Shown here: one piece after another, positions 1 through 64,000 of the stretch
Layout of the letters: each line of letters opens with the position of its first letter
How positions within the stretch are numbered: the stretch's first letter is position 1
NCBI GenBank assembly: GCA_947595215.1
Contig: CANQEO010000002.1
Coordinates: 3,253 to 67,252 of the forward strand
Length of the DNA stretch: 64,000 nt
Source: an uncultured Bacilli bacterium
GTDB taxonomy: Bacteria > Bacillota_I > Bacilli_A > RFN20 > CAG-449
Direction of reading: 5' to 3'
The notes under the pieces: generated by a model
What the model was told of the DNA's origin: nothing
Databases searched by the model: none
The model's input: only the letters and a program-made list of their open reading frames with translations
Program-made: the position numbers and the translations under genes

Positions 1-10271: not shown

Positions 10272-11114
10272 CTAAGAGGCAACTTTTTTGGTTGACTTCT
10301 TCGATTTGTTAACTTGCCTTTCAGTTTTTCTCTTTTGCTTTTCTAGCACTTTAGCCTCTTTATTTTCTCGTTTAATATCTTCTTGCACTTCTTCTAATAG
10401 TTTTTTATATGTTTCATTTTCATCAATTAATACTTTACGCGAAAACACTTTATAAGCTTCTTCACCGCTAAGTTGAATTACTAATAAACAGATTTTGTTT
10501 GTAATCATCGATATCGAGGTATCCACAACAGCTTTTTTCATCCAGTGAAATGGATTAAATAAATTTAAAGTAGAAGAAACTGTTTTTATCTTCTCGGGCA
10601 CATTATGTTTCTTTACCTCTTTAACAGGTTTAGAATTTGTTGTCTCCACGAATGAAAGAATAGTCGATAATTTCATTTTCCGAAAGATTCTTATCAATTT
10701 TTTCGAAAATATTTCTTCTATTCTTTCAGTGATATATTTGCTTAACAGCAATAGTTCATCAATCGTTAATTCAGCAACTGGTTTTTTCGATTTTGGATGA
10801 TGCCAAGATGCAATTTGATAAACTAATTCTTTTATGCAGGAAACTAAAGCATCATCTTTTAATTCTTCGGTTTTTATTCTTCGCTTATATTCTTGCTTGT
10901 AATTCTCTATTAAATTAAGTATTTCTTGATCTTTAATATTCTTATTAGCGTTATCGATGATATAACGTGTTTTTCTAAGTGAAATTAGAACACTATAAAG
11001 ATAAATTAAAAAAGTTAATGTAACACCAAATAATATCCCCGTAATAAAGGTGATTACTAATGACAAATTTAATTCGAACTCGATTCCAAAAACTTCAAAT
11101 AAAAAATAGCTCAT
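10272..11114 (-). CDS. hypothetical membrane-anchored protein with Lys/Glu-rich C-terminal tail
   Basis: 280 aa. One N-terminal TM (LVITFITGILFGVTLTFLIYLY). Coiled-coil-like charged C-terminus. No recognisable motif. Confidence 0.4.
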   Translation of the reverse strand: MSYFLFEVFGIEFELNLSLVITFITGILFGVTLTFLIYLYSVLISLRKTRYIIDNANKNIKDQEILNLIENYKQEYKRRIKTEELKDDALVSCIKELVYQIASWHHPKSKKPVAELTIDELLLLSKYITERIEEIFSKKLIRIFRKMKLSTILSFVETTNSKPVKEVKKHNVPEKIKTVSSTLNLFNPFHWMKKAVVDTSISMITNKICLLVIQLSGEEAYKVFSRKVLIDENETYKKLLEEVQEDIKRENKEAKVLEKQKRKTERQVNKSKKSTKKVAS

Positions 11115-11179
11115 CGAATTATACTCCTAATTGAAATTATAAGAGATTTAGAAATCCGATGAAACTATTTTAAATAAAA

Positions 11180-13663
11180 TTAAAAAGTGACCTTGTAACC
11201 GGCTTCAGAAATCTTTTGTGATATCAATTCATTTTTTGTTTCATCTTTAGATTCCATTTTGACTACTTTTGATTTTAAGTCAACATCGACTGATACGACC
11301 CCATCGATTGTAAGCAGTGCTTCTTTAACATGTTTGACACAATGTTCACACATCATACCTTCGACTTTAAATGTTTTTGTAACCATACTTTTCTTTACCT
11401 CCTTATTACCTAATGGTTTAAATAACCTAATTCTTAGTGCGTTAAGACATACACAAATGCTTGATAAACTCATTGCTAATGCTGCAATCATCGGATTTAG
11501 TTTTATCCCTGAAATTTGATATAATACACCAGCAGCTAAAGGAATTCCGATTATATTGTAAAAAAACGCCCAAAATAAATTCATTTTAATATTATTAAGT
11601 GTCTTTTTACTTAATCTAATCGCATCGACTACATCTATTAAATCACTTCTCATTAAGATGATGTCAGCAGCATCAATTGCAATATCTGAACCTGCACCGA
11701 TCGCAATTCCAATATCAGCTTTAGTTAGAGCAATAGAGTCATTTATTCCATCTCCAACCATTGCTACTTTATTACCATTTTGCTGCAAAGTAGCGATAAC
11801 TCTTTCTTTTTCTGCTGGTAATACTTCACTTATTACTTCATCTATACCGATTTGATCAGCGATAACTTGAGCACTCTTTTTATTATCTCCAGTGAGCATT
11901 ATAGTTTTGATATTTTTTGAATTCAACCAACCTATTGCTTGCTTACTTGTTGCTTTAATGCTATCTGAAACACCTATAGCACCTAAAAGACTTTTATTGT
12001 CAAATAAAAGTAGCAAAGTCATACCCGCTTCAGTCATTTCATTTATAACTTTAAGATCGCAATTCACATTCTTTTCTTTTGCTAATGATATACTTCCACA
12101 ATAGTATTCATGATTATTGTAGAATCCTTTAACGCCTTTCCCGACGATCGTTTCAAACTTTTCTATATCTTTCGAAGCAATGTTTTTAATATTGGCATAC
12201 TCTATTACTGCAGAAGCTAGAGGATGTGATGACTTTTCTTCCAATCCTAATATAATAGAAAGAATTTCTTCTATATTTAAATCATTAAATATCTCTATTC
12301 TTTGAACTTTCGGTTTACCTTCTGTAATCGTTCCAGTTTTATCAAATACCACACATGAAACATTATGTAAATTTTCTAAAGCGACAGCTGATTTAAATAG
12401 AATATGATTATTAGCTCCAACTCCTGTACCAACCATAATTGCTAATGGTGTTGCTAGACCCAAGGCACAAGGGCAGCTAATAACTAATACTGAAATAGCG
12501 ATTGATAAACTAAACTCAACACTTGCTCCAACTATTAACCAAACAATTAGAGCGATAATACTAATACTCATTACCACCGGAACAAAGATGCCACTGATTT
12601 TATCGGCAAGTCTTGATATTGGTGCTTTTGATGAAGCCGCCTCTTCAACTAATTTAACAATAGTAGCTACAGTTGAATCTGAACAAATTTTATCAGCACG
12701 ATATTTAAATGTTCCTAGAGTGTTAATAGAACCAGATACGACATGATCATTTATACTTTTATAAACTGGTATACTTTCACCACTTATCATTGATTCATCG
12801 ATGGTAGATTCCCCTTCAAAAATCGTTCCATCACAAGCCACTATCATTCCTGGTTTACAAATTAAAATATCTCCGATTGCGATTTCATCTACCAGTACTT
12901 CAATTTCATTTCCATCAACAACTTTGAGTGCTGTTTTAGGTGTAAGATTAAGTAATTTATCTAAAGTCTCACTGGTTTTCTTTTTTGATCTGCTTTCTAA
13001 ATATTTTCCGATTGTAACTAAAGTTAATATTGTTCCTGCAGATTCAAAATAAAGATCCATATGATACATATGAACAGTAGCCATATCGTTTGTCGCTAAA
13101 GCATTACCAATCCGACAAATCGCGAATATTCCGTATATCATAGCGGCACTGGCACCAAGCGCTACTAAACTATCCATATTTGGAGCGCGATGAACTAATT
13201 TTTTAAATCCCGAAATAAAATATTGACGATTGTAATATATAATGGGAAGTACTATTAGAAATTGAGCAAACGCGAACGTAATAATGTTTTCTTCTCCATC
13301 CATAAATGGAGGTAAAGGTATACCTACCATATGTCCCATTGCCACATACATTAAAATTACGAAAAATACTATTGAAACTATAAGGCGAACTTTCATTTGC
13401 TTTTCAGTTTCATCATATGTTTTCAAATCTTTTGATGTTGTATCGAAAGTTTTTTTCTTTTTAATTCCATAACCAACTTTAATGACCGCTTGTTCTATTT
13501 CATTAATAGATGTTTTAGTTTCTTCAAAAGTCACTTTTGCAGAGTTAGTAATTAAATTAACTTCAGCGTTTTTTACTCCATCCACTTTTCTTAATGCCTT
13601 TTCGACCGTATTTGCACAAGCCGAACAAGTCATTCCAGTTACTTCAATTCTTCTTTCTATCAT
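11180..13663 (-). CDS. copA: copper-translocating P1B-type ATPase
   Basis: 827 aa. N-terminal HMA GMTCSAC, CPC motif SCPCALGLATP, DKTGT, GDGINDS, and a second HMA at the C-terminus (GMMCEHC). Confidence 0.95.
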   Translation of the reverse strand: MIERRIEVTGMTCSACANTVEKALRKVDGVKNAEVNLITNSAKVTFEETKTSINEIEQAVIKVGYGIKKKKTFDTTSKDLKTYDETEKQMKVRLIVSIVFFVILMYVAMGHMVGIPLPPFMDGEENIITFAFAQFLIVLPIIYYNRQYFISGFKKLVHRAPNMDSLVALGASAAMIYGIFAICRIGNALATNDMATVHMYHMDLYFESAGTILTLVTIGKYLESRSKKKTSETLDKLLNLTPKTALKVVDGNEIEVLVDEIAIGDILICKPGMIVACDGTIFEGESTIDESMISGESIPVYKSINDHVVSGSINTLGTFKYRADKICSDSTVATIVKLVEEAASSKAPISRLADKISGIFVPVVMSISIIALIVWLIVGASVEFSLSIAISVLVISCPCALGLATPLAIMVGTGVGANNHILFKSAVALENLHNVSCVVFDKTGTITEGKPKVQRIEIFNDLNIEEILSIILGLEEKSSHPLASAVIEYANIKNIASKDIEKFETIVGKGVKGFYNNHEYYCGSISLAKEKNVNCDLKVINEMTEAGMTLLLLFDNKSLLGAIGVSDSIKATSKQAIGWLNSKNIKTIMLTGDNKKSAQVIADQIGIDEVISEVLPAEKERVIATLQQNGNKVAMVGDGINDSIALTKADIGIAIGAGSDIAIDAADIILMRSDLIDVVDAIRLSKKTLNNIKMNLFWAFFYNIIGIPLAAGVLYQISGIKLNPMIAALAMSLSSICVCLNALRIRLFKPLGNKEVKKSMVTKTFKVEGMMCEHCVKHVKEALLTIDGVVSVDVDLKSKVVKMESKDETKNELISQKISEAGYKVTF

Positions 13664-13920
13664 AATGCTTTACCTAATAACCTGGTAATTTCTTCGATTT
13701 TGTCATCAGCGTTACCACTAGCAAAAGCTTGTTGAACGCATCCTTTGATATGACCTTCTAATATCAGGATTTCCGCTTTTTTCAAAATTGCAGTCGCTGC
13801 TTGGATTTGATTGCAAATATCAATACAATATCTTCCATCTTCAATCATTTTTATGATTCCTTCAATTTGACCGCGTACAGTTTTTAATTGTTTAAAAGCA
13901 TTTTCTCTTTCTTTTGTCAT
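13660..13920 (-). CDS. csoR: CsoR-family copper-sensing repressor
   Basis: 86 aa. C-H-C ligand pattern (RYCIDI...GHIKGC). 4-nt overlap with copA. Confidence 0.9.
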   Translation of the reverse strand: MTKERENAFKQLKTVRGQIEGIIKMIEDGRYCIDICNQIQAATAILKKAEILILEGHIKGCVQQAFASGNADDKIEEITRLLGKAL

Positions 13921-13931
13921 ACACTATCTCC

Positions 13932-13986
13932 ATACACCCGAGTGGGGTGTATATTTATGATACACCTAAAAAACAAATTTTAGCAA
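13932..13986 (-). promoter_or_regulatory. csoR-copA promoter with CsoR-type operator
   Basis: Minus strand: TTGCTA (13986-13981), 18 nt, TATCAT (13962-13957), then the GC-rich inverted repeat ATACACCC-n5-GGGTGTAT (13952-13932), then the SD. Resembles known CsoR operators (ATACCC...GGGTAT). Confidence 0.7.
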
Positions 13987-14000
13987 CCAAAATGATTAAA

Positions 14001-15014
14001 TTATTGATTAATTAATCTAACACCTTCAAATTCGCCCCCATTTAACATTTTGTCAGGTGTTGAAAACATTATGGTAACGCTATTATTGTCGATATTAATA
14101 TGATAGATTTTGATTCCACCTTCTAAATCTTCATAAGAAATTCTCATTCCGATTACTTTATCACTTTCAATTACATATTCATCAATATAATTTTTACCGA
14201 TATTCAAATAAATCAAATAAATATAATTGTTAAAAATTTTTTCATACAAAGAACGATGAAACGAAAAATCACTACCACAATCAAACGTTACAACAATAAG
14301 TCTTTGATCATCTTTTTGTGCAGTAGTAACTAAAGTTCTTTTAGCCTTTCTTGTATATCCTGTTTTACCACCAATACAATATTTATATTGCTTTAAAAGC
14401 TTATTTTTATTTTCCCAAACTCCTTTAATATTGTTTTTATATGATTTAGTTCTTACTATTTCTTGAAATAACTCATTTTCCATACAATATGACATTAATA
14501 ATGCCATATCATAACAAGATGAAATATTCCCAGCATCAAAAATGTCAAGTCCGGAAGGATTATTAAATGTTGTATTTTTCATGCCGATTTCTTGAGCTTT
14601 TGTATTCATTATTGAAACAAAACGTTGAACATCTCCTGCAACATTTTTTGCAATTAAAACTGCAGCATCGTTTCCACTTCTTAACATTAAGCCATATACT
14701 AAATCAATTATTGTTATTTTATCTCCTATTGATAAATATAAAGATGATCCCTCAATTGTATTGATTATATCATCAACCTCGATAATATTAAAAAGTTTAT
14801 CACTTTCTAAAGCGATTATCGCTGTCATAATTTTAGATATAGAGGCTACAGAATATGATTTCTTAATATCTTTTCCTTCAAGTACTTCTCTCGAATATGC
14901 ATCCATAACAATATAGTTACGAGCATAAAAACTAGTTTCCGCTTTTGCAACACTAGTAGTTTGGAAAGAAAATAGTGTAATAAGTAGCGACAATAATAAA
15001 ATGATTTTCTTCAT
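14001..15014 (-). CDS. D-alanyl-D-alanine carboxypeptidase (S11 low-MW PBP)
   Basis: 337 aa. Signal peptide, SxxK (SISKIMT), SxN (RSGND), KTG (GGKTGYT). Confidence 0.9.
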   Translation of the reverse strand: MKKIILLLSLLITLFSFQTTSVAKAETSFYARNYIVMDAYSREVLEGKDIKKSYSVASISKIMTAIIALESDKLFNIIEVDDIINTIEGSSLYLSIGDKITIIDLVYGLMLRSGNDAAVLIAKNVAGDVQRFVSIMNTKAQEIGMKNTTFNNPSGLDIFDAGNISSCYDMALLMSYCMENELFQEIVRTKSYKNNIKGVWENKNKLLKQYKYCIGGKTGYTRKAKRTLVTTAQKDDQRLIVVTFDCGSDFSFHRSLYEKIFNNYIYLIYLNIGKNYIDEYVIESDKVIGMRISYEDLEGGIKIYHINIDNNSVTIMFSTPDKMLNGGEFEGVRLINQ

Positions 15015-15149
15015 ACTTCACTATATTTATAAATTATTTTTTTAAGAACTTTTTTCATTCAACATTCTAATGAAATATTTAAAAATTATTAAAATTATTA
15101 TTATATTAAATATAGCTGGTTTATTTTTTAAACAAATTAAAAAGAGCTA

Positions 15150-15992
15150 CTAAATAATGCTCTTTTTAATTAAAACATCGCAGAATTTTTCTAAATCATT
15201 TTTATTTTTAAAACTAAATGATACTTTATTTTTCGTAAAACGCACATTAGAATTAAATTTTTGTTCTAACTTTTTTTTAAGGTCTATGAACTCATCAGTT
15301 CCATTAATAGATGAAATGTAATCTTCAAGTTGACGAACCGAATATCTTTTATCTATTATTTTTGTTAATACTTCTTCTTGAGTTTTTTCATCAAGAACCA
15401 CAAGAACTCGAGCATGACCAAAACTAATATGACCCTTTTTTAATTCATCCAGCACATGTTTAGATAATTTTAATAATCTAATCGAATTAGTAATTTGACT
15501 GACCGATTGATGAGTCATAATTGCGATATCATTACGGCTGATTCCAAATTTTTTTGTGGCCGCTTTATAAGCATATGCTTTATTTAATATAGAAACTTTG
15601 CTATCGTTTGAATTATGTTTAAGTACCATATAAACCATTAGTTCATCGGATATTGGCCTAACTCTTAAAGGAATTTCTTTTAAATTTAACTTTTTGGCAA
15701 TAAAGTATCTTTGACATCCAGAAATAATTTCATATTTATCTTCTATTTTTCTAGCTAATAGAGGAACCAAGATTCCATTTTTTAAAATTGAATTTGTTAA
15801 ATCTTTAACTTCATCTTCATCAACAACGTAGTTTTTACATAGCGGATTCATAGTAACATCTTTAGATGCAACTTTAATAATTGTTTCTTTTTCAAAATTT
15901 TGATTTAAGACTTCAAACAAATCATCATTTTGATATTGTTCGATAAGATTAGCTAATGAGGTATTTTGTATAACGCTACTCTTTTTAGCCAT
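15150..15992 (-). CDS. parB: ParB/Spo0J-family partition protein
   Basis: 280 aa. ParB N-terminal box (ISGCQRYFIAKKL) and an HTH. Overlaps parA by 8 nt. Confidence 0.85.
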   Translation of the reverse strand: MAKKSSVIQNTSLANLIEQYQNDDLFEVLNQNFEKETIIKVASKDVTMNPLCKNYVVDEDEVKDLTNSILKNGILVPLLARKIEDKYEIISGCQRYFIAKKLNLKEIPLRVRPISDELMVYMVLKHNSNDSKVSILNKAYAYKAATKKFGISRNDIAIMTHQSVSQITNSIRLLKLSKHVLDELKKGHISFGHARVLVVLDEKTQEEVLTKIIDKRYSVRQLEDYISSINGTDEFIDLKKKLEQKFNSNVRFTKNKVSFSFKNKNDLEKFCDVLIKKSII

Positions 15993-16743
15993 TTATAATC
16001 TCCTTAGCTAAAGATAAGTATGCGACACTACCAGAAGCAGTAGGTTTAAAAATGTTAATAGGTTTACCTTTTGCAGCCGCTTCCGCTAAAGAAATATTTC
16101 TAGGAATTTGAGTGGTAAAAGTTCTCTCTCTAAATAATCCTCTAATCTCTGTAGTAACTTCAGTAGCAAGCCTTGTACGCGGATCATACATTGTAAGCAA
16201 AAATCCCATAATCTCCAAAGATTCATTATATTTGCTTTGAACTTTAGCAATAGAGGATAAAACTTGAGATACACCTTCTAAAGCAAAGTATTCACATTGG
16301 ACAGGAATAAGCACCTTATCCGCTGCACATAAAGCGTTAACAGTTAAAAACCCTAAAGAAGGCGGACAATCGATAAACATATAATCATAATCGGCGACAA
16401 TATTACCAAGATGCTTTTTCAAAAGATAAAAGCCATCGTTTGTGCCATTAATTGAACCTTCAGTAGCTGATAATTTCAAATTAGCAGGAACGATATCAAG
16501 ATTTTTCATCGCTGTCTTTTTAATAACGCGATTAATATCGTAATCATTTACCAGTACATCAAAAATAGTTTTATTCAAACTGGTTGGATCAACACCAACA
16601 CCTCTTGAACAATTTCCTTGTGGATCAAAATCAATGAGCAATACTTTTTTACCTAATTGCACTAGAGAAGATGCAAGAGATATAGAAGTCGTAGTTTTAC
16701 CGACTCCTCCTTTTTGATTGCTAATTGCGATAATCGTTGTCAT
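15985..16743 (-). CDS. parA: ParA/Soj chromosome-partitioning ATPase
   Basis: Deviant Walker A NQKGGVGKTTT. 252 aa. Confidence 0.95.
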   Translation of the reverse strand: MTTIIAISNQKGGVGKTTTSISLASSLVQLGKKVLLIDFDPQGNCSRGVGVDPTSLNKTIFDVLVNDYDINRVIKKTAMKNLDIVPANLKLSATEGSINGTNDGFYLLKKHLGNIVADYDYMFIDCPPSLGFLTVNALCAADKVLIPVQCEYFALEGVSQVLSSIAKVQSKYNESLEIMGFLLTMYDPRTRLATEVTTEIRGLFRERTFTTQIPRNISLAEAAAKGKPINIFKPTASGSVAYLSLAKEIING

Positions 16744-16775
16744 GCATTGTACCTACTTTTTTACTTCACTTTATA

Positions 16776-17483
16776 TTAAAGCGGATTTTTTTTAATTTGG
16801 GAATAATTTCGCGGATATTTATCTAAAGTTTTACATTTTTTATAAATAATTAAATTATTTCTTTCCTCATTATTGGTCGGTAGAAAAAGTTTATCCACTA
16901 AGTTTACTTCACCATGTAACTCATAAAGAGCATGCTTTGATTCTTCAATTTCTTCTTGAGCGTTTTTTCCTTTTAGCGCTAATAGAAAACCGCCAACCTT
17001 TAGAAGTGGAAAAGATAATTCTAAAAGAATTTGTAACTTTGCAACCGCACGAGATGTAACAACATCAAAATACTCACAATATGATGGCAGTAAATCTTCA
17101 CTTCTTTCCGCGATTACTGTAACATTTGTCAAATCTAATTCACGAATAACATCTTCGAGAAACAACGCTCTTTTTTTAGTTGGTTCGATTAATGTAAAAT
17201 GATAGTCTTTTAAAACAATAGCTAAAGGAATACCTGGAAAACCTGCACCACTTCCAATATCAGCAATTTCTAGTTTAGTTTCTCTAATTAAATGCGGAAC
17301 CACTAATAAACTATCATAAAAATGCTTTTCATAAATACCTTCTTCATCATCTATTGAAGTAAGATTCATAACTTTATTTTTTTCTTGAAGCATTATCATG
17401 TATTTCTTGAAATTTAAAAATTGAAATCCATCTAAAGAAATTCCAATTTGTTTTAACGCTTCTTTAAAATGAATCTCATTCAT
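16776..17483 (-). CDS. rsmG: 16S rRNA (guanine527-N7)-methyltransferase
   Basis: 235 aa. SAM motif DIGSGAGFPGIPLAI. Position after mnmG. Confidence 0.9.
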   Translation of the reverse strand: MNEIHFKEALKQIGISLDGFQFLNFKKYMIMLQEKNKVMNLTSIDDEEGIYEKHFYDSLLVVPHLIRETKLEIADIGSGAGFPGIPLAIVLKDYHFTLIEPTKKRALFLEDVIRELDLTNVTVIAERSEDLLPSYCEYFDVVTSRAVAKLQILLELSFPLLKVGGFLLALKGKNAQEEIEESKHALYELHGEVNLVDKLFLPTNNEERNNLIIYKKCKTLDKYPRNYSQIKKNPL

Positions 17484-19338
17484 GTTGATACCTCTTTACA
17501 TAAATTAATAACATTGCAATATCACTTGGATTAATACCACTGATTCTAGATGCCTCACCAATATTCTTCGGTTGAAATTTTGTAAGTTTTTGGCGTGCTT
17601 CTAAAGCTAACCCCTCAAGATTATTAAAATCTAAACCTACCGGAATAGCAATGCTTTCCATCTTAATTAATCTTTCAGCATCTTTCTTTTGTTTTTCAAT
17701 ATAACCTTCGTATTTTATATTAACTTCTAATTGAGTTGTAGCAGTATCATTTAGATCTAAAAGGTTTGGAACAAATTCTTTTAAACGATTATATTTAACT
17801 AATGGTCTTTTCAATAAATTAGCGGCCGAAGTTCCCGCTTTAAAATCGCTATAGCCTAATTCTTTTAAATATTCTAAAAGCTCTTTACTATCAGAAAGAT
17901 AGGTTGATTTTAATATTTTTTCATTTACTGACAATTTTTCTTTTTTATCTAGAAATTTTTGATAACGTTCTTCACTTATTAAACCGATATTATAACCATG
18001 TTCTGTGAGTCTCAAATCAGCATTATCGTGACGCATCAAAAGGCGATATTCCGCTCTTGAAGAAAGAAGACGATATGGTTCTTGTGTACCTTTTAAAACT
18101 AAATCATCTATCATAACACCAATGTAAGCTTCATCGCGTCTTAAAATCAAAGGCTCTTTACCTTGCACTTTTAAACTAGCATTAACACCTGCCATCAAAC
18201 CAAGACCTGCAGCTTCTTCATATCCGGAAGTGCCACATATTTGTCCCGCACAAAATAATCCTGGCCATTTTTTGATTTCTAAAGTGTGATCAAATTGGGT
18301 TGGAACGATCGCATCATATTCAATTGCATAGGCATACTTTAAAATTTCGGCGTGTTCTAATCCTTTTAAAGATCTTACCATCTGTAATTGAACATCTTCT
18401 GGCATCGAAGTAGAAAAGCCTTGAAGATAAATTGAATCAGTTAATCTAGATTCCGGTTCAAGAAATAATTGATGTCGTGGTTTGTCCGCAAAACGAACTA
18501 TTTTATCTTCAATACTTGGGCAATATCTTGGTCCAACACCCTTTACAATTCCACCATACATCGCCGATTTTTCTAAATTATCACGAATGATTTGATGAGT
18601 TTTTTCATTAGTATATGTTAAATAGCATACAATTTGCTTTTCTAATGGTATATAATCTCCAGTTTCATAGGAAAATGCCAATTTACCTTCAGTTCCATAT
18701 TGAGGTTCTAAAACTGAATAATCAATTGAATCTTTTTTTATACGCTGTGGTGTACCGGTTTTCAATCTAAATATATCAATTCCCATCTTTTTAAGATTTG
18801 GTGACAATCCTAAAGATGGATTCTCTCCATCTGGTCCACCACTTTTAGCTTTATGACCAATAAGGATTTCGCTTTCCATGTAAGTACCAGTAGTAAGAAT
18901 CACTGTTTTAGATTCGAAAGTTCCATCTTTGGTAATAACACCATAGACTTTTTTATCATCATGTAAAAGATCAATGACCATCTTCTCTAAAATTGTCAGA
19001 TTTTTAGTGTTTTCGGCTAATTCTTGCATATAACGAGGATAAGTCAATTTATCTTCTTGAGCTCTTAAGCATTGGACACCCGGACCTTTTCCTGTGTTAA
19101 GCATTTTCATTTGAAGGTATTCGTGATCAGCAGCGATACCCATCATACCACCTAAAGCATCGATTTCACGAACTACGATTCCTTTTGCCGAACCACCAAT
19201 AGAAGGATTGCATGGCATATTAGCCATCATCTTTTTATTCAACGTTAAAAGCAAAGTGTTCATGCCCATATGACTAGCAGCAAAAGCCGCTTCCATTCCA
19301 GCGTGACCACCGCCAACTACAATTACATCGTACATCAT
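17476..19338 (-). CDS. mnmG: tRNA uridine 5-carboxymethylaminomethyl modification enzyme
   Basis: 620 aa. FAD motif YDVIVVGGGHAGMEAA. Full-length GidA-like sequence. Confidence 0.97.
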   Translation of the reverse strand: MMYDVIVVGGGHAGMEAAFAASHMGMNTLLLTLNKKMMANMPCNPSIGGSAKGIVVREIDALGGMMGIAADHEYLQMKMLNTGKGPGVQCLRAQEDKLTYPRYMQELAENTKNLTILEKMVIDLLHDDKKVYGVITKDGTFESKTVILTTGTYMESEILIGHKAKSGGPDGENPSLGLSPNLKKMGIDIFRLKTGTPQRIKKDSIDYSVLEPQYGTEGKLAFSYETGDYIPLEKQIVCYLTYTNEKTHQIIRDNLEKSAMYGGIVKGVGPRYCPSIEDKIVRFADKPRHQLFLEPESRLTDSIYLQGFSTSMPEDVQLQMVRSLKGLEHAEILKYAYAIEYDAIVPTQFDHTLEIKKWPGLFCAGQICGTSGYEEAAGLGLMAGVNASLKVQGKEPLILRRDEAYIGVMIDDLVLKGTQEPYRLLSSRAEYRLLMRHDNADLRLTEHGYNIGLISEERYQKFLDKKEKLSVNEKILKSTYLSDSKELLEYLKELGYSDFKAGTSAANLLKRPLVKYNRLKEFVPNLLDLNDTATTQLEVNIKYEGYIEKQKKDAERLIKMESIAIPVGLDFNNLEGLALEARQKLTKFQPKNIGEASRISGINPSDIAMLLIYVKRYQHE

Positions 19339-20729
19339 TATCCGATGCTTCCTTCCATATCCATCTTAATTAGTTGATTTAATTCAACCGCATATTCCAT
19401 TGGAAGCTCTTTTGAGAATGGTTCAATAAATCCCATAATAATCATTTGAGTAGCATCTTTTTCACTGAGTCCACGACTCATTAAATAGAATAATTGATCT
19501 TCACTAATCTTGCTGACTGTCGCTTCATGTTCCAAGAATGACGTATTATTAGCAACGATATTTGTTGGAATTGTATCAGACTTAGAATAATCATCTAAAA
19601 TCAAAGTATCACATTCGACATGAGCTTTAGAATTCTTAGCATCTTTCGAAATGAATACTTTACCTCGATAATTGGCAACTCCGCCTCTTTTTACAACAGA
19701 TTTAGAAATTATAGATGAGGTTGTATCTTCTGCTAAATGTATCATTTTAGCACCTGCGTCTTGTTCTTGAAGGCGATCGGCAACCGCGATAGAGATACAG
19801 GTACCTTTAGCTCTCGGCCCCGCTAAAACGCAACAAGGATATTTCATATTTAATTGACTTCCGATGTTACCATCAATCCATTCCATCATTCCATCTTCTT
19901 GTACTAATGCTCTTTTGGTAACTAAATTTACGATATTATTAGACCAGTTTTGAATCGTTGAATAACGGCATTTTGCACCTTTTAAAATAACGATTTCAAC
20001 AACAGCCGCATGAAGTGATTCTTTAGAATAAATGGGAGCAGTACATCCTTCTACATAGTGCACATAAGCACCTTCATCAACGATGATTAAAGTGCGTTCA
20101 AATTGACCGCTTTTTTCATTATTAATTCTGAAATAAGATTGCAAGGGTTTTTCTAGTTTTACTCCTTTGGGAACATAAATGAATGATCCTCCAGACCAAA
20201 CAGCTCCATTTAAAGCCGCAAATTTATTGTCATCATAACTAACAACCGAACTAAAGTACTTTTGAAATAATTCAGGGCAAGTTTTTAAAGCAGTATCAGT
20301 CGAAAGGAAAATAACTCCTTTTTCTTCTACTTCTTTTAGCATATTATGATATACTACTTCAGACTCATATTGAGTAGAAACACCAGCTAAATATTTTTGT
20401 TCGGCTTGAGGAATTCCAAGTTTAGAGAAAGTTTCTTTAATTGTTTCAGGAACTTCATCCCAACTGTTTTCTTCTTTGTCACTAGGGCGGATAAAGTATG
20501 TGTATGAATTAAAATCTAGTTGAGACAAATTTGGTCCGTAAGATGGAAGACTCATCTCCAAAAATTTATGGTAACTTTTTAAACGAAATTCAAGCATCCA
20601 TTCCGGTTCTTTTTTATATCTTGAGATTTCTTTTATGATGTCTTCATTAAGACCGATAGCAGTTTTAGCAATCGACACATCTTCATTATGAAAACCATAT
20701 TTGTATTCTTCGTTATTCATGGTCGTCAT
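19338..20729 (-). CDS. sufB: Fe-S cluster assembly scaffold SufB
   Basis: 463 aa. Classic SufB sequence. Its stop overlaps the mnmG ATG (TAATG). Confidence 0.95.
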
Positions 20730-21153
20730 CTCCTAAAATTTGTTTCATGCCATTCCAACCGATAGTAGCGCATTTAATACGCGCTGCTTGTTTTGAAGTA
20801 TTCATAAAAACAATCGCTTCATCAAGTTTTTCTGGATCATATTCTTCTTCATGAATCATATGCATATAGTTAGCTATAATATCTTCCGCTTCTAGAACAC
20901 TTTTATTTAACAATAATTCGGTCATAATCGAAGTTGAAGCAGTCGAAATAGCGCAACCAACACCATGCCAACATACATCAACAAGACGATCGTCAATAAT
21001 TTTAGCCTGTATATAAATTTTATCGATACAAGAGGTTGAATCCATAAAAACTGTTTTATATGTTTCATCGTTTTCTTCGCGTCTATTACGTGGATTTTGA
21101 TAATGATCCATAATGATTTCTCTCATCATCTCGTTAGTCATTGAAAAATGCAT
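20713..21153 (-). CDS. sufU: SufU/IscU-like sulfur-transfer protein
   Basis: [10 protein letters not shown] plus Cys ligands. AAAGGTGGTGA lies 8 nt before the ATG at 21153, so I prefer that start over the GTG at 21168. The start remains uncertain (21141 is also possible). Confidence 0.85.
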
Positions 21154-22366
21154 CGAGGAAGTCACCACCTTTCTTACAAGCTTCGATAAAGATATCGATA
21201 TCTTCTTTAGTGTTATAAAAATAAATACTTGCTCTTAATGTAGCTAATGTTTGTAGTCTTTCCATTAGGATTTTCGCACAATGTTGTCCAGAACGAACAC
21301 ATACGCCTTTAGAGTTTAATAGAGAAGCGGCATCTTGAGCAAAAACACCTTTAAGATTGAAAGTAATAATGCCGGTTTCAGCTTTGCTATTATAAATGGT
21401 TATATCTTCAATTTCTTTCATCTTCTCTACAGCATATGTTCGCAATTGATTTTCATATTGCTCGATTTGCTGCATGCCAATGTTTTCTAAATATTCAACA
21501 GCCGCTGCTAAACCGATTGCACCTTCGATATTTTGAGTTCCCGCTTCAAACTTTAAAGGCGGTATTTGTAAACCGACATCTCCACACATATCAAAGCGAG
21601 TATTCATGCCACCGCCAGAAAGCAATGGATCCATCTTGTCAAGTAATTCATACTTCCCGTATAAAACACCAATTCCAGTAGGGCCACACATCTTATGACC
21701 GCTGAAACACAAGAAATCACAATCTAAATCTTTGACGTCAATTTTCATATGAGGAACACTTTGAGCACCATCTACCACTAAAATTGAACCATTTTGATGG
21801 GCGAGTTCGGCGATGCTTTTAACATCAATTATATATCCCATAACATTTGTCACATGTGCGACAGCGATAATTTTAGTATTTGATGTAATAGTTTTTTTAA
21901 CATTTTCGAGTGTTAATCTTCCATCTTCATCAAGAGGAACATATTTAATCTTGCAACCAGTAATTTCTGCCACTTTAAACCATGGTAAAATATTTGAAGC
22001 GTGTTCTGCTTCAGTTAAAAGAATCTCATCATTCTCTTTAAGATACTTAACTCCATAACCATAAGCAACTAAATTAAGTGACATCGAGGCCCCAGAAGTA
22101 AATACAACTTCAGATCTTTTTGCTCCGATAAATTTAGCTACCTTAGCACGAGAATTTTCATATAGTTCATCGACTTCGTGGGACAAATCATAATCGCCAC
22201 GATGTGCGTTGGCAGTGCAGTTATAATAATAATTTTCAATAGCTTTAATTACCGAGTAAGGTTTAAAAGAAGTTGCCGCATTATCAAGATAAACTAATTT
22301 TTTGCCTTGCATCTGAAGACCACGTAGCATTGGGAAATCTCGTCTAATTTTTTCTACATCAAACAT
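21134..22366 (-). CDS. sufS: cysteine desulfurase SufS
   Basis: 410 aa. PLP motif FSGHKMCGPTGIG. Catalytic Cys in RSGQHCA. Confidence 0.95.
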   Translation of the reverse strand: MFDVEKIRRDFPMLRGLQMQGKKLVYLDNAATSFKPYSVIKAIENYYYNCTANAHRGDYDLSHEVDELYENSRAKVAKFIGAKRSEVVFTSGASMSLNLVAYGYGVKYLKENDEILLTEAEHASNILPWFKVAEITGCKIKYVPLDEDGRLTLENVKKTITSNTKIIAVAHVTNVMGYIIDVKSIAELAHQNGSILVVDGAQSVPHMKIDVKDLDCDFLCFSGHKMCGPTGIGVLYGKYELLDKMDPLLSGGGMNTRFDMCGDVGLQIPPLKFEAGTQNIEGAIGLAAAVEYLENIGMQQIEQYENQLRTYAVEKMKEIEDITIYNSKAETGIITFNLKGVFAQDAASLLNSKGVCVRSGQHCAKILMERLQTLATLRASIYFYNTKEDIDIFIEACKKGGDFLDAFFND

Positions 22367-22368
22367 AG

Positions 22369-23214
22369 CTACACCTTCTTTTCTATCGCAATAGCGATAT
22401 TATTTTTACTGTTTTCATCATCGAAAAATTCAATAATTGGATTTAAATAGCCCAATGTAATTAATTTCTTTGCTTCCGATTCACTTAAACCGCGTGAACA
22501 TAAATAAAATACATGATCTTCATTAATTTTACCAACTACAGAAGCATGACTCGCTTCCACATCATTTTCATCAATACATAACACGGGGTCAGCTTCTGCT
22601 CTACATCTTTCATCAAAAACCATGATGCGTGCATTTTGGTGCGCAGCAGATTTTTTTGCTTTATTTTTAATGGTTGAAGTGCCTAAAAATCTAATCTCCG
22701 AATCATCTTTGCTAACGCCGTAATTGTTCATTTCTGAGTAAGTGTTTATATCTTCATGATTAAACGAAACAGAGATTCTTTTTTTATCATCATTGCTAGC
22801 TAAAGTAGCTAAGCGCCATATCGCTTTGGAATTTTCACCTTTCAAGTTTATATTCACTTCAAAGTTTTCATCTCCGAAACAAAAATCTGCATATGCGCAA
22901 GTAAGATTGGCACTATTAGATAAATCAAAGGTATAAACTTTATTAGCACCCTTACTTGAAGAAAATAAAGTCATTTTAATTTCACTATCTTCACCTATTA
23001 TATAGTGAATGTTCGAATTGTTTTCACCAATCTCAAAAAAATTTATATGACAATTTTTACGACACTCAATTGTCAATTTTTTGTTTTTTAATAAATCTAA
23101 ATTGATACATACTTTATCGTTAATTTCCTCGTTAAAGGAAAAGAAAAGTTCTTCGCTTAATTCTTTCTTTTCACCGATTTCTTTCGATAATGTTTCACGC
23201 AACAAATCAATCAT
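22369..23214 (-). CDS. sufD: SufD-like Fe-S assembly protein (short form)
   Basis: 281 aa. C-terminal SufBD motif (HQNARIMVFD..., FYLCSRGLSESEAKKL). Confidence 0.8.
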   Translation of the reverse strand: MIDLLRETLSKEIGEKKELSEELFFSFNEEINDKVCINLDLLKNKKLTIECRKNCHINFFEIGENNSNIHYIIGEDSEIKMTLFSSSKGANKVYTFDLSNSANLTCAYADFCFGDENFEVNINLKGENSKAIWRLATLASNDDKKRISVSFNHEDINTYSEMNNYGVSKDDSEIRFLGTSTIKNKAKKSAAHQNARIMVFDERCRAEADPVLCIDENDVEASHASVVGKINEDHVFYLCSRGLSESEAKKLITLGYLNPIIEFFDDENSKNNIAIAIEKKV

Positions 23215-23223
23215 AATATCACC

Positions 23224-24051
23224 CTATTTTTTGATGGTCTCTTTGACGGCACAAGAACCGATAGATGTAGTGCGCATATCAACATGATCTTCTTTTTTGA
23301 TTTCAATTCCCAATTCGTATTTAAGCCATTCATAGCCATCTTTATCAATACGGGAAATTAGTTCTGGACCACCTTCGATGACAATGCGACCATTGATCAT
23401 AATCGCAGTACGAGTCGGCCGGATTAATTGATAAAGTCTTGCATAGTGAGACACTACCAAAAACGAAATAGTTGATTGATTTTTCATGTTGTTAATGGCT
23501 TCTGAAACACAATTTAAAGCATCGACATCAAGTCCGGAGTCAATCTCATCCAACATTGCAAAATCAGGTTTTAAAAGTAGTAGTTGTAAAATTTCATTAC
23601 GTTTCTTTTCGCCGCCGGAAAAACCTTCGTTTAAAAATCTACTTGCCATTTCCATTGAGATGTTCATTGTTTTTGAAGCAGATTCTAATTGACGATAAAA
23701 TTCGTAAAGTCCAATCGGCTTTTCTCGACAGCTGTTAATAGCTGCCTTCAAAAAATCAGCATTAACGACACCAGGAACTTCACTTGGGTATTGCATCGCT
23801 AAAAATATTCCACTTTTAGCCCTTTCATCGACCGACATTGCCAAAAGATCTTTTCCGTCCAATAAAATTTTACCTTCAGTAACTTTGTATCTGGGATTTC
23901 CCATAATTGCCGCTAATAAAGTTGATTTTCCATGGCCATTTGGGCCTAAAAGTGCCACGGTTTCGTTTTCTTTAATTGTAAGATTCACACCTTTTAAAAT
24001 TTCTTTATCATCGACATTAACGTGTAAATTTTCTATTACTAATGTTTTCAT
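23224..24051 (-). CDS. sufC: Fe-S assembly ATPase SufC
   Basis: Walker A GPNGHGKST, signature FSGGEKKRNE. 275 aa with about 20 extra C-terminal residues. AAGGAG 9 nt upstream. Confidence 0.95.
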   Translation of the reverse strand: MKTLVIENLHVNVDDKEILKGVNLTIKENETVALLGPNGHGKSTLLAAIMGNPRYKVTEGKILLDGKDLLAMSVDERAKSGIFLAMQYPSEVPGVVNADFLKAAINSCREKPIGLYEFYRQLESASKTMNISMEMASRFLNEGFSGGEKKRNEILQLLLLKPDFAMLDEIDSGLDVDALNCVSEAINNMKNQSTISFLVVSHYARLYQLIRPTRTAIMINGRIVIEGGPELISRIDKDGYEWLKYELGIEIKKEDHVDMRTTSIGSCAVKETIKK

Positions 24052-24111
24052 GTTGATAGACTCCTTAAGCGTTATTATTCTACACTATTGTTTTTCATAG
24101 TACAATTTTAA

Positions 24112-24131
24112 CGATAAATAAGTATTTATCG
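24112..24131. promoter_or_regulatory. perfect 9-2-9 palindrome upstream of the suf operon (candidate operator)
   Basis: CGATAAATA-AG-TATTTATCG, 61-80 nt upstream of the sufC ATG. The arms resemble Fur/PerR-family half sites (GATAAT/ATTATC). Confidence 0.4.
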
Positions 24132-24188
24132 ACTAACTTATCTTGGTGTATTTTATCAAAAAAATCAACTTTTTAAGGTTTTTTCCAT

Positions 24189-24217
24189 AAAAAAAGAGCA
24201 AAGTTTGACTTTGCCCC
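24189..24217 (-). terminator. rho-independent terminator after the tiny-peptide pair
   Basis: Minus strand reads GCAAAGT-CAA-ACTTTGC then TCTTTTTTT, directly after the stop at 24225. Confidence 0.65.
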
Positions 24218-24224
24218 TAAGAAC

Positions 24225-24320
24225 TTAACAACCGCAGTTTCCGAACCATCCGCCGCAACCGACGATAACGAGTAGGATGAACAAAACTAAAATAATCGCA
24301 AATGTGTTATTAGTATTCAT
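24225..24320 (-). CDS. tiny Cys-rich transmembrane peptide, YjcZ-like (31 aa)
   Basis: Not in ORF track. MNTNNTFAIILVLFILLVIVGCGGWFGNCGC. AAGGAGGTG 8 nt upstream. Core FAxIxVLFILLxIVG matches the tiny-TM YjcZ family as I remember it. Confidence 0.6.
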   Translation of the reverse strand: MNTNNTFAIILVLFILLVIVGCGGWFGNCGC

Positions 24321-24337
24321 TTAATTGCACCTCCTTT

Positions 24338-24445
24338 TTAGCCTTGGCAAACGCAGCCAATAATCGCTATTAAGATAAACAAAATGAGTATAAACGCAAA
24401 GAAATTAGACGTTGTTGCTGGTTGATATCCCATGCTTTGATTCAT
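24338..24445 (-). CDS. tiny Cys-rich transmembrane peptide, YjcZ-like (35 aa)
   Basis: Not in ORF track. MNQSMGYQPATTSNFFAFILILFILIAIIGCVCQG. AAGGAGG 6 nt upstream. Paralogue of the downstream peptide. Confidence 0.6.
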   Translation of the reverse strand: MNQSMGYQPATTSNFFAFILILFILIAIIGCVCQG

Positions 24446-24470
24446 AGTCGACCTCCTTTGTTTTCACGAT

Positions 24471-24499
24471 ATACTATGCAAGTTATTTGAACTTGTTAA
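24471..24499 (-). promoter_or_regulatory. sigma-A-like promoter for the tiny-peptide pair
   Basis: Minus strand: TTAACA (24499-24494), 17 nt, TAGTAT (24476-24471). Confidence 0.45.
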
Positions 24500-24572
24500 T
24501 GCCATATTAAAAAAATACATTTTTGCGCCCAAATCGCCATTATGACTTTTTTTGCATTTGGTTTTTTTCTTA

Positions 24573-24601
24573 TTGAAATGGTTATGACCTTATTGTAGAA
24601 T
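24573..24601 (+). promoter_or_regulatory. sigma-A-like promoter for the PrsA-like lipoprotein operon
   Basis: TTGAAA (24573-78), 17 nt, TAGAAT (24596-601). GGAGGA SD before the ATG at 24641. Confidence 0.5.
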
Positions 24602-24640
24602 ATTCATGCTATATTTTTATAGAAGGAGGAAGAAACAACC

Positions 24641-26425
24641 ATGAAAAAACGTTTACTGATGTTGTCCATGACTAGCGTTATTACTCTTGGTGCTCTTGTT
24701 TCATGTGATACAATCACCGCTAAACAAGATGACGAAGGTCGGGATGTAATCGTATCGATTGGTGATAAAAATTACACTGCTGATGAGTTATTTGCTGAAT
24801 ATGGCAAAACTACATCTGGCGCCGCAGCTTACTATGATGCAATTTACGACGTCTTAGTTCGCCATGCAGAACCGGTTACCGAAGCAATTGAATCAGTTGT
24901 TAATGGCTACATTGATAGTGTCACACAATTAGCTACTGATAATGCCAATAAAAACGGAACCACATATCGTACCGAACTTTCAAATATCTTAATCGAAAGA
25001 GGTGTTGAAGATCTCGACGAACTTAGAGAACTCTATATCCTCGAAGAGCAAAAGACAAAATTTGAAGATAAATGGTATGATGCTAATGAAGGAAGAGAAT
25101 TAGTAAAGAAAGATGAAACTGAAAGCGCAAAAATCACAAGATTTGAAGATTTAACTCTCGAATATGTTCAAGAAAAGAATCCATATCATGTGAGACATAT
25201 TTTGGTTAAAGTCAGTGCCAATTCAAGTTTCTACGATGGTCAAATCTCTTCAGACAACGCGAAGAAAATTTCCCACGTGGCTCAAATGTTATCAAGTGAC
25301 CTCGTCACATTTGGTAATGTTGCACTCACTGAAAGTGATGATAATGGAAACGATGCTAACAGTACTAGTAGTTCCGCTTCTAAATTCGGTAACTTAGGTA
25401 TCATGGATCGTGATTCTGGTTACGTTAACGAATTCACATTTGGTATTTTTCAATATGATGCATTCTTCAATCAAGCTAACAAAGATAACGATCGTATCTC
25501 AATGCTTGATATTCCAGGTGATAAAGATATCGTCATTTCCGGTAGCGATGAAGATGTTGAATACTTAAAAGTTTCTGATGTCTTAAGCAAAGAAAATATC
25601 AACTTCATTCCATTTGGAAAAGTAATGCAACTTGAAGAATATGCCGATGTAGAAGGTTACTTCGGAGATTTCTACGGAGATAGCAATAGTGGTAAGTACA
25701 AGCAAATCGAAAATGGTAATGCTTCTTATTTCCCAAGAAATATCTTATTTAACAATTATTTCAATAATCACGGCTTAAACTTCATTCTTAAACCAACCGC
25801 TGATGAAATCGCCGACTTTGATTTAGAGAATAAAGTCTCCGATAGCCGTTTCGTCTCATTAGGTGAGGATTTAGGTAACGTCGAAGTTCTCTGTGATGAA
25901 AATCAAAATCCAATTTTAGTTACTAGAGCTGGTAGTGGTAGTGGTGATAGTGGATATCAAGGTCTTCACTTTATCGTAATTGAAAAATCACCAGTCACAG
26001 CATCTGATGCTGACTTACTCTATTACTATTCGACAGATGTCCCAGGTTCTTCCGATATCGTTACTGGTGACAAACGATATGTTACTTTCATCGACTCTGA
26101 TAGAAGTACTTATCAAGAAAATGCTGATGAAATTGAAGATAAAGTCAAAGGATTCGATAGCAATATCAAATACCGCATCTTTAAAGAAGAAGTGGCTAAA
26201 GAAGGCGTTGAAATCAAAAAAGAAATTCTTGATTTAATTACTGAATATATGGAAAATTCTATCGAACGCAGTAAGTTCAATGCTGAAGAAAGCTACAAAG
26301 AAAGCTGGGCTTCTTACCTCAAGATGTTAATGTTACAAAAATCCATTCAAGAAAAGAAAGTCATCGGTGAAGATGATGAATACATCGTCAACATCTATAA
26401 AGACCTTTCTAAATATGGTAAATAG
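24641..26425 (+). CDS. PrsA-like lipoprotein: parvulin-type PPIase motifs split by a large insertion
   Basis: 594 aa. Lipobox LVSC. VRHILVK (cf. PrsA ASHILVK), FGNLGIMDRDSGYVNEFTFGIF (cf. GGDLGFF..MVKEFEDAAF) and, about 170 aa later, GYQGLHFIVIEK (cf. FGYHIIKV). Lies beside hit and yhaM, as prsA does in B. subtilis. Confidence 0.5.
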   Translation: MKKRLLMLSMTSVITLGALVSCDTITAKQDDEGRDVIVSIGDKNYTADELFAEYGKTTSGAAAYYDAIYDVLVRHAEPVTEAIESVVNGYIDSVTQLATDNANKNGTTYRTELSNILIERGVEDLDELRELYILEEQKTKFEDKWYDANEGRELVKKDETESAKITRFEDLTLEYVQEKNPYHVRHILVKVSANSSFYDGQISSDNAKKISHVAQMLSSDLVTFGNVALTESDDNGNDANSTSSSASKFGNLGIMDRDSGYVNEFTFGIFQYDAFFNQANKDNDRISMLDIPGDKDIVISGSDEDVEYLKVSDVLSKENINFIPFGKVMQLEEYADVEGYFGDFYGDSNSGKYKQIENGNASYFPRNILFNNYFNNHGLNFILKPTADEIADFDLENKVSDSRFVSLGEDLGNVEVLCDENQNPILVTRAGSGSGDSGYQGLHFIVIEKSPVTASDADLLYYYSTDVPGSSDIVTGDKRYVTFIDSDRSTYQENADEIEDKVKGFDSNIKYRIFKEEVAKEGVEIKKEILDLITEYMENSIERSKFNAEESYKESWASYLKMLMLQKSIQEKKVIGEDDEYIVNIYKDLSKYGK

Positions 26426-26437
26426 GAGGATACAAAA

Positions 26438-27859
26438 ATGAAAAAGAAACATATTTTACTTTCATTAGCGGCTTCCTTCTTATTAGTCGGATGTGCCGGA
26501 ACCATCGAAGCAGTACCTGGTAATGTTGACGATAATCTCGTTAACTTTAGTGGTAATAGCACCGAATATTTTCGCAATGATATTCAAATGATTTACGATC
26601 AATTAGTAGATGCTGGTACAAGCAATTCAACTATTCTCAATGCTATTCTTAAAATGATTGCTGAAGATCCGGAAAAAGGTATTTTCAAAGATTTCACTAC
26701 TGAGGAACACATTCAAGAACTTTGCAAAGAAAAGATGATTGATAAGGTTAAATCTGGCTCTTACGATGTCAATGGTTTATTCCAAGAATCAAAATTAATT
26801 AGTGAACTTAAAGCTTCTCTCTATGATATTAAATCTGTTGACGGAGCGGAACCAAATGACAACCACCTTTTACTACCAACTGATGAATACGATGACATCT
26901 TCAATTATGACTATAGTGATTATATTGAAAGAAACATCAGAAAAGATGTTGTCATTCAAGAATTGACTGCTAAATACTTATTCAAAGAAGATTATAGTAG
27001 TTTACGTAAATCTTATGCGCGTCGTGTAAGATATATCGCTCTTGAAGAAATCGAAGGACACAAAGGTGAAGCTGCTAGAACCTTAACTGCTTTCATTAAT
27101 AAGTTTGTTAATAATCCACAAGTTACTGACTTTGATTTAGACTCACTTGCAAGAATTTGGACCGGTGTCGAATCAACCATGACCGAAGATGAAATCCAAT
27201 TTGTCAATGAAAATGGTTTATATACCCTTTCAGATCAAATTGTCGATGAATTAGCAAAGATTGTTGAAGTCGATGAAAATGGTGATCCAACCCTAGATGA
27301 AAAAGGCGAATACATCATGAAAGGTGTAAAAGCCACAGATGAAAGTCTCGAATCAAAATATACCGGAAGTTATACATATCCGGTTAGAATGGGTCACATT
27401 CTTGCAGAAAGAGAACTTGCTAAGACTGAATTAGTTGAAGATGATTTATTTATCAAAAATAATGGTATCAATGATCTTCCTTCAAAAATTACCGATCGTA
27501 TCTTCTCTAACCAAATCAATAGAACTAATGGTTATTTAGTTTCTGCACCTGGAAAAGATGATATTAAATTCTTAGTTCCAGAGAGAGTTGAAAATAATAA
27601 TGACTTTGCTTCAAAGATTATTCACTATGATGCATCTTCTTCAACTAGATATGTTGTCATCGTTGATGCAGTCTACAATTCATTAACTGAATTAGATGAC
27701 AAAGATGCTGTTGAAATCGCAGAAATTTTAGCAGAGAACTCAACCAATAAGAGAGATTCAATCATTCACTATCTAAAAGAATTCAATATCGAGATTCACG
27801 ATCAAGCATTCTACGATTACATTAATTCCACTTATAGTGAAGTATTCGAAGAGGACTAA
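26438..27859 (+). CDS. lipoprotein of unknown function (co-transcribed with the PrsA-like gene)
   Basis: 473 aa. Lipobox LLVGCAG. GGAGGA SD. 12-nt gap to the upstream gene. No catalytic motif recognised. Confidence 0.5.
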   Translation: MKKKHILLSLAASFLLVGCAGTIEAVPGNVDDNLVNFSGNSTEYFRNDIQMIYDQLVDAGTSNSTILNAILKMIAEDPEKGIFKDFTTEEHIQELCKEKMIDKVKSGSYDVNGLFQESKLISELKASLYDIKSVDGAEPNDNHLLLPTDEYDDIFNYDYSDYIERNIRKDVVIQELTAKYLFKEDYSSLRKSYARRVRYIALEEIEGHKGEAARTLTAFINKFVNNPQVTDFDLDSLARIWTGVESTMTEDEIQFVNENGLYTLSDQIVDELAKIVEVDENGDPTLDEKGEYIMKGVKATDESLESKYTGSYTYPVRMGHILAERELAKTELVEDDLFIKNNGINDLPSKITDRIFSNQINRTNGYLVSAPGKDDIKFLVPERVENNNDFASKIIHYDASSSTRYVVIVDAVYNSLTELDDKDAVEIAEILAENSTNKRDSIIHYLKEFNIEIHDQAFYDYINSTYSEVFEED

Positions 27860-27864
27860 AAAAT

Positions 27865-27890
27865 AAAAGGAGGTCTATCCTCCTTTTTTT
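27865..27890 (+). terminator. rho-independent terminator
   Basis: AAAAGGAGG-TCTAT-CCTCCTTTT followed by a T-run, right after the stop at 27859. Confidence 0.75.
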
Positions 27891-27914
27891 GAACTTTAAT
27901 AGGAGGAGCAAATT

Positions 27915-28328
27915 ATGGATAACTGTATTTTTTGTAAAATTGTTCGTGGTGAAATTCCATGCTATAAGGTTTATGAAGATGATGAAATTTTGGCCTTTTT
28001 AGATATTAGTCAAACGACATTAGGCCATACACTTGTAATCACTAAGGAGCATTTCGATAACTTTCTTTTCGTCCCAAAAGATTTATTAACTAAAGCCATC
28101 AGTGTAGCTCAACGTGTTGCTCAATCGCAAGTTGCATCTTTACATGCTAGTGGTAACAATATTATCATCAATACTAATGAAGTTGCTGGACAAACTGTGA
28201 TGCACTTCCACATTCATGTAATTCCACGATATTCTTCAAATGATAATTTACGTTTAGAATTTACACCTAATGCAATTGAAAAACTTAATCTTCCAGCAGT
28301 GGCAAATAAAATTAATAAAAATTTATAA
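27915..28328 (+). CDS. hit: HIT-family nucleotide hydrolase
   Basis: 137 aa. Histidine triad HFHIHVIP. N-terminal CIFCKI. Confidence 0.9.
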   Translation: MDNCIFCKIVRGEIPCYKVYEDDEILAFLDISQTTLGHTLVITKEHFDNFLFVPKDLLTKAISVAQRVAQSQVASLHASGNNIIINTNEVAGQTVMHFHIHVIPRYSSNDNLRLEFTPNAIEKLNLPAVANKINKNL

Positions 28329-28332
28329 ACTT

Positions 28333-28365
28333 AAAAAGCACATCAATTATGAATGTGCTTTTTTA
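28333..28365. terminator. bidirectional terminator between hit and yhaM
   Basis: A-run, AGCACAT-n9-ATGTGCT, T-run. Sits between convergent genes. Confidence 0.65.
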
Positions 28366-29304
28366 TTAATTTTTCTTAGGCTTATAGAATGTTCTTCCAT
28401 CCATCGCTTGTACTCTCAATGAGAATTCTCCTGGCTCAACTGCATCTAAGGCTTTATCAATAATCATCATCTTAGCGTCTAAATCATCGATAATATGAAG
28501 AATTACTGCCTCTCTAGTTAATGGAACAATTGGAGAACCATATTCCTTTTCACCATGATGTGAAAGAACCATATGCTCTAAAAGAAGCGGAATCTCCCCA
28601 GTAATATTTAATTTTTCAGCAATCATGCGAATCTCTGAAACCATTATTGTAATATGACCTAAAAGTTTTCCTTCTAAAGTATATTTAGTGGCTATAGGAC
28701 CACTTAATTCACTTGTCTTACCAATATCATGTAAAATAGCACCGGATACTAGTAAATCTCGATCTAATGACGGATAATACGTGCAAAGCATTAGAGCAAT
28801 CTCAACCATAGAAACTGTGTGATACATTAATCCAGATGCAAATTCATGGTGGTTTCTAGTAGCCGCCGGAAAGGAAATAAACTCCGAATAATGATTTAAT
28901 ACGATTTCATTAACAATCGCACGACAATCGTCGTTTTTGATGTCTTTGATGTAGTTATTTAATTTTCTTTCTAACTCGTGAGGATCAATAGGGCATGGAA
29001 TTGAATAACGAGTAAAATCGACCATTTTTTGATCAACTTCACTGACACTTAGAATTTTGAGTTGTAAAACTTGGCGATACTCAATCACATCGGCTATAAT
29101 TTTAATTACTAAACCAGTTTGCACAACCGCTATATCCGCTTCGCTTACATCCCACTTTTTTCCTTCGATAGTTCCAGAACGATCTTGTAAGGTTATTGAA
29201 AGATATGGAGATCCAGCATTAGATACTCCTTTAGTGACATTAGTTACGAGCAACTCTAATTCTAGCTTATCCCCTTCTTTAAATTCGTTAACAAACTTAC
29301 TCAT
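28366..29304 (-). CDS. yhaM: 3'-5' exoribonuclease YhaM (OB fold + HD domain)
   Basis: 312 aa. N-terminal OB fold. HD motif LHDIGK...HHGEKEYGSP. Confidence 0.85.
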   Translation of the reverse strand: MSKFVNEFKEGDKLELELLVTNVTKGVSNAGSPYLSITLQDRSGTIEGKKWDVSEADIAVVQTGLVIKIIADVIEYRQVLQLKILSVSEVDQKMVDFTRYSIPCPIDPHELERKLNNYIKDIKNDDCRAIVNEIVLNHYSEFISFPAATRNHHEFASGLMYHTVSMVEIALMLCTYYPSLDRDLLVSGAILHDIGKTSELSGPIATKYTLEGKLLGHITIMVSEIRMIAEKLNITGEIPLLLEHMVLSHHGEKEYGSPIVPLTREAVILHIIDDLDAKMMIIDKALDAVEPGEFSLRVQAMDGRTFYKPKKN

Positions 29305-30088
29305 ATATTTCCTCCATTACTGCTTTAATATCGTCGAGACGATAACCTCGACTCAGAAGTTTTTTTATTAAAACTTCTTTTAATTCATCTTCATTATAGC
29401 GCGATGACAAATTATGCGAAAGCGAGACAATATCATGTCTTAATATTTCTTGCTCTTGTTCGCGATTATAAGCTATTTTAGAAGTATATTTACTTACTAA
29501 TTCACTATCAAATCCGCGGTTTATAAGAAATTTATATACTGAATCTTTCTTTTTTAAGTTGCACTTGTTTTGGTACATTTTAATAGCTTTAGCATATGCG
29601 ACTTGAATTTTATGTTCTTCTTCCTCTTCGTTATAAACTTGCTTTTTTAATACCTTCAAATCAACGCTCACGTCTTTTAAACGTTGACGAACTTTGTAAA
29701 ATCCTTGTGCTTTGTAAGTTCCTTCATATTGAACTTCTTCTAAATATTTATCATCTGATAATAATTTTGCTTCTTTTAATTCATCAATAATTTTGTCTGC
29801 CTCATGAGAAAAGATTCCTCTTTTCATTAATTTTTCTTTCATTTGATGACAAGTATAAAGGCGTTTAGATGCTAAATTAATCGCATATGCACGACTTTTA
29901 GCTATCGCTTCATAAGCAATTATTCGATTATATTCTTCATTTGAGATTGTCTTGTTTTGATATATGAAAAATTGAGAAAAAGTGTCTTTTGAGATTTTTA
30001 TAGAACCACCATCTCGAAATATAATGTTTATTTTATTAGAACTAAAAAAAATTTCCTCAACGACTTTACCATTTGCGGCGGATGGCAC
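29297..30088 (-). CDS. recX: RecX-like regulatory protein
   Basis: Repeated three-helix modules (KLMKRGIFSHEADKIIDEL; LINRGFDSELV; LLSRGYRLDDIKAVMEEI). GGAGGTG 7 nt before the GTG at 30088 gives a 263-aa product starting MPSAANGKVVEEIFF, similar in length to B. subtilis RecX. The track start at 30127 is a TTG with no SD. Confidence 0.65.
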   Translation of the reverse strand: MPSAANGKVVEEIFFSSNKINIIFRDGGSIKISKDTFSQFFIYQNKTISNEEYNRIIAYEAIAKSRAYAINLASKRLYTCHQMKEKLMKRGIFSHEADKIIDELKEAKLLSDDKYLEEVQYEGTYKAQGFYKVRQRLKDVSVDLKVLKKQVYNEEEEEHKIQVAYAKAIKMYQNKCNLKKKDSVYKFLINRGFDSELVSKYTSKIAYNREQEQEILRHDIVSLSHNLSSRYNEDELKEVLIKKLLSRGYRLDDIKAVMEEIYE

Positions 30089-31238
30089 GTTTGTACACCT
30101 CCAGCATATTTTCATAGAAGACATCAATCGAATATTTATTCGCCTCTAAAGCAGCACGTTCAATTATTTTTTCGCGTAATCCTTCATTCATAAAAAGGAG
30201 TTTTTTCAGAAGCTCCACATAGCCTTTTTCATCGTAGAAGAAATAACCAGATTCGCCATCTTTGATAACTCCTGCAAGGTTGTCATCATAGCGACATATG
30301 ACTAAAGTACGTGATGCCATCGCTTCAATATAAGTCAATCCCTGTGTTTCACTTGTGGAAGCTGAGACAAAGATATCAGAGAGAGCGTAATAGAAAGGCA
30401 CTTCTGAATGTGGCACTTTCCCAGTGAAAAGAACTCTTTCGGCAATCGTTAATTCTAATGATAATGCCTCTAATTCTTTTTTACCAGGACCATCGCCAAC
30501 GATTAATAACATCGTATCTTTATCGTTAGTTTCTTTTAAATACGAAGCAAAACCTCGAATTACTAAATCGATGGATTTTTCTTTTGCGATTCTACCTAAA
30601 GACAAAATAATGCGTTTATTTAACAGTCCGTGTTTTTTTCTAAATTCCACAAATTCTTGTTCTTTAAATTGTTTTGGATCAAATTGATTTATATTAATAC
30701 CATTCGGTACTACATTGATATAACGGTTGACACCATAACTTCTTAAAGCATCCTTTGTCTTATAAGATGGTGTAGTAAATTCGGAGCACGAATCCGCCAT
30801 TGTTTTGGAAAATCTTTTGACGATTGCTTTAGCAGCACGATCAAAATGTCCTCTTGTGACATAATAAGTATAATCAGCATACATTGTGTGATACGTATAA
30901 ACTAAAGGTATTTCATATCGTTTTGCTAAAATTTTACCAAACATACCAATACCCATCTCGGTTTGAATGTGAATAATATCGAGATTCATTCTTCTTATTA
31001 CTTTTGCGGCTTTATTATTGAATAAAAAAGCTAGATGATAGTCATAGAGCATCTTTAATCTAACGCCTGGTATTCTTAAAACATTATCTTCATAAGTAAC
31101 ACGATTCGAAAATGGATTTGTAGTAACTACAAAAACTTCGTGGCCATTTTGTCTTAAAATGTCAGCTAAAGTACTCGTAGCCGTTGCAACACCATTGATT
31201 TCAGGTGGAAAAGTATCACTAAATAATCCTACTCTCAT
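30066..31238 (-). CDS. GT4 glycosyltransferase, probable diacylglycerol glucosyltransferase (glycolipid synthase)
   Basis: 390 aa. N-terminus MRVGLFSDTFPPEINGVATA. EX7E motif ETQGLTYIEAMAS. Resembles the alMGS/CpoA/BgsB class. Confidence 0.7.
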   Translation of the reverse strand: MRVGLFSDTFPPEINGVATATSTLADILRQNGHEVFVVTTNPFSNRVTYEDNVLRIPGVRLKMLYDYHLAFLFNNKAAKVIRRMNLDIIHIQTEMGIGMFGKILAKRYEIPLVYTYHTMYADYTYYVTRGHFDRAAKAIVKRFSKTMADSCSEFTTPSYKTKDALRSYGVNRYINVVPNGININQFDPKQFKEQEFVEFRKKHGLLNKRIILSLGRIAKEKSIDLVIRGFASYLKETNDKDTMLLIVGDGPGKKELEALSLELTIAERVLFTGKVPHSEVPFYYALSDIFVSASTSETQGLTYIEAMASRTLVICRYDDNLAGVIKDGESGYFFYDEKGYVELLKKLLFMNEGLREKIIERAALEANKYSIDVFYENMLEVYKRAIRRKW

Positions 31239-32503
31239 TCTTTTTTCTCCTCTTGCTCACGTTCAGAGGCAATCTCATTTTCGAGCAATTTATCTTTCAA
31301 GTCTTCTTTAAGTTTCTTAAAGTGATCTTCGATTTCTTCTTCAGTAACAGGTTCTATTCTTGCTTCTTCGACCACATTACGATTCTTACGATACTCTTCA
31401 AGATTAATAATTTCTAATTCTAACATAGTCCTCGTATTAGCGCGATAGGCTTCTTTCTTCGGTGATTCATGATATAGCATGAAAACTAAGCCACCAGCGA
31501 ATAATCCTAGATAGAATGTAAATCCTCTCCAAAGGAGATTTACGGCATTGACGGTTGGAATAGTTCCATCAAAAAATTGTCTAAACATGATAGTAAATAC
31601 CAACTCAGCACCTCCAGAAGCTCCTGGAATCGGTACCATTGAAGTGACCATACTAACAAAGCTTGCTAATGAAATTCCATCAAAAATACTATGTGACATT
31701 TCAATATGAAGTGCTAATCCCATCACATATGGAATAGCGTAAAATACTGACAATTGAACAAATTTTATTATGATAAGAAGAAATAAAATTTTAATGTTGG
31801 AAGATAATCTCTTGAATTCAATTCTAAAAGTTTCGATTTTAGTGTTGATATCGATTCTCTTTTGTTCTGGATCTTTGACTATCTTAAATTTAGATAAAAT
31901 ATTGATACCGCCGTTAACAATTAATTTATGAATTTTCTTAGAAAAAGCTAATGCAAATAAGCCTATAATAACCATCGCATTGATTACAAATCCTAAAACG
32001 GAAAGACCTATAATATCAAAACTAACACCAAACAGTTCAACGGTATCGGTAATCATAGACATCTCATTAAACTTAAAAATAAAAGTTAGAGTACCAAATA
32101 AAACAATAACTATTTGGTGAACGATAAATTGCATAAAAAGAATCGATGCAGCATTAGTTATTTTTATGCCTTGTTTAGAAAATGTAAATGCTTGAACGAA
32201 TTGTCCACCGCTTGAAGAAGGAGTAATTCCATTTACGAAAGTACCTATCATCGCATTGCAGAAACCTTTATAGTACTTGTACTTACGGTCGTATAGGCGC
32301 GCTAAAATAGTAAGTGTTAAACCATCCATACAAAAACTAAAAATCATTAAAGCTCCGGCAAGAATTAAGTAACGATAATCAGCTGTTGCAATCGCATTAA
32401 AGATTGCGCCGGGATCATCTTTCAAAACAAAAAATAAAGCTAATCCAGTAACTCCAACTAAGAGCAAGATATTTATCAAATATTTGCGTTGTTGTTTTGT
32501 CAT
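31235..32503 (-). CDS. flippase-like membrane protein (LPG_synthase_TM / YbhN family) with acidic C-terminal tail
   Basis: 422 aa. About 8 TM helices, with PIPGASGGAELVF near TM7. 4-nt overlap with the glycosyltransferase gene. 70-aa Glu/Lys-rich tail. Confidence 0.65.
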   Translation of the reverse strand: MTKQQRKYLINILLLVGVTGLALFFVLKDDPGAIFNAIATADYRYLILAGALMIFSFCMDGLTLTILARLYDRKYKYYKGFCNAMIGTFVNGITPSSSGGQFVQAFTFSKQGIKITNAASILFMQFIVHQIVIVLFGTLTFIFKFNEMSMITDTVELFGVSFDIIGLSVLGFVINAMVIIGLFALAFSKKIHKLIVNGGINILSKFKIVKDPEQKRIDINTKIETFRIEFKRLSSNIKILFLLIIIKFVQLSVFYAIPYVMGLALHIEMSHSIFDGISLASFVSMVTSMVPIPGASGGAELVFTIMFRQFFDGTIPTVNAVNLLWRGFTFYLGLFAGGLVFMLYHESPKKEAYRANTRTMLELEIINLEEYRKNRNVVEEARIEPVTEEEIEDHFKKLKEDLKDKLLENEIASEREQEEKKE

Positions 32504-33124
32504 AAATAATCCTCTTTTAACTTAATAATTATATCATGGTATCTTTGAATAAGATACGCTTTTATTTTTATCAATAAAAAAGACTATAATTCGAATTGAT
32601 AAAATTTGTGCGAATCTGGAATAAATTCCACTTCCGCCGATTAAAGTAAAAAAGCAATGTTGCAAAAGGAATTCAAATTAACGCCACATCATATGCTTTT
32701 AGACAAATTATAAGATTAATACAATCGCTTCTATACATAAGAAAACAATTTTTTTTCATATTTGAGTTCTTGTTTCAAATTCGATATCTTTAGCATTCAT
32801 ACGTATTTATACCACAATGATAAATATAGCAACTTTAATAGATATTTATAAAGTGTATCTGACCAATAGAACTGACAATTCATTAATTTTATATTTTTTA
32901 ATATCATCTGTTCTCATAGGATATAAATACCAATGTAAAATGAACATCACCCATTCCTAATAATTATATCATTTTATCATTTTAATAATTTGTAAATTAT
33001 CAATTTATAAAATGGACTTTCTTTAGTACTTCTCCTCTTGATTTTTTTGATTTTTCTAAAGAAGATTTAGAAGCTAAGAGATAATCTATTATAAGTCTTT
33101 TTTTATATTCAGACTTATCGACGT

Positions 33125-35761
33125 TTAATTGGACCAAATACCATAACTAATATTTAACGCACGCCAATTTGTAAAATAAGTATCAGAATTAGTGTAAGTT
33201 GATTTTAAAGTATATCCATAAACAGCACAGAAGAAGCATAAACCAGAAGCATCAGCTGAATCACTTCCATAAACGTTATAAACAATTACATCATTAAACG
33301 CAGTTTCGACTTCATTAATTCCTATCGATGAATATGTTGAATTAGCTTTTATCAAATCTATGAAATCTTTTAAATCAAAAACATCATAAGTATAACCATA
33401 ACTAGAATCATATCCAAATTGTTGACACTTTTTAACTAGAGTTTTAAATGTACTCCATTTGCTACTACTAGTAATAATATTTGAAAGATTAGAAGCCATA
33501 TTTTCCCAAGCAGCGCGGAAATTAATCATTTTACTTAGATCTAAAACAGACATAGTGGCATCATTAAATCCACGATATTGTCCACCATAACTATTATAGC
33601 ATTCAGCACATTTTTCAACGAATGTATCAGAAATTTCAGTCAATAATTCTGGCGCTTCAATTTTGGTATCAGCATAGAGATCATCTATCCATTTATCATA
33701 ATCCCAGCCTTCTCCGGGTTCACTTTCTTGAGAAGCAACCATATATTCAAAATAATCGCTATTTAAATCAGCAATATCAGTGACTGCCATCAAGCACGCA
33801 TCGTAACCGACCCATGACAGTTTTTGTGTTCTACCCATTGTCTTAAAAGCTTTTTGTAAAGCTTGGTGGACTTCATTATTTGTTAAAGAATCATAGTTAT
33901 AATTTTCATCATAACAGCACCCATCAATAGCTCCACCATGGTTCCAAAATACAACACCAATTTGATTTGCGTCATACTCAGTTAATCCCCATTCCATAAA
34001 GCTTTGGAAAGTCGATGAATTTCCCATTGATGCCTTTGAAAGTTGTGCATCTCTTATTAATTTATTGTTTTCAATATGCCATCTTTGCAAATAGTTTGCG
34101 CTGATACCATATGTTGATTTCCACTTTTTTGCGCCACCAGTTTCAATAATAATATTTACATTATCTGGCATATTTTTTACCGAAAGAATTTCGGTAATAT
34201 TCTCAGTTGCTAGACCTTCATCGCTTTCTAAATCAGATCCACACATATAAATCATAATTGTATAATCATCAAGAATAACGTCTTTAACTTCTGCATTACA
34301 CGTGGCCTTGAAATTACCATCTTCAGTAATTGCAGTAATTACGCTAGATCCAACACTGATACCTTTTACAACTCCTTCTTCTACAGTAGCAACGCTAGGA
34401 TTACTTGAAGTCCAAGTTATATTTTTATTCGTTGCATTACTTGGAAGAATGTTTGCAGTTAATTTAGAGGTTCCATTTATTGACACTTCAATAGAATTAC
34501 TATTCAATGAAACACCAGTAACAGATACCATTTTTACATTAATAGTAATGCTATTTTGAATAAGATTATTATCGGAATCAAAAGTTGTTACAGTAATTGT
34601 AGCAGTTCCTTCTTTTAATCCTGATACCACGCCATCTTTCGAAACGGACGCAACTGATGTATTATCAGATTCCCATACGACATCTTTTTGATTAGTATCT
34701 AAAGGTGCAAAATTAACATAATATTGATAAGTTTCTCCGATTGCTAAATCGGTTTTACCAACAATTTCAATCGAAGTAGGATAAATCGGTTCAGCGGTTT
34801 GTCCGCGATAAATTTGTGGTAATGCCTGTATTGAAGTATATGTTGTAAAACGTGGACTACTAATATTGTAATAAATTATTCCGCAATTACTATTAGTATT
34901 AGTGATGGTTGCATTTCCATTACTACCGATTGTTATATTCCATGTAGTAGTACCTGAATCCCAAGATAAATTTTTAGCAGATGTAGCACCTAATAATGAA
35001 CCACTTTCATTTTTCAATGTCCAATAGTGGTCGCTCTTTCCTAAGGTAAAAGCAAGAGTATCTTCTGACAATAGCGTAATAGTTTGTTTATCATTTGAGA
35101 ATGTCGATGCTTTAGCCCCTAAATATTGGGCATTGCTGCCGGTTTTCATTTCACCGGCCGTTACACCTTTATCAGAATAAGCGAGAACTATTACATCACC
35201 AGCTTGTAAATCTGAAACATTTGTTATCAATTCCCAATCTTTTTTAGTTGGGGCATTAACTCTAATTGTACATTTATCAGACACTTTACTTCCATCATCA
35301 CTCGATGCAGTAATAATTGCCGATCCTGAAGATTTAGCAAGCACGTTTCCGTTTTCATCAACACTAGCAACATTAGATGAAGATGAAGTCCAAATAACAC
35401 TCTTGTTAGTAGCGTTTTCTGGCAATAAATTATAATTTAAGGAAAATGTTTCGCCTATTTCCATAATCTTATTTGTAACATCAAGTTCGATTGATTTAAC
35501 ATAAATAATATTTGGAGAAGTACTAGAACTTTGGTCTTCTTCACTATCTGTGCTTTCGCTTTCTAAATCTTCGCTTGAAGAAATAGAAGGAATGATAATT
35601 GAATCATTACTTTCACTATCCATTTCTGAATCTAAACTAGTAGAAACATCTAATGTTAAAGATGAATCAACCTCACTAGAAGAACTTGGATTAATTACTC
35701 TACATGAGGCGCAAAGCAATAATGCTAATGCAAAAACAATCAACTTACTTTTCTTTTTCAT
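33125..35761 (-). CDS. surface-anchored clostripain-family (C11) cysteine peptidase with three Big_2 domains
   Basis: Signal peptide MKKKSKLIVFALALLLCASC, then a Ser/Asp/Glu linker. Three Big_2-like repeats (..LPENATNKSVIWTSSSSNVASVDENGNV..; ..PLDTNQKDVVWESDNTSVASVSKDGVV..; ..LPSNATNKNITWTSSNPSVATVEEGVV..). C-terminal C11 motifs YTIMIYMCGSDLESD, catalytic His in VFWNHGGA, catalytic Cys in GYDACLMA. Start trimmed to the ATG at 35761. Confidence 0.75.
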   Translation of the reverse strand: MKKKSKLIVFALALLLCASCRVINPSSSSEVDSSLTLDVSTSLDSEMDSESNDSIIIPSISSSEDLESESTDSEEDQSSSTSPNIIYVKSIELDVTNKIMEIGETFSLNYNLLPENATNKSVIWTSSSSNVASVDENGNVLAKSSGSAIITASSDDGSKVSDKCTIRVNAPTKKDWELITNVSDLQAGDVIVLAYSDKGVTAGEMKTGSNAQYLGAKASTFSNDKQTITLLSEDTLAFTLGKSDHYWTLKNESGSLLGATSAKNLSWDSGTTTWNITIGSNGNATITNTNSNCGIIYYNISSPRFTTYTSIQALPQIYRGQTAEPIYPTSIEIVGKTDLAIGETYQYYVNFAPLDTNQKDVVWESDNTSVASVSKDGVVSGLKEGTATITVTTFDSDNNLIQNSITINVKMVSVTGVSLNSNSIEVSINGTSKLTANILPSNATNKNITWTSSNPSVATVEEGVVKGISVGSSVITAITEDGNFKATCNAEVKDVILDDYTIMIYMCGSDLESDEGLATENITEILSVKNMPDNVNIIIETGGAKKWKSTYGISANYLQRWHIENNKLIRDAQLSKASMGNSSTFQSFMEWGLTEYDANQIGVVFWNHGGAIDGCCYDENYNYDSLTNNEVHQALQKAFKTMGRTQKLSWVGYDACLMAVTDIADLNSDYFEYMVASQESEPGEGWDYDKWIDDLYADTKIEAPELLTEISDTFVEKCAECYNSYGGQYRGFNDATMSVLDLSKMINFRAAWENMASNLSNIITSSSKWSTFKTLVKKCQQFGYDSSYGYTYDVFDLKDFIDLIKANSTYSSIGINEVETAFNDVIVYNVYGSDSADASGLCFFCAVYGYTLKSTYTNSDTYFTNWRALNISYGIWSN

Positions 35762-35935
35762 AAAACTTTCTCCATAAGCAATTAAAGTTATCATTATATT
35801 TTAATTATAACAGAAATAATTATTTTTTTCTAAGAGAACGGAAAAAACAAATGCAAGACCAATATTTTTATATTATTTATATTCTAAAAATAGTAAAATA
35901 TAAGAAATATAAGCAAGTATTAAAGGTGAAATTCT

Positions 35936-37240
35936 ATGAAGAAACATTTATTAATTCCATTATGTTTATTCCTTGTAAGCTGTCAATCAACTACGATAGA
36001 TTCTTTTAATTCTAGTGATACACCTACAAGTTCAGAAAATGAATCAATTGAAAGTTCAAACGAAGTATCGTCTGATAATGATTCTTCTGTTGAATCTGAA
36101 GGGAGTGTAGAATATAGCAAAGAACCATCTGAAAACTCTAGCATTGATTCTAGTTCTTCTGAGGAACATAATTCTTCCATACCAAATCTAAGCGACAACA
36201 CTATTCATAGTGTTTTAACCATAGGAGAAAAACTATCAGAAGGAGAACTTGGTAATCAAGTTACATTCGAAGGCGTTTATGTCAAAATGGTTAATTTTAA
36301 TTTTGATCATTATATGCTCTTTGTAGATGACACCGATTATATCTATGTCTATGTTAACAATTCTGATTATAGCAAAGTAAGCAATAAGTATTTAAAGTAT
36401 TCTTATAGTGTTTCAGGTATGGTTAAAAAGGAAAAAGGAAGAGTTATTGTAAATTACGAGACTTTACAAAATTTGTCTTCGAGTGAAGTTACCATAAACT
36501 ATAATACTCTTGCTGAGAAGATGGAATCAATTGCCAATATCAATGAAGAAGCTAGTAAAATTGTATTAGACGAAACTAAATATAATGGATCTGGGAAAGT
36601 CGTTTCATTCGACGCCCAAATCATAGCTTTTGATGAATCTGATGCCAATCAAAAAGCAATAGTTTACGATGGAAGTCAAGTAATGACTATTATCGACACT
36701 AAAAAAATCGGTAGTCCCTCTTCTGATATCGGTTGTACTTACACATTTGTGGGAGCAATAAATGTTCAAAGTTCACACCCAGCAATTCTTCTAATCGATA
36801 AAACTTTAAAAGATTCTGAAAATAAAGATATCGTCATTGAAAACGATGAAGAAGTCAGTGTTGGTTATTTTGCAAAATGGAATCTAAACTCCGATGTTAT
36901 GAAAGTTCCAACTTATGAAGACTATGCAAAGATTTATACTTCAACAGTTTATATTAAAGATGACGAAAGCAAAACTAATGCCTATTACATGGGAATGGTT
37001 GATAGCATCAATAATTCTTTAAGTGATAGTGGTATGGGAAAGCGCGATGTCGTTAAAGGTGCTTATTTAATGAATAACCTTAATATAACTGAATACGAAT
37101 TGACTAACTACTCACCTTTTTATGAGTATTATGTAAATGAAGTTCCTGTTACCTTTAGCTATGTATTATTTAACTTCAATAATAACGATCACATATGGCG
37201 TGTGATGCCACTTAATTTTACAATTCCGGAATATAATTAA
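35936..37240 (+). CDS. lipoprotein of unknown function with Ser/Glu-rich linker
   Basis: 434 aa. Lipobox LVSCQS. 70-aa S/E/N/D low-complexity linker. Divergent from the C11 peptidase gene. Confidence 0.5.
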   Translation: MKKHLLIPLCLFLVSCQSTTIDSFNSSDTPTSSENESIESSNEVSSDNDSSVESEGSVEYSKEPSENSSIDSSSSEEHNSSIPNLSDNTIHSVLTIGEKLSEGELGNQVTFEGVYVKMVNFNFDHYMLFVDDTDYIYVYVNNSDYSKVSNKYLKYSYSVSGMVKKEKGRVIVNYETLQNLSSSEVTINYNTLAEKMESIANINEEASKIVLDETKYNGSGKVVSFDAQIIAFDESDANQKAIVYDGSQVMTIIDTKKIGSPSSDIGCTYTFVGAINVQSSHPAILLIDKTLKDSENKDIVIENDEEVSVGYFAKWNLNSDVMKVPTYEDYAKIYTSTVYIKDDESKTNAYYMGMVDSINNSLSDSGMGKRDVVKGAYLMNNLNITEYELTNYSPFYEYYVNEVPVTFSYVLFNFNNNDHIWRVMPLNFTIPEYN

Positions 37241-37350
37241 ACGCAAAGATGTTCATCAACCTGATGGAACTTTAGTCAATAAGAAACAACCTCTTAATAT
37301 TATTCAGTTTAAAATAAAGCTGAAAAATAATTGTGATTTAAAATTTTAAA

Positions 37351-37388
37351 AGCACTATATTTACTAATTTTATATAGTGTTATTTTTT
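37351..37388 (+). terminator. rho-independent terminator
   Basis: CACTATAT-n11-ATATAGTG followed by TTATTTTTT. Confidence 0.6.
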
Positions 37389-37494
37389 ATATCATAAATA
37401 TTTTCGCGACCATCATAAAAAACACATTTACAAAATATTCATATTATTTTATAGTAATTATGTAAAAAAGAAATTATATACTAGTAGGTATTTT

Positions 37495-38328
37495 ATGGTA
37501 GTAAGTATAATTCTCTTTCTATTAAGTATAGCCACATTAACTTATTTAGAAATTGTTACAAAATTTTATGAAACTATATGGACAATTGCTCTCGCCGTTT
37601 TAGTTTTACCAATAGTTTGTGTCTTATGGTTTATCATTTATTTGCTTATATTATTTTTATGGTCACTTTTTATCAACAAAAAGAAAGAAATTAATAAACC
37701 TAATAGATTCTATTATTGGATTATTCGTCAAACCTGTTATTTAATTATATCATTTTCTAGAACTAAAGTTCATATTTCAGGATTAGAAAAACTACCTAAA
37801 GATAGACGCTTTGTAATAATTAATAATCACACCTCAAACTTTGATCAAATTGTTATGATGAAAATTTTAAAAGAGTCTCCTATTATCTTTATAACTAAAC
37901 CTCAAAATGAAAATATTCCAATTGCTGGTGCTTTTATTCATAAAGCTGGATTTATAACACTTGATCGTGATAATGATTTTAATGCTTTAAAGTCTATTCT
38001 AAAAGCGACAAAATTTATTGAAGAAAATCTATCACACATATCTATTTGTCCTGAAGGAACAAGAAGTAAATCAGGAACATTGCTTGAGTTTAAACCTGGC
38101 TCATTTAAAGTGGCTACTAAAGCTAGAGCTCCAATTGTAGTTTCATCATTAGTAAATTGTAATATTATTCATAAAAATTTTCTTTTAAGAAGAACTCACG
38201 TTTATTTTGATATAGTTGATTGCCTTTATTATGAAGATTACAAAGATTTATCTACAATTCAAATAGCCAAAATCGCCAAAGAAAAAATTCAATTACAAAT
38301 AGACAAAAGAAAAGGAGAACAAAAGTAA
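37495..38328 (+). CDS. plsC: 1-acyl-sn-glycerol-3-phosphate acyltransferase
   Basis: 277 aa. HX4D motif NHTSNFD. CPEGTRS. Two N-terminal TM helices. Confidence 0.85.
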   Translation: MVVSIILFLLSIATLTYLEIVTKFYETIWTIALAVLVLPIVCVLWFIIYLLILFLWSLFINKKKEINKPNRFYYWIIRQTCYLIISFSRTKVHISGLEKLPKDRRFVIINNHTSNFDQIVMMKILKESPIIFITKPQNENIPIAGAFIHKAGFITLDRDNDFNALKSILKATKFIEENLSHISICPEGTRSKSGTLLEFKPGSFKVATKARAPIVVSSLVNCNIIHKNFLLRRTHVYFDIVDCLYYEDYKDLSTIQIAKIAKEKIQLQIDKRKGEQK

Positions 38329-39179
38329 TGAATTATATTTTATTTAATCCAAAAGCAAACAACAACAATGGCGAAATAAACGTCGGAATCGCCAAAGAAA
38401 AATTAAAAGAGAGATTTAGCAAAATGGAAACTATAAGTCTTATAGACTTAGATGTTGAAATTTTCCTTAAAAGCGTAAAAGAAGATGATAACATCATTCT
38501 TTTAGGTGGTGATGGTACTTTAAATAACTTTGTGAACAAAATTCAAGATGTTGAATTGCCATGCAAGATTTACCTTTTTAGTGCAGGAACAGGTAACGAC
38601 TTCTTAAATGACATCAAAAATGAAATTGATTCTGATGGATTAGCTTTAATTAACAATTATATAAAACATCTTCCTTATGTTATTGTTAACGAGAAGAAAT
38701 ACTATTTCATTAATGGGGTAGGATTTGGAATAGATGGTCAAGTATGTGAAGTAGCCGATGAGAAAAAAAGAAAAGGCGCCAAAAAGATATCTTACGCTGG
38801 AATTTGTGTAAAACTAGCTCTCTTAAAATATAAATTTCCAAATGGTAAAATTCTTGTTGATGGTAAAGAAATTTCTCATAGTAAAATATGGATTGCTTCT
38901 GCAATGAATGGAAGATTTTATGGTGGAGGATTAATGATCGCACCAGGTCAAAATCGTAAAGATAAAAAACTTACAATGGCTTGTGTCCACGGCGGATTCC
39001 GTTTGAAAGGCTTAATAGTATTTATCAGTGTATTTAAAGGTGAACACATCAAGCATAAAAAGATGGTGGATATCATAAAAGCAAATAGAATCGAAGTAAC
39101 ATTCGATCGACCCACCGCTTTACAAATCGATGGTGAAACGATTTCTGGTGTCACCCATTATGTTGCCATAAAGGAATAA
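38328..39179 (+). CDS. diacylglycerol/lipid kinase (DagK/YegS family)
   Basis: 283 aa. GGDGTLN motif. TAATG overlap with plsC. Confidence 0.8.
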   Translation: MNYILFNPKANNNNGEINVGIAKEKLKERFSKMETISLIDLDVEIFLKSVKEDDNIILLGGDGTLNNFVNKIQDVELPCKIYLFSAGTGNDFLNDIKNEIDSDGLALINNYIKHLPYVIVNEKKYYFINGVGFGIDGQVCEVADEKKRKGAKKISYAGICVKLALLKYKFPNGKILVDGKEISHSKIWIASAMNGRFYGGGLMIAPGQNRKDKKLTMACVHGGFRLKGLIVFISVFKGEHIKHKKMVDIIKANRIEVTFDRPTALQIDGETISGVTHYVAIKE

Positions 39180-39738
39180 AAATATTAGTAAAGTAATCGT
39201 AATTCTAAAAAATCAGATATAGTCCGAAAATTATTTTTTAAATATACTACATATTTATTCAACAAAATGATACCTGTTAAACGAAACAAGCTTATCTTTG
39301 TAATTGGCAATTTTGATAAATCAAAAATTAATATTGAAGCAAAAACTCTATTTAACGGAACAATTACTTATAAGGAAAGAGCCACAATATTTACATATGA
39401 ATTTGGAATTGTCATTCATGCTTAAATAGAAAAAAAACACCAAAGTTAAATTAACTAGTGATGGTTTTTCAAATATACCTTTATTTTGCTTCCGTTTTTA
39501 AGTATTCTTTTTTGGTAATCTTTTGTTTATTTCAAGTGCTGTCATAGCTAGTTCTTTCCCTTCTCGAGTTAAGGAAAGAAATCGTTAATTTAACACATAA
39601 ACAAACACTTATTTCCATGGTATGCCTATTTTTTGACGTATTGGTCTATTTTATAGTACTATTATAATAGTAAATAGGAATTTAGCGAGAAAAGTGAGAA
39701 AATTCCCGCTTTCAAACCTTATAAAGTAGGAGATTTTT

Positions 39739-40215
39739 ATGAAAAAGAAAATATTTTGTCTTTTGTTACCCTTTCTTTTACTAATGCTTTGTTCTTGTGG
39801 TGGTGATATGAATGGTTGGCCGAAACTCGAACTGGGTTTGGATATCGAAAATTACGATGAAGTTTCGCTCGAATATCATCATATCTCCAAGCATTCCGAT
39901 CGGATGCCACTCGATGTCGATAATGATTATTTCGGCACATCGGCAGATTTGGAGATCATAAATGAAGTATATCAAACCATAAATGGTCTTTCATACAGCG
40001 AAGAAACATATCAAAAAATCGACACGGAAAACTATTGGAGCAATGTGGTCATAACATTTTGGAAAGACAGCGAGTCGATGTACACTTTCTCGTTTTATGA
40101 ATACGCTATCAAAGATGGCTATTTCGTCTTCGACAACGGCGAAATCCATAAATATTTAGGCGATTTTGTAGGTATAACCTATGAACATTTTGAGGACAAA
40201 TTGGAAACAAATTAA
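39739..40215 (+). CDS. small lipoprotein of unknown function, compositionally atypical (G+C-richer)
   Basis: 158 aa. Lipobox LMLCSCGG. AGGAG SD 7 nt upstream. Many GC-rich codons (ggc, tcg, gcc, cgc) compared with its neighbours. Confidence 0.55.
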   Translation: MKKKIFCLLLPFLLLMLCSCGGDMNGWPKLELGLDIENYDEVSLEYHHISKHSDRMPLDVDNDYFGTSADLEIINEVYQTINGLSYSEETYQKIDTENYWSNVVITFWKDSESMYTFSFYEYAIKDGYFVFDNGEIHKYLGDFVGITYEHFEDKLETN

Positions 40216-40640
40216 CAGCCAAAGTCATATATTCATTTTAACGGGGATGACTGATTAGTTTAATTATTATGGCTTAATTGTGGTTGCAATCATCATGGTA
40301 CCGAATATCATTAGTACATTGTTTATCTAATGAAAGCGAATGGTTTAAAGAAGTTCCACAACAGGGACTTCTTTTTTTGTGGACTAAACATCCAAAAAAT
40401 GTGCCAAAAAAAATCACCTAAATGAATGTGTGAGTCAATTTTGATAGATGTTTTTTTATCTTAAAAAGTTCAAACCCATAATACACGATAGGGTTCAAAC
40501 TCTATATGACCCTAAACTATCACTTTACAAAAACAAAGCCTATTTTTTTAATTCAAAAACTTTAAAATTATTAATTTGATAAATTTTCAAAAAATTCTAT
40601 GGTCTACAAAGTTAACAAACTACCACGAAAGTGCTATAAA

Positions 40641-40679
40641 AAGAAAAAAATCGTTCTATTATTTTTAATAATAGAACGA
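40641..40679 (-). terminator. rho-independent terminator after tRNA-Leu
   Basis: Minus strand: TCGTTCTATTA-n7-TAATAGAACGA (11-bp perfect stem) followed by TTTTTTTC. Confidence 0.75.
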
Positions 40680-40691
40680 GATTCTCTTTCA

Positions 40692-40776
40692 TGGTGGGGA
40701 TAATGGGAGTCGAACCCATACGCAGTTAAGCACTAGAACCTGAATCTAGCGTGTCTACCAATTTCACCATATCCCC
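40692..40776 (-). tRNA. tRNA-Leu (anticodon CAG), type II long variable arm, CCA encoded
   Basis: Hand-folded: acceptor GGGGATA/TATCCCC, anticodon stem CTAGA/TCTAG with loop TTCAGGT, T-arm ATGGG-TTCGACT-CCCAT. 85 nt. Confidence 0.9.
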
Positions 40777-40803
40777 AAAATCACCATCTAATCTAAATGG
40801 TAA

Positions 40804-41259
40804 TTAATAATTCTTTTTATTTTCAATCGCTTTATATTCTTCAAAAAGATTTAAACATTGTTTACGATCTAACTCAAGAATAAATTCTTTTTTCTTTTCA
40901 TCAGTCATCTCATAAAACACTTTATCTCGAAAACCGATATCTTCGGTATCAACGATATTACAACCAAAGTAGACTTTAGCAATATTGGCCCAAAGAATGG
41001 CACCCAAACACATTGGGCATGGTTCTGCAGTTGTATATAATTCACAACCACTCAAATCAAAAGTTCCTAACTTTTTAGAAGCTTTACGAATCGCCATCAT
41101 TTCTCCATGGCAAGTAGCATCACGATTTTTAATAACTTCATTATGTCCTTTAGCAACGATTACACCATCTTTTACAATCACTGCTCCAAATGGACCACCA
41201 TGACCATTATGAATTCCTTTTTTTGCTTCATTGATGGCCGCTCTCATATATTTATTCAT
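40804..41259 (-). CDS. guaD: guanine deaminase-type CDA-fold deaminase (GuaD-like)
   Basis: 151 aa. GGPFGAVIVKDG, zinc motifs HGEMMAI and PCPMCLGA, C-terminal ..NKKNY. Aligns closely by eye along its length with B. subtilis GuaD rather than TadA. Confidence 0.7.
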   Translation of the reverse strand: MNKYMRAAINEAKKGIHNGHGGPFGAVIVKDGVIVAKGHNEVIKNRDATCHGEMMAIRKASKKLGTFDLSGCELYTTAEPCPMCLGAILWANIAKVYFGCNIVDTEDIGFRDKVFYEMTDEKKKEFILELDRKQCLNLFEEYKAIENKKNY

Positions 41260-41284
41260 GACAATCCTCCTATTAATTATTTTA

Positions 41285-42373
41285 CTAAACTTTTCTATCT
41301 AATAAAACTTTTACATAGTCTTTACTCTTAGTCTCTTTCAGCTTAATTAGATTATTTTCTGTTGCGATATTTTCTATGGCTTTTAAAACTTTAGTCAAAT
41401 CTTCACGCGATTTAATTTCAATACGATTGACATTTGATTCGTTTTTGATACCATCTTTCAATACATAACGCATTTTTAAAAGTCGATCTTTTATTTCTAA
41501 ACTGACAAGAAGTTTGTCTTCGTATTTAAAGTTGTCATTATAGAAATTTACTATGTTATGCATTTTAGCATAATTCATTAATGCATTTTTTAAGTGATTA
41601 TAGCAGTACTTTAGTTCCATAGGAGTTTGCCTTAATTCTTCAACAAAAGAAGTTTCTCTAATCACTAGTTTAACCACTTTGCAAAGCGTGGCTTTTCTAA
41701 TCGTCGGTTTTAATTTTTCCATCTCAAGTTCAAATAATGGTTCTTCATCTACAACACTTTCTTCACTTTCAGTCTTTTCTTTAGTGTCATTTTCAAGTAA
41801 AACATCTTCGACAAACTCTTCGACAATTGGATTATCTTCGCATATACCAATTATTTTAACAGTTGATTCTCTATTTGTATCAGTACATTCATCACTGCGA
41901 TCTGCAAGTTCTGAAGTAAAGGTTTTATTCTTATAGATTCCCTGTGCAAGATTAAATAATAAAATAAGGAACAAAAAAGAAAGAATCATTGCTGCGAAAA
42001 GGGTATATACTTGAACAGGTTCAATTCTTAATTTATTGCCAATTTGATTACGATAATGGTAACTAATAAGTGGTAATATTATCACAAACGGAAGATAAAT
42101 TTGACATAAGTAACTGGAAAAGCCTTTATGTTTACGAAGATTATTTACAAGCCAAGAAATTTCAAAGATTAGAAGAGTCAATAAAAGCACTAAAATACAC
42201 GCAACTTTCCAATCTACCATTCTTTCAGAAAAATTAAAAAACTTTTTTATAAACTCCCATATTTCAACAAACATATTTGGTCCCACAATTTGGTTTAATA
42301 TAACGATGACAGTTATAAAAGACATCAATATTAATATAGAAACCATAAAATAAATATTTTTTCTTGTTTTCAT
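41285..42373 (-). CDS. hypothetical membrane protein (4 TM + acidic linker + soluble C-terminal domain)
   Basis: 362 aa. No recognisable motif. 25-nt gap to guaD. Confidence 0.4.
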   Translation of the reverse strand: MKTRKNIYFMVSILILMSFITVIVILNQIVGPNMFVEIWEFIKKFFNFSERMVDWKVACILVLLLTLLIFEISWLVNNLRKHKGFSSYLCQIYLPFVIILPLISYHYRNQIGNKLRIEPVQVYTLFAAMILSFLFLILLFNLAQGIYKNKTFTSELADRSDECTDTNRESTVKIIGICEDNPIVEEFVEDVLLENDTKEKTESEESVVDEEPLFELEMEKLKPTIRKATLCKVVKLVIRETSFVEELRQTPMELKYCYNHLKNALMNYAKMHNIVNFYNDNFKYEDKLLVSLEIKDRLLKMRYVLKDGIKNESNVNRIEIKSREDLTKVLKAIENIATENNLIKLKETKSKDYVKVLLDRKV

Positions 42374-42454
42374 GGTTTACCCCTTTCGAATTAACATAAA
42401 AATTATACTACACATATAATGAAATTGCTATTTTAAAAAATAGATGTTCTCTAA

Positions 42455-42487
42455 ATTAAAAAACGTTACTCATCAATAGTAACGTTT
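42455..42487 (-). terminator. rho-independent terminator after tRNA-Ala
   Basis: Minus strand: AAACGTTACT-n7-AGTAACGTTT followed by TTTTAATTT. Confidence 0.7.
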
Positions 42488-42499
42488 ATTTATCGCTTT

Positions 42500-42575
42500 T
42501 GGTGGAGCTGACGAGGATCGAACTCGCTACCTCCTCCATGCCATGGAGGCGCTCTCCCAGGTGAGCTACAGCCCC
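42500..42575 (-). tRNA. tRNA-Ala (anticodon GGC), CCA encoded
   Basis: Hand-folded: acceptor GGGGCTG/CAGCTCC with the G3:U70 Ala identity pair, anticodon stem CCTCC/GGAGG with loop ATGGCAT, T-arm GCGAG-TTCGATC-CTCGT. 76 nt. Confidence 0.9.
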
Positions 42576-42588
42576 AACTGCGAGATAA

Positions 42589-42617
42589 ATTATATATAGA
42601 ATGAAATAATTAGTCAA
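42589..42617 (-). promoter_or_regulatory. sigma-A promoter of tRNA-Ala
   Basis: Minus strand: TTGACT (42617-12), 17 nt, TATAAT (42594-89). The tRNA 5' end lies 14 nt downstream. Confidence 0.65.
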
Positions 42618-42649
42618 GGATAAATTATTCCTATGGAAAATTTATCAAA

Positions 42650-42838
42650 AAAAGAAAAGCCATACTCGCTCATGTCTTTCGATAGAATGTTAGTGTTGCT
42701 GTTAGAGTGGGTAATATTCTATCTAGCGATCATCCCAGAATCGCAACAATGTCCCCGTACGAATGCTTACGTATATGGCCATTCCGCCTAATAAAATTAG
42801 GCAATATCATTGTTTAATATTTTTATGTAACTGTAAAT
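42650..42838 (-). ncRNA. candidate small structured RNA (unclassified)
   Basis: Promoter TTGACA-16 nt-TACAAT (42872-42845) points into a G+C-richer ~130-nt segment. The segment has several 6-8-bp complementary pairs (GCCATA/TATGGC ends; GATAGAAT/ATTCTATC; TGTTGC/GCAACA) and ends in TTTTCTTTTTTT (42658-42647). No known RNA family recognised. Confidence 0.25.
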
Positions 42839-43576
42839 AAAATCATTGTAACTAATTAGTAGAATTTGTCAACCATTGTTAATTTATGTTGTTTTTTGTC
42901 TGGTTGACAACAAAAAATTATTCCATTATTATAGTCTCTTCTATTTAAGTACATATTCTTCGTTTCTAAATATACTTTTCTAATTTCATTCTACAAATTA
43001 TTCTTTTTCAACCTATCTACTTTTTTGTTAATCCTTGTGAATTTGGTCCAATATTCCAAAACCATCTATCAAAAAACGATACTTTTTTTCATGAATTAAC
43101 CTATACCAAGTTCAATTTGAATCTTTGTGGACTATTGCCAAATCAATACTGAAGCCGGTCTTTGTTGGCATTGATTCTAAAGATGAACCTAAATGCAAAT
43201 CCCCCCTGCAGGGTATGATTTTCATTTATAGTAGTTGATTTCCTTAATAAAATTATACAACTTAAAAAATAATGCTGCAAAATTTCTTAAAGAAATTTCA
43301 TATAAAAAGTCTTCTAATCACCACTTACTTAATCTTTCTTACATCGCCTATTGGATAGCAATAAGGCTACTTGTTTCAATCATTTTTTTCTATTTACTCT
43401 TTACATTTAAATTTGTTTATATTGCAATTTAAAAGGCATTTTTGAGTTATAGAGTGTTATTTTTTGATAGTTATTACTCTTTAAAAACACCTAGACATTG
43501 GGTATCAACCCTATAAAAAACAGACTGACACTATTGCAAATTAGTTTGCATTGGTATCAATCCGATTCTTTCAACA

Positions 43577-43655
43577 TGGTCGGGACGACGCGATTCGAAC
43601 GCGCGACCTCTAGTTCCCGAAACTAGCGCACTAAACCAAACTGTGCTACGTCCCG
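43577..43655 (-). tRNA. tRNA-Pro (anticodon CGG), CCA encoded
   Basis: Hand-folded: acceptor CGGGACG/CGTCCCG, anticodon stem CTAGT/ACTAG with loop TTCGGGA, T-arm GCGCG-TTCGAAT-CGCGT. 79 nt. Begins 13 nt after the polC stop. Confidence 0.85.
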
Positions 43656-43668
43656 AAGGAATCAATCA

Positions 43669-46600
43669 TCAAAATAATGATAATTGATTGTTCTCTGGCA
43701 AATCATCGAGAACTCCGATTTTTCTTAAGTTCTCAATATTTTGTGTGTTAAGACCTGTTCTACGTGATAAATCATCAATAGAGATAAATGGGAGTTTTCG
43801 CGCATCTATCACAGTTTCAGCAGCTTGAACACCTAAACCATCTATAACGCTAAATGGTGGAATTATTGTATCATTTTCTTTATCAACAATAAAGTCTTTG
43901 CTATGAGATTTATAAAGATTTATGTTGCTAAATTTATATCCACGTTCTGCCATCTCTAATGCTACATGTAAAGTTTTTTCAATTTCGTCTTCCTTTGGTG
44001 ATAATTTGCTCCCTTTGTTTTTGATTGCGTCATATTCTTTCAATTTATCAATTATGGCTTGTTCACCTTTTATCATTGTCGCAATATCAAATTGCTTGGC
44101 ACGCGTTGAAAAATATGAGGCATAAAAATGTAATGGATAATATACCTTGTACCATGCAATGCGGCATGCCATCATAACATATGCGACCGCGTGTGCTTTG
44201 GGAAATAAATATTTAATCTTATTACAAGATTCGATGTAGTAATTTGGAATTCCTACTTCTCTAAGCATCTTTTCATCATCCGGACTAATCTTTCTACCTT
44301 TTCTAACACTTTCCATAATTTTAAAAGCTTTCGAAGGCTCCACTCCATGTGATGATAAGTAATTCATAATATCGTCACGGCATCCAATAACTCCGTGAAT
44401 ATCGCAAGTACCATTATTGATTAAGTCTTGAGCATTTCCATTCCACACATCAGTACCATGAGATAAACCCGAAATGATAACTAAGTCAGCAAAGGTCTTT
44501 GGGTTTGTAGCTTTTAACATCTCACGAGTTAATCTCGTCTTAAATTCAGGTACGGCGATAACACCGGTAGTTTCTCCCAAATAATTAGAATGACATTTCA
44601 ATGCATCTCTCGAATAGAAAAGCGAAATTACGTTTTTATCAGTAAGTGGCACATCTTCAGGTTTAATGCCCGTAATATCATTTAACATTTTTAATTGAGT
44701 CGGATCATCATGCCCGAGTAAATCTAACTTTAATACATTATCGTGAATGGCATGGAAGTCGAAATGAGTGGTTTTCCATGTCGCATTTTGATCATCTGCA
44801 GGATATTGAATCGCAGTAAAGTCATAAACTTCCATGTCTTCCGGAATAACAATAATACCGCCGGGATGCTGGCCCGTGGTTCTTTTAACATCTTGACATC
44901 CTTTTGCAAGTTTAAGCTTCATCGCTTGAGAAACTGTATTTGGATCAATACCTAATGATTCATAATACCCGAGCACATAACCGATTGCCGTTTTTTCAGC
45001 AACTGTTTCAATTGTACCCGCACGATATACATTATCTTTTCCTAATAACTCCTTTGTCATATCGTGAGCTTGTGCCTGATAATCACCCGAGAAGTTCAAA
45101 TCAATATCCGGAACTTTTTCTGCATTAAATCCTAAGAATGTCGCAAATGGAATATTTTGACCATCTCTTTTCATCGGTTTATGACAATGAGGACATTCTT
45201 TTTCTGGTAGATCAAATCCACTTCTGATATTAGGATCCTCAACAAATTCAGAATGCTTACAATGTTCACATAAATAATGCGGTGGTAATGCATTAACTTC
45301 TGTGATTGATGCCATTGTAGCTACTAATGAGGAACCGACAGATCCTCTTGAACCTACCATATATCCATCACTACGTGATTTAGTTACAATCTTATGAGCG
45401 ATATAATAAATAACTGAATATCCATTTTTAATAATACCATTTAATTCAGCCTCCAAACGGTCAGAAACTATTTTAGGTAATGGATCTCCATACATTTCAT
45501 GGGCCTTTTTATAGACCATTTCCTTCAATATTTCAGCACAATTTTCAATATGTGGCGGATATAATTGATCTTTTATTGGATATAGTTCATCAAATTGATC
45601 AGCTAACTCATTAGTATTTTTTACAACGATTTCATATGCTTTTTCTTTTCCTAAGAACTCAAAATCAGCAAGCATTTCATCGGTCGGTCTAAAATGTTGA
45701 TTAGGATTTTCTATTGTCGTACCCTTGACTCTTCTCATTAAATTAAGTGGATGAAGTGATCCTCCAACTGCTTTTGCTGAAATATAAACATCACGATAAA
45801 TCTTATCATTTGGATTTAAATAATGGCAATCACTGGTGGCAATAACTTTCTTTCCGATTTCATCAGCGGCTTCAACAATATCTTTCAAAATAGTTTCAAC
45901 ACGCTTTTCATCTTCGATTTGTTTAACATTAATTAAATATACATAATTATCTTTAGGTTGAATTTCGATAAAGTCGTAAAATTTCATCTTTTCTTGGACA
46001 ATATCTTTACTTCTAGTTGATGCTGTATCAAAAACTTCACCATTAAAACATGCACTTCCGATTAGTAAGTGATTACGATATTCAATTACTTTGCTACGCG
46101 GAATACGCGGTAATCCGGCATAAAATTCTATGTGTGATAAAGAGATAAGCGCGAATAAATCTTTTAATCCCTGGGCGTCTTTTGCATAACATGTAATATG
46201 TTTAGAGTGAAGATTTTTAATCATGTCTGCATTGCGTAATTCACTTAAATCTTTATGTTTCATATGTGGATTGTTTTTTGTTAATTTTCCCATCATCGCA
46301 ACCCAAACATATGCTAATACTTCGGCATCGTAATCAGCGCGGTGAGCTACTTCTTCGTTATATTCTACTTCACATTGTCGCGCAGTTGCCCCTAAATTAT
46401 GATATTTATTATTGGCAAATAAGTATTGAGCGATAGGAAGAGTATCAATCACCGGATTCTTCAATTGCTCATAACCAAGATTCACAAGATTTTGATTTAA
46501 AAAGCCAATATCGAAAGTCGCATTGTGAGATACAAGCGTCGCATCTTTAATGAAATTACGAATAACATTTATCACATCTTTAATTTTGGGTTTTTCTCGA

Positions 46601-47949
46601 ACCATACTATTGGTAATATTAGTTAAGTCTTGAACCTTTTCACTGATTTCAATCTCAGGATTAATCAAGATATCTATTCTATCTACTATGATTCCTTCTT
46701 TATACTTAATAGCACCAAATTCAATAATCTTATCATAACGGGCGGATAAACCCGTAGTTTCTAAGTCGAACATTACATATGTTGCTTTATTTAACTCTAT
46801 ATCAGAAGGATTCATGATATATTGCAAAACATCATCATACATATATAATTCTGCGCCATATATCATCTTTATCCCATATTCTTTTGCAGCTTTTTGAGCC
46901 TCAGGAAAAGCTTGAACAACGCCATGATCGGTGACAGCAATCGCTTTATGTCCCCATTTACTCGCTTGTTTTACATAGTCACTTATCGAAGTTACTCCAT
47001 CCATAACTGACATTTTACTATGCACATGAAATTCGACACGTTTTTCTTCAGCAGTATCTTCAATTTCTTTTTCAAAAGGTTCTTCTAAGATTGCGATTGA
47101 ACGTGCGATAACTTGAATTCTTTGGTTAAATTTCGAAATTGAAACGCGAGCTTTTATTTCTAAATGCTCTGCTTTTTTTATCATGTCTAATTTTTGAGAT
47201 GCAAAATTTCGATTATTTTCAAACACTAAAACCTCAACCGCATCAGTTCTATCGTATATATAAAGAATTAACATTCTACCGCGTGGAGTGGAACGTTCTT
47301 CGCATCCAAAATTTTGACCGCTGAATTTAACATAACCACTATCTTCTTTTAAATCTTTTAAAAGAATCTCTTGCGCAGGACCGCTAAATTTATAATAATC
47401 ATCACCATAACTTGGACGAGTTGCTTCTTGCGCTTTATATTTTTCAGCTATTTGAGGCAACATTTCTTCTAATTCTTTCGCTCTTTTATCAAGGATATCA
47501 TTACTTGGCTTTTCTTTATGGGCAATAGTAAATTTAAAGTCCATATCATCTAAAAATTCTTCCCATGCTCCTAAAACCGGAGTGAAGTAATTATAATGAG
47601 TCATTCCGTTAAAGACAAAAGTTAGTGTAGTTTTCCCTAATTCACACTGTGGCATTTGCTCTTTATTTAGACCCGTAGTATAAACAAAATCATCACTTAA
47701 TAATTCAACTATTTCTTCCACGCTATACTTGTAAGTATGTTCAAAAGTAATATTAACGTGATATGTTAATGTTTTTATACCATCGAGAATTCTTCTAAAA
47801 TCAAGGTATGACATTTTATGCATAAATGTCATGTTTGCCCTTAAAAGTTCACTCTTTTTATCGTATGAGCATTTAAAAATGACATCCTCATAAGGAGCAT
47901 ATTCTTCAATACCAATCGAGTTTAAAAATCGTACTAAGACACTATCCAC
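43669..47949 (-). CDS. polC: DNA polymerase III PolC-type alpha subunit
   Basis: 1426 aa. PHP domain, embedded DEDDh exonuclease (YVMFDLETTGLS), zinc-finger CEHC..CPHC, polymerase core. Confidence 0.98.
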   Translation of the reverse strand: MDSVLVRFLNSIGIEEYAPYEDVIFKCSYDKKSELLRANMTFMHKMSYLDFRRILDGIKTLTYHVNITFEHTYKYSVEEIVELLSDDFVYTTGLNKEQMPQCELGKTTLTFVFNGMTHYNYFTPVLGAWEEFLDDMDFKFTIAHKEKPSNDILDKRAKELEEMLPQIAEKYKAQEATRPSYGDDYYKFSGPAQEILLKDLKEDSGYVKFSGQNFGCEERSTPRGRMLILYIYDRTDAVEVLVFENNRNFASQKLDMIKKAEHLEIKARVSISKFNQRIQVIARSIAILEEPFEKEIEDTAEEKRVEFHVHSKMSVMDGVTSISDYVKQASKWGHKAIAVTDHGVVQAFPEAQKAAKEYGIKMIYGAELYMYDDVLQYIMNPSDIELNKATYVMFDLETTGLSARYDKIIEFGAIKYKEGIIVDRIDILINPEIEISEKVQDLTNITNSMVREKPKIKDVINVIRNFIKDATLVSHNATFDIGFLNQNLVNLGYEQLKNPVIDTLPIAQYLFANNKYHNLGATARQCEVEYNEEVAHRADYDAEVLAYVWVAMMGKLTKNNPHMKHKDLSELRNADMIKNLHSKHITCYAKDAQGLKDLFALISLSHIEFYAGLPRIPRSKVIEYRNHLLIGSACFNGEVFDTASTRSKDIVQEKMKFYDFIEIQPKDNYVYLINVKQIEDEKRVETILKDIVEAADEIGKKVIATSDCHYLNPNDKIYRDVYISAKAVGGSLHPLNLMRRVKGTTIENPNQHFRPTDEMLADFEFLGKEKAYEIVVKNTNELADQFDELYPIKDQLYPPHIENCAEILKEMVYKKAHEMYGDPLPKIVSDRLEAELNGIIKNGYSVIYYIAHKIVTKSRSDGYMVGSRGSVGSSLVATMASITEVNALPPHYLCEHCKHSEFVEDPNIRSGFDLPEKECPHCHKPMKRDGQNIPFATFLGFNAEKVPDIDLNFSGDYQAQAHDMTKELLGKDNVYRAGTIETVAEKTAIGYVLGYYESLGIDPNTVSQAMKLKLAKGCQDVKRTTGQHPGGIIVIPEDMEVYDFTAIQYPADDQNATWKTTHFDFHAIHDNVLKLDLLGHDDPTQLKMLNDITGIKPEDVPLTDKNVISLFYSRDALKCHSNYLGETTGVIAVPEFKTRLTREMLKATNPKTFADLVIISGLSHGTDVWNGNAQDLINNGTCDIHGVIGCRDDIMNYLSSHGVEPSKAFKIMESVRKGRKISPDDEKMLREVGIPNYYIESCNKIKYLFPKAHAVAYVMMACRIAWYKVYYPLHFYASYFSTRAKQFDIATMIKGEQAIIDKLKEYDAIKNKGSKLSPKEDEIEKTLHVALEMAERGYKFSNINLYKSHSKDFIVDKENDTIIPPFSVIDGLGVQAAETVIDARKLPFISIDDLSRRTGLNTQNIENLRKIGVLDDLPENNQLSLF

Positions 47950-47981
47950 CGCTAAACCTCATCTATCTAAATTTAATACTA

Positions 47982-49124
47982 TTATATAAATAATTTTATA
48001 ATATCTTTAAAAAGTATTACTATCATTAAACCAAACAACAACACCATCCCAATTGTTGAAATTATATTTTTTACTTTGTTTGGCATTTCACGTCTAGTAA
48101 TTCCTTCAAAAGCCACAACTACAAGATGCCACCCATCTAATCCCGGAAATGGTAAAAGATTCATCACCGCAAGGTTAATTGAAATAATTCCCCATAATCT
48201 TAAAAAATAACCAAAGCCTTGTTCATAAGCGCCACGTGATGCTTGAAATATCGCTATTGGTCCTCCGATATTTTCAAATCCTTCTGGAGTAAACATTGTT
48301 CCTAAAGCTTTTACTATGATAACCGAAGAATCACCGGTCTCTTTAAACGCAGAAACGATAATTTCTCCAAAATCGAGATTTCTTCCAATAAAGTAAATAC
48401 CTTTTTCAACGATGTTATATTGCATTGAGTCTCCTTCACCAACAACTTCAAATTTGAGTTTTACTTCACTTTTTCCCTCGCGATAGAATGTTAAAGTGAC
48501 AGTATCATTTGTAGTTATTGGATAAAATTGGCTCTTGCTTATACGATCGTCAGTATAAAGATGATTTAGAGCGTAATAAAGGTCACTACCATTTTGAATA
48601 TTATCTATTGAGTCAGTGACTGTTTCTCCGTTTATATTACCTAAATAGTCAATTTTAATTATTTTATCTTCAGTACGTAAACCTGCATCATATGCTGCAG
48701 TATTCTCTTGAATTGAAAATTGATTGTAACGGGTATCTAATTGAATGGTTGTCGAAAAATAACCGATAAAGAATAGGAAACCGAGTACGAAGTTTAATGT
48801 GACACCAGCGACCATAATAATGGCTCTTTTCCATTTAGCAATACCTAGTAAAGAACGTTCTTTAGGTAAATTTCTTATTTCTTCATCTTCGTCCTCTTCA
48901 GCGCCTTCGCCAACCATTGATACATAACCACCTAATGGAATAGCCCTTATAGAATATTGCGTTTCGCCTTTTTTCCTTTTAAAAAGTAATGGTCCAAATC
49001 CGATTGAAAATTCACGGCAATAAACTTTAAAAAGTTTTGCCATCGAAAAATGGCCTAATTCATGAATAGTAATTAATAATCCTAAACTTACAATGAATAA
49101 TAAAATATCAATAATAATACTCAT
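47982..49124 (-). CDS. rseP: RIP site-2 metalloprotease RseP/RasP (M50)
   Basis: 380 aa. HELGHF, PDZ-like middle region, NLLPFPGLDG. Confidence 0.9.
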   Translation of the reverse strand: MSIIIDILLFIVSLGLLITIHELGHFSMAKLFKVYCREFSIGFGPLLFKRKKGETQYSIRAIPLGGYVSMVGEGAEEDEDEEIRNLPKERSLLGIAKWKRAIIMVAGVTLNFVLGFLFFIGYFSTTIQLDTRYNQFSIQENTAAYDAGLRTEDKIIKIDYLGNINGETVTDSIDNIQNGSDLYYALNHLYTDDRISKSQFYPITTNDTVTLTFYREGKSEVKLKFEVVGEGDSMQYNIVEKGIYFIGRNLDFGEIIVSAFKETGDSSVIIVKALGTMFTPEGFENIGGPIAIFQASRGAYEQGFGYFLRLWGIISINLAVMNLLPFPGLDGWHLVVVAFEGITRREMPNKVKNIISTIGMVLLFGLMIVILFKDIIKLFI

Positions 49125-50284
49125 TAGTTTGCTACCTCCTCAATCAATGATAAAGCTTCTTGATAAGCCCATGTGTTCGTATAAATCAAATCCTCTAAGG
49201 TTGGATTATCGATAATTCGATGAGAGTTCATCACTTTTTCAATAATCTCTTCAATTTGATAAAATGGAAGCTTTCCTTCTCTAAAAGCGAGATTACAAGC
49301 TTCATTTGCCGCATTTAATACGCATGGTAATGTGCCTTTAACACGAAGCGCACGTCGAGCGAGTTCTAATCCCGGATAACGATTTACTTCAAGTTTTCTA
49401 AAATGAAGTGTCCCTAGTTGACTAAGATCAAGCGATTTTAATTCATTAAAATGATATTCGCTTCCATATAGAGCATACGCAATAGGAATTCTCATATCCG
49501 CAATTCCCAAATCTGCCTTTAATGAATGATCTTTGTATTCAATTAAGGAATGAATAACTGATTCATCATGTATTAACACATCTATCTTTTCTTCTGGGAT
49601 GTTAAATAAGTAATGAGCTTCAATAATTTCGAAACCTTTGTTTAACATTGTTGCTGAATCAATAGTGATTTTAGCACCCATTTCCCACGAAGGATGTTTT
49701 AAGGCCATTTCAACTGTTACATCCTTTAATTCCTCACGTTTTAAATCTCTAAAACTTCCTCCTGAAGCGGTAATAATTAAACGCAAAATATCTTCCTTTT
49801 GATGTCCGCGAAGGCACTTTTGTAATGCGACATGTTCAGAATCTATCGGATAAAGATGAAGATTCGGTTTTTCATTCAATAAACGATTGATTAGTTCACC
49901 GCCAACAACCAAGGATTCTTTATTAGCTAAGGCGACATCCTTATTATTTTCTAAAGCGGTAATGGTCGGTTCTAAACCAGCAAAACCCACTAAAGCGTTG
50001 ACTATTAAATCACCTTCAGATTCAATAATCATATTTATGATACCCTTTTTGCCGTGATAAAAAACTACATTAGGAAATTCTCTTTCTAATATTTGACGAT
50101 TCTCTTCACTTTCAATATAACATTTAGTGATATCTGAATGTTTTAAAAGTATATCGCGCATTTTAGGAAGATTGCTCTTACAAGCAACTGCGACTAATTT
50201 AAAATCTTGAGCATTTTCATCAATTATTGATATTGTTGAACTACCAATGCTTCCAGTAGCCCCTAATAATATTAACTTTCTCAT
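49124..50284 (-). CDS. dxr: 1-deoxy-D-xylulose-5-phosphate reductoisomerase
   Basis: LGATGSIGSST NADPH motif. Start set to the ATG at 50284 (MRKLILLG); the track start at 50296 is a TTG. Confidence 0.93.
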   Translation of the reverse strand: MRKLILLGATGSIGSSTISIIDENAQDFKLVAVACKSNLPKMRDILLKHSDITKCYIESEENRQILEREFPNVVFYHGKKGIINMIIESEGDLIVNALVGFAGLEPTITALENNKDVALANKESLVVGGELINRLLNEKPNLHLYPIDSEHVALQKCLRGHQKEDILRLIITASGGSFRDLKREELKDVTVEMALKHPSWEMGAKITIDSATMLNKGFEIIEAHYLFNIPEEKIDVLIHDESVIHSLIEYKDHSLKADLGIADMRIPIAYALYGSEYHFNELKSLDLSQLGTLHFRKLEVNRYPGLELARRALRVKGTLPCVLNAANEACNLAFREGKLPFYQIEEIIEKVMNSHRIIDNPTLEDLIYTNTWAYQEALSLIEEVAN

Positions 50285-50285
50285 A

Positions 50286-51236
50286 CTATGACACAAATGG
50301 AAAATTAATGATGGTGAGTAATACTAACGTCACTGCTAAACAAGTAACAAGAACTGAATCAAAGCGATCTAAAACTCCACCATGTCCTGGGAATAAATTT
50401 CCGAAATCTTTGATATTGAAATGGCGTTTAATAGCAGAAAACATAAAATCTCCAAGAACTGAAATAATAGCAACTACTATAGATACCAACAAAATCCAAT
50501 ACCAGTGCTCAAGATCTAAAACACCCTTTAATATCGGAGCGTCTAAAATATCACAAATCACAGCAAAACCAAAACTCATCAAAGTCGAGAAAATTACACC
50601 ACCGACAAATCCTTCCCAAGTTTTTTTAGGAGATATCCGCGGATTCATTTTGTGTTTTCCGAGTAAGATACCTGTCGCATAAGCACCTGCATCACAAAGC
50701 AAAGCCCCACCAACTACATATACAAATAAAAGACATGATAAATATTTACTTTGATATATATAACCAGTTAATGCAACAGGACAATATCTAATAAAATATA
50801 CCGATTGAACTCCAACACCTATTAATAACGACATTGTAGCAACATAACAAACTTCATTTATTCCAAAACTTTCATAAGATAATGATAAAAGGAAAAGACC
50901 TCCGATTAAAACTGCAAATCCAATAGTCGAAACTCTCATATCAGTCATATAAAACATATTGTCTTTAATCCAAGCCATTTCGCTGTTTTTTACAAACACC
51001 CAATATATGAAAGAGACGCACATTATAAGCGCAAAGATCTTTACGATAATATTAATTTTCGGATTTTGTGGAGCTTTTAAAAATTCATAAATGGCAATAA
51101 TAGCTACCAACATTACAACAATAAAGAAAAACCAATCACCAATAATTATCGTTGGAACCCCTACCGCTAAAAGTGCTATCGCAGTTATGACTCTTGTAGC
51201 AAAAGACTTTCTAGTATCTTCACTGATTTTATTCAT
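50286..51236 (-). CDS. cdsA: phosphatidate cytidylyltransferase
   Basis: 316 aa. Multi-TM. C-terminal signature SAIKRHFNIKDFGNLFPGHGGVLDRFDS. Confidence 0.93.
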   Translation of the reverse strand: MNKISEDTRKSFATRVITAIALLAVGVPTIIIGDWFFFIVVMLVAIIAIYEFLKAPQNPKINIIVKIFALIMCVSFIYWVFVKNSEMAWIKDNMFYMTDMRVSTIGFAVLIGGLFLLSLSYESFGINEVCYVATMSLLIGVGVQSVYFIRYCPVALTGYIYQSKYLSCLLFVYVVGGALLCDAGAYATGILLGKHKMNPRISPKKTWEGFVGGVIFSTLMSFGFAVICDILDAPILKGVLDLEHWYWILLVSIVVAIISVLGDFMFSAIKRHFNIKDFGNLFPGHGGVLDRFDSVLVTCLAVTLVLLTIINFPFVS

Positions 51237-51982
51237 CCTTTGATACCTCCATATCGACGATCACGTTTTGAAAATTCTTCTAATACAGAAATAAATTGTT
51301 CTTTTTTGAAATCTGGCCAAAGATCTTTTATAAAAACAAACTCTGCGTAAGCAGCTTCATAAAGCATAAAGTTTGAGATACGTTGTTCTCCTGATGTACG
51401 AACCAAGACATCAATTGGTGGTAAAAAATGAGATTCCATTGATTCTTCAAAGGTTTCTTTATTAATATCTGAAAGCGAGAGGACTCCCTTTTTCACTTTT
51501 GCCGCTAATTCGATGGCGGCACGAACAATCTCATCTTGTCCACCATAATTTAAGCAAACATTTAAAACTAATCCATCATTGTCTTTTGTGATTTCTTTAG
51601 CTCTAGCAATCGCTTTTTGAGTTGATTCAGGAAGACGTGTCAAATCGCCCAAAGTAACGATTTTTGCATGATGTTCATTTAATTCATCTATATCATGCTT
51701 AAAGAAATCTTCAAGTAGATTAAAAAGGTAGTCAATTTCTTTTTTGTCACGTTTCCAGTTTTCTGTTGAAAAACAAAATAATGACATTACTTTTATATTA
51801 TAGTCTTCACATAAAAATGCAGTTTCTTTAATTCTTTTGCAACCTTCGCGATGTCCTAAAGAACGTGGCAACATTCTTTTTTTAGCCCATCTACCATTAC
51901 CATCCATGATAAAAGCAATATGGTTAATAGGCTTGTAGCTAGTGATAATTTTTTCTTTATTTTTACGTTTGAAGAGCGACAT
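51233..51982 (-). CDS. uppS: undecaprenyl-diphosphate synthase (cis-isoprenyl transferase)
   Basis: 249 aa. IAFIMDGNGRWA, FSTENWKR, RTSGEQRISNF. Confidence 0.95.
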   Translation of the reverse strand: MSLFKRKNKEKIITSYKPINHIAFIMDGNGRWAKKRMLPRSLGHREGCKRIKETAFLCEDYNIKVMSLFCFSTENWKRDKKEIDYLFNLLEDFFKHDIDELNEHHAKIVTLGDLTRLPESTQKAIARAKEITKDNDGLVLNVCLNYGGQDEIVRAAIELAAKVKKGVLSLSDINKETFEESMESHFLPPIDVLVRTSGEQRISNFMLYEAAYAEFVFIKDLWPDFKKEQFISVLEEFSKRDRRYGGIKG

Positions 51983-52263
51983 TTTCGAGGCCTCCTCTTT
52001 TCAATAATTATACATGATGTAAATCAAATATAAAAATATATTTTTATATTTTTGTTTAGAATATATAAAAATATACCTCATTATGCTCGTTAAGATTTAT
52101 AAATATGGTATTTAATTGTATTATTTTAAATGACAAAGAAACATTTTTAATCTATATCTATAAATTGTTTTAAGTTAAATCATTCATAAAAGAAGTCAAA
52201 TATAATCACAATTACCTATAAATATTAAGTAATTAATGTTATAATGGATTTAGGTGATAAAAA

Positions 52264-52806
52264 ATGCAAAAACCCAAATTAAAATTTTTAAAAAATAAAA
52301 CCATTCACATAGGTTATATCGGTTTTAATTCTTGCGATGAAATGAAAAATAATTTGCTAATACATCCATTATTTGAAAATCAAAAATTTAAGGTTTTTGA
52401 AGAACAAGAATTAACGGGATTATTACACAAATTAAAAGATGATCAATATGATTACATCATAATCCCCTCAAAAAATAAAAGAAATGAAATAAATGATATG
52501 TTCTTATCTCTGATATCAAGATTAGATATTGAGCAAATTAACGAAATAGGAATGTTAATATGCGATATAAATTACTATGATAGCGCTTCGACTTATGATG
52601 AAACTTCTACCATTAAAGAAAAACCTATCGATAGTTTTAAAGGCAAAAAGCGAATTAGAACTTATCACATTTCTAAAGACGCAAGCGAAAATAAGCAAAT
52701 TGAATCAATAGAGTATCGTATATTTAAAAGAAACGAATACAAAACAAACATCTTCACTCGCTTCGGAATTTGGTTATTAAAAAGAATGGTATTAAGAGGT
52801 TTTTAG
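52264..52806 (+). CDS. compact prephenate-dehydratase-like (PBP-fold) domain protein, probably truncated by a frameshift
   Basis: 180 aa. AGGTGA SD and a TGtTATAAT-like box upstream. IGYIGFNSCDEM, DYIIIPSKNKRNEI and NIFTRF align by eye with the PDT motifs GPxGTFS, DygvvPiENS and NxTRF. Adding one A to the A5 run at 52779-52783 fuses it in frame to the next ORF. Confidence 0.45.
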   Translation: MQKPKLKFLKNKTIHIGYIGFNSCDEMKNNLLIHPLFENQKFKVFEEQELTGLLHKLKDDQYDYIIIPSKNKRNEINDMFLSLISRLDIEQINEIGMLICDINYYDSASTYDETSTIKEKPIDSFKGKKRIRTYHISKDASENKQIESIEYRIFKRNEYKTNIFTRFGIWLLKRMVLRGF

Positions 52807-53039
52807 AAATAGCGTCAACATTGCTTGTTGTTGTATTATTTGGATTTTTAATTTTCCGTTTAGTACCTCAATTTGAAGAAATAATAGGCGATCTTAGTAC
52901 TTGGGTTGAATTAGTTGCTACCTCACTAATTATTCTCTTTCAAATCATATTAAAAATTGCAAACACCGAAGAAGTCATCAAAAGAAAATTACTTGTCGGT
53001 TATTGGATTTATTATTCTTTAGAGGAAGTGGATGGCTAA
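52770..53039 (+). CDS. two-TM segment ORF (likely a continuation of 52264-52806)
   Basis: 89 aa. TTG start with no SD and no internal Met. Helices FLEIASTLLVVVLFGFLIF and WVELVATSLIILFQIIL. Confidence 0.35.
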   Translation: MVIKKNGIKRFLEIASTLLVVVLFGFLIFRLVPQFEEIIGDLSTWVELVATSLIILFQIILKIANTEEVIKRKLLVGYWIYYSLEEVDG

Positions 53040-53457
53040 AGGCCATTTTGTTCCAAAAGGTTTTCACACTCGTCTAGTTGAAATCAGTAATCGTGGTGGT
53101 AATCTCTCATTTAAATGTAAATTTGCAGGAGAGGATCAAATCTTCTTTGCAACGGATACCTTAACTTTTGATTATGAACTTTCTTCACAGATTGGAAGAG
53201 GTTTTTATTATTATACTTCCAATATTCTTAATAACGATGTTCGTAGAGCCGAAGGAACTTGCCGTTTCGAAGGTGAAACAGTTAAAAGTAATCAAATTAT
53301 GACAATGAATGGTTGGTTCTTCAGTCGTGGTACTGCGCTAAAAGGAAGAGTTAGATATTTTAGAATAAGTAAAAAAGATTATTATCAATTACAACATTCT
53401 TTAACTTTCTATCGCTTAGGCAATCAAAAGGATACTAGTTGGTGTTTATGGATGTGA
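53032..53457 (+). CDS. beta-strand-rich soluble domain protein, unknown family
   Basis: 141 aa. ATG overlaps the upstream stop (ATGGCTAA). GAGGAAG SD. Short alternating segments LSFKCKF, LTFDYEL, GFYYYTS, GTCRFEG, GRVRYFRI. Confidence 0.45.
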   Translation: MAKGHFVPKGFHTRLVEISNRGGNLSFKCKFAGEDQIFFATDTLTFDYELSSQIGRGFYYYTSNILNNDVRRAEGTCRFEGETVKSNQIMTMNGWFFSRGTALKGRVRYFRISKKDYYQLQHSLTFYRLGNQKDTSWCLWM

Positions 53458-54009
53458 AGCTTCAAATACTGATGTAGCCGCAAAAAATGAAGAAATGCGC
53501 AAAAAAATATCAAAGGATGTATCTAAAGAAAATATTCACTTTAACATTGATTATGCATATTTTACGATATTGAAAGTTTAAAAAAAGCCTTATTAAATCA
53601 TTTAATTGATTATATTATTCCTAGTTCTAATCGAGGGAAAACAATAGCAAAATATGATATTTTTAGAACTGGAGAATTTGAAGTAATTTACTCTAAAGGT
53701 ATGGAAATACATTATTGTTTAGGGACTACCAATGCAAATTTAATAATTAATGATGAAACAAAATTCTATGGTCATATTCAATCATATGAACAATGTCGCA
53801 CTTTCATAGGAGAACACGAATTCATTGAAGAATCATCTTCTTCACGTGCAGCGATTAATATGTCTAAAGGTTTTTACAGCAACAATTCTGTCATTATTTG
53901 CAATAAAGTTGCTATTGATAGATATCATTTAGTATGTTTAAAAGATAGCGAAGGAAAATTAATAAATCCATATTTAGATCAAGAAAAAACATTACAATTT
54001 TTAATATAA
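53420..54009 (+). pseudogene. second PDT-like domain gene, lacking a start codon and frameshifted at a T4 run
   Basis: Frame 2 (53420-53578) gives ..ILVGVYGCEASNTDVAAKNEE..NIDYAYF. Frame 1 (53551-54009, which includes track ORF 53701-54009) gives ..YDIESLKKALLNHLIDYIIPSSNRGKTI..KFYGHIQSYEQCRTFIGEH..SSSSRAAINM... The join lies at the T-run 53560-53563. Colinear by eye with B. subtilis PheA residues 1-190. No ACT domain; TRF replaced by LQF. Confidence 0.5.
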
Positions 54010-54042
54010 TTAGATTAAAAAGAGATTACTCTTTATAAAAAT

Positions 54043-54075
54043 AAAATGCTCTAGCCACAAAGCAGAGCATTTTTA
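54043..54075. terminator. bidirectional terminator between the insert and frr
   Basis: A-run, ATGCTCT-n11-AGAGCAT, T-run. Sits between convergent genes. Confidence 0.65.
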
Positions 54076-54076
54076 A

Positions 54077-54628
54077 TTAAATCGTCATAATATCTTTTTC
54101 TTTTTCAGCGTATTCAGAATCAATCTTTTTGACAAATTCATCAGTGATTTTTTGAACTTCATCTTCCAAAGATTTTCTTAAATCTTCCGGGAGTTCTTTA
54201 TCTTTTTTCAATTCATCATTTTGATCTCTTCTTATATTGCGTATAGCAACTTTAGCATCTTCCGCATATCTTTTTGCAGTCTTAGCTAAATCGCGACGTC
54301 TATCTTCAGTAAGTGCTGGAATAACAAGACGAATAGTGTTTCCATCATTAATAGGATTAATTCCTAAATCAGAACCATTGATAGCTCCAATAATCAATTT
54401 TAATGTTTCTTTGTCATATGGTTTTATCAAAAGTTGACGTGGTTCTGGAACAGAAATTGAAGCTAATTGATTAATTGGTGTCATCGAGCCATAGTAATCA
54501 ATTTCAATGCGATCTAATAGCGACGGAGAAACCCGACCTGTACGCAAAGTATTGAAGTTGTTTTTTAGAGATTCAATGCTTTTTTGCATCTTTTCTCTAG
54601 TTTCATCAATAATAATTTCTTCTATCAT
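54077..54628 (-). CDS. frr: ribosome recycling factor
   Basis: 183 aa. Full-length RRF-like sequence (..LRTGRVSPSLLD..IRNIRRD..). Confidence 0.97.
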   Translation of the reverse strand: MIEEIIIDETREKMQKSIESLKNNFNTLRTGRVSPSLLDRIEIDYYGSMTPINQLASISVPEPRQLLIKPYDKETLKLIIGAINGSDLGINPINDGNTIRLVIPALTEDRRRDLAKTAKRYAEDAKVAIRNIRRDQNDELKKDKELPEDLRKSLEDEVQKITDEFVKKIDSEYAEKEKDIMTI

Positions 54629-54629
54629 G

Positions 54630-55358
54630 TTAAATCTCCTTTTTAATTGTTGTTCCTACATCTTCACCATCGAGAATCTTTTCAAAATTTGAAAGTTCTT
54701 GCATATTGAATACTCTAAGTTCAATATCAGTATTCATACAAAGAGATAAAGCGGTGTTATCCATTACAGATAAATCCATAGCGAGCATATCTTTGTAACT
54801 AAGTTTTGCTAAGAACTTAGCGTTTTGATTTTTCTTAGGATCAGCGGTATAAACGCCTTCAACCCCATTTTTAGCCATCATAATCGCATTGCATTCTAAT
54901 TCATTTGCTCTTAATGCCGCAGTAGTATCTGTCGTAAAGTAAGGATTACCAGTACCTCCACCGAAGATAACCACTCTCTTTTTTTCTAAATGGCGCATTG
55001 CTCTTCTTTTAATATATGGTTCGGCGACTGCTTTTATTTCAAATGCAGTCATTACACGTGATTGTACGCCGATATTTTCAAGTGATGATTGTAGTGCTAA
55101 GGCATTGATGATAGTTCCAAGCATTCCCATATAGTCCGCTGTGGTTCTTTCAACTCCGATTGAATCTGCAAGTTTTCCACGCCAAATATTTCCAGCTCCG
55201 ACAACTACGCAAACATCAACTCCTCGATCAACCATCAGTTTAATCGCACTAGAAACTTCCTTAAGGCGAGCAGCCTCTAAAATACCATTATTAGCACGAT
55301 CAGCAAGAGCTTCCCCACTTAGTTTGACTAATACACGATTGTACTTGTTCTTCATCAT
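54630..55358 (-). CDS. pyrH: UMP kinase
   Basis: 242 aa. VLVKLSGEAL, VVGAGNIWRG. Confidence 0.97.
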   Translation of the reverse strand: MMKNKYNRVLVKLSGEALADRANNGILEAARLKEVSSAIKLMVDRGVDVCVVVGAGNIWRGKLADSIGVERTTADYMGMLGTIINALALQSSLENIGVQSRVMTAFEIKAVAEPYIKRRAMRHLEKKRVVIFGGGTGNPYFTTDTTAALRANELECNAIMMAKNGVEGVYTADPKKNQNAKFLAKLSYKDMLAMDLSVMDNTALSLCMNTDIELRVFNMQELSNFEKILDGEDVGTTIKKEI

Positions 55359-55401
55359 TTTCTCCTTTTGCTGAAAAGCACTCTATAAAGAGTGCCTTCA
55401 A

Positions 55402-56274
55402 TTAATTATTCATTTGTTTTGCAACTTCTTCAGCGAAGTTTTCTTCTCTCTTAGCAATACCTTCTCCAACTGCATAGCGAATGAATTTTTCAACCTTTAT
55501 GCCATTTGATTTTAAGAAGTTTTCAACTTTAGTACCTGCTTCAAGTAGATAATCTTGCTCAACTAAAACTGATTCGGCAAAGTATTTGTTAACTTTACCT
55601 TGAATAATCTTAGCGACAACTTCTTGTGGCTTACCTTCGAGTTTTGGATCTGTCTTACTGGCTTCGAGTTGAATTTTAGTTTCATTGTCAATAGCTTCTT
55701 GTGGAATATCATCTTTGGTAATGAAATTTGGGTTATTAGCAGCAATGTGCATTGCTAAACCGCGAGCCATTTCATCATCTCCGCCGTTAACTAATGTTAA
55801 AACAGAGATTTTTCCACCCATGTGAATGTAAGCACCAAAATGTTGATTGGAAGTTTTCGAAACGATTTCGAATCTTCTAAAATCAAGTTTTTCACCAATT
55901 TTAACAGTAGCATTAGTAAATAATTCTGCTGTTAAATCTTTGGCGCAATTAATGCAACCTGGTCTTTTTTCTAAAACTACAGCTGCAACGTTATCAACTA
56001 ATGCTTTAAAATCATCACTTTTAGCTACGAAATCAGTTTCACTATTGATTTCAAGGATGACAGCTTCATTACCTTTAACAACGACACTTGTTAAACCTTC
56101 AGCCGCAACGCGTGAAGCTTTTTTAGCGGCCTTAGCGATACCTTTTTCGCGAAGCCATTCACAAGCTTTTTCAACATCGCAATCAGTTTCTAATAAAGCC
56201 TTTTTGCAATCCATCATACCGGCACCGGTACGATCGCGCAAAACTTTAATTAATTCAATAATATTGCTAGCCAT
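55402..56274 (-). CDS. tsf: elongation factor Ts
   Basis: 290 aa. LRDRTGAGMMDCKKAL UBA-like N-terminus. Confidence 0.97.
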   Translation of the reverse strand: MASNIIELIKVLRDRTGAGMMDCKKALLETDCDVEKACEWLREKGIAKAAKKASRVAAEGLTSVVVKGNEAVILEINSETDFVAKSDDFKALVDNVAAVVLEKRPGCINCAKDLTAELFTNATVKIGEKLDFRRFEIVSKTSNQHFGAYIHMGGKISVLTLVNGGDDEMARGLAMHIAANNPNFITKDDIPQEAIDNETKIQLEASKTDPKLEGKPQEVVAKIIQGKVNKYFAESVLVEQDYLLEAGTKVENFLKSNGIKVEKFIRYAVGEGIAKREENFAEEVAKQMNN

Positions 56275-56277
56275 TTT

Positions 56278-57381
56278 TTATTCCTCATCAACTTTTTCAG
56301 CTTTTGGAGCTTCTTCTACTTTAGCTTTTGGAGCTCTTTTAGCCTTTGGTGCTTTTTCTTCTTTGACTTTTTCTTCGACTGGTTTTTCTTCAGCCTTTAC
56401 TTCTTCAACTTTCTCTTCAGCAACTGGTTTAACAGCTTTTTCGACTGGCTTACGGAAGGTTTTACGTGGATTCTTTTTCTTTCCTTGTTGAGCATCTTCT
56501 CTAGCTTTTTGACGAATTTGTTTCATTTCTTCAGCGTGATCAGCTTGTTCTAAAGCTTCAACCATAGAAACTTCATCTTCCGGATTGACATTGTAAGCAG
56601 TCATGGTTTGTCCACCCTTAGCTTCAACAACTGCATCAGCCATTAAACCGACAATTAATCTAACTGCGCGAACAGCATCATCATTTGATGGAATGACATA
56701 GTCAACCATATCCGGATCACAGTTAGTATCGACGATACCAAACACTGGAATTCTTAATTTACGAGCTTCGCTAACAGCGTTATGTTCAATACGTGGATCG
56801 ACAACGAATAAAGCATTTGGAACTTTTCTCATCGATTTGATACCATCGAGATTCTTTAACAATTTATCTTTTTCTTTTCTTAATAATGCAGCTTCTTTCT
56901 TTGAAAGTACATCGTAAGAGCCATCTTCTTCCATAGCTTCTAACTTATTAAGATATTTAATTCTTTTTTGAATGGTTTTGAAGTTAGTTAAAGTACCGCC
57001 TAACCATCTGGTAACAACGTAGAAAGAACCAGAACGTAAAGCTTCTTCTTGGACGATTTCTTGACATTGTTTTTTGGTACCGACAAATAAAACTTTACCG
57101 CCTTCAAGAACTATTTTCTTTAAAGCAATATAAGCTTCTTGAATTTTTTGAGCACTCTTTACTAAATCGATAATATGAATGCCGTTTTTATTTCCGTAGA
57201 TATATTTTCCCATTTTCGGATTCCATCTACGAGTTTGGTGTCCGAAATGCACGCCTGCTTCAAGCAAGGCTTTGGTGGAAACGATAGCGTCATCTTCACT
57301 GTGGACGACAGTTTCCATGATGTTGTCGGCTTCAACGTTTTCAATGTTTTCTTCGACTAAAACTTTTTCTTCTTGACTCAT
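56278..57381 (-). CDS. rpsB: 30S ribosomal protein S2 with acidic N-terminal and Lys/Glu/Ala/Pro-rich C-terminal extensions
   Basis: [19 protein letters not shown] core. AAAGGAGG 8 nt before the ATG at 57381 (MSQEEKV). The upstream part of the 417-aa track ORF has no start signal. Confidence 0.93.
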
Positions 57382-57558
57382 TTTTAAGTCCTCCTTTTGT
57401 TTTTTGCCTCTTTCACTTCTAACAACTACCCCAAGAATTTTTATTCTCAGACTCGGCGGTTGAATCCATGAAATGCGATGTCTCTCTTTCAAGAGCCAAT
57501 TAATTCTATCATAAAGGACTATGCTTAACAATATTTTTTTGTGCTTAAAGCACTATTT

Positions 57559-58494
57559 TTAATCAGTATTTTGTTTTTTGGCGCGCGGAAAACTGGCTTC
57601 ATAAGTTTTTTTCATCCGCTCCATTGAAACGTGAGTATATATTTGTGTTGTCGCTAAAGAAGCGTGACCTAACATTTCTTGAATACTTCTTAAATCAGCG
57701 CCATTATCGAGAAGATATGTGGCAAAACTATGGCGGAATTTGTGAGGATGTAATTTAAGATAAACTCCCGTCTTGTTTTCAATTGAATGTAAAATATATT
57801 GAACTCCTCGCGTTGTTAATTTTTCGCCGCGATCATTTAAAAAAATATAATTGCTATCATCCGAGTTAGGATTTTTAACAAGTAAATCTTTACGTACTCC
57901 ATCCATGTAATTTCTAAGAGCTTTTAATGCTGGCATCGAAAAAGGAACAATACGCTCTTTATCCCTTTTTCCGATTACTTGCATCACGCGTTTTCTAAAA
58001 TCAACCATCTGTAAGGTTAATGAAACTAATTCGCTGACACGAAGACCTGACGCAAATAATAGTTCTATAATAGCTTGATCGCGATCCCGAAGATAATCAT
58101 CGCGGTTCATATTAGCTGCGAAAAGCTGTTCCACTTCTCTTACATACATAAAATCAGGCAAATTGCTATCACTTTTAGGAACAATAATATTTAAGAACGG
58201 ATTTTCGTCGACATATTCATTTTTCAAGAGCCAATTATAAAAGTTTTTTAATGAAGAAATTCGACGTTGCAGACTTCTTTTAGAAACACCGCGTTCCATT
58301 TCTTTTCGCATATAGTTACGAATTAACGTGACGTCAATTTGTTTTAAAATGTAATTTTCTTGATTTGCATACACTAAAAAACTTTCTACATCAGCGGCAT
58401 AGTTTTCACTTGTTAATCTCGAATAACGACGTTCAAAGTCTAAGTATTCTTTATACTCTTCAATGATGTCGATTTGATTGTTATCGTGCTTCAT
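57559..58494 (-). CDS. xerC: tyrosine recombinase XerC/CodV
   Basis: 311 aa. R..HxxR..Y catalytic set (LHPHKFRHSFATYLL..LGHASLATTQIYTHV). Confidence 0.9.
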   Translation of the reverse strand: MKHDNNQIDIIEEYKEYLDFERRYSRLTSENYAADVESFLVYANQENYILKQIDVTLIRNYMRKEMERGVSKRSLQRRISSLKNFYNWLLKNEYVDENPFLNIIVPKSDSNLPDFMYVREVEQLFAANMNRDDYLRDRDQAIIELLFASGLRVSELVSLTLQMVDFRKRVMQVIGKRDKERIVPFSMPALKALRNYMDGVRKDLLVKNPNSDDSNYIFLNDRGEKLTTRGVQYILHSIENKTGVYLKLHPHKFRHSFATYLLDNGADLRSIQEMLGHASLATTQIYTHVSMERMKKTYEASFPRAKKQNTD

Positions 58495-59758
58495 TCAAAA
58501 ATACCTTAAGCGCTTCAATAGCTCGTGAACTAGCTTCATTTTTATCTTTAGGACAATTGTAAACTAATCCGAAATTTGCATTCATCGGAGCAAAATGTTT
58601 AATAGAAGTAGTCATCAAATATCTAATTAGAGATCCTATCATTGTCTCTATAGGAAAATCAATTAACTCTTTATTTTCAAGACGACGATTTAAATAAAAT
58701 GCAGCGATAAGCCCACTCATCGACGATTCAACATAACCTTCAACGCCCGAAAGTTGTCCTCCGATAAAAATGTTTGAATCATTTTTTAATGAAAAATCTT
58801 CATTTAATATTTTAGGCGCACAAATAAAAGTATTTCTATGCATTAAACCATAGCGATAGAATTCTGCCTTTTCCATGCCCGGAATTAATCTAAATACTCG
58901 TCGTTGTTCTTCATATGTAAGATTAGTTTGAAATCCGACCATGTTATATAAAGAAGCACTAGCATTATCTTGACGCAATTGTAAAACTGCATATGGTCTT
59001 TTACCATCTTTTTCTAAGCCCATTGGCTTTAGCGGACCAAATCGCAATGTTTTTTCACCACGACGAGCCATAACTTCAATCGGCATACATCCTTCAAATA
59101 CTTTATCGAATTCATGTAAAGAAGCAATTTTAGCATTAACTAATTCGTGGTAAAATCGCTCGTATTGTTCTTTATCAAACGGACAATTGATATATGAATC
59201 ATCGCCTTGTTCATAACGCGATTTGCGATAGCAGATATTCATATCAAGAGAATCATAAGCGATAATTGGAGCGGCTGCATCATAAAAGAACAGCATGTCT
59301 TCACCAATTTTTTCTTGAAGTTTTGCAACTAAACTTTCACTAGTTAATGGACCAGTGCAAATAATGTTATACCCTTTTTTAAAATCGTTGACCTCTTCTT
59401 CGTATATGGTAATCAATGGTTCACTTTTAATCTTCTCAGTAATGTATGATGAAAATTTTTCGCGATCTACCGATAAAGCATTTCCTGATGGAACTGAAGT
59501 TTTATCGGCTGCTTCCATAACTAAAGAACCTAGCATTCTCAGTTCTTCTTTTAAAAGTCCACAAGCATTATCAAGGCGATTGCTTTTTAGAGAATTTGAA
59601 CACACTAGTTCTCCGAATTTATCTGAATGATGAGCCGGGCTTTTACGAAGTGGTTTTTGTTCATAAAGATTTACTTGGTAACCTTTTTTAGCTAAGAAGT
59701 AAGCAGCTTCAACGCCAGCCAAACCAGCCCCTATCACGTTTATTTTTAATTTTTCCAT
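58481..59758 (-). CDS. trmFO: folate-dependent tRNA (U54) methyltransferase TrmFO
   Basis: 425 aa. INVIGAGLAGVEAA FAD motif. Gid-type sequence. Position between topA and xerC. Confidence 0.93.
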   Translation of the reverse strand: MEKLKINVIGAGLAGVEAAYFLAKKGYQVNLYEQKPLRKSPAHHSDKFGELVCSNSLKSNRLDNACGLLKEELRMLGSLVMEAADKTSVPSGNALSVDREKFSSYITEKIKSEPLITIYEEEVNDFKKGYNIICTGPLTSESLVAKLQEKIGEDMLFFYDAAAPIIAYDSLDMNICYRKSRYEQGDDSYINCPFDKEQYERFYHELVNAKIASLHEFDKVFEGCMPIEVMARRGEKTLRFGPLKPMGLEKDGKRPYAVLQLRQDNASASLYNMVGFQTNLTYEEQRRVFRLIPGMEKAEFYRYGLMHRNTFICAPKILNEDFSLKNDSNIFIGGQLSGVEGYVESSMSGLIAAFYLNRRLENKELIDFPIETMIGSLIRYLMTTSIKHFAPMNANFGLVYNCPKDKNEASSRAIEALKVFLNEAR

Positions 59759-59787
59759 AGTTTACCTCGCGTCTATTATAGCACAAA

Positions 59788-59815
59788 AACAAAAAAATGA
59801 CCGTTTAGCGATCAT
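59788..59815 (-). terminator. probable rho-independent terminator after topA
   Basis: Minus strand: ATGATCG-CTAAA-CGGTCAT (one G-U pair) followed by TTTTTTTG. The stem overlaps the topA stop codon. Confidence 0.5.
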
Positions 59816-61893
59816 TTCTTTATCGATTCAGTGTAACGACATTTTGGAAAGTTCGAACAGGCGATAAAATCACTCTTTTTACCGATTCCTTTACGAACCA
59901 CTAAAGTTCCACCACATCTTGGGCAAACACGATCAGGGATAGTTTCTAATGGAACTTTATCTTGAGCCTTTTCTTGTCCTTCAATGTAAGTACAATCAGG
60001 ATAGCCACTGCAGCCATAAAATTCTCCATGCTTAGATTTCCGTAATACTAATGGTTTTCCACAACGTGGACAAATTTTATCTTCACTTATAACTGGTTTT
60101 TCTTTTTCTTCTTTTTGAACATAATGGCATTCTGGATATCCAGAACAAGCTACAAAGACACCATATCTTGATGATTTTAATTCGAGATCTTTACCACAAA
60201 TTGGGCACTTGCCATATGATTCGACCCATGTCTTAGAAGCATTATCGAAAAGATGCATAAATGATTCATAGAAACTATCAAGTAATGCAAGACGTGAAGA
60301 AGACCCATCGACAATGTTATCTAAAGAATCCTCCATATTAGCGGTAAATTTAGCATCCATAAATGTTGGGAAATATTTTTCTAATCGATCACTTGTAAGA
60401 ATTCCTTGTTCGGAAGGAATTAATGAACCACTTACCGCTTCAATATAATCATGTTTATATAATGTCGAAATTGTTGAAGCATATGTAGATGGTCTTCCAA
60501 TGCCGACCTCTTCCATCGTTTTTACAAGACGAGCTTCAGTAAATCTTGAAGGCGCTTTGGTAAAATGTTGCTCTTTTGTCATTTCATCAACAGAATAAAC
60601 TTCTTGTTCTTTAAATCTCGGTAAAGCCACTTGTTCTTGTTCTTCATCAAAGTTATAGATTTTTGTAAAACCATCAAAAACTGGAATACTTCCTTCAGTT
60701 TTGAATTCATATCCATTACCAACTAGTTTCACACTCGTAATTTCATCTTCACGCGCCGCCATTAACGAAGTTAAAGCTCGATTATAAATTAGAGTATATA
60801 AATTATATAAATCTCTTGTGAGATATTCTTTCATTAACTTAGGTGTGTTTTCTAATGATGTAGGACGAATTGCTTCGTGTGCATCTTGCACTTGATTATT
60901 GCTTTTATTAACCTTGATATGACCGAGGTATTGTTCTCCATAATTTTCTTTAATAAATGAATTAGCACTATTTATAAATTCTGGAGATAAACGAATCGAA
61001 TCAGTTCTCATATAAGTAATAAGACCCGTTCTTTCTGAATCGATATCGATACCTTCATATAAACGTTGTGCCAATAATGATGTTTTAGCAGTCGAAAATT
61101 TAAACTTATTATAAGCTTCTTGTTGCAATGTTGAGGTTGTAAACGGAGGTTTTGACTCGGTTCTTTTCTTAGATTTTTTTATAGAACTACAAACAAACTT
61201 ATCTGGTAATTCATTTAAGATATGAGTAGCTTCCTCATCATTGTTGATTTTAACATCAACGCCATTTTTCTTTTCTAATTTAGCTTTAAAAGTTTTAGAT
61301 GCAAAACTTCCTTCGATAGTCCAAAACTCTTTTGGTTTGAAAGCTAAGACTTCTTTTTCACGATCAACAATCAGTTTTAAAGCTACTGATTGAACTCTTC
61401 CAGCCGACATGGAACCAATTTTCTTCTTAAGCAAAGTTGAAAGTTTAAATCCCATGATACGATCGATAATACGACGTGTTTCTTGACTAGAAACTAAATT
61501 AAGATCAATGTGGCGTGGATTTTCTAGCGCTTTCATGATGGCAGGTTTTGTAATTTCATGAAACTCTAATCTTTTAGTTTTATTAACATCGAGATTTAAT
61601 ACTTTTGCTAAATGCCAAGATATAGCTTCTCCTTCGCGATCAGGGTCAGTAGCTAAAATAACTTCTTCAGCTTTTTTAGCCTCTCTTTTTAATGAAGCAA
61701 CTATATTTTTTTTGTCATCATTAATTACATAGGTTGGTTTAAAATCATTTTTTACATCAACACCTAAACCGCCTTCACCAGTGATTGAAAGATCTCTAAT
61801 ATGTCCATAGGAAGCCATGACTTTATATGATGATCCTAAGTACTTTTCGATAGTATGACTTTTAGCAGGCGACTCAACAATAACTAGTTTCAT
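59812..61893 (-). CDS. topA: DNA topoisomerase I
   Basis: 693 aa. TOPRIM (LVIVESPAK), catalytic region YMRTDS, three C-terminal C4 zinc ribbons. Confidence 0.97.
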   Translation of the reverse strand: MKLVIVESPAKSHTIEKYLGSSYKVMASYGHIRDLSITGEGGLGVDVKNDFKPTYVINDDKKNIVASLKREAKKAEEVILATDPDREGEAISWHLAKVLNLDVNKTKRLEFHEITKPAIMKALENPRHIDLNLVSSQETRRIIDRIMGFKLSTLLKKKIGSMSAGRVQSVALKLIVDREKEVLAFKPKEFWTIEGSFASKTFKAKLEKKNGVDVKINNDEEATHILNELPDKFVCSSIKKSKKRTESKPPFTTSTLQQEAYNKFKFSTAKTSLLAQRLYEGIDIDSERTGLITYMRTDSIRLSPEFINSANSFIKENYGEQYLGHIKVNKSNNQVQDAHEAIRPTSLENTPKLMKEYLTRDLYNLYTLIYNRALTSLMAAREDEITSVKLVGNGYEFKTEGSIPVFDGFTKIYNFDEEQEQVALPRFKEQEVYSVDEMTKEQHFTKAPSRFTEARLVKTMEEVGIGRPSTYASTISTLYKHDYIEAVSGSLIPSEQGILTSDRLEKYFPTFMDAKFTANMEDSLDNIVDGSSSRLALLDSFYESFMHLFDNASKTWVESYGKCPICGKDLELKSSRYGVFVACSGYPECHYVQKEEKEKPVISEDKICPRCGKPLVLRKSKHGEFYGCSGYPDCTYIEGQEKAQDKVPLETIPDRVCPRCGGTLVVRKGIGKKSDFIACSNFPKCRYTESIKK

Positions 61894-62009
61894 TCTGCCA
61901 TCTCCTTACTTTTATAAAATTTACTAGTGTCGCTAATGAAAATCAAGAGTATTTTGCACACTTTTTATCGACAAAATCCATTTATTATTAAAGATAATAA
62001 TAAAAAATT

Positions 62010-62783
62010 TTAGCGATATTCATCTAAAATATCTTTTCCACAAGTTATTAAGGTTGCTCCCTCTCTTATAAGGCGATTGCATAGCGAAGATTCGAAAATC
62101 GAATTTGGCACACAAAAAATATCACGACCTCCTTCTAATGCAAAATTAATAGTCGATAAAGTTCCAGATTTCTCTTTAGCTTCAATAACTACGACACTAG
62201 AAGATAATCCGGCAATAATTCTATTTCGCATCGGAAAAGAATTCTCAACATAAGCTACATCTGGTGGATATTCACTTATAATAAGTCCTTCAATTCTAAT
62301 TCTTTCATAAATATCACAATTATCGCTAGGATAACAATAATTAATCCCCGTTCCTAATACGGCAATTGTATATCCATCTTTATCAAGTGCGGTTTCATGG
62401 GAAATTCGATCTATCCCTCTAGCTAAACCAGAAACGATTACCACTTCATTCTCCCTTATAAGTTCACTTACGATTTTTTTAGTTGCCTTTATTCCATACT
62501 CACTTGCGTTTCTTGAACCGATTATCGCAAAACGAGGACTAAGCGACAAAAGTTCAAATTTTCCTTGATAAAAAAGGACAAAAGGTGGTTTTGAGATACT
62601 TTTGAGCGATAACGGATAATTATCATCAAGCAAAGTAACATAGGGCACATCAAAATTTCCAATCAGTTCTTTAGCCTCTTCTTGATTAATATGTTCTTTA
62701 CGCCGTAGACAATCGTATATCTTATTCCAATCACCATGGTGTTTTAATGAATAATATAATAATATTTCACGAAAAGATAACAT
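62010..62783 (-). CDS. dprA: DNA-processing protein DprA
   Basis: GSRNAS...GLARGID Rossmann-like motifs. AAGGAGGG 5 nt before the ATG at 62783 (MLSFREIL). The longer track ORF overlaps rnhB. Confidence 0.88.
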   Translation of the reverse strand: MLSFREILLYYSLKHHGDWNKIYDCLRRKEHINQEEAKELIGNFDVPYVTLLDDNYPLSLKSISKPPFVLFYQGKFELLSLSPRFAIIGSRNASEYGIKATKKIVSELIRENEVVIVSGLARGIDRISHETALDKDGYTIAVLGTGINYCYPSDNCDIYERIRIEGLIISEYPPDVAYVENSFPMRNRIIAGLSSSVVVIEAKEKSGTLSTINFALEGGRDIFCVPNSIFESSLCNRLIREGATLITCGKDILDEYR

Positions 62784-62826
62784 AAATCCCTCCTTAATTA
62801 ATAAATAGAGAGATTTATAGAGTTTG

Positions 62827-63447
62827 TTAAAATAGGGCAATTTTTTTTGCCACCGCATTTACTGGTGCATATGAAAAACGATATATTTCTTTAATTACAC
62901 CATACTTTTCAATTGCCTCTAAATGAGCTTTCGTGGGATAACCTTTATGACTTGCGAAGCCATATTGAGGATATTTTTTATCTAAATCTAACATAATGTC
63001 ATCACGAGTAACTTTAGCTAATATACTTGCAGCAGCGATAGATAAAGCTTTAGCATCTCCTTTGATAAGATTTTCTTGTGGTAAATTAAAATCTTTTAGT
63101 GGCATCGCATCAGTCAAAATGTAATCTGGTACCATAGAGAGTTTTTTTATTGATTCGCTCATCGCTAATCGGCTTGCTTCATAAATATTAATTTTATCGA
63201 TAATTTGTGGTGAGATAATAGTAATCGCATAACTAAGTGCGTGCTCTTTAATCTCATCAAATAATTTTCGTCTTTTTTTATCATTTAGTTTCTTAGAATC
63301 ATTAATTTCATCATTTTGATAGTTAGAAGGAAAAATAACAGCTGCCGCTACAACAGGTCCTGCTAAGGGACCTCTTCCCGCTTCATCACAACCAACAACA
63401 AGTCGATAACCTTTTTGATAAATATTCTTTTCGTATTCTAAACTCAT
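62827..63447 (-). CDS. rnhB: ribonuclease HII
   Basis: 206 aa. GCDEAGRGPLAGPVV and DSKKL motifs. Confidence 0.95.
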   Translation of the reverse strand: MSLEYEKNIYQKGYRLVVGCDEAGRGPLAGPVVAAAVIFPSNYQNDEINDSKKLNDKKRRKLFDEIKEHALSYAITIISPQIIDKINIYEASRLAMSESIKKLSMVPDYILTDAMPLKDFNLPQENLIKGDAKALSIAAASILAKVTRDDIMLDLDKKYPQYGFASHKGYPTKAHLEAIEKYGVIKEIYRFSYAPVNAVAKKIALF

Positions 63448-64000
63448 CGTGGTACCTCGTCGATAACAATTTTTGTAATCAAACCTTCTTTGAACTCTTT
63501 TAATAAGAGATACTCGACACGATCCTCATCGATGTCTCCACCTTTAGTAATTAAGCCGCGAGTTTTTCCAATCGAATGTAAAATTTCATAAGGTTGATCA
63601 TTTTCTCCAATTTCAATTCGATAACGTTTTTCAACATAATTATATAAATTATTAGCTTTTAACAATTCAAACAATTTTTCCAATAATGTATTGGTTGGAA
63701 CATTTTGCTCTTTCATTGAGCCGATAAGAGCTAAATTTATCGCAGTATTTTGATCCTCATAATGCGGTGGTAAGATTCCCGGAGTATCTAAAAGTTCAAA
63801 CTGTTTTTCGATCTTAATCCATTGTTGCGATTTTGTGTGGCCTGGAGTGTTGGCAATAGATGCCGATGAGCGTTTTGCTAAGCGATTTATCAATGTTGAT
63901 TTTCCAACATTAGGAATACCGATAATCATCGCTCTAATTGGTTGCGGTTTTAATCCTTTAGCAACATATTTTTCGCTTTTTTCACGACCTAAAAATTCTA
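63444..64000 (-). CDS. rbgA: ribosome biogenesis GTPase A (YlqF), C-terminal part; N-terminus outside the window
   Basis: The ORF stays open to the window edge. G1 motif IIGIPNVGKSTLINRL, DTPGILPP. 4-nt overlap with rnhB. Confidence 0.88.
   Translation of the reverse strand, partial: EFLGREKSEKYVAKGLKPQPIRAMIIGIPNVGKSTLINRLAKRSSASIANTPGHTKSQQWIKIEKQFELLDTPGILPPHYEDQNTAINLALIGSMKEQNVPTNTLLEKLFELLKANNLYNYVEKRYRIEIGENDQPYEILHSIGKTRGLITKGGDIDEDRVEYLLLKEFKEGLITKIVIDEVPR

Follow-up and report, generated by a model that had tools for sequence, protein, structure and literature searches.

In the 64-kb stretch of DNA analyzed here (the window), the core genes frr and uppS are split by an opposite-strand insert, with 2,094 bp between the frr stop (54077) and the uppS start (51982), in agreement with the gap of about 2.1 kb given by an earlier sequence-only reading. 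That reading also described the insert as the only plus-strand coding of a 20-kb minus-strand block. A count of ORFs of at least 120 aa from 40.8 to 63.9 kb confirmed this and extended it: since the remaining plus-strand ORFs are antisense within minus-strand genes, the insert is the sole plus-strand coding in about 23 kb. The features of the junction are listed below (PDT, prephenate dehydratase; TM, transmembrane).

51233-51982, minus strand: uppS (249 aa), left flank of the insert (ORF; Prenyltransf Pfam match on the identical gene in L024)
51983-52055, minus strand: conserved region upstream of uppS, common to insert-less relatives (blastn with L026 and L030)
52026-52051: perfect AT palindrome within the conserved uppS upstream region
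52056-52263, plus strand: AT-rich leader specific to the insert, with no homology to the relatives' spacers
52237-52245, plus strand: extended -10 element TGtTATAAT in the insert leader, read from the sequence
52252-52257, plus strand: Shine-Dalgarno AGGTGA in the insert leader, read from the sequence
52264-52782, plus strand, frame 1: fragment 1, N-terminal degenerate PDT-like domain and pre-membrane helix (tblastn to homologues P0001-P0003)
52779-52783, plus strand: frameshift 1, one A lost from A6 (A5 observed; homologues W-L-L-K-K/N-N)
52784-53033, plus strand, frame 0: fragment 2, 2-TM hairpin and first barrel strand, GYWIYYSLEE (tblastn)
about 52809-52856 and 52902-52952, plus strand: TM helices of fragment 2 (AF2 helices)
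53034-53035, plus strand: frameshift 2, one extra G (against the homologue motif EET-D-A/S-K/N)
53036-53433, plus strand, frame 1: fragment 3, remainder of the 8-stranded beta-barrel and C-terminal helix (alignments, AF2, Foldseek)
53431-53435, plus strand: frameshift 3, frame 1 to 2 (+1 or -2 nt), in the barrel-PDT linker (sequence, tblastn)
53435-53563, plus strand, frame 2: fragment 4, start of the C-terminal PDT-like domain, LVGVYGCEASNTD... (three-frame translation, alignment)
53561-53566, plus strand: frameshift 4, 1 nt lost, frame 2 to 1, inside the PDT-like domain (sequence, tblastn)
53566-53988, plus strand, frame 1: fragment 5, main part of the C-terminal PDT-like domain (PF00800, PDB profiles, Foldseek)
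53984-53989, plus strand: frameshift 5, one A lost from A7 (A6 observed; sequence against the family)
53991-54038, plus strand, frame 0: fragment 6, C-terminal tail ITIFNIIRLKRDYSL and stop (matches 'NITTFCVYTLKRDE' of P0003)
54043-54073, both strands: hairpin common to the convergent insert gene and frr (both-strand folding)
54077-54628, minus strand: frr (183 aa), right flank of the insert (ORF; RRF Pfam match)

In close relatives (frr at least 90% identical), frr and uppS are adjacent, with a spacer of 361 to 474 bp and no insert, and blastn homology with the insert-less relatives L026 and L030 resumes at window position 52055. The insert is therefore lineage-specific. Its GC content is 28.4% against 32.0% for the window, and neither terminal repeats, inverted or direct, nor target duplications were seen at its flanks, only AT-rich chance matches. 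A synteny search around the homologue loci found neither frr nor uppS, so the family is not bound to this junction, and no further copy of the gene was found elsewhere in the window. The insert gene is a horizontally acquired accessory gene in the frr-uppS spacer of one uncultured low-GC gut Bacilli lineage.

Both strands of the hairpin that closes the insert form a stable fold, at -15.8 and -18.8 kcal/mol (z -5.4 and -4.2; none of 200 shuffles does as well), and the hairpin is a probable bidirectional intrinsic terminator, as had been proposed. In DNA this rich in AT, consensus scans for promoters and terminators told little. The terminator scan probably missed the hairpin because of its long loop, and since the promoter scan gave no excess over shuffles, the promoter of the insert gene is putative.

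One gene and its frameshifts

The coordinates of the four ORFs in the insert (52264-52806, 52770-53039, 53032-53457, and 53701-54009) are correct, but these ORFs are pieces of one gene, 52264-54038, which intact homologues follow collinearly in tblastn through frames 1/0/1/2/1; the breakpoints were read off the sequence against the homologue alignment. Once repaired, the product can be aligned with 11 intact proteins over 97% of its length (E as low as 3e-201) and carries 78 of 78 family-invariant residues. Frameshift 2 makes ATGGCTAA, in which the stop of the 89-aa ORF overlaps the ATG of the 141-aa ORF. Repair of frameshift 5 converts '...EKTLQFLI' into '...EKNITIFNIIRLKRDYSL', each followed by a stop, and brings the stop to 54036-54038, the true gene end. 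The repaired A run just upstream of fragment 6 carries the N of the restored N-I-T-I-F motif; N579, brought back by this repair, is the sole family-invariant column violated by the window copy. As the family motif N-x-T-x-F is regained in this way, LQF is a frameshift artefact, and the proposed replacement of TRF by LQF was mistaken.

The broken sequence is 100% identical in two independent assemblies (ENA ERZ27060145 and Logan ERR10663692), which makes it a real pseudogene. Sequencing or assembly errors in a gene that is intact in the organism are hardly credible: two of the five shifts do lie in error-prone A5/A6 homopolymers, but the identical assemblies come from different samples and pipelines, and the core genes examined in the window, including the 1,426-aa polC, are uninterrupted, with no other broken gene noticed. 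The same judgment applies to genetic code 4 (TGA = Trp), which was rejected since TGA terminates 4 of 20 long ORFs and since reading it as Trp in frame 1 gives sequence unlike the homologues, whereas frame 2 gives conserved sequence.

It is also very improbable that the ORFs form a functional split gene, in which N-domain, 2TM, barrel, and PDT would each be made as a polypeptide of its own and then come together. The extra G does offer the 141-aa ORF a coupled stop and start, all invariant residues are retained, and the promoter-like and Shine-Dalgarno elements are intact. However, the breaks cut folded units, leaving barrel strand 1 apart from strands 2-8 and the PDT domain cut twice; 53435-53563 contains no start codon; and the gene is one uninterrupted ORF at 14 of 14 other loci. 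We are thus highly confident of the anatomy given here and of the status of 52264-54038 as a recently inactivated copy. With five frameshifts, this copy provides no working module in the window, where a self-contained one, if functional, had been envisaged. Within a core operon that is otherwise conserved, the locus is a recent pseudogene, and its annotation as four genes or as a prephenate dehydratase should be avoided.

The intact family and its PDT-like domains

Uncultured gut Bacilli carry intact orthologues of 561 to 613 aa in at least 14 further genomes, with ORFs uninterrupted at 14 loci and under strong purifying selection (dN/dS 0.055-0.13). From the N to the C terminus they are composed of a degenerate PDT-like domain of the periplasmic-binding-protein type II (PBP-II) kind, a hairpin of two TM helices, a compact beta-barrel of eight strands followed by a C-terminal helix, and a PDT-like domain that lacks ACT. 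These intact relatives encode an undescribed membrane protein in which PDT-like domains are joined to a two-helix anchor and a barrel. A profile search of 1.84 billion representative proteins revealed the 2TM-barrel alone (~210 aa), a PDT-2TM-barrel form (~410 aa), and the double-PDT form. The family is small, with 46 clusters among those proteins; a word-indexed search with the distant-clade barrel profile returned 4 proteins only, JGI metagenomes held 2 loci only, and searches of IMG/VR, INPHARED phages, and PLSDB plasmids yielded no relatives.

The PDT-like character first read in the C-terminal domain was confirmed after repair by a PF00800 match of 48.6 bits (cut-off 25.2; E 1e-12), also present in 11 of 11 homologues, and by PDB profile matches to 4lub (1e-11) and 2qmx (2.5e-10). 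Furthermore, a Foldseek search of the PDB with the whole AF2 model gave prephenate dehydratases as best matches and returned only PDT/PBP-II folds. An ACT domain is indeed missing, as there is no ACT match and the protein ends 8-17 residues past T-x-F. Across the family, ENS has become x-N-R/K-G, in which N alone is invariant, and TRF has become T-T/K/S/A-F, which keeps T and F but not R. The PDT pocket positions are nevertheless largely kept (the invariant N of ENS, H, QC, S, and T-x-F), and with such motifs the C-terminal domain could simply be an enzyme.

The proposed N-terminal PDT-like domain was likewise supported. By hhalign this domain is a diverged half, similar to the first lobe of the C-terminal domain (probability 94.8%, E 5e-8, 66 columns) and, at E 1.9e-4, to the PDT domain found in the 410-aa clade, but it has no Pfam match, and the NIFTRF motif equated with TRF sits instead in the helix just before the membrane segment. 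Judged by position, the last PDT strand may correspond in the N-domain to the invariant IEYRIFK. When the ORFs were scanned one by one, neither Pfam nor PADLOC gave anything significant for the N-domain, the TM piece, or the barrel, and PDB sequence-profile searches with the N-domain and with the barrel gave nothing meaningful. Since two of the three kinds of domain lack a Pfam model, annotation pipelines label the family 'PDT' only and would confuse it with pheA.

The likeness to prephenate dehydratase (PheA; 2qmx, 6vh5, 4lub) lies in the C-terminal Pfam match, the best folds, and the pocket positions N/H/QC/S/T-x-F. Unlike PheA, the present protein lacks ACT, has replaced the E and S of ENS and the R of TRF, is membrane-anchored, lies outside a biosynthetic context, and carries a second, degenerate N-terminal PDT-like domain. 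The family could be read as a membrane-tethered metabolic enzyme, a prephenate/arogenate or related decarboxylating dehydratase in which the lipocalin-like barrel takes the place of ACT in allosteric control or product binding; the window copy would then be a decayed pheA-like gene. Strong PDT matches of the ~410-aa relatives (E 1e-32 to 1e-41), a C-terminal pocket conserved even in the Thr of TRF, true prephenate dehydratases as best PDB folds, and the strongly purifying selection are consistent with this. We consider it improbable, however, given the replaced ENS and TRF residues, a conservation that is highest in the barrel (62-69% mean column identity in two alignments) and not in the PDT domain, the occurrence of the 2TM-barrel core without any PDT domain, a patchy distribution with a different location in each lineage, the structural match of the 2TM+barrel to an S-2TMbeta effector described below, and the absence of aromatic amino-acid biosynthesis genes (aro, phe) from 16 of 16 contexts. 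The quorum-quenching GqqA (7am0), among the top fold matches, is another PDT fold recruited outside phenylalanine biosynthesis. Unlike the present family, the solved GqqA chains (273-278 aa) have no membrane anchor or barrel, and the comparison covers the shared fold.

The 2-TM hairpin and beta-barrel

The layout originally suggested, a 2-TM hairpin followed by a beta domain, was borne out by the AF2 models (pLDDT 75.6 and 76.9), in which helices 175-199 and 211-233 of the whole model precede eight strands. Because the whole-model Foldseek search had returned PDT/PBP-II folds only and left the barrel unaddressed, the 2TM+barrel was modelled alone, with P0001 as first row (pLDDT 76.9; H16-40/H43-73, 8 strands, and the C-terminal helix). 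All soluble parts are predicted to be cytoplasmic by the positive-inside rule, from K/R-rich flanks and an acidic loop.

The sole significant Foldseek match in BFVD was A0A8S5RNF0 (E 2.5e-5; next E 0.017), annotated as a 'SMODS-associating 2TM beta-strand rich effector domain' protein of the S-2TMbeta (Cap15/OptE) family. The alignment (TM-scores 0.46/0.48) covers 239 columns against a 220-aa target, nearly its full length. In the PDB, the barrel matched 8-stranded lipocalin-like barrels weakly (E 5e-4 or weaker), and the Cap15 structures 7N34 and 7N35 were not among the best 50 PDB matches of the 2TM+barrel model. An OptE-clade barrel HMM scored one family barrel at 18.6 bits, where 1,050 shuffles reached 8.3 at most and reversed sequences 4.9; with the reciprocal HMM, the top 15 matches were all real (16.9 bits against 5.9 and 1.4) and in consistent register. 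In both directions, real scores exceeded all reversed and nearly all shuffled decoys, which points to a weak collinear similarity, while the S-2TMbeta sequences in this test are closely interrelated, so their many matches are not independent. In a 770-sequence database, P0039 reached E 4.6e-4, which also speaks for the likeness.

Neither hhalign against 116 OptE-clade proteins (E 0.07, probability 0.8%) nor hhalign of the superfamily against VnOptE alone was significant. PF18153 gave no match at E up to 10 in the window product, 36 superfamily members, and 6 re-scanned members. PADLOC-DB 2.0 held nothing significant for the window pieces or 10 superfamily members, and its best match was a 2TM 'Effector' model (E 0.027) to the TM piece only. 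The suspected Cap15/S-2TMbeta likeness is thus supported by the BFVD match and by HMM scores above decoys, but not by PF18153, PADLOC, hhalign, or the Cap15 structures. On balance, the 2TM+barrel core is probably a divergent relative of the S-2TMbeta (Cap15/OptE) module.

In Cap15 and OptE, barrel-driven oligomerization makes the TM hairpins disrupt the membrane, and the barrel is controlled by a cyclic nucleotide from a partner cyclase (PMC10419184, PMC12657218, PMC12657230). The present proteins share with Cap15/S-2TMbeta (PF18153) two N-terminal TM helices followed directly by a compact 8-stranded cytoplasmic barrel, a ~200-aa core module that is also found alone in the present superfamily. 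Unlike in Cap15, there is no PF18153 match and no adjacent CD-NTase/SMODS or mCpol, and the barrel lies between PDT-like domains in one polypeptide. The same 2TM+barrel layout is found in OptE, the 2TMbeta partner of mCpol in Panoptes. OptE is paired with a separate minimal cyclase, and its ligand is 2',3'-c-di-AMP, whereas the present gene has no partner gene and reached only the hhalign E value given above against the OptE clade. OptE also illustrates that such effectors can be restrained by a constitutively present ligand (PMC12657218, PMC12657230); by analogy, this logic could apply to a fused metabolite-binding or -producing domain. A ligand-binding domain fused to a TM hairpin is likewise seen in Cap14 (2TM-SAVED), Cap16 (2TM-NUDIX), and 2TM-CARF, a design in which the hairpin kills by oligomerization (PMC10419184, PMC12657218). 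Unlike in the present family, their sensors bind nucleotide second messengers from a partner enzyme.

Genomic context and proposed function

The gene is always a singleton, and its neighborhood differs in each lineage. As first noted for the window, no cyclase is nearby: the 16 loci examined have neither a cyclase nor a conserved partner, and a PADLOC census of 123 neighbor ORFs found no cyclase among the 25 most frequent families. A defence-island setting was found only in part, as about 4 of 14 distinct contexts include defence, toxin-antitoxin, or mobile-element genes. One locus directly adjoins Cas9-Cas1-Cas2-Csn2, one has an AbiL-like pair and a Schlafen-type helicase 2-7 kb away, one sits among HipA, TacAT, and HNH genes, and one stand-alone 2TM-barrel gene directly follows an integrase. 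Most contexts are housekeeping (clpP/MoxR, mraZ, NUDIX/M20, CBAH/FeoB, gal genes). A contig end lies within 4 kb of the gene in 10 of 10 draft contigs, and the contig of P0034 is too short to show any neighborhood.

These mostly housekeeping neighborhoods would suit a non-lethal, membrane-anchored small-molecule sensor or modulator with no role in phage defence, acting for example in the sensing or quenching of aromatic or acyl signals (cf. the PDT-like GqqA) or in ligand-controlled permeability. PBP-II and lipocalin-like folds are generic ligand binders, GqqA ranks among the top fold matches, and a PADLOC match is absent. We assign this alternative a low probability, since the protein has no output domain (DNA-binding, kinase, transporter) and no conserved partner gene. 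Moreover, a conflict gene fits better with the 2TM+barrel likeness to killing effectors, the recurrent pseudogenization, and the CRISPR-Cas, AbiL, toxin-antitoxin, and integrase neighbors in four contexts.

As the best reading, we infer a ligand-gated membrane effector, probably a conflict gene, that was recently inactivated in the window. In such a protein, a small carboxylate resembling prephenate or phenylpyruvate would be bound, or possibly turned over, by the fused PDT-like clamshells, whose ligand state would gate oligomerization. Barrel-driven oligomerization would then cause the TM hairpins to disrupt the membrane, as in Cap15 and OptE. The protein would be a self-contained sensor-effector, most likely of a conflict or abortive-infection type. 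We hold this explanation as a whole (pseudogene, S-2TMbeta kinship, and ligand-gated effector) to be evenly poised between right and wrong, and the ligand-gated membrane-disrupting or defence function of the family, drawn by analogy, to be tentative. A more specific version is rather doubtful: a nucleotide-free, one-polypeptide abortive-infection module in which a PDT-derived domain monitors, makes, or consumes an aromatic-pathway metabolite and gates an S-2TMbeta-type barrel, leading to membrane collapse. Signal handling and effector would be fused in such a module, making it a metabolite-gated equivalent of CBASS with its Cap15 or of Panoptes, the inverse-signalling system of OptE.

If this reading holds, membrane effectors of the S-2TMbeta type are not bound to nucleotide second messengers and could be coupled, in a single polypeptide, to a fold from primary metabolism (PDT/PBP-II), which would widen the range of signals known to be read by bacterial suicide effectors. 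A literature search combining prephenate dehydratase with anti-phage or 2TM returned no paper, and no description of a PBP-II/PDT sensor was found in it. The family would also supply a candidate defence gene that is compact, at ~1.7 kb, and comes from little-studied gut Bacilli with reduced genomes. Such a conflict gene would be costly and hence often lost, as in the window; a second, independent pseudogene in the family is represented by P0181+P0183.

The insert at the frr-uppS junction

The insert, a plus-strand gene at 52264-54038, separates frr from uppS by 2,094 bp, close to the 2.1 kb estimated in an earlier, sequence-only reading.

Features of the junction
51233-51982, minus strand: uppS, left flank
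54077-54628, minus strand: frr, right flank
52264-52806, plus strand: ORF (ORF scan)
52770-53039, plus strand: ORF (ORF scan)
53032-53457, plus strand: ORF (ORF scan)
53701-54009, plus strand: ORF (ORF scan)
52237-52245, plus strand: extended -10 (TGtTATAAT), read from the sequence, 5' of the insert-gene ATG
5' of the insert-gene ATG, plus strand: ribosome-binding site AGGTGA, read from the sequence

The insert was also described as the sole plus-strand coding in this core block, and the survey of ORFs of at least 120 aa between 40.8 and 63.9 kb of the window agrees, since the other plus-strand ORFs lie antisense within minus-strand genes. Two MAGs (GCA_947588815.1 and GCA_947627505.1), with an frr protein at least 90% identical to that of the window and DNA about 76-81% identical, carry uppS 361-474 bp after frr without an intervening gene. 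DNA homology between the window and these relatives ends at the frr stop codon and picks up again at 52055, within the conserved promoter region of uppS. The insert is confined to one lineage. Its GC content is 28.4% versus 32.0 ± 2.5% for the window, in the lowest tenth among same-sized windows, and no terminal repeats were found around it. A hairpin at 54043-54073 folds far better on each strand than shuffled controls do; because A and T runs flank it, it is plausibly a bidirectional terminator common to the insert gene and frr.

Immediately upstream of the uppS promoter is a perfect 13+13-nt AT-only palindrome (AAATATAAAAATA followed by TATTTTTATATTT, 52026-52051). Two relatives without the insert (L026 and L030) also keep it, and it may be an operator or belong to a terminator.

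Pseudogene state of the window copy

Although the ORFs were originally read as separate, collinear tblastn matches and the alignment to intact homologues identify them as pieces of one gene. In three-frame translation, a conserved-looking peptide passes between frames, and tblastn with intact homologues follows the frame path 1/0/1/2/1 along the insert. The joined-frame product of 584 aa matches 11 intact proteins of 562-613 aa (33-56% identity, E down to 3e-201), aligns collinearly with them and is covered by them over 94-98% of its length (at least 97% in 10 of 11). The lesions were placed by comparing the insert DNA with the homologue alignment.

Frameshifts in the insert
52779-52783, plus strand: frameshift 1, one A lost (A6 run to A5)
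53034/35, plus strand: frameshift 2, one G gained
53431-53435, plus strand: frameshift 3, a +1 or -2 change
53561-53566, plus strand: frameshift 4, one base lost
53984-53989, plus strand: frameshift 5, one A lost (A7 to A6)

Frameshift 5 had been missed previously. Its repair turns '...EKTLQFLI*' into '...EKNITIFNIIRLKRDYSL*', with the stop now at 54036-54038, and restores the family N-x-T-x-F motif, so that the supposed replacement of TRF by LQF in the C-terminal domain disappears. At 53032-53039, frameshift 2 yields ATGGCTAA; there the stop of an 89-aa TM ORF overlaps the ATG of a 141-aa barrel ORF, mimicking translational coupling.

The five frameshifts are real. Contigs from ENA ERZ27060145 and Logan ERR10663692, which are independent assemblies, are 100% identical to the window over the whole region, and this identity makes sequencing error wholly improbable as their source. 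Identical frr was found on nine contigs, seven of which were collapsed into a group because their neighbouring proteins were largely shared. Gene callers return the same 180-, 89-, 141- and 102-aa pieces on the two independent contigs; that such ORFs work together as a split gene after a functional fission is very unlikely. Reading TGA as Trp was rejected, as it yields no homologous sequence; TGA is an ordinary stop codon in this genome, ending 4 of 20 long ORFs.

Among the 78 columns invariant in the 11 intact homologues, the repaired copy breaks a single one, which the fifth repair restores, and the correctly framed fragments contain neither in-frame nonsense mutations nor missense changes at conserved sites. 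This near-complete retention argues that the inactivation was recent or that the lineage is indel-prone. On one 6,180-bp contig, the proteins P0181 (276 aa) and P0183 (243 aa) together make up one P0008 orthologue split by a frameshift, a second, independent pseudogenisation in the family. P0023 and P0027, in which P0006-like gene fragments are fused in frame to glycosyltransferase-like and RuvC-like N-termini, are either gene remnants or chimeric assemblies.

Elsewhere, the gene is functional. Uninterrupted ORFs of 561-613 aa occur at 14 loci of other genomes and metagenomes, drawn from uncultured Bacilli, a 'Coprobacillus' MAG and gut samples of rabbit, pika and horse; one of these ORFs is on a complete 1.06-Mb chromosome, and pairwise dN/dS among intact orthologues is 0.055-0.13.

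Domain architecture and probable kinship with S-2TMbeta

Both prephenate dehydratase (PDT)-like domains proposed from the sequence were recovered. The C-terminal one (~195 aa) scores 48.6 bits against Pfam PDT (threshold 25.2, E 1e-12), and a profile search matches it to prephenate dehydratases of known structure (4lub and 2qmx); the best PDB folds for the whole-protein AF2 model (pLDDT 75.6) are prephenate dehydratases, followed by LysR/PBP-II domains. The ACT domain is absent, as claimed. The proposed alteration of ENS and TRF holds only in part: ENS has lost its E and S and TRF its R, but T-x-F is kept, and the pocket conserves the N of ENS, H, QC, S and T-x-F positions. The N-terminal ~160 aa gave no Pfam or PDB sequence matches; hhalign pairs the first lobe of this domain with the corresponding lobe of the C-terminal domain (probability 94.8%, E 5e-8) and with the PDT domain of 410-aa relatives (E 1.9e-4). 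The invariant 'IEYRIFK' is probably the positional equivalent of 'TEFRLFK' in those relatives and of TRF in true enzymes, and NIFTRF, formerly matched to TRF, would fall later, in the helix ahead of the membrane segment.

The hydrophobic hairpin and beta-rich module were likewise correctly recognized. Residues ~175-233 make two hydrophobic helices (2TM) that are joined by an acidic loop and bordered on their outer sides by K/R-rich stretches, and in the AF2 model eight strands and a helix follow at residues ~246-387. No other part of the protein is as well conserved as this barrel (62-69% mean column identity). Searched against 1.84 billion representative proteins, its profile found 46 proteins.

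Forms of the superfamily
Double-PDT: 556-615 aa
PDT-2TM-barrel: ~410 aa, PDT Pfam E 1e-32 to 1e-41
2TM+barrel alone: ~210 aa

2TM+barrel occurs alone and with one or two PDT domains, which makes it the core module, to which PDT domains have been added. SLATT_4 and SLATT_5, which are SMODS/SLOG-associating 2TM effector families, weakly match the TM region of one or two members of the superfamily alignment (A7; E 0.014-0.14), and the TM piece of the window matches the PADLOC '2TM Effector' model (E 0.027); none of these matches reaches significance.

The suggested likeness to Cap15/S-2TMbeta was supported by a predicted viral structure and decoy-controlled HMMs but not by PF18153, PADLOC, hhalign or the Cap15 PDB entries. 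The sole significant BFVD (predicted viral structures) match was A0A8S5RNF0 (E 2.5e-5, TM 0.46/0.48, 239 columns against a 220-aa target; next match E 0.017), named 'SMODS-associating 2TM beta-strand rich effector domain-containing protein'. An OptE-clade HMM scored up to 18.6 bits on 35 family barrels, with 12 of the best 15 matches real, compared with maxima of 8.3 bits for 1,050 shuffled and 4.9 bits for 35 reversed barrel-only decoys. In the reciprocal barrel HMM test, 15/15 best matches were real (16.9 bits versus 5.9 and 1.4 for decoys) and shared one register over the barrel's C-terminal half, and the full-length HMM gave E 4.6e-4 for P0039 (770-sequence database); the S-2TMbeta test sequences are mutually close relatives, so these matches are not independent. 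PF18153 matched no member even at E up to 10, and PADLOC gave no significant match for window pieces or superfamily members. Comparison by hhalign with 116 OptE-clade proteins (built from VnOptE, PMC12657218 Supplementary Table 4; its homologues all PF18153) reached only E 0.07, the alignment nonetheless being collinear from TM1 to the last strand. Cap15 entries were absent from the top 50 PDB matches of the 2TM+barrel model, where the leading matches were to lipocalin-type barrels and weak (E 5.5e-4 at best, TM about 0.4); a membrane-tethered dehydratase with a lipocalin-like barrel as regulatory domain is an improbable reading of this protein. We regard 2TM+barrel as rather likely a divergent branch of the S-2TMbeta superfamily and, at the least, as having the same architecture.

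Genomic neighbourhoods and candidate function

The family gene invariably stands alone between intergenic flanks of its own, in a location that differs by lineage.

Neighbourhoods of the family gene
Cas9-Cas1-Cas2-Csn2 adjoining
L011 3139-7673 (complete 1.06-Mb chromosome OX437086.1): AbiL-like AAA_21+RloB pair (PADLOC AbiLi E 4e-78) and Schlafen-group-3 helicase, 2-7 kb upstream
HipA, SLFN/AlbA, TacA-GNAT and HNH genes around it
mraZ beside it
NUDIX/M20 beside it
smpB/Big_2 beside it
CBAH/FeoB beside it
clpP/MoxR beside it
gal/LacI genes beside it

Defence-linked siting is therefore true of some homologues (CRISPR-Cas, AbiL-like) but not of others (mraZ, clpP/MoxR, gal/LacI). No cyclase was found among neighbours in the examined homologue loci, as had been noted for the window, and no aromatic-pathway or conserved partner genes were seen in the examined family loci. 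Searches of viral contigs, phage genomes and plasmids turned up no relatives. The gene for P0049, a stand-alone 209-aa 2TM+barrel from a high-GC organism (L035 1-9046), comes immediately after a tyrosine integrase, DUF3987 and an AlpA-like excisionase; this locus also has a 1,218-aa AAA_23/SMC_N protein further upstream and a doubtful 138-aa ORF overlapping the P0049 gene's stop codon. The family gene lies less than 4 kb from the contig end in 10/10 draft genome contigs (L001-L010), even those of 100-889 kb, and within 4 kb in a pika-gut contig (L037), which suggests that assemblies break in strain-variable DNA beside it.

Cap15 and OptE are 2-TM proteins that oligomerise through their barrels and thereby collapse the inner membrane; a ligand bound in the barrel switches Cap15 on and OptE off (PMC10419184, PMC12657218, PMC12657230). 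Anatomy, homologies, pseudogene state and insertion of the family gene are established; by analogy with Cap15 and OptE we infer that the fused PDT-like clamshell domains would bind, or might convert, a small carboxylate resembling prephenate or phenylpyruvate, and that this handling would gate barrel oligomerisation, making the intact protein a self-contained sensor-effector. Recurrent inactivation and variable, sometimes defence-linked neighbourhoods fit a costly conflict gene; a non-lethal metabolite sensor seems unlikely. Whereas Cap15/OptE-type effectors are tied to a nucleotide cyclase, the family would have an S-2TMbeta-like effector wired to PDT/PBP-II domains. Pfam annotates only PDT in family proteins, and the literature search turned up no paper in which PDT domains are connected with anti-phage systems or 2TM effectors. 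The sequence-only proposal was thus largely right about architecture, while its functional part is still conjectural; the window represents the family by a recent pseudogene only.

Elsewhere in the window, ribosomal protein S2 (56278-57531, minus strand) is unusually long: its called product has 367 aa (378-382 aa in relatives), of which ~35 aa are an acidic extension at the N-terminus and ~90 aa a low-complexity C-terminal tail rich in K, E, A and P. Three single tRNA genes (Leu-CAG, Ala-GGC and Pro-CGG; 40692-43655, minus strand) are scattered among protein genes upstream of polC; codons ending in G or C are the best partners of all three anticodons, and the genome is at 32% GC.
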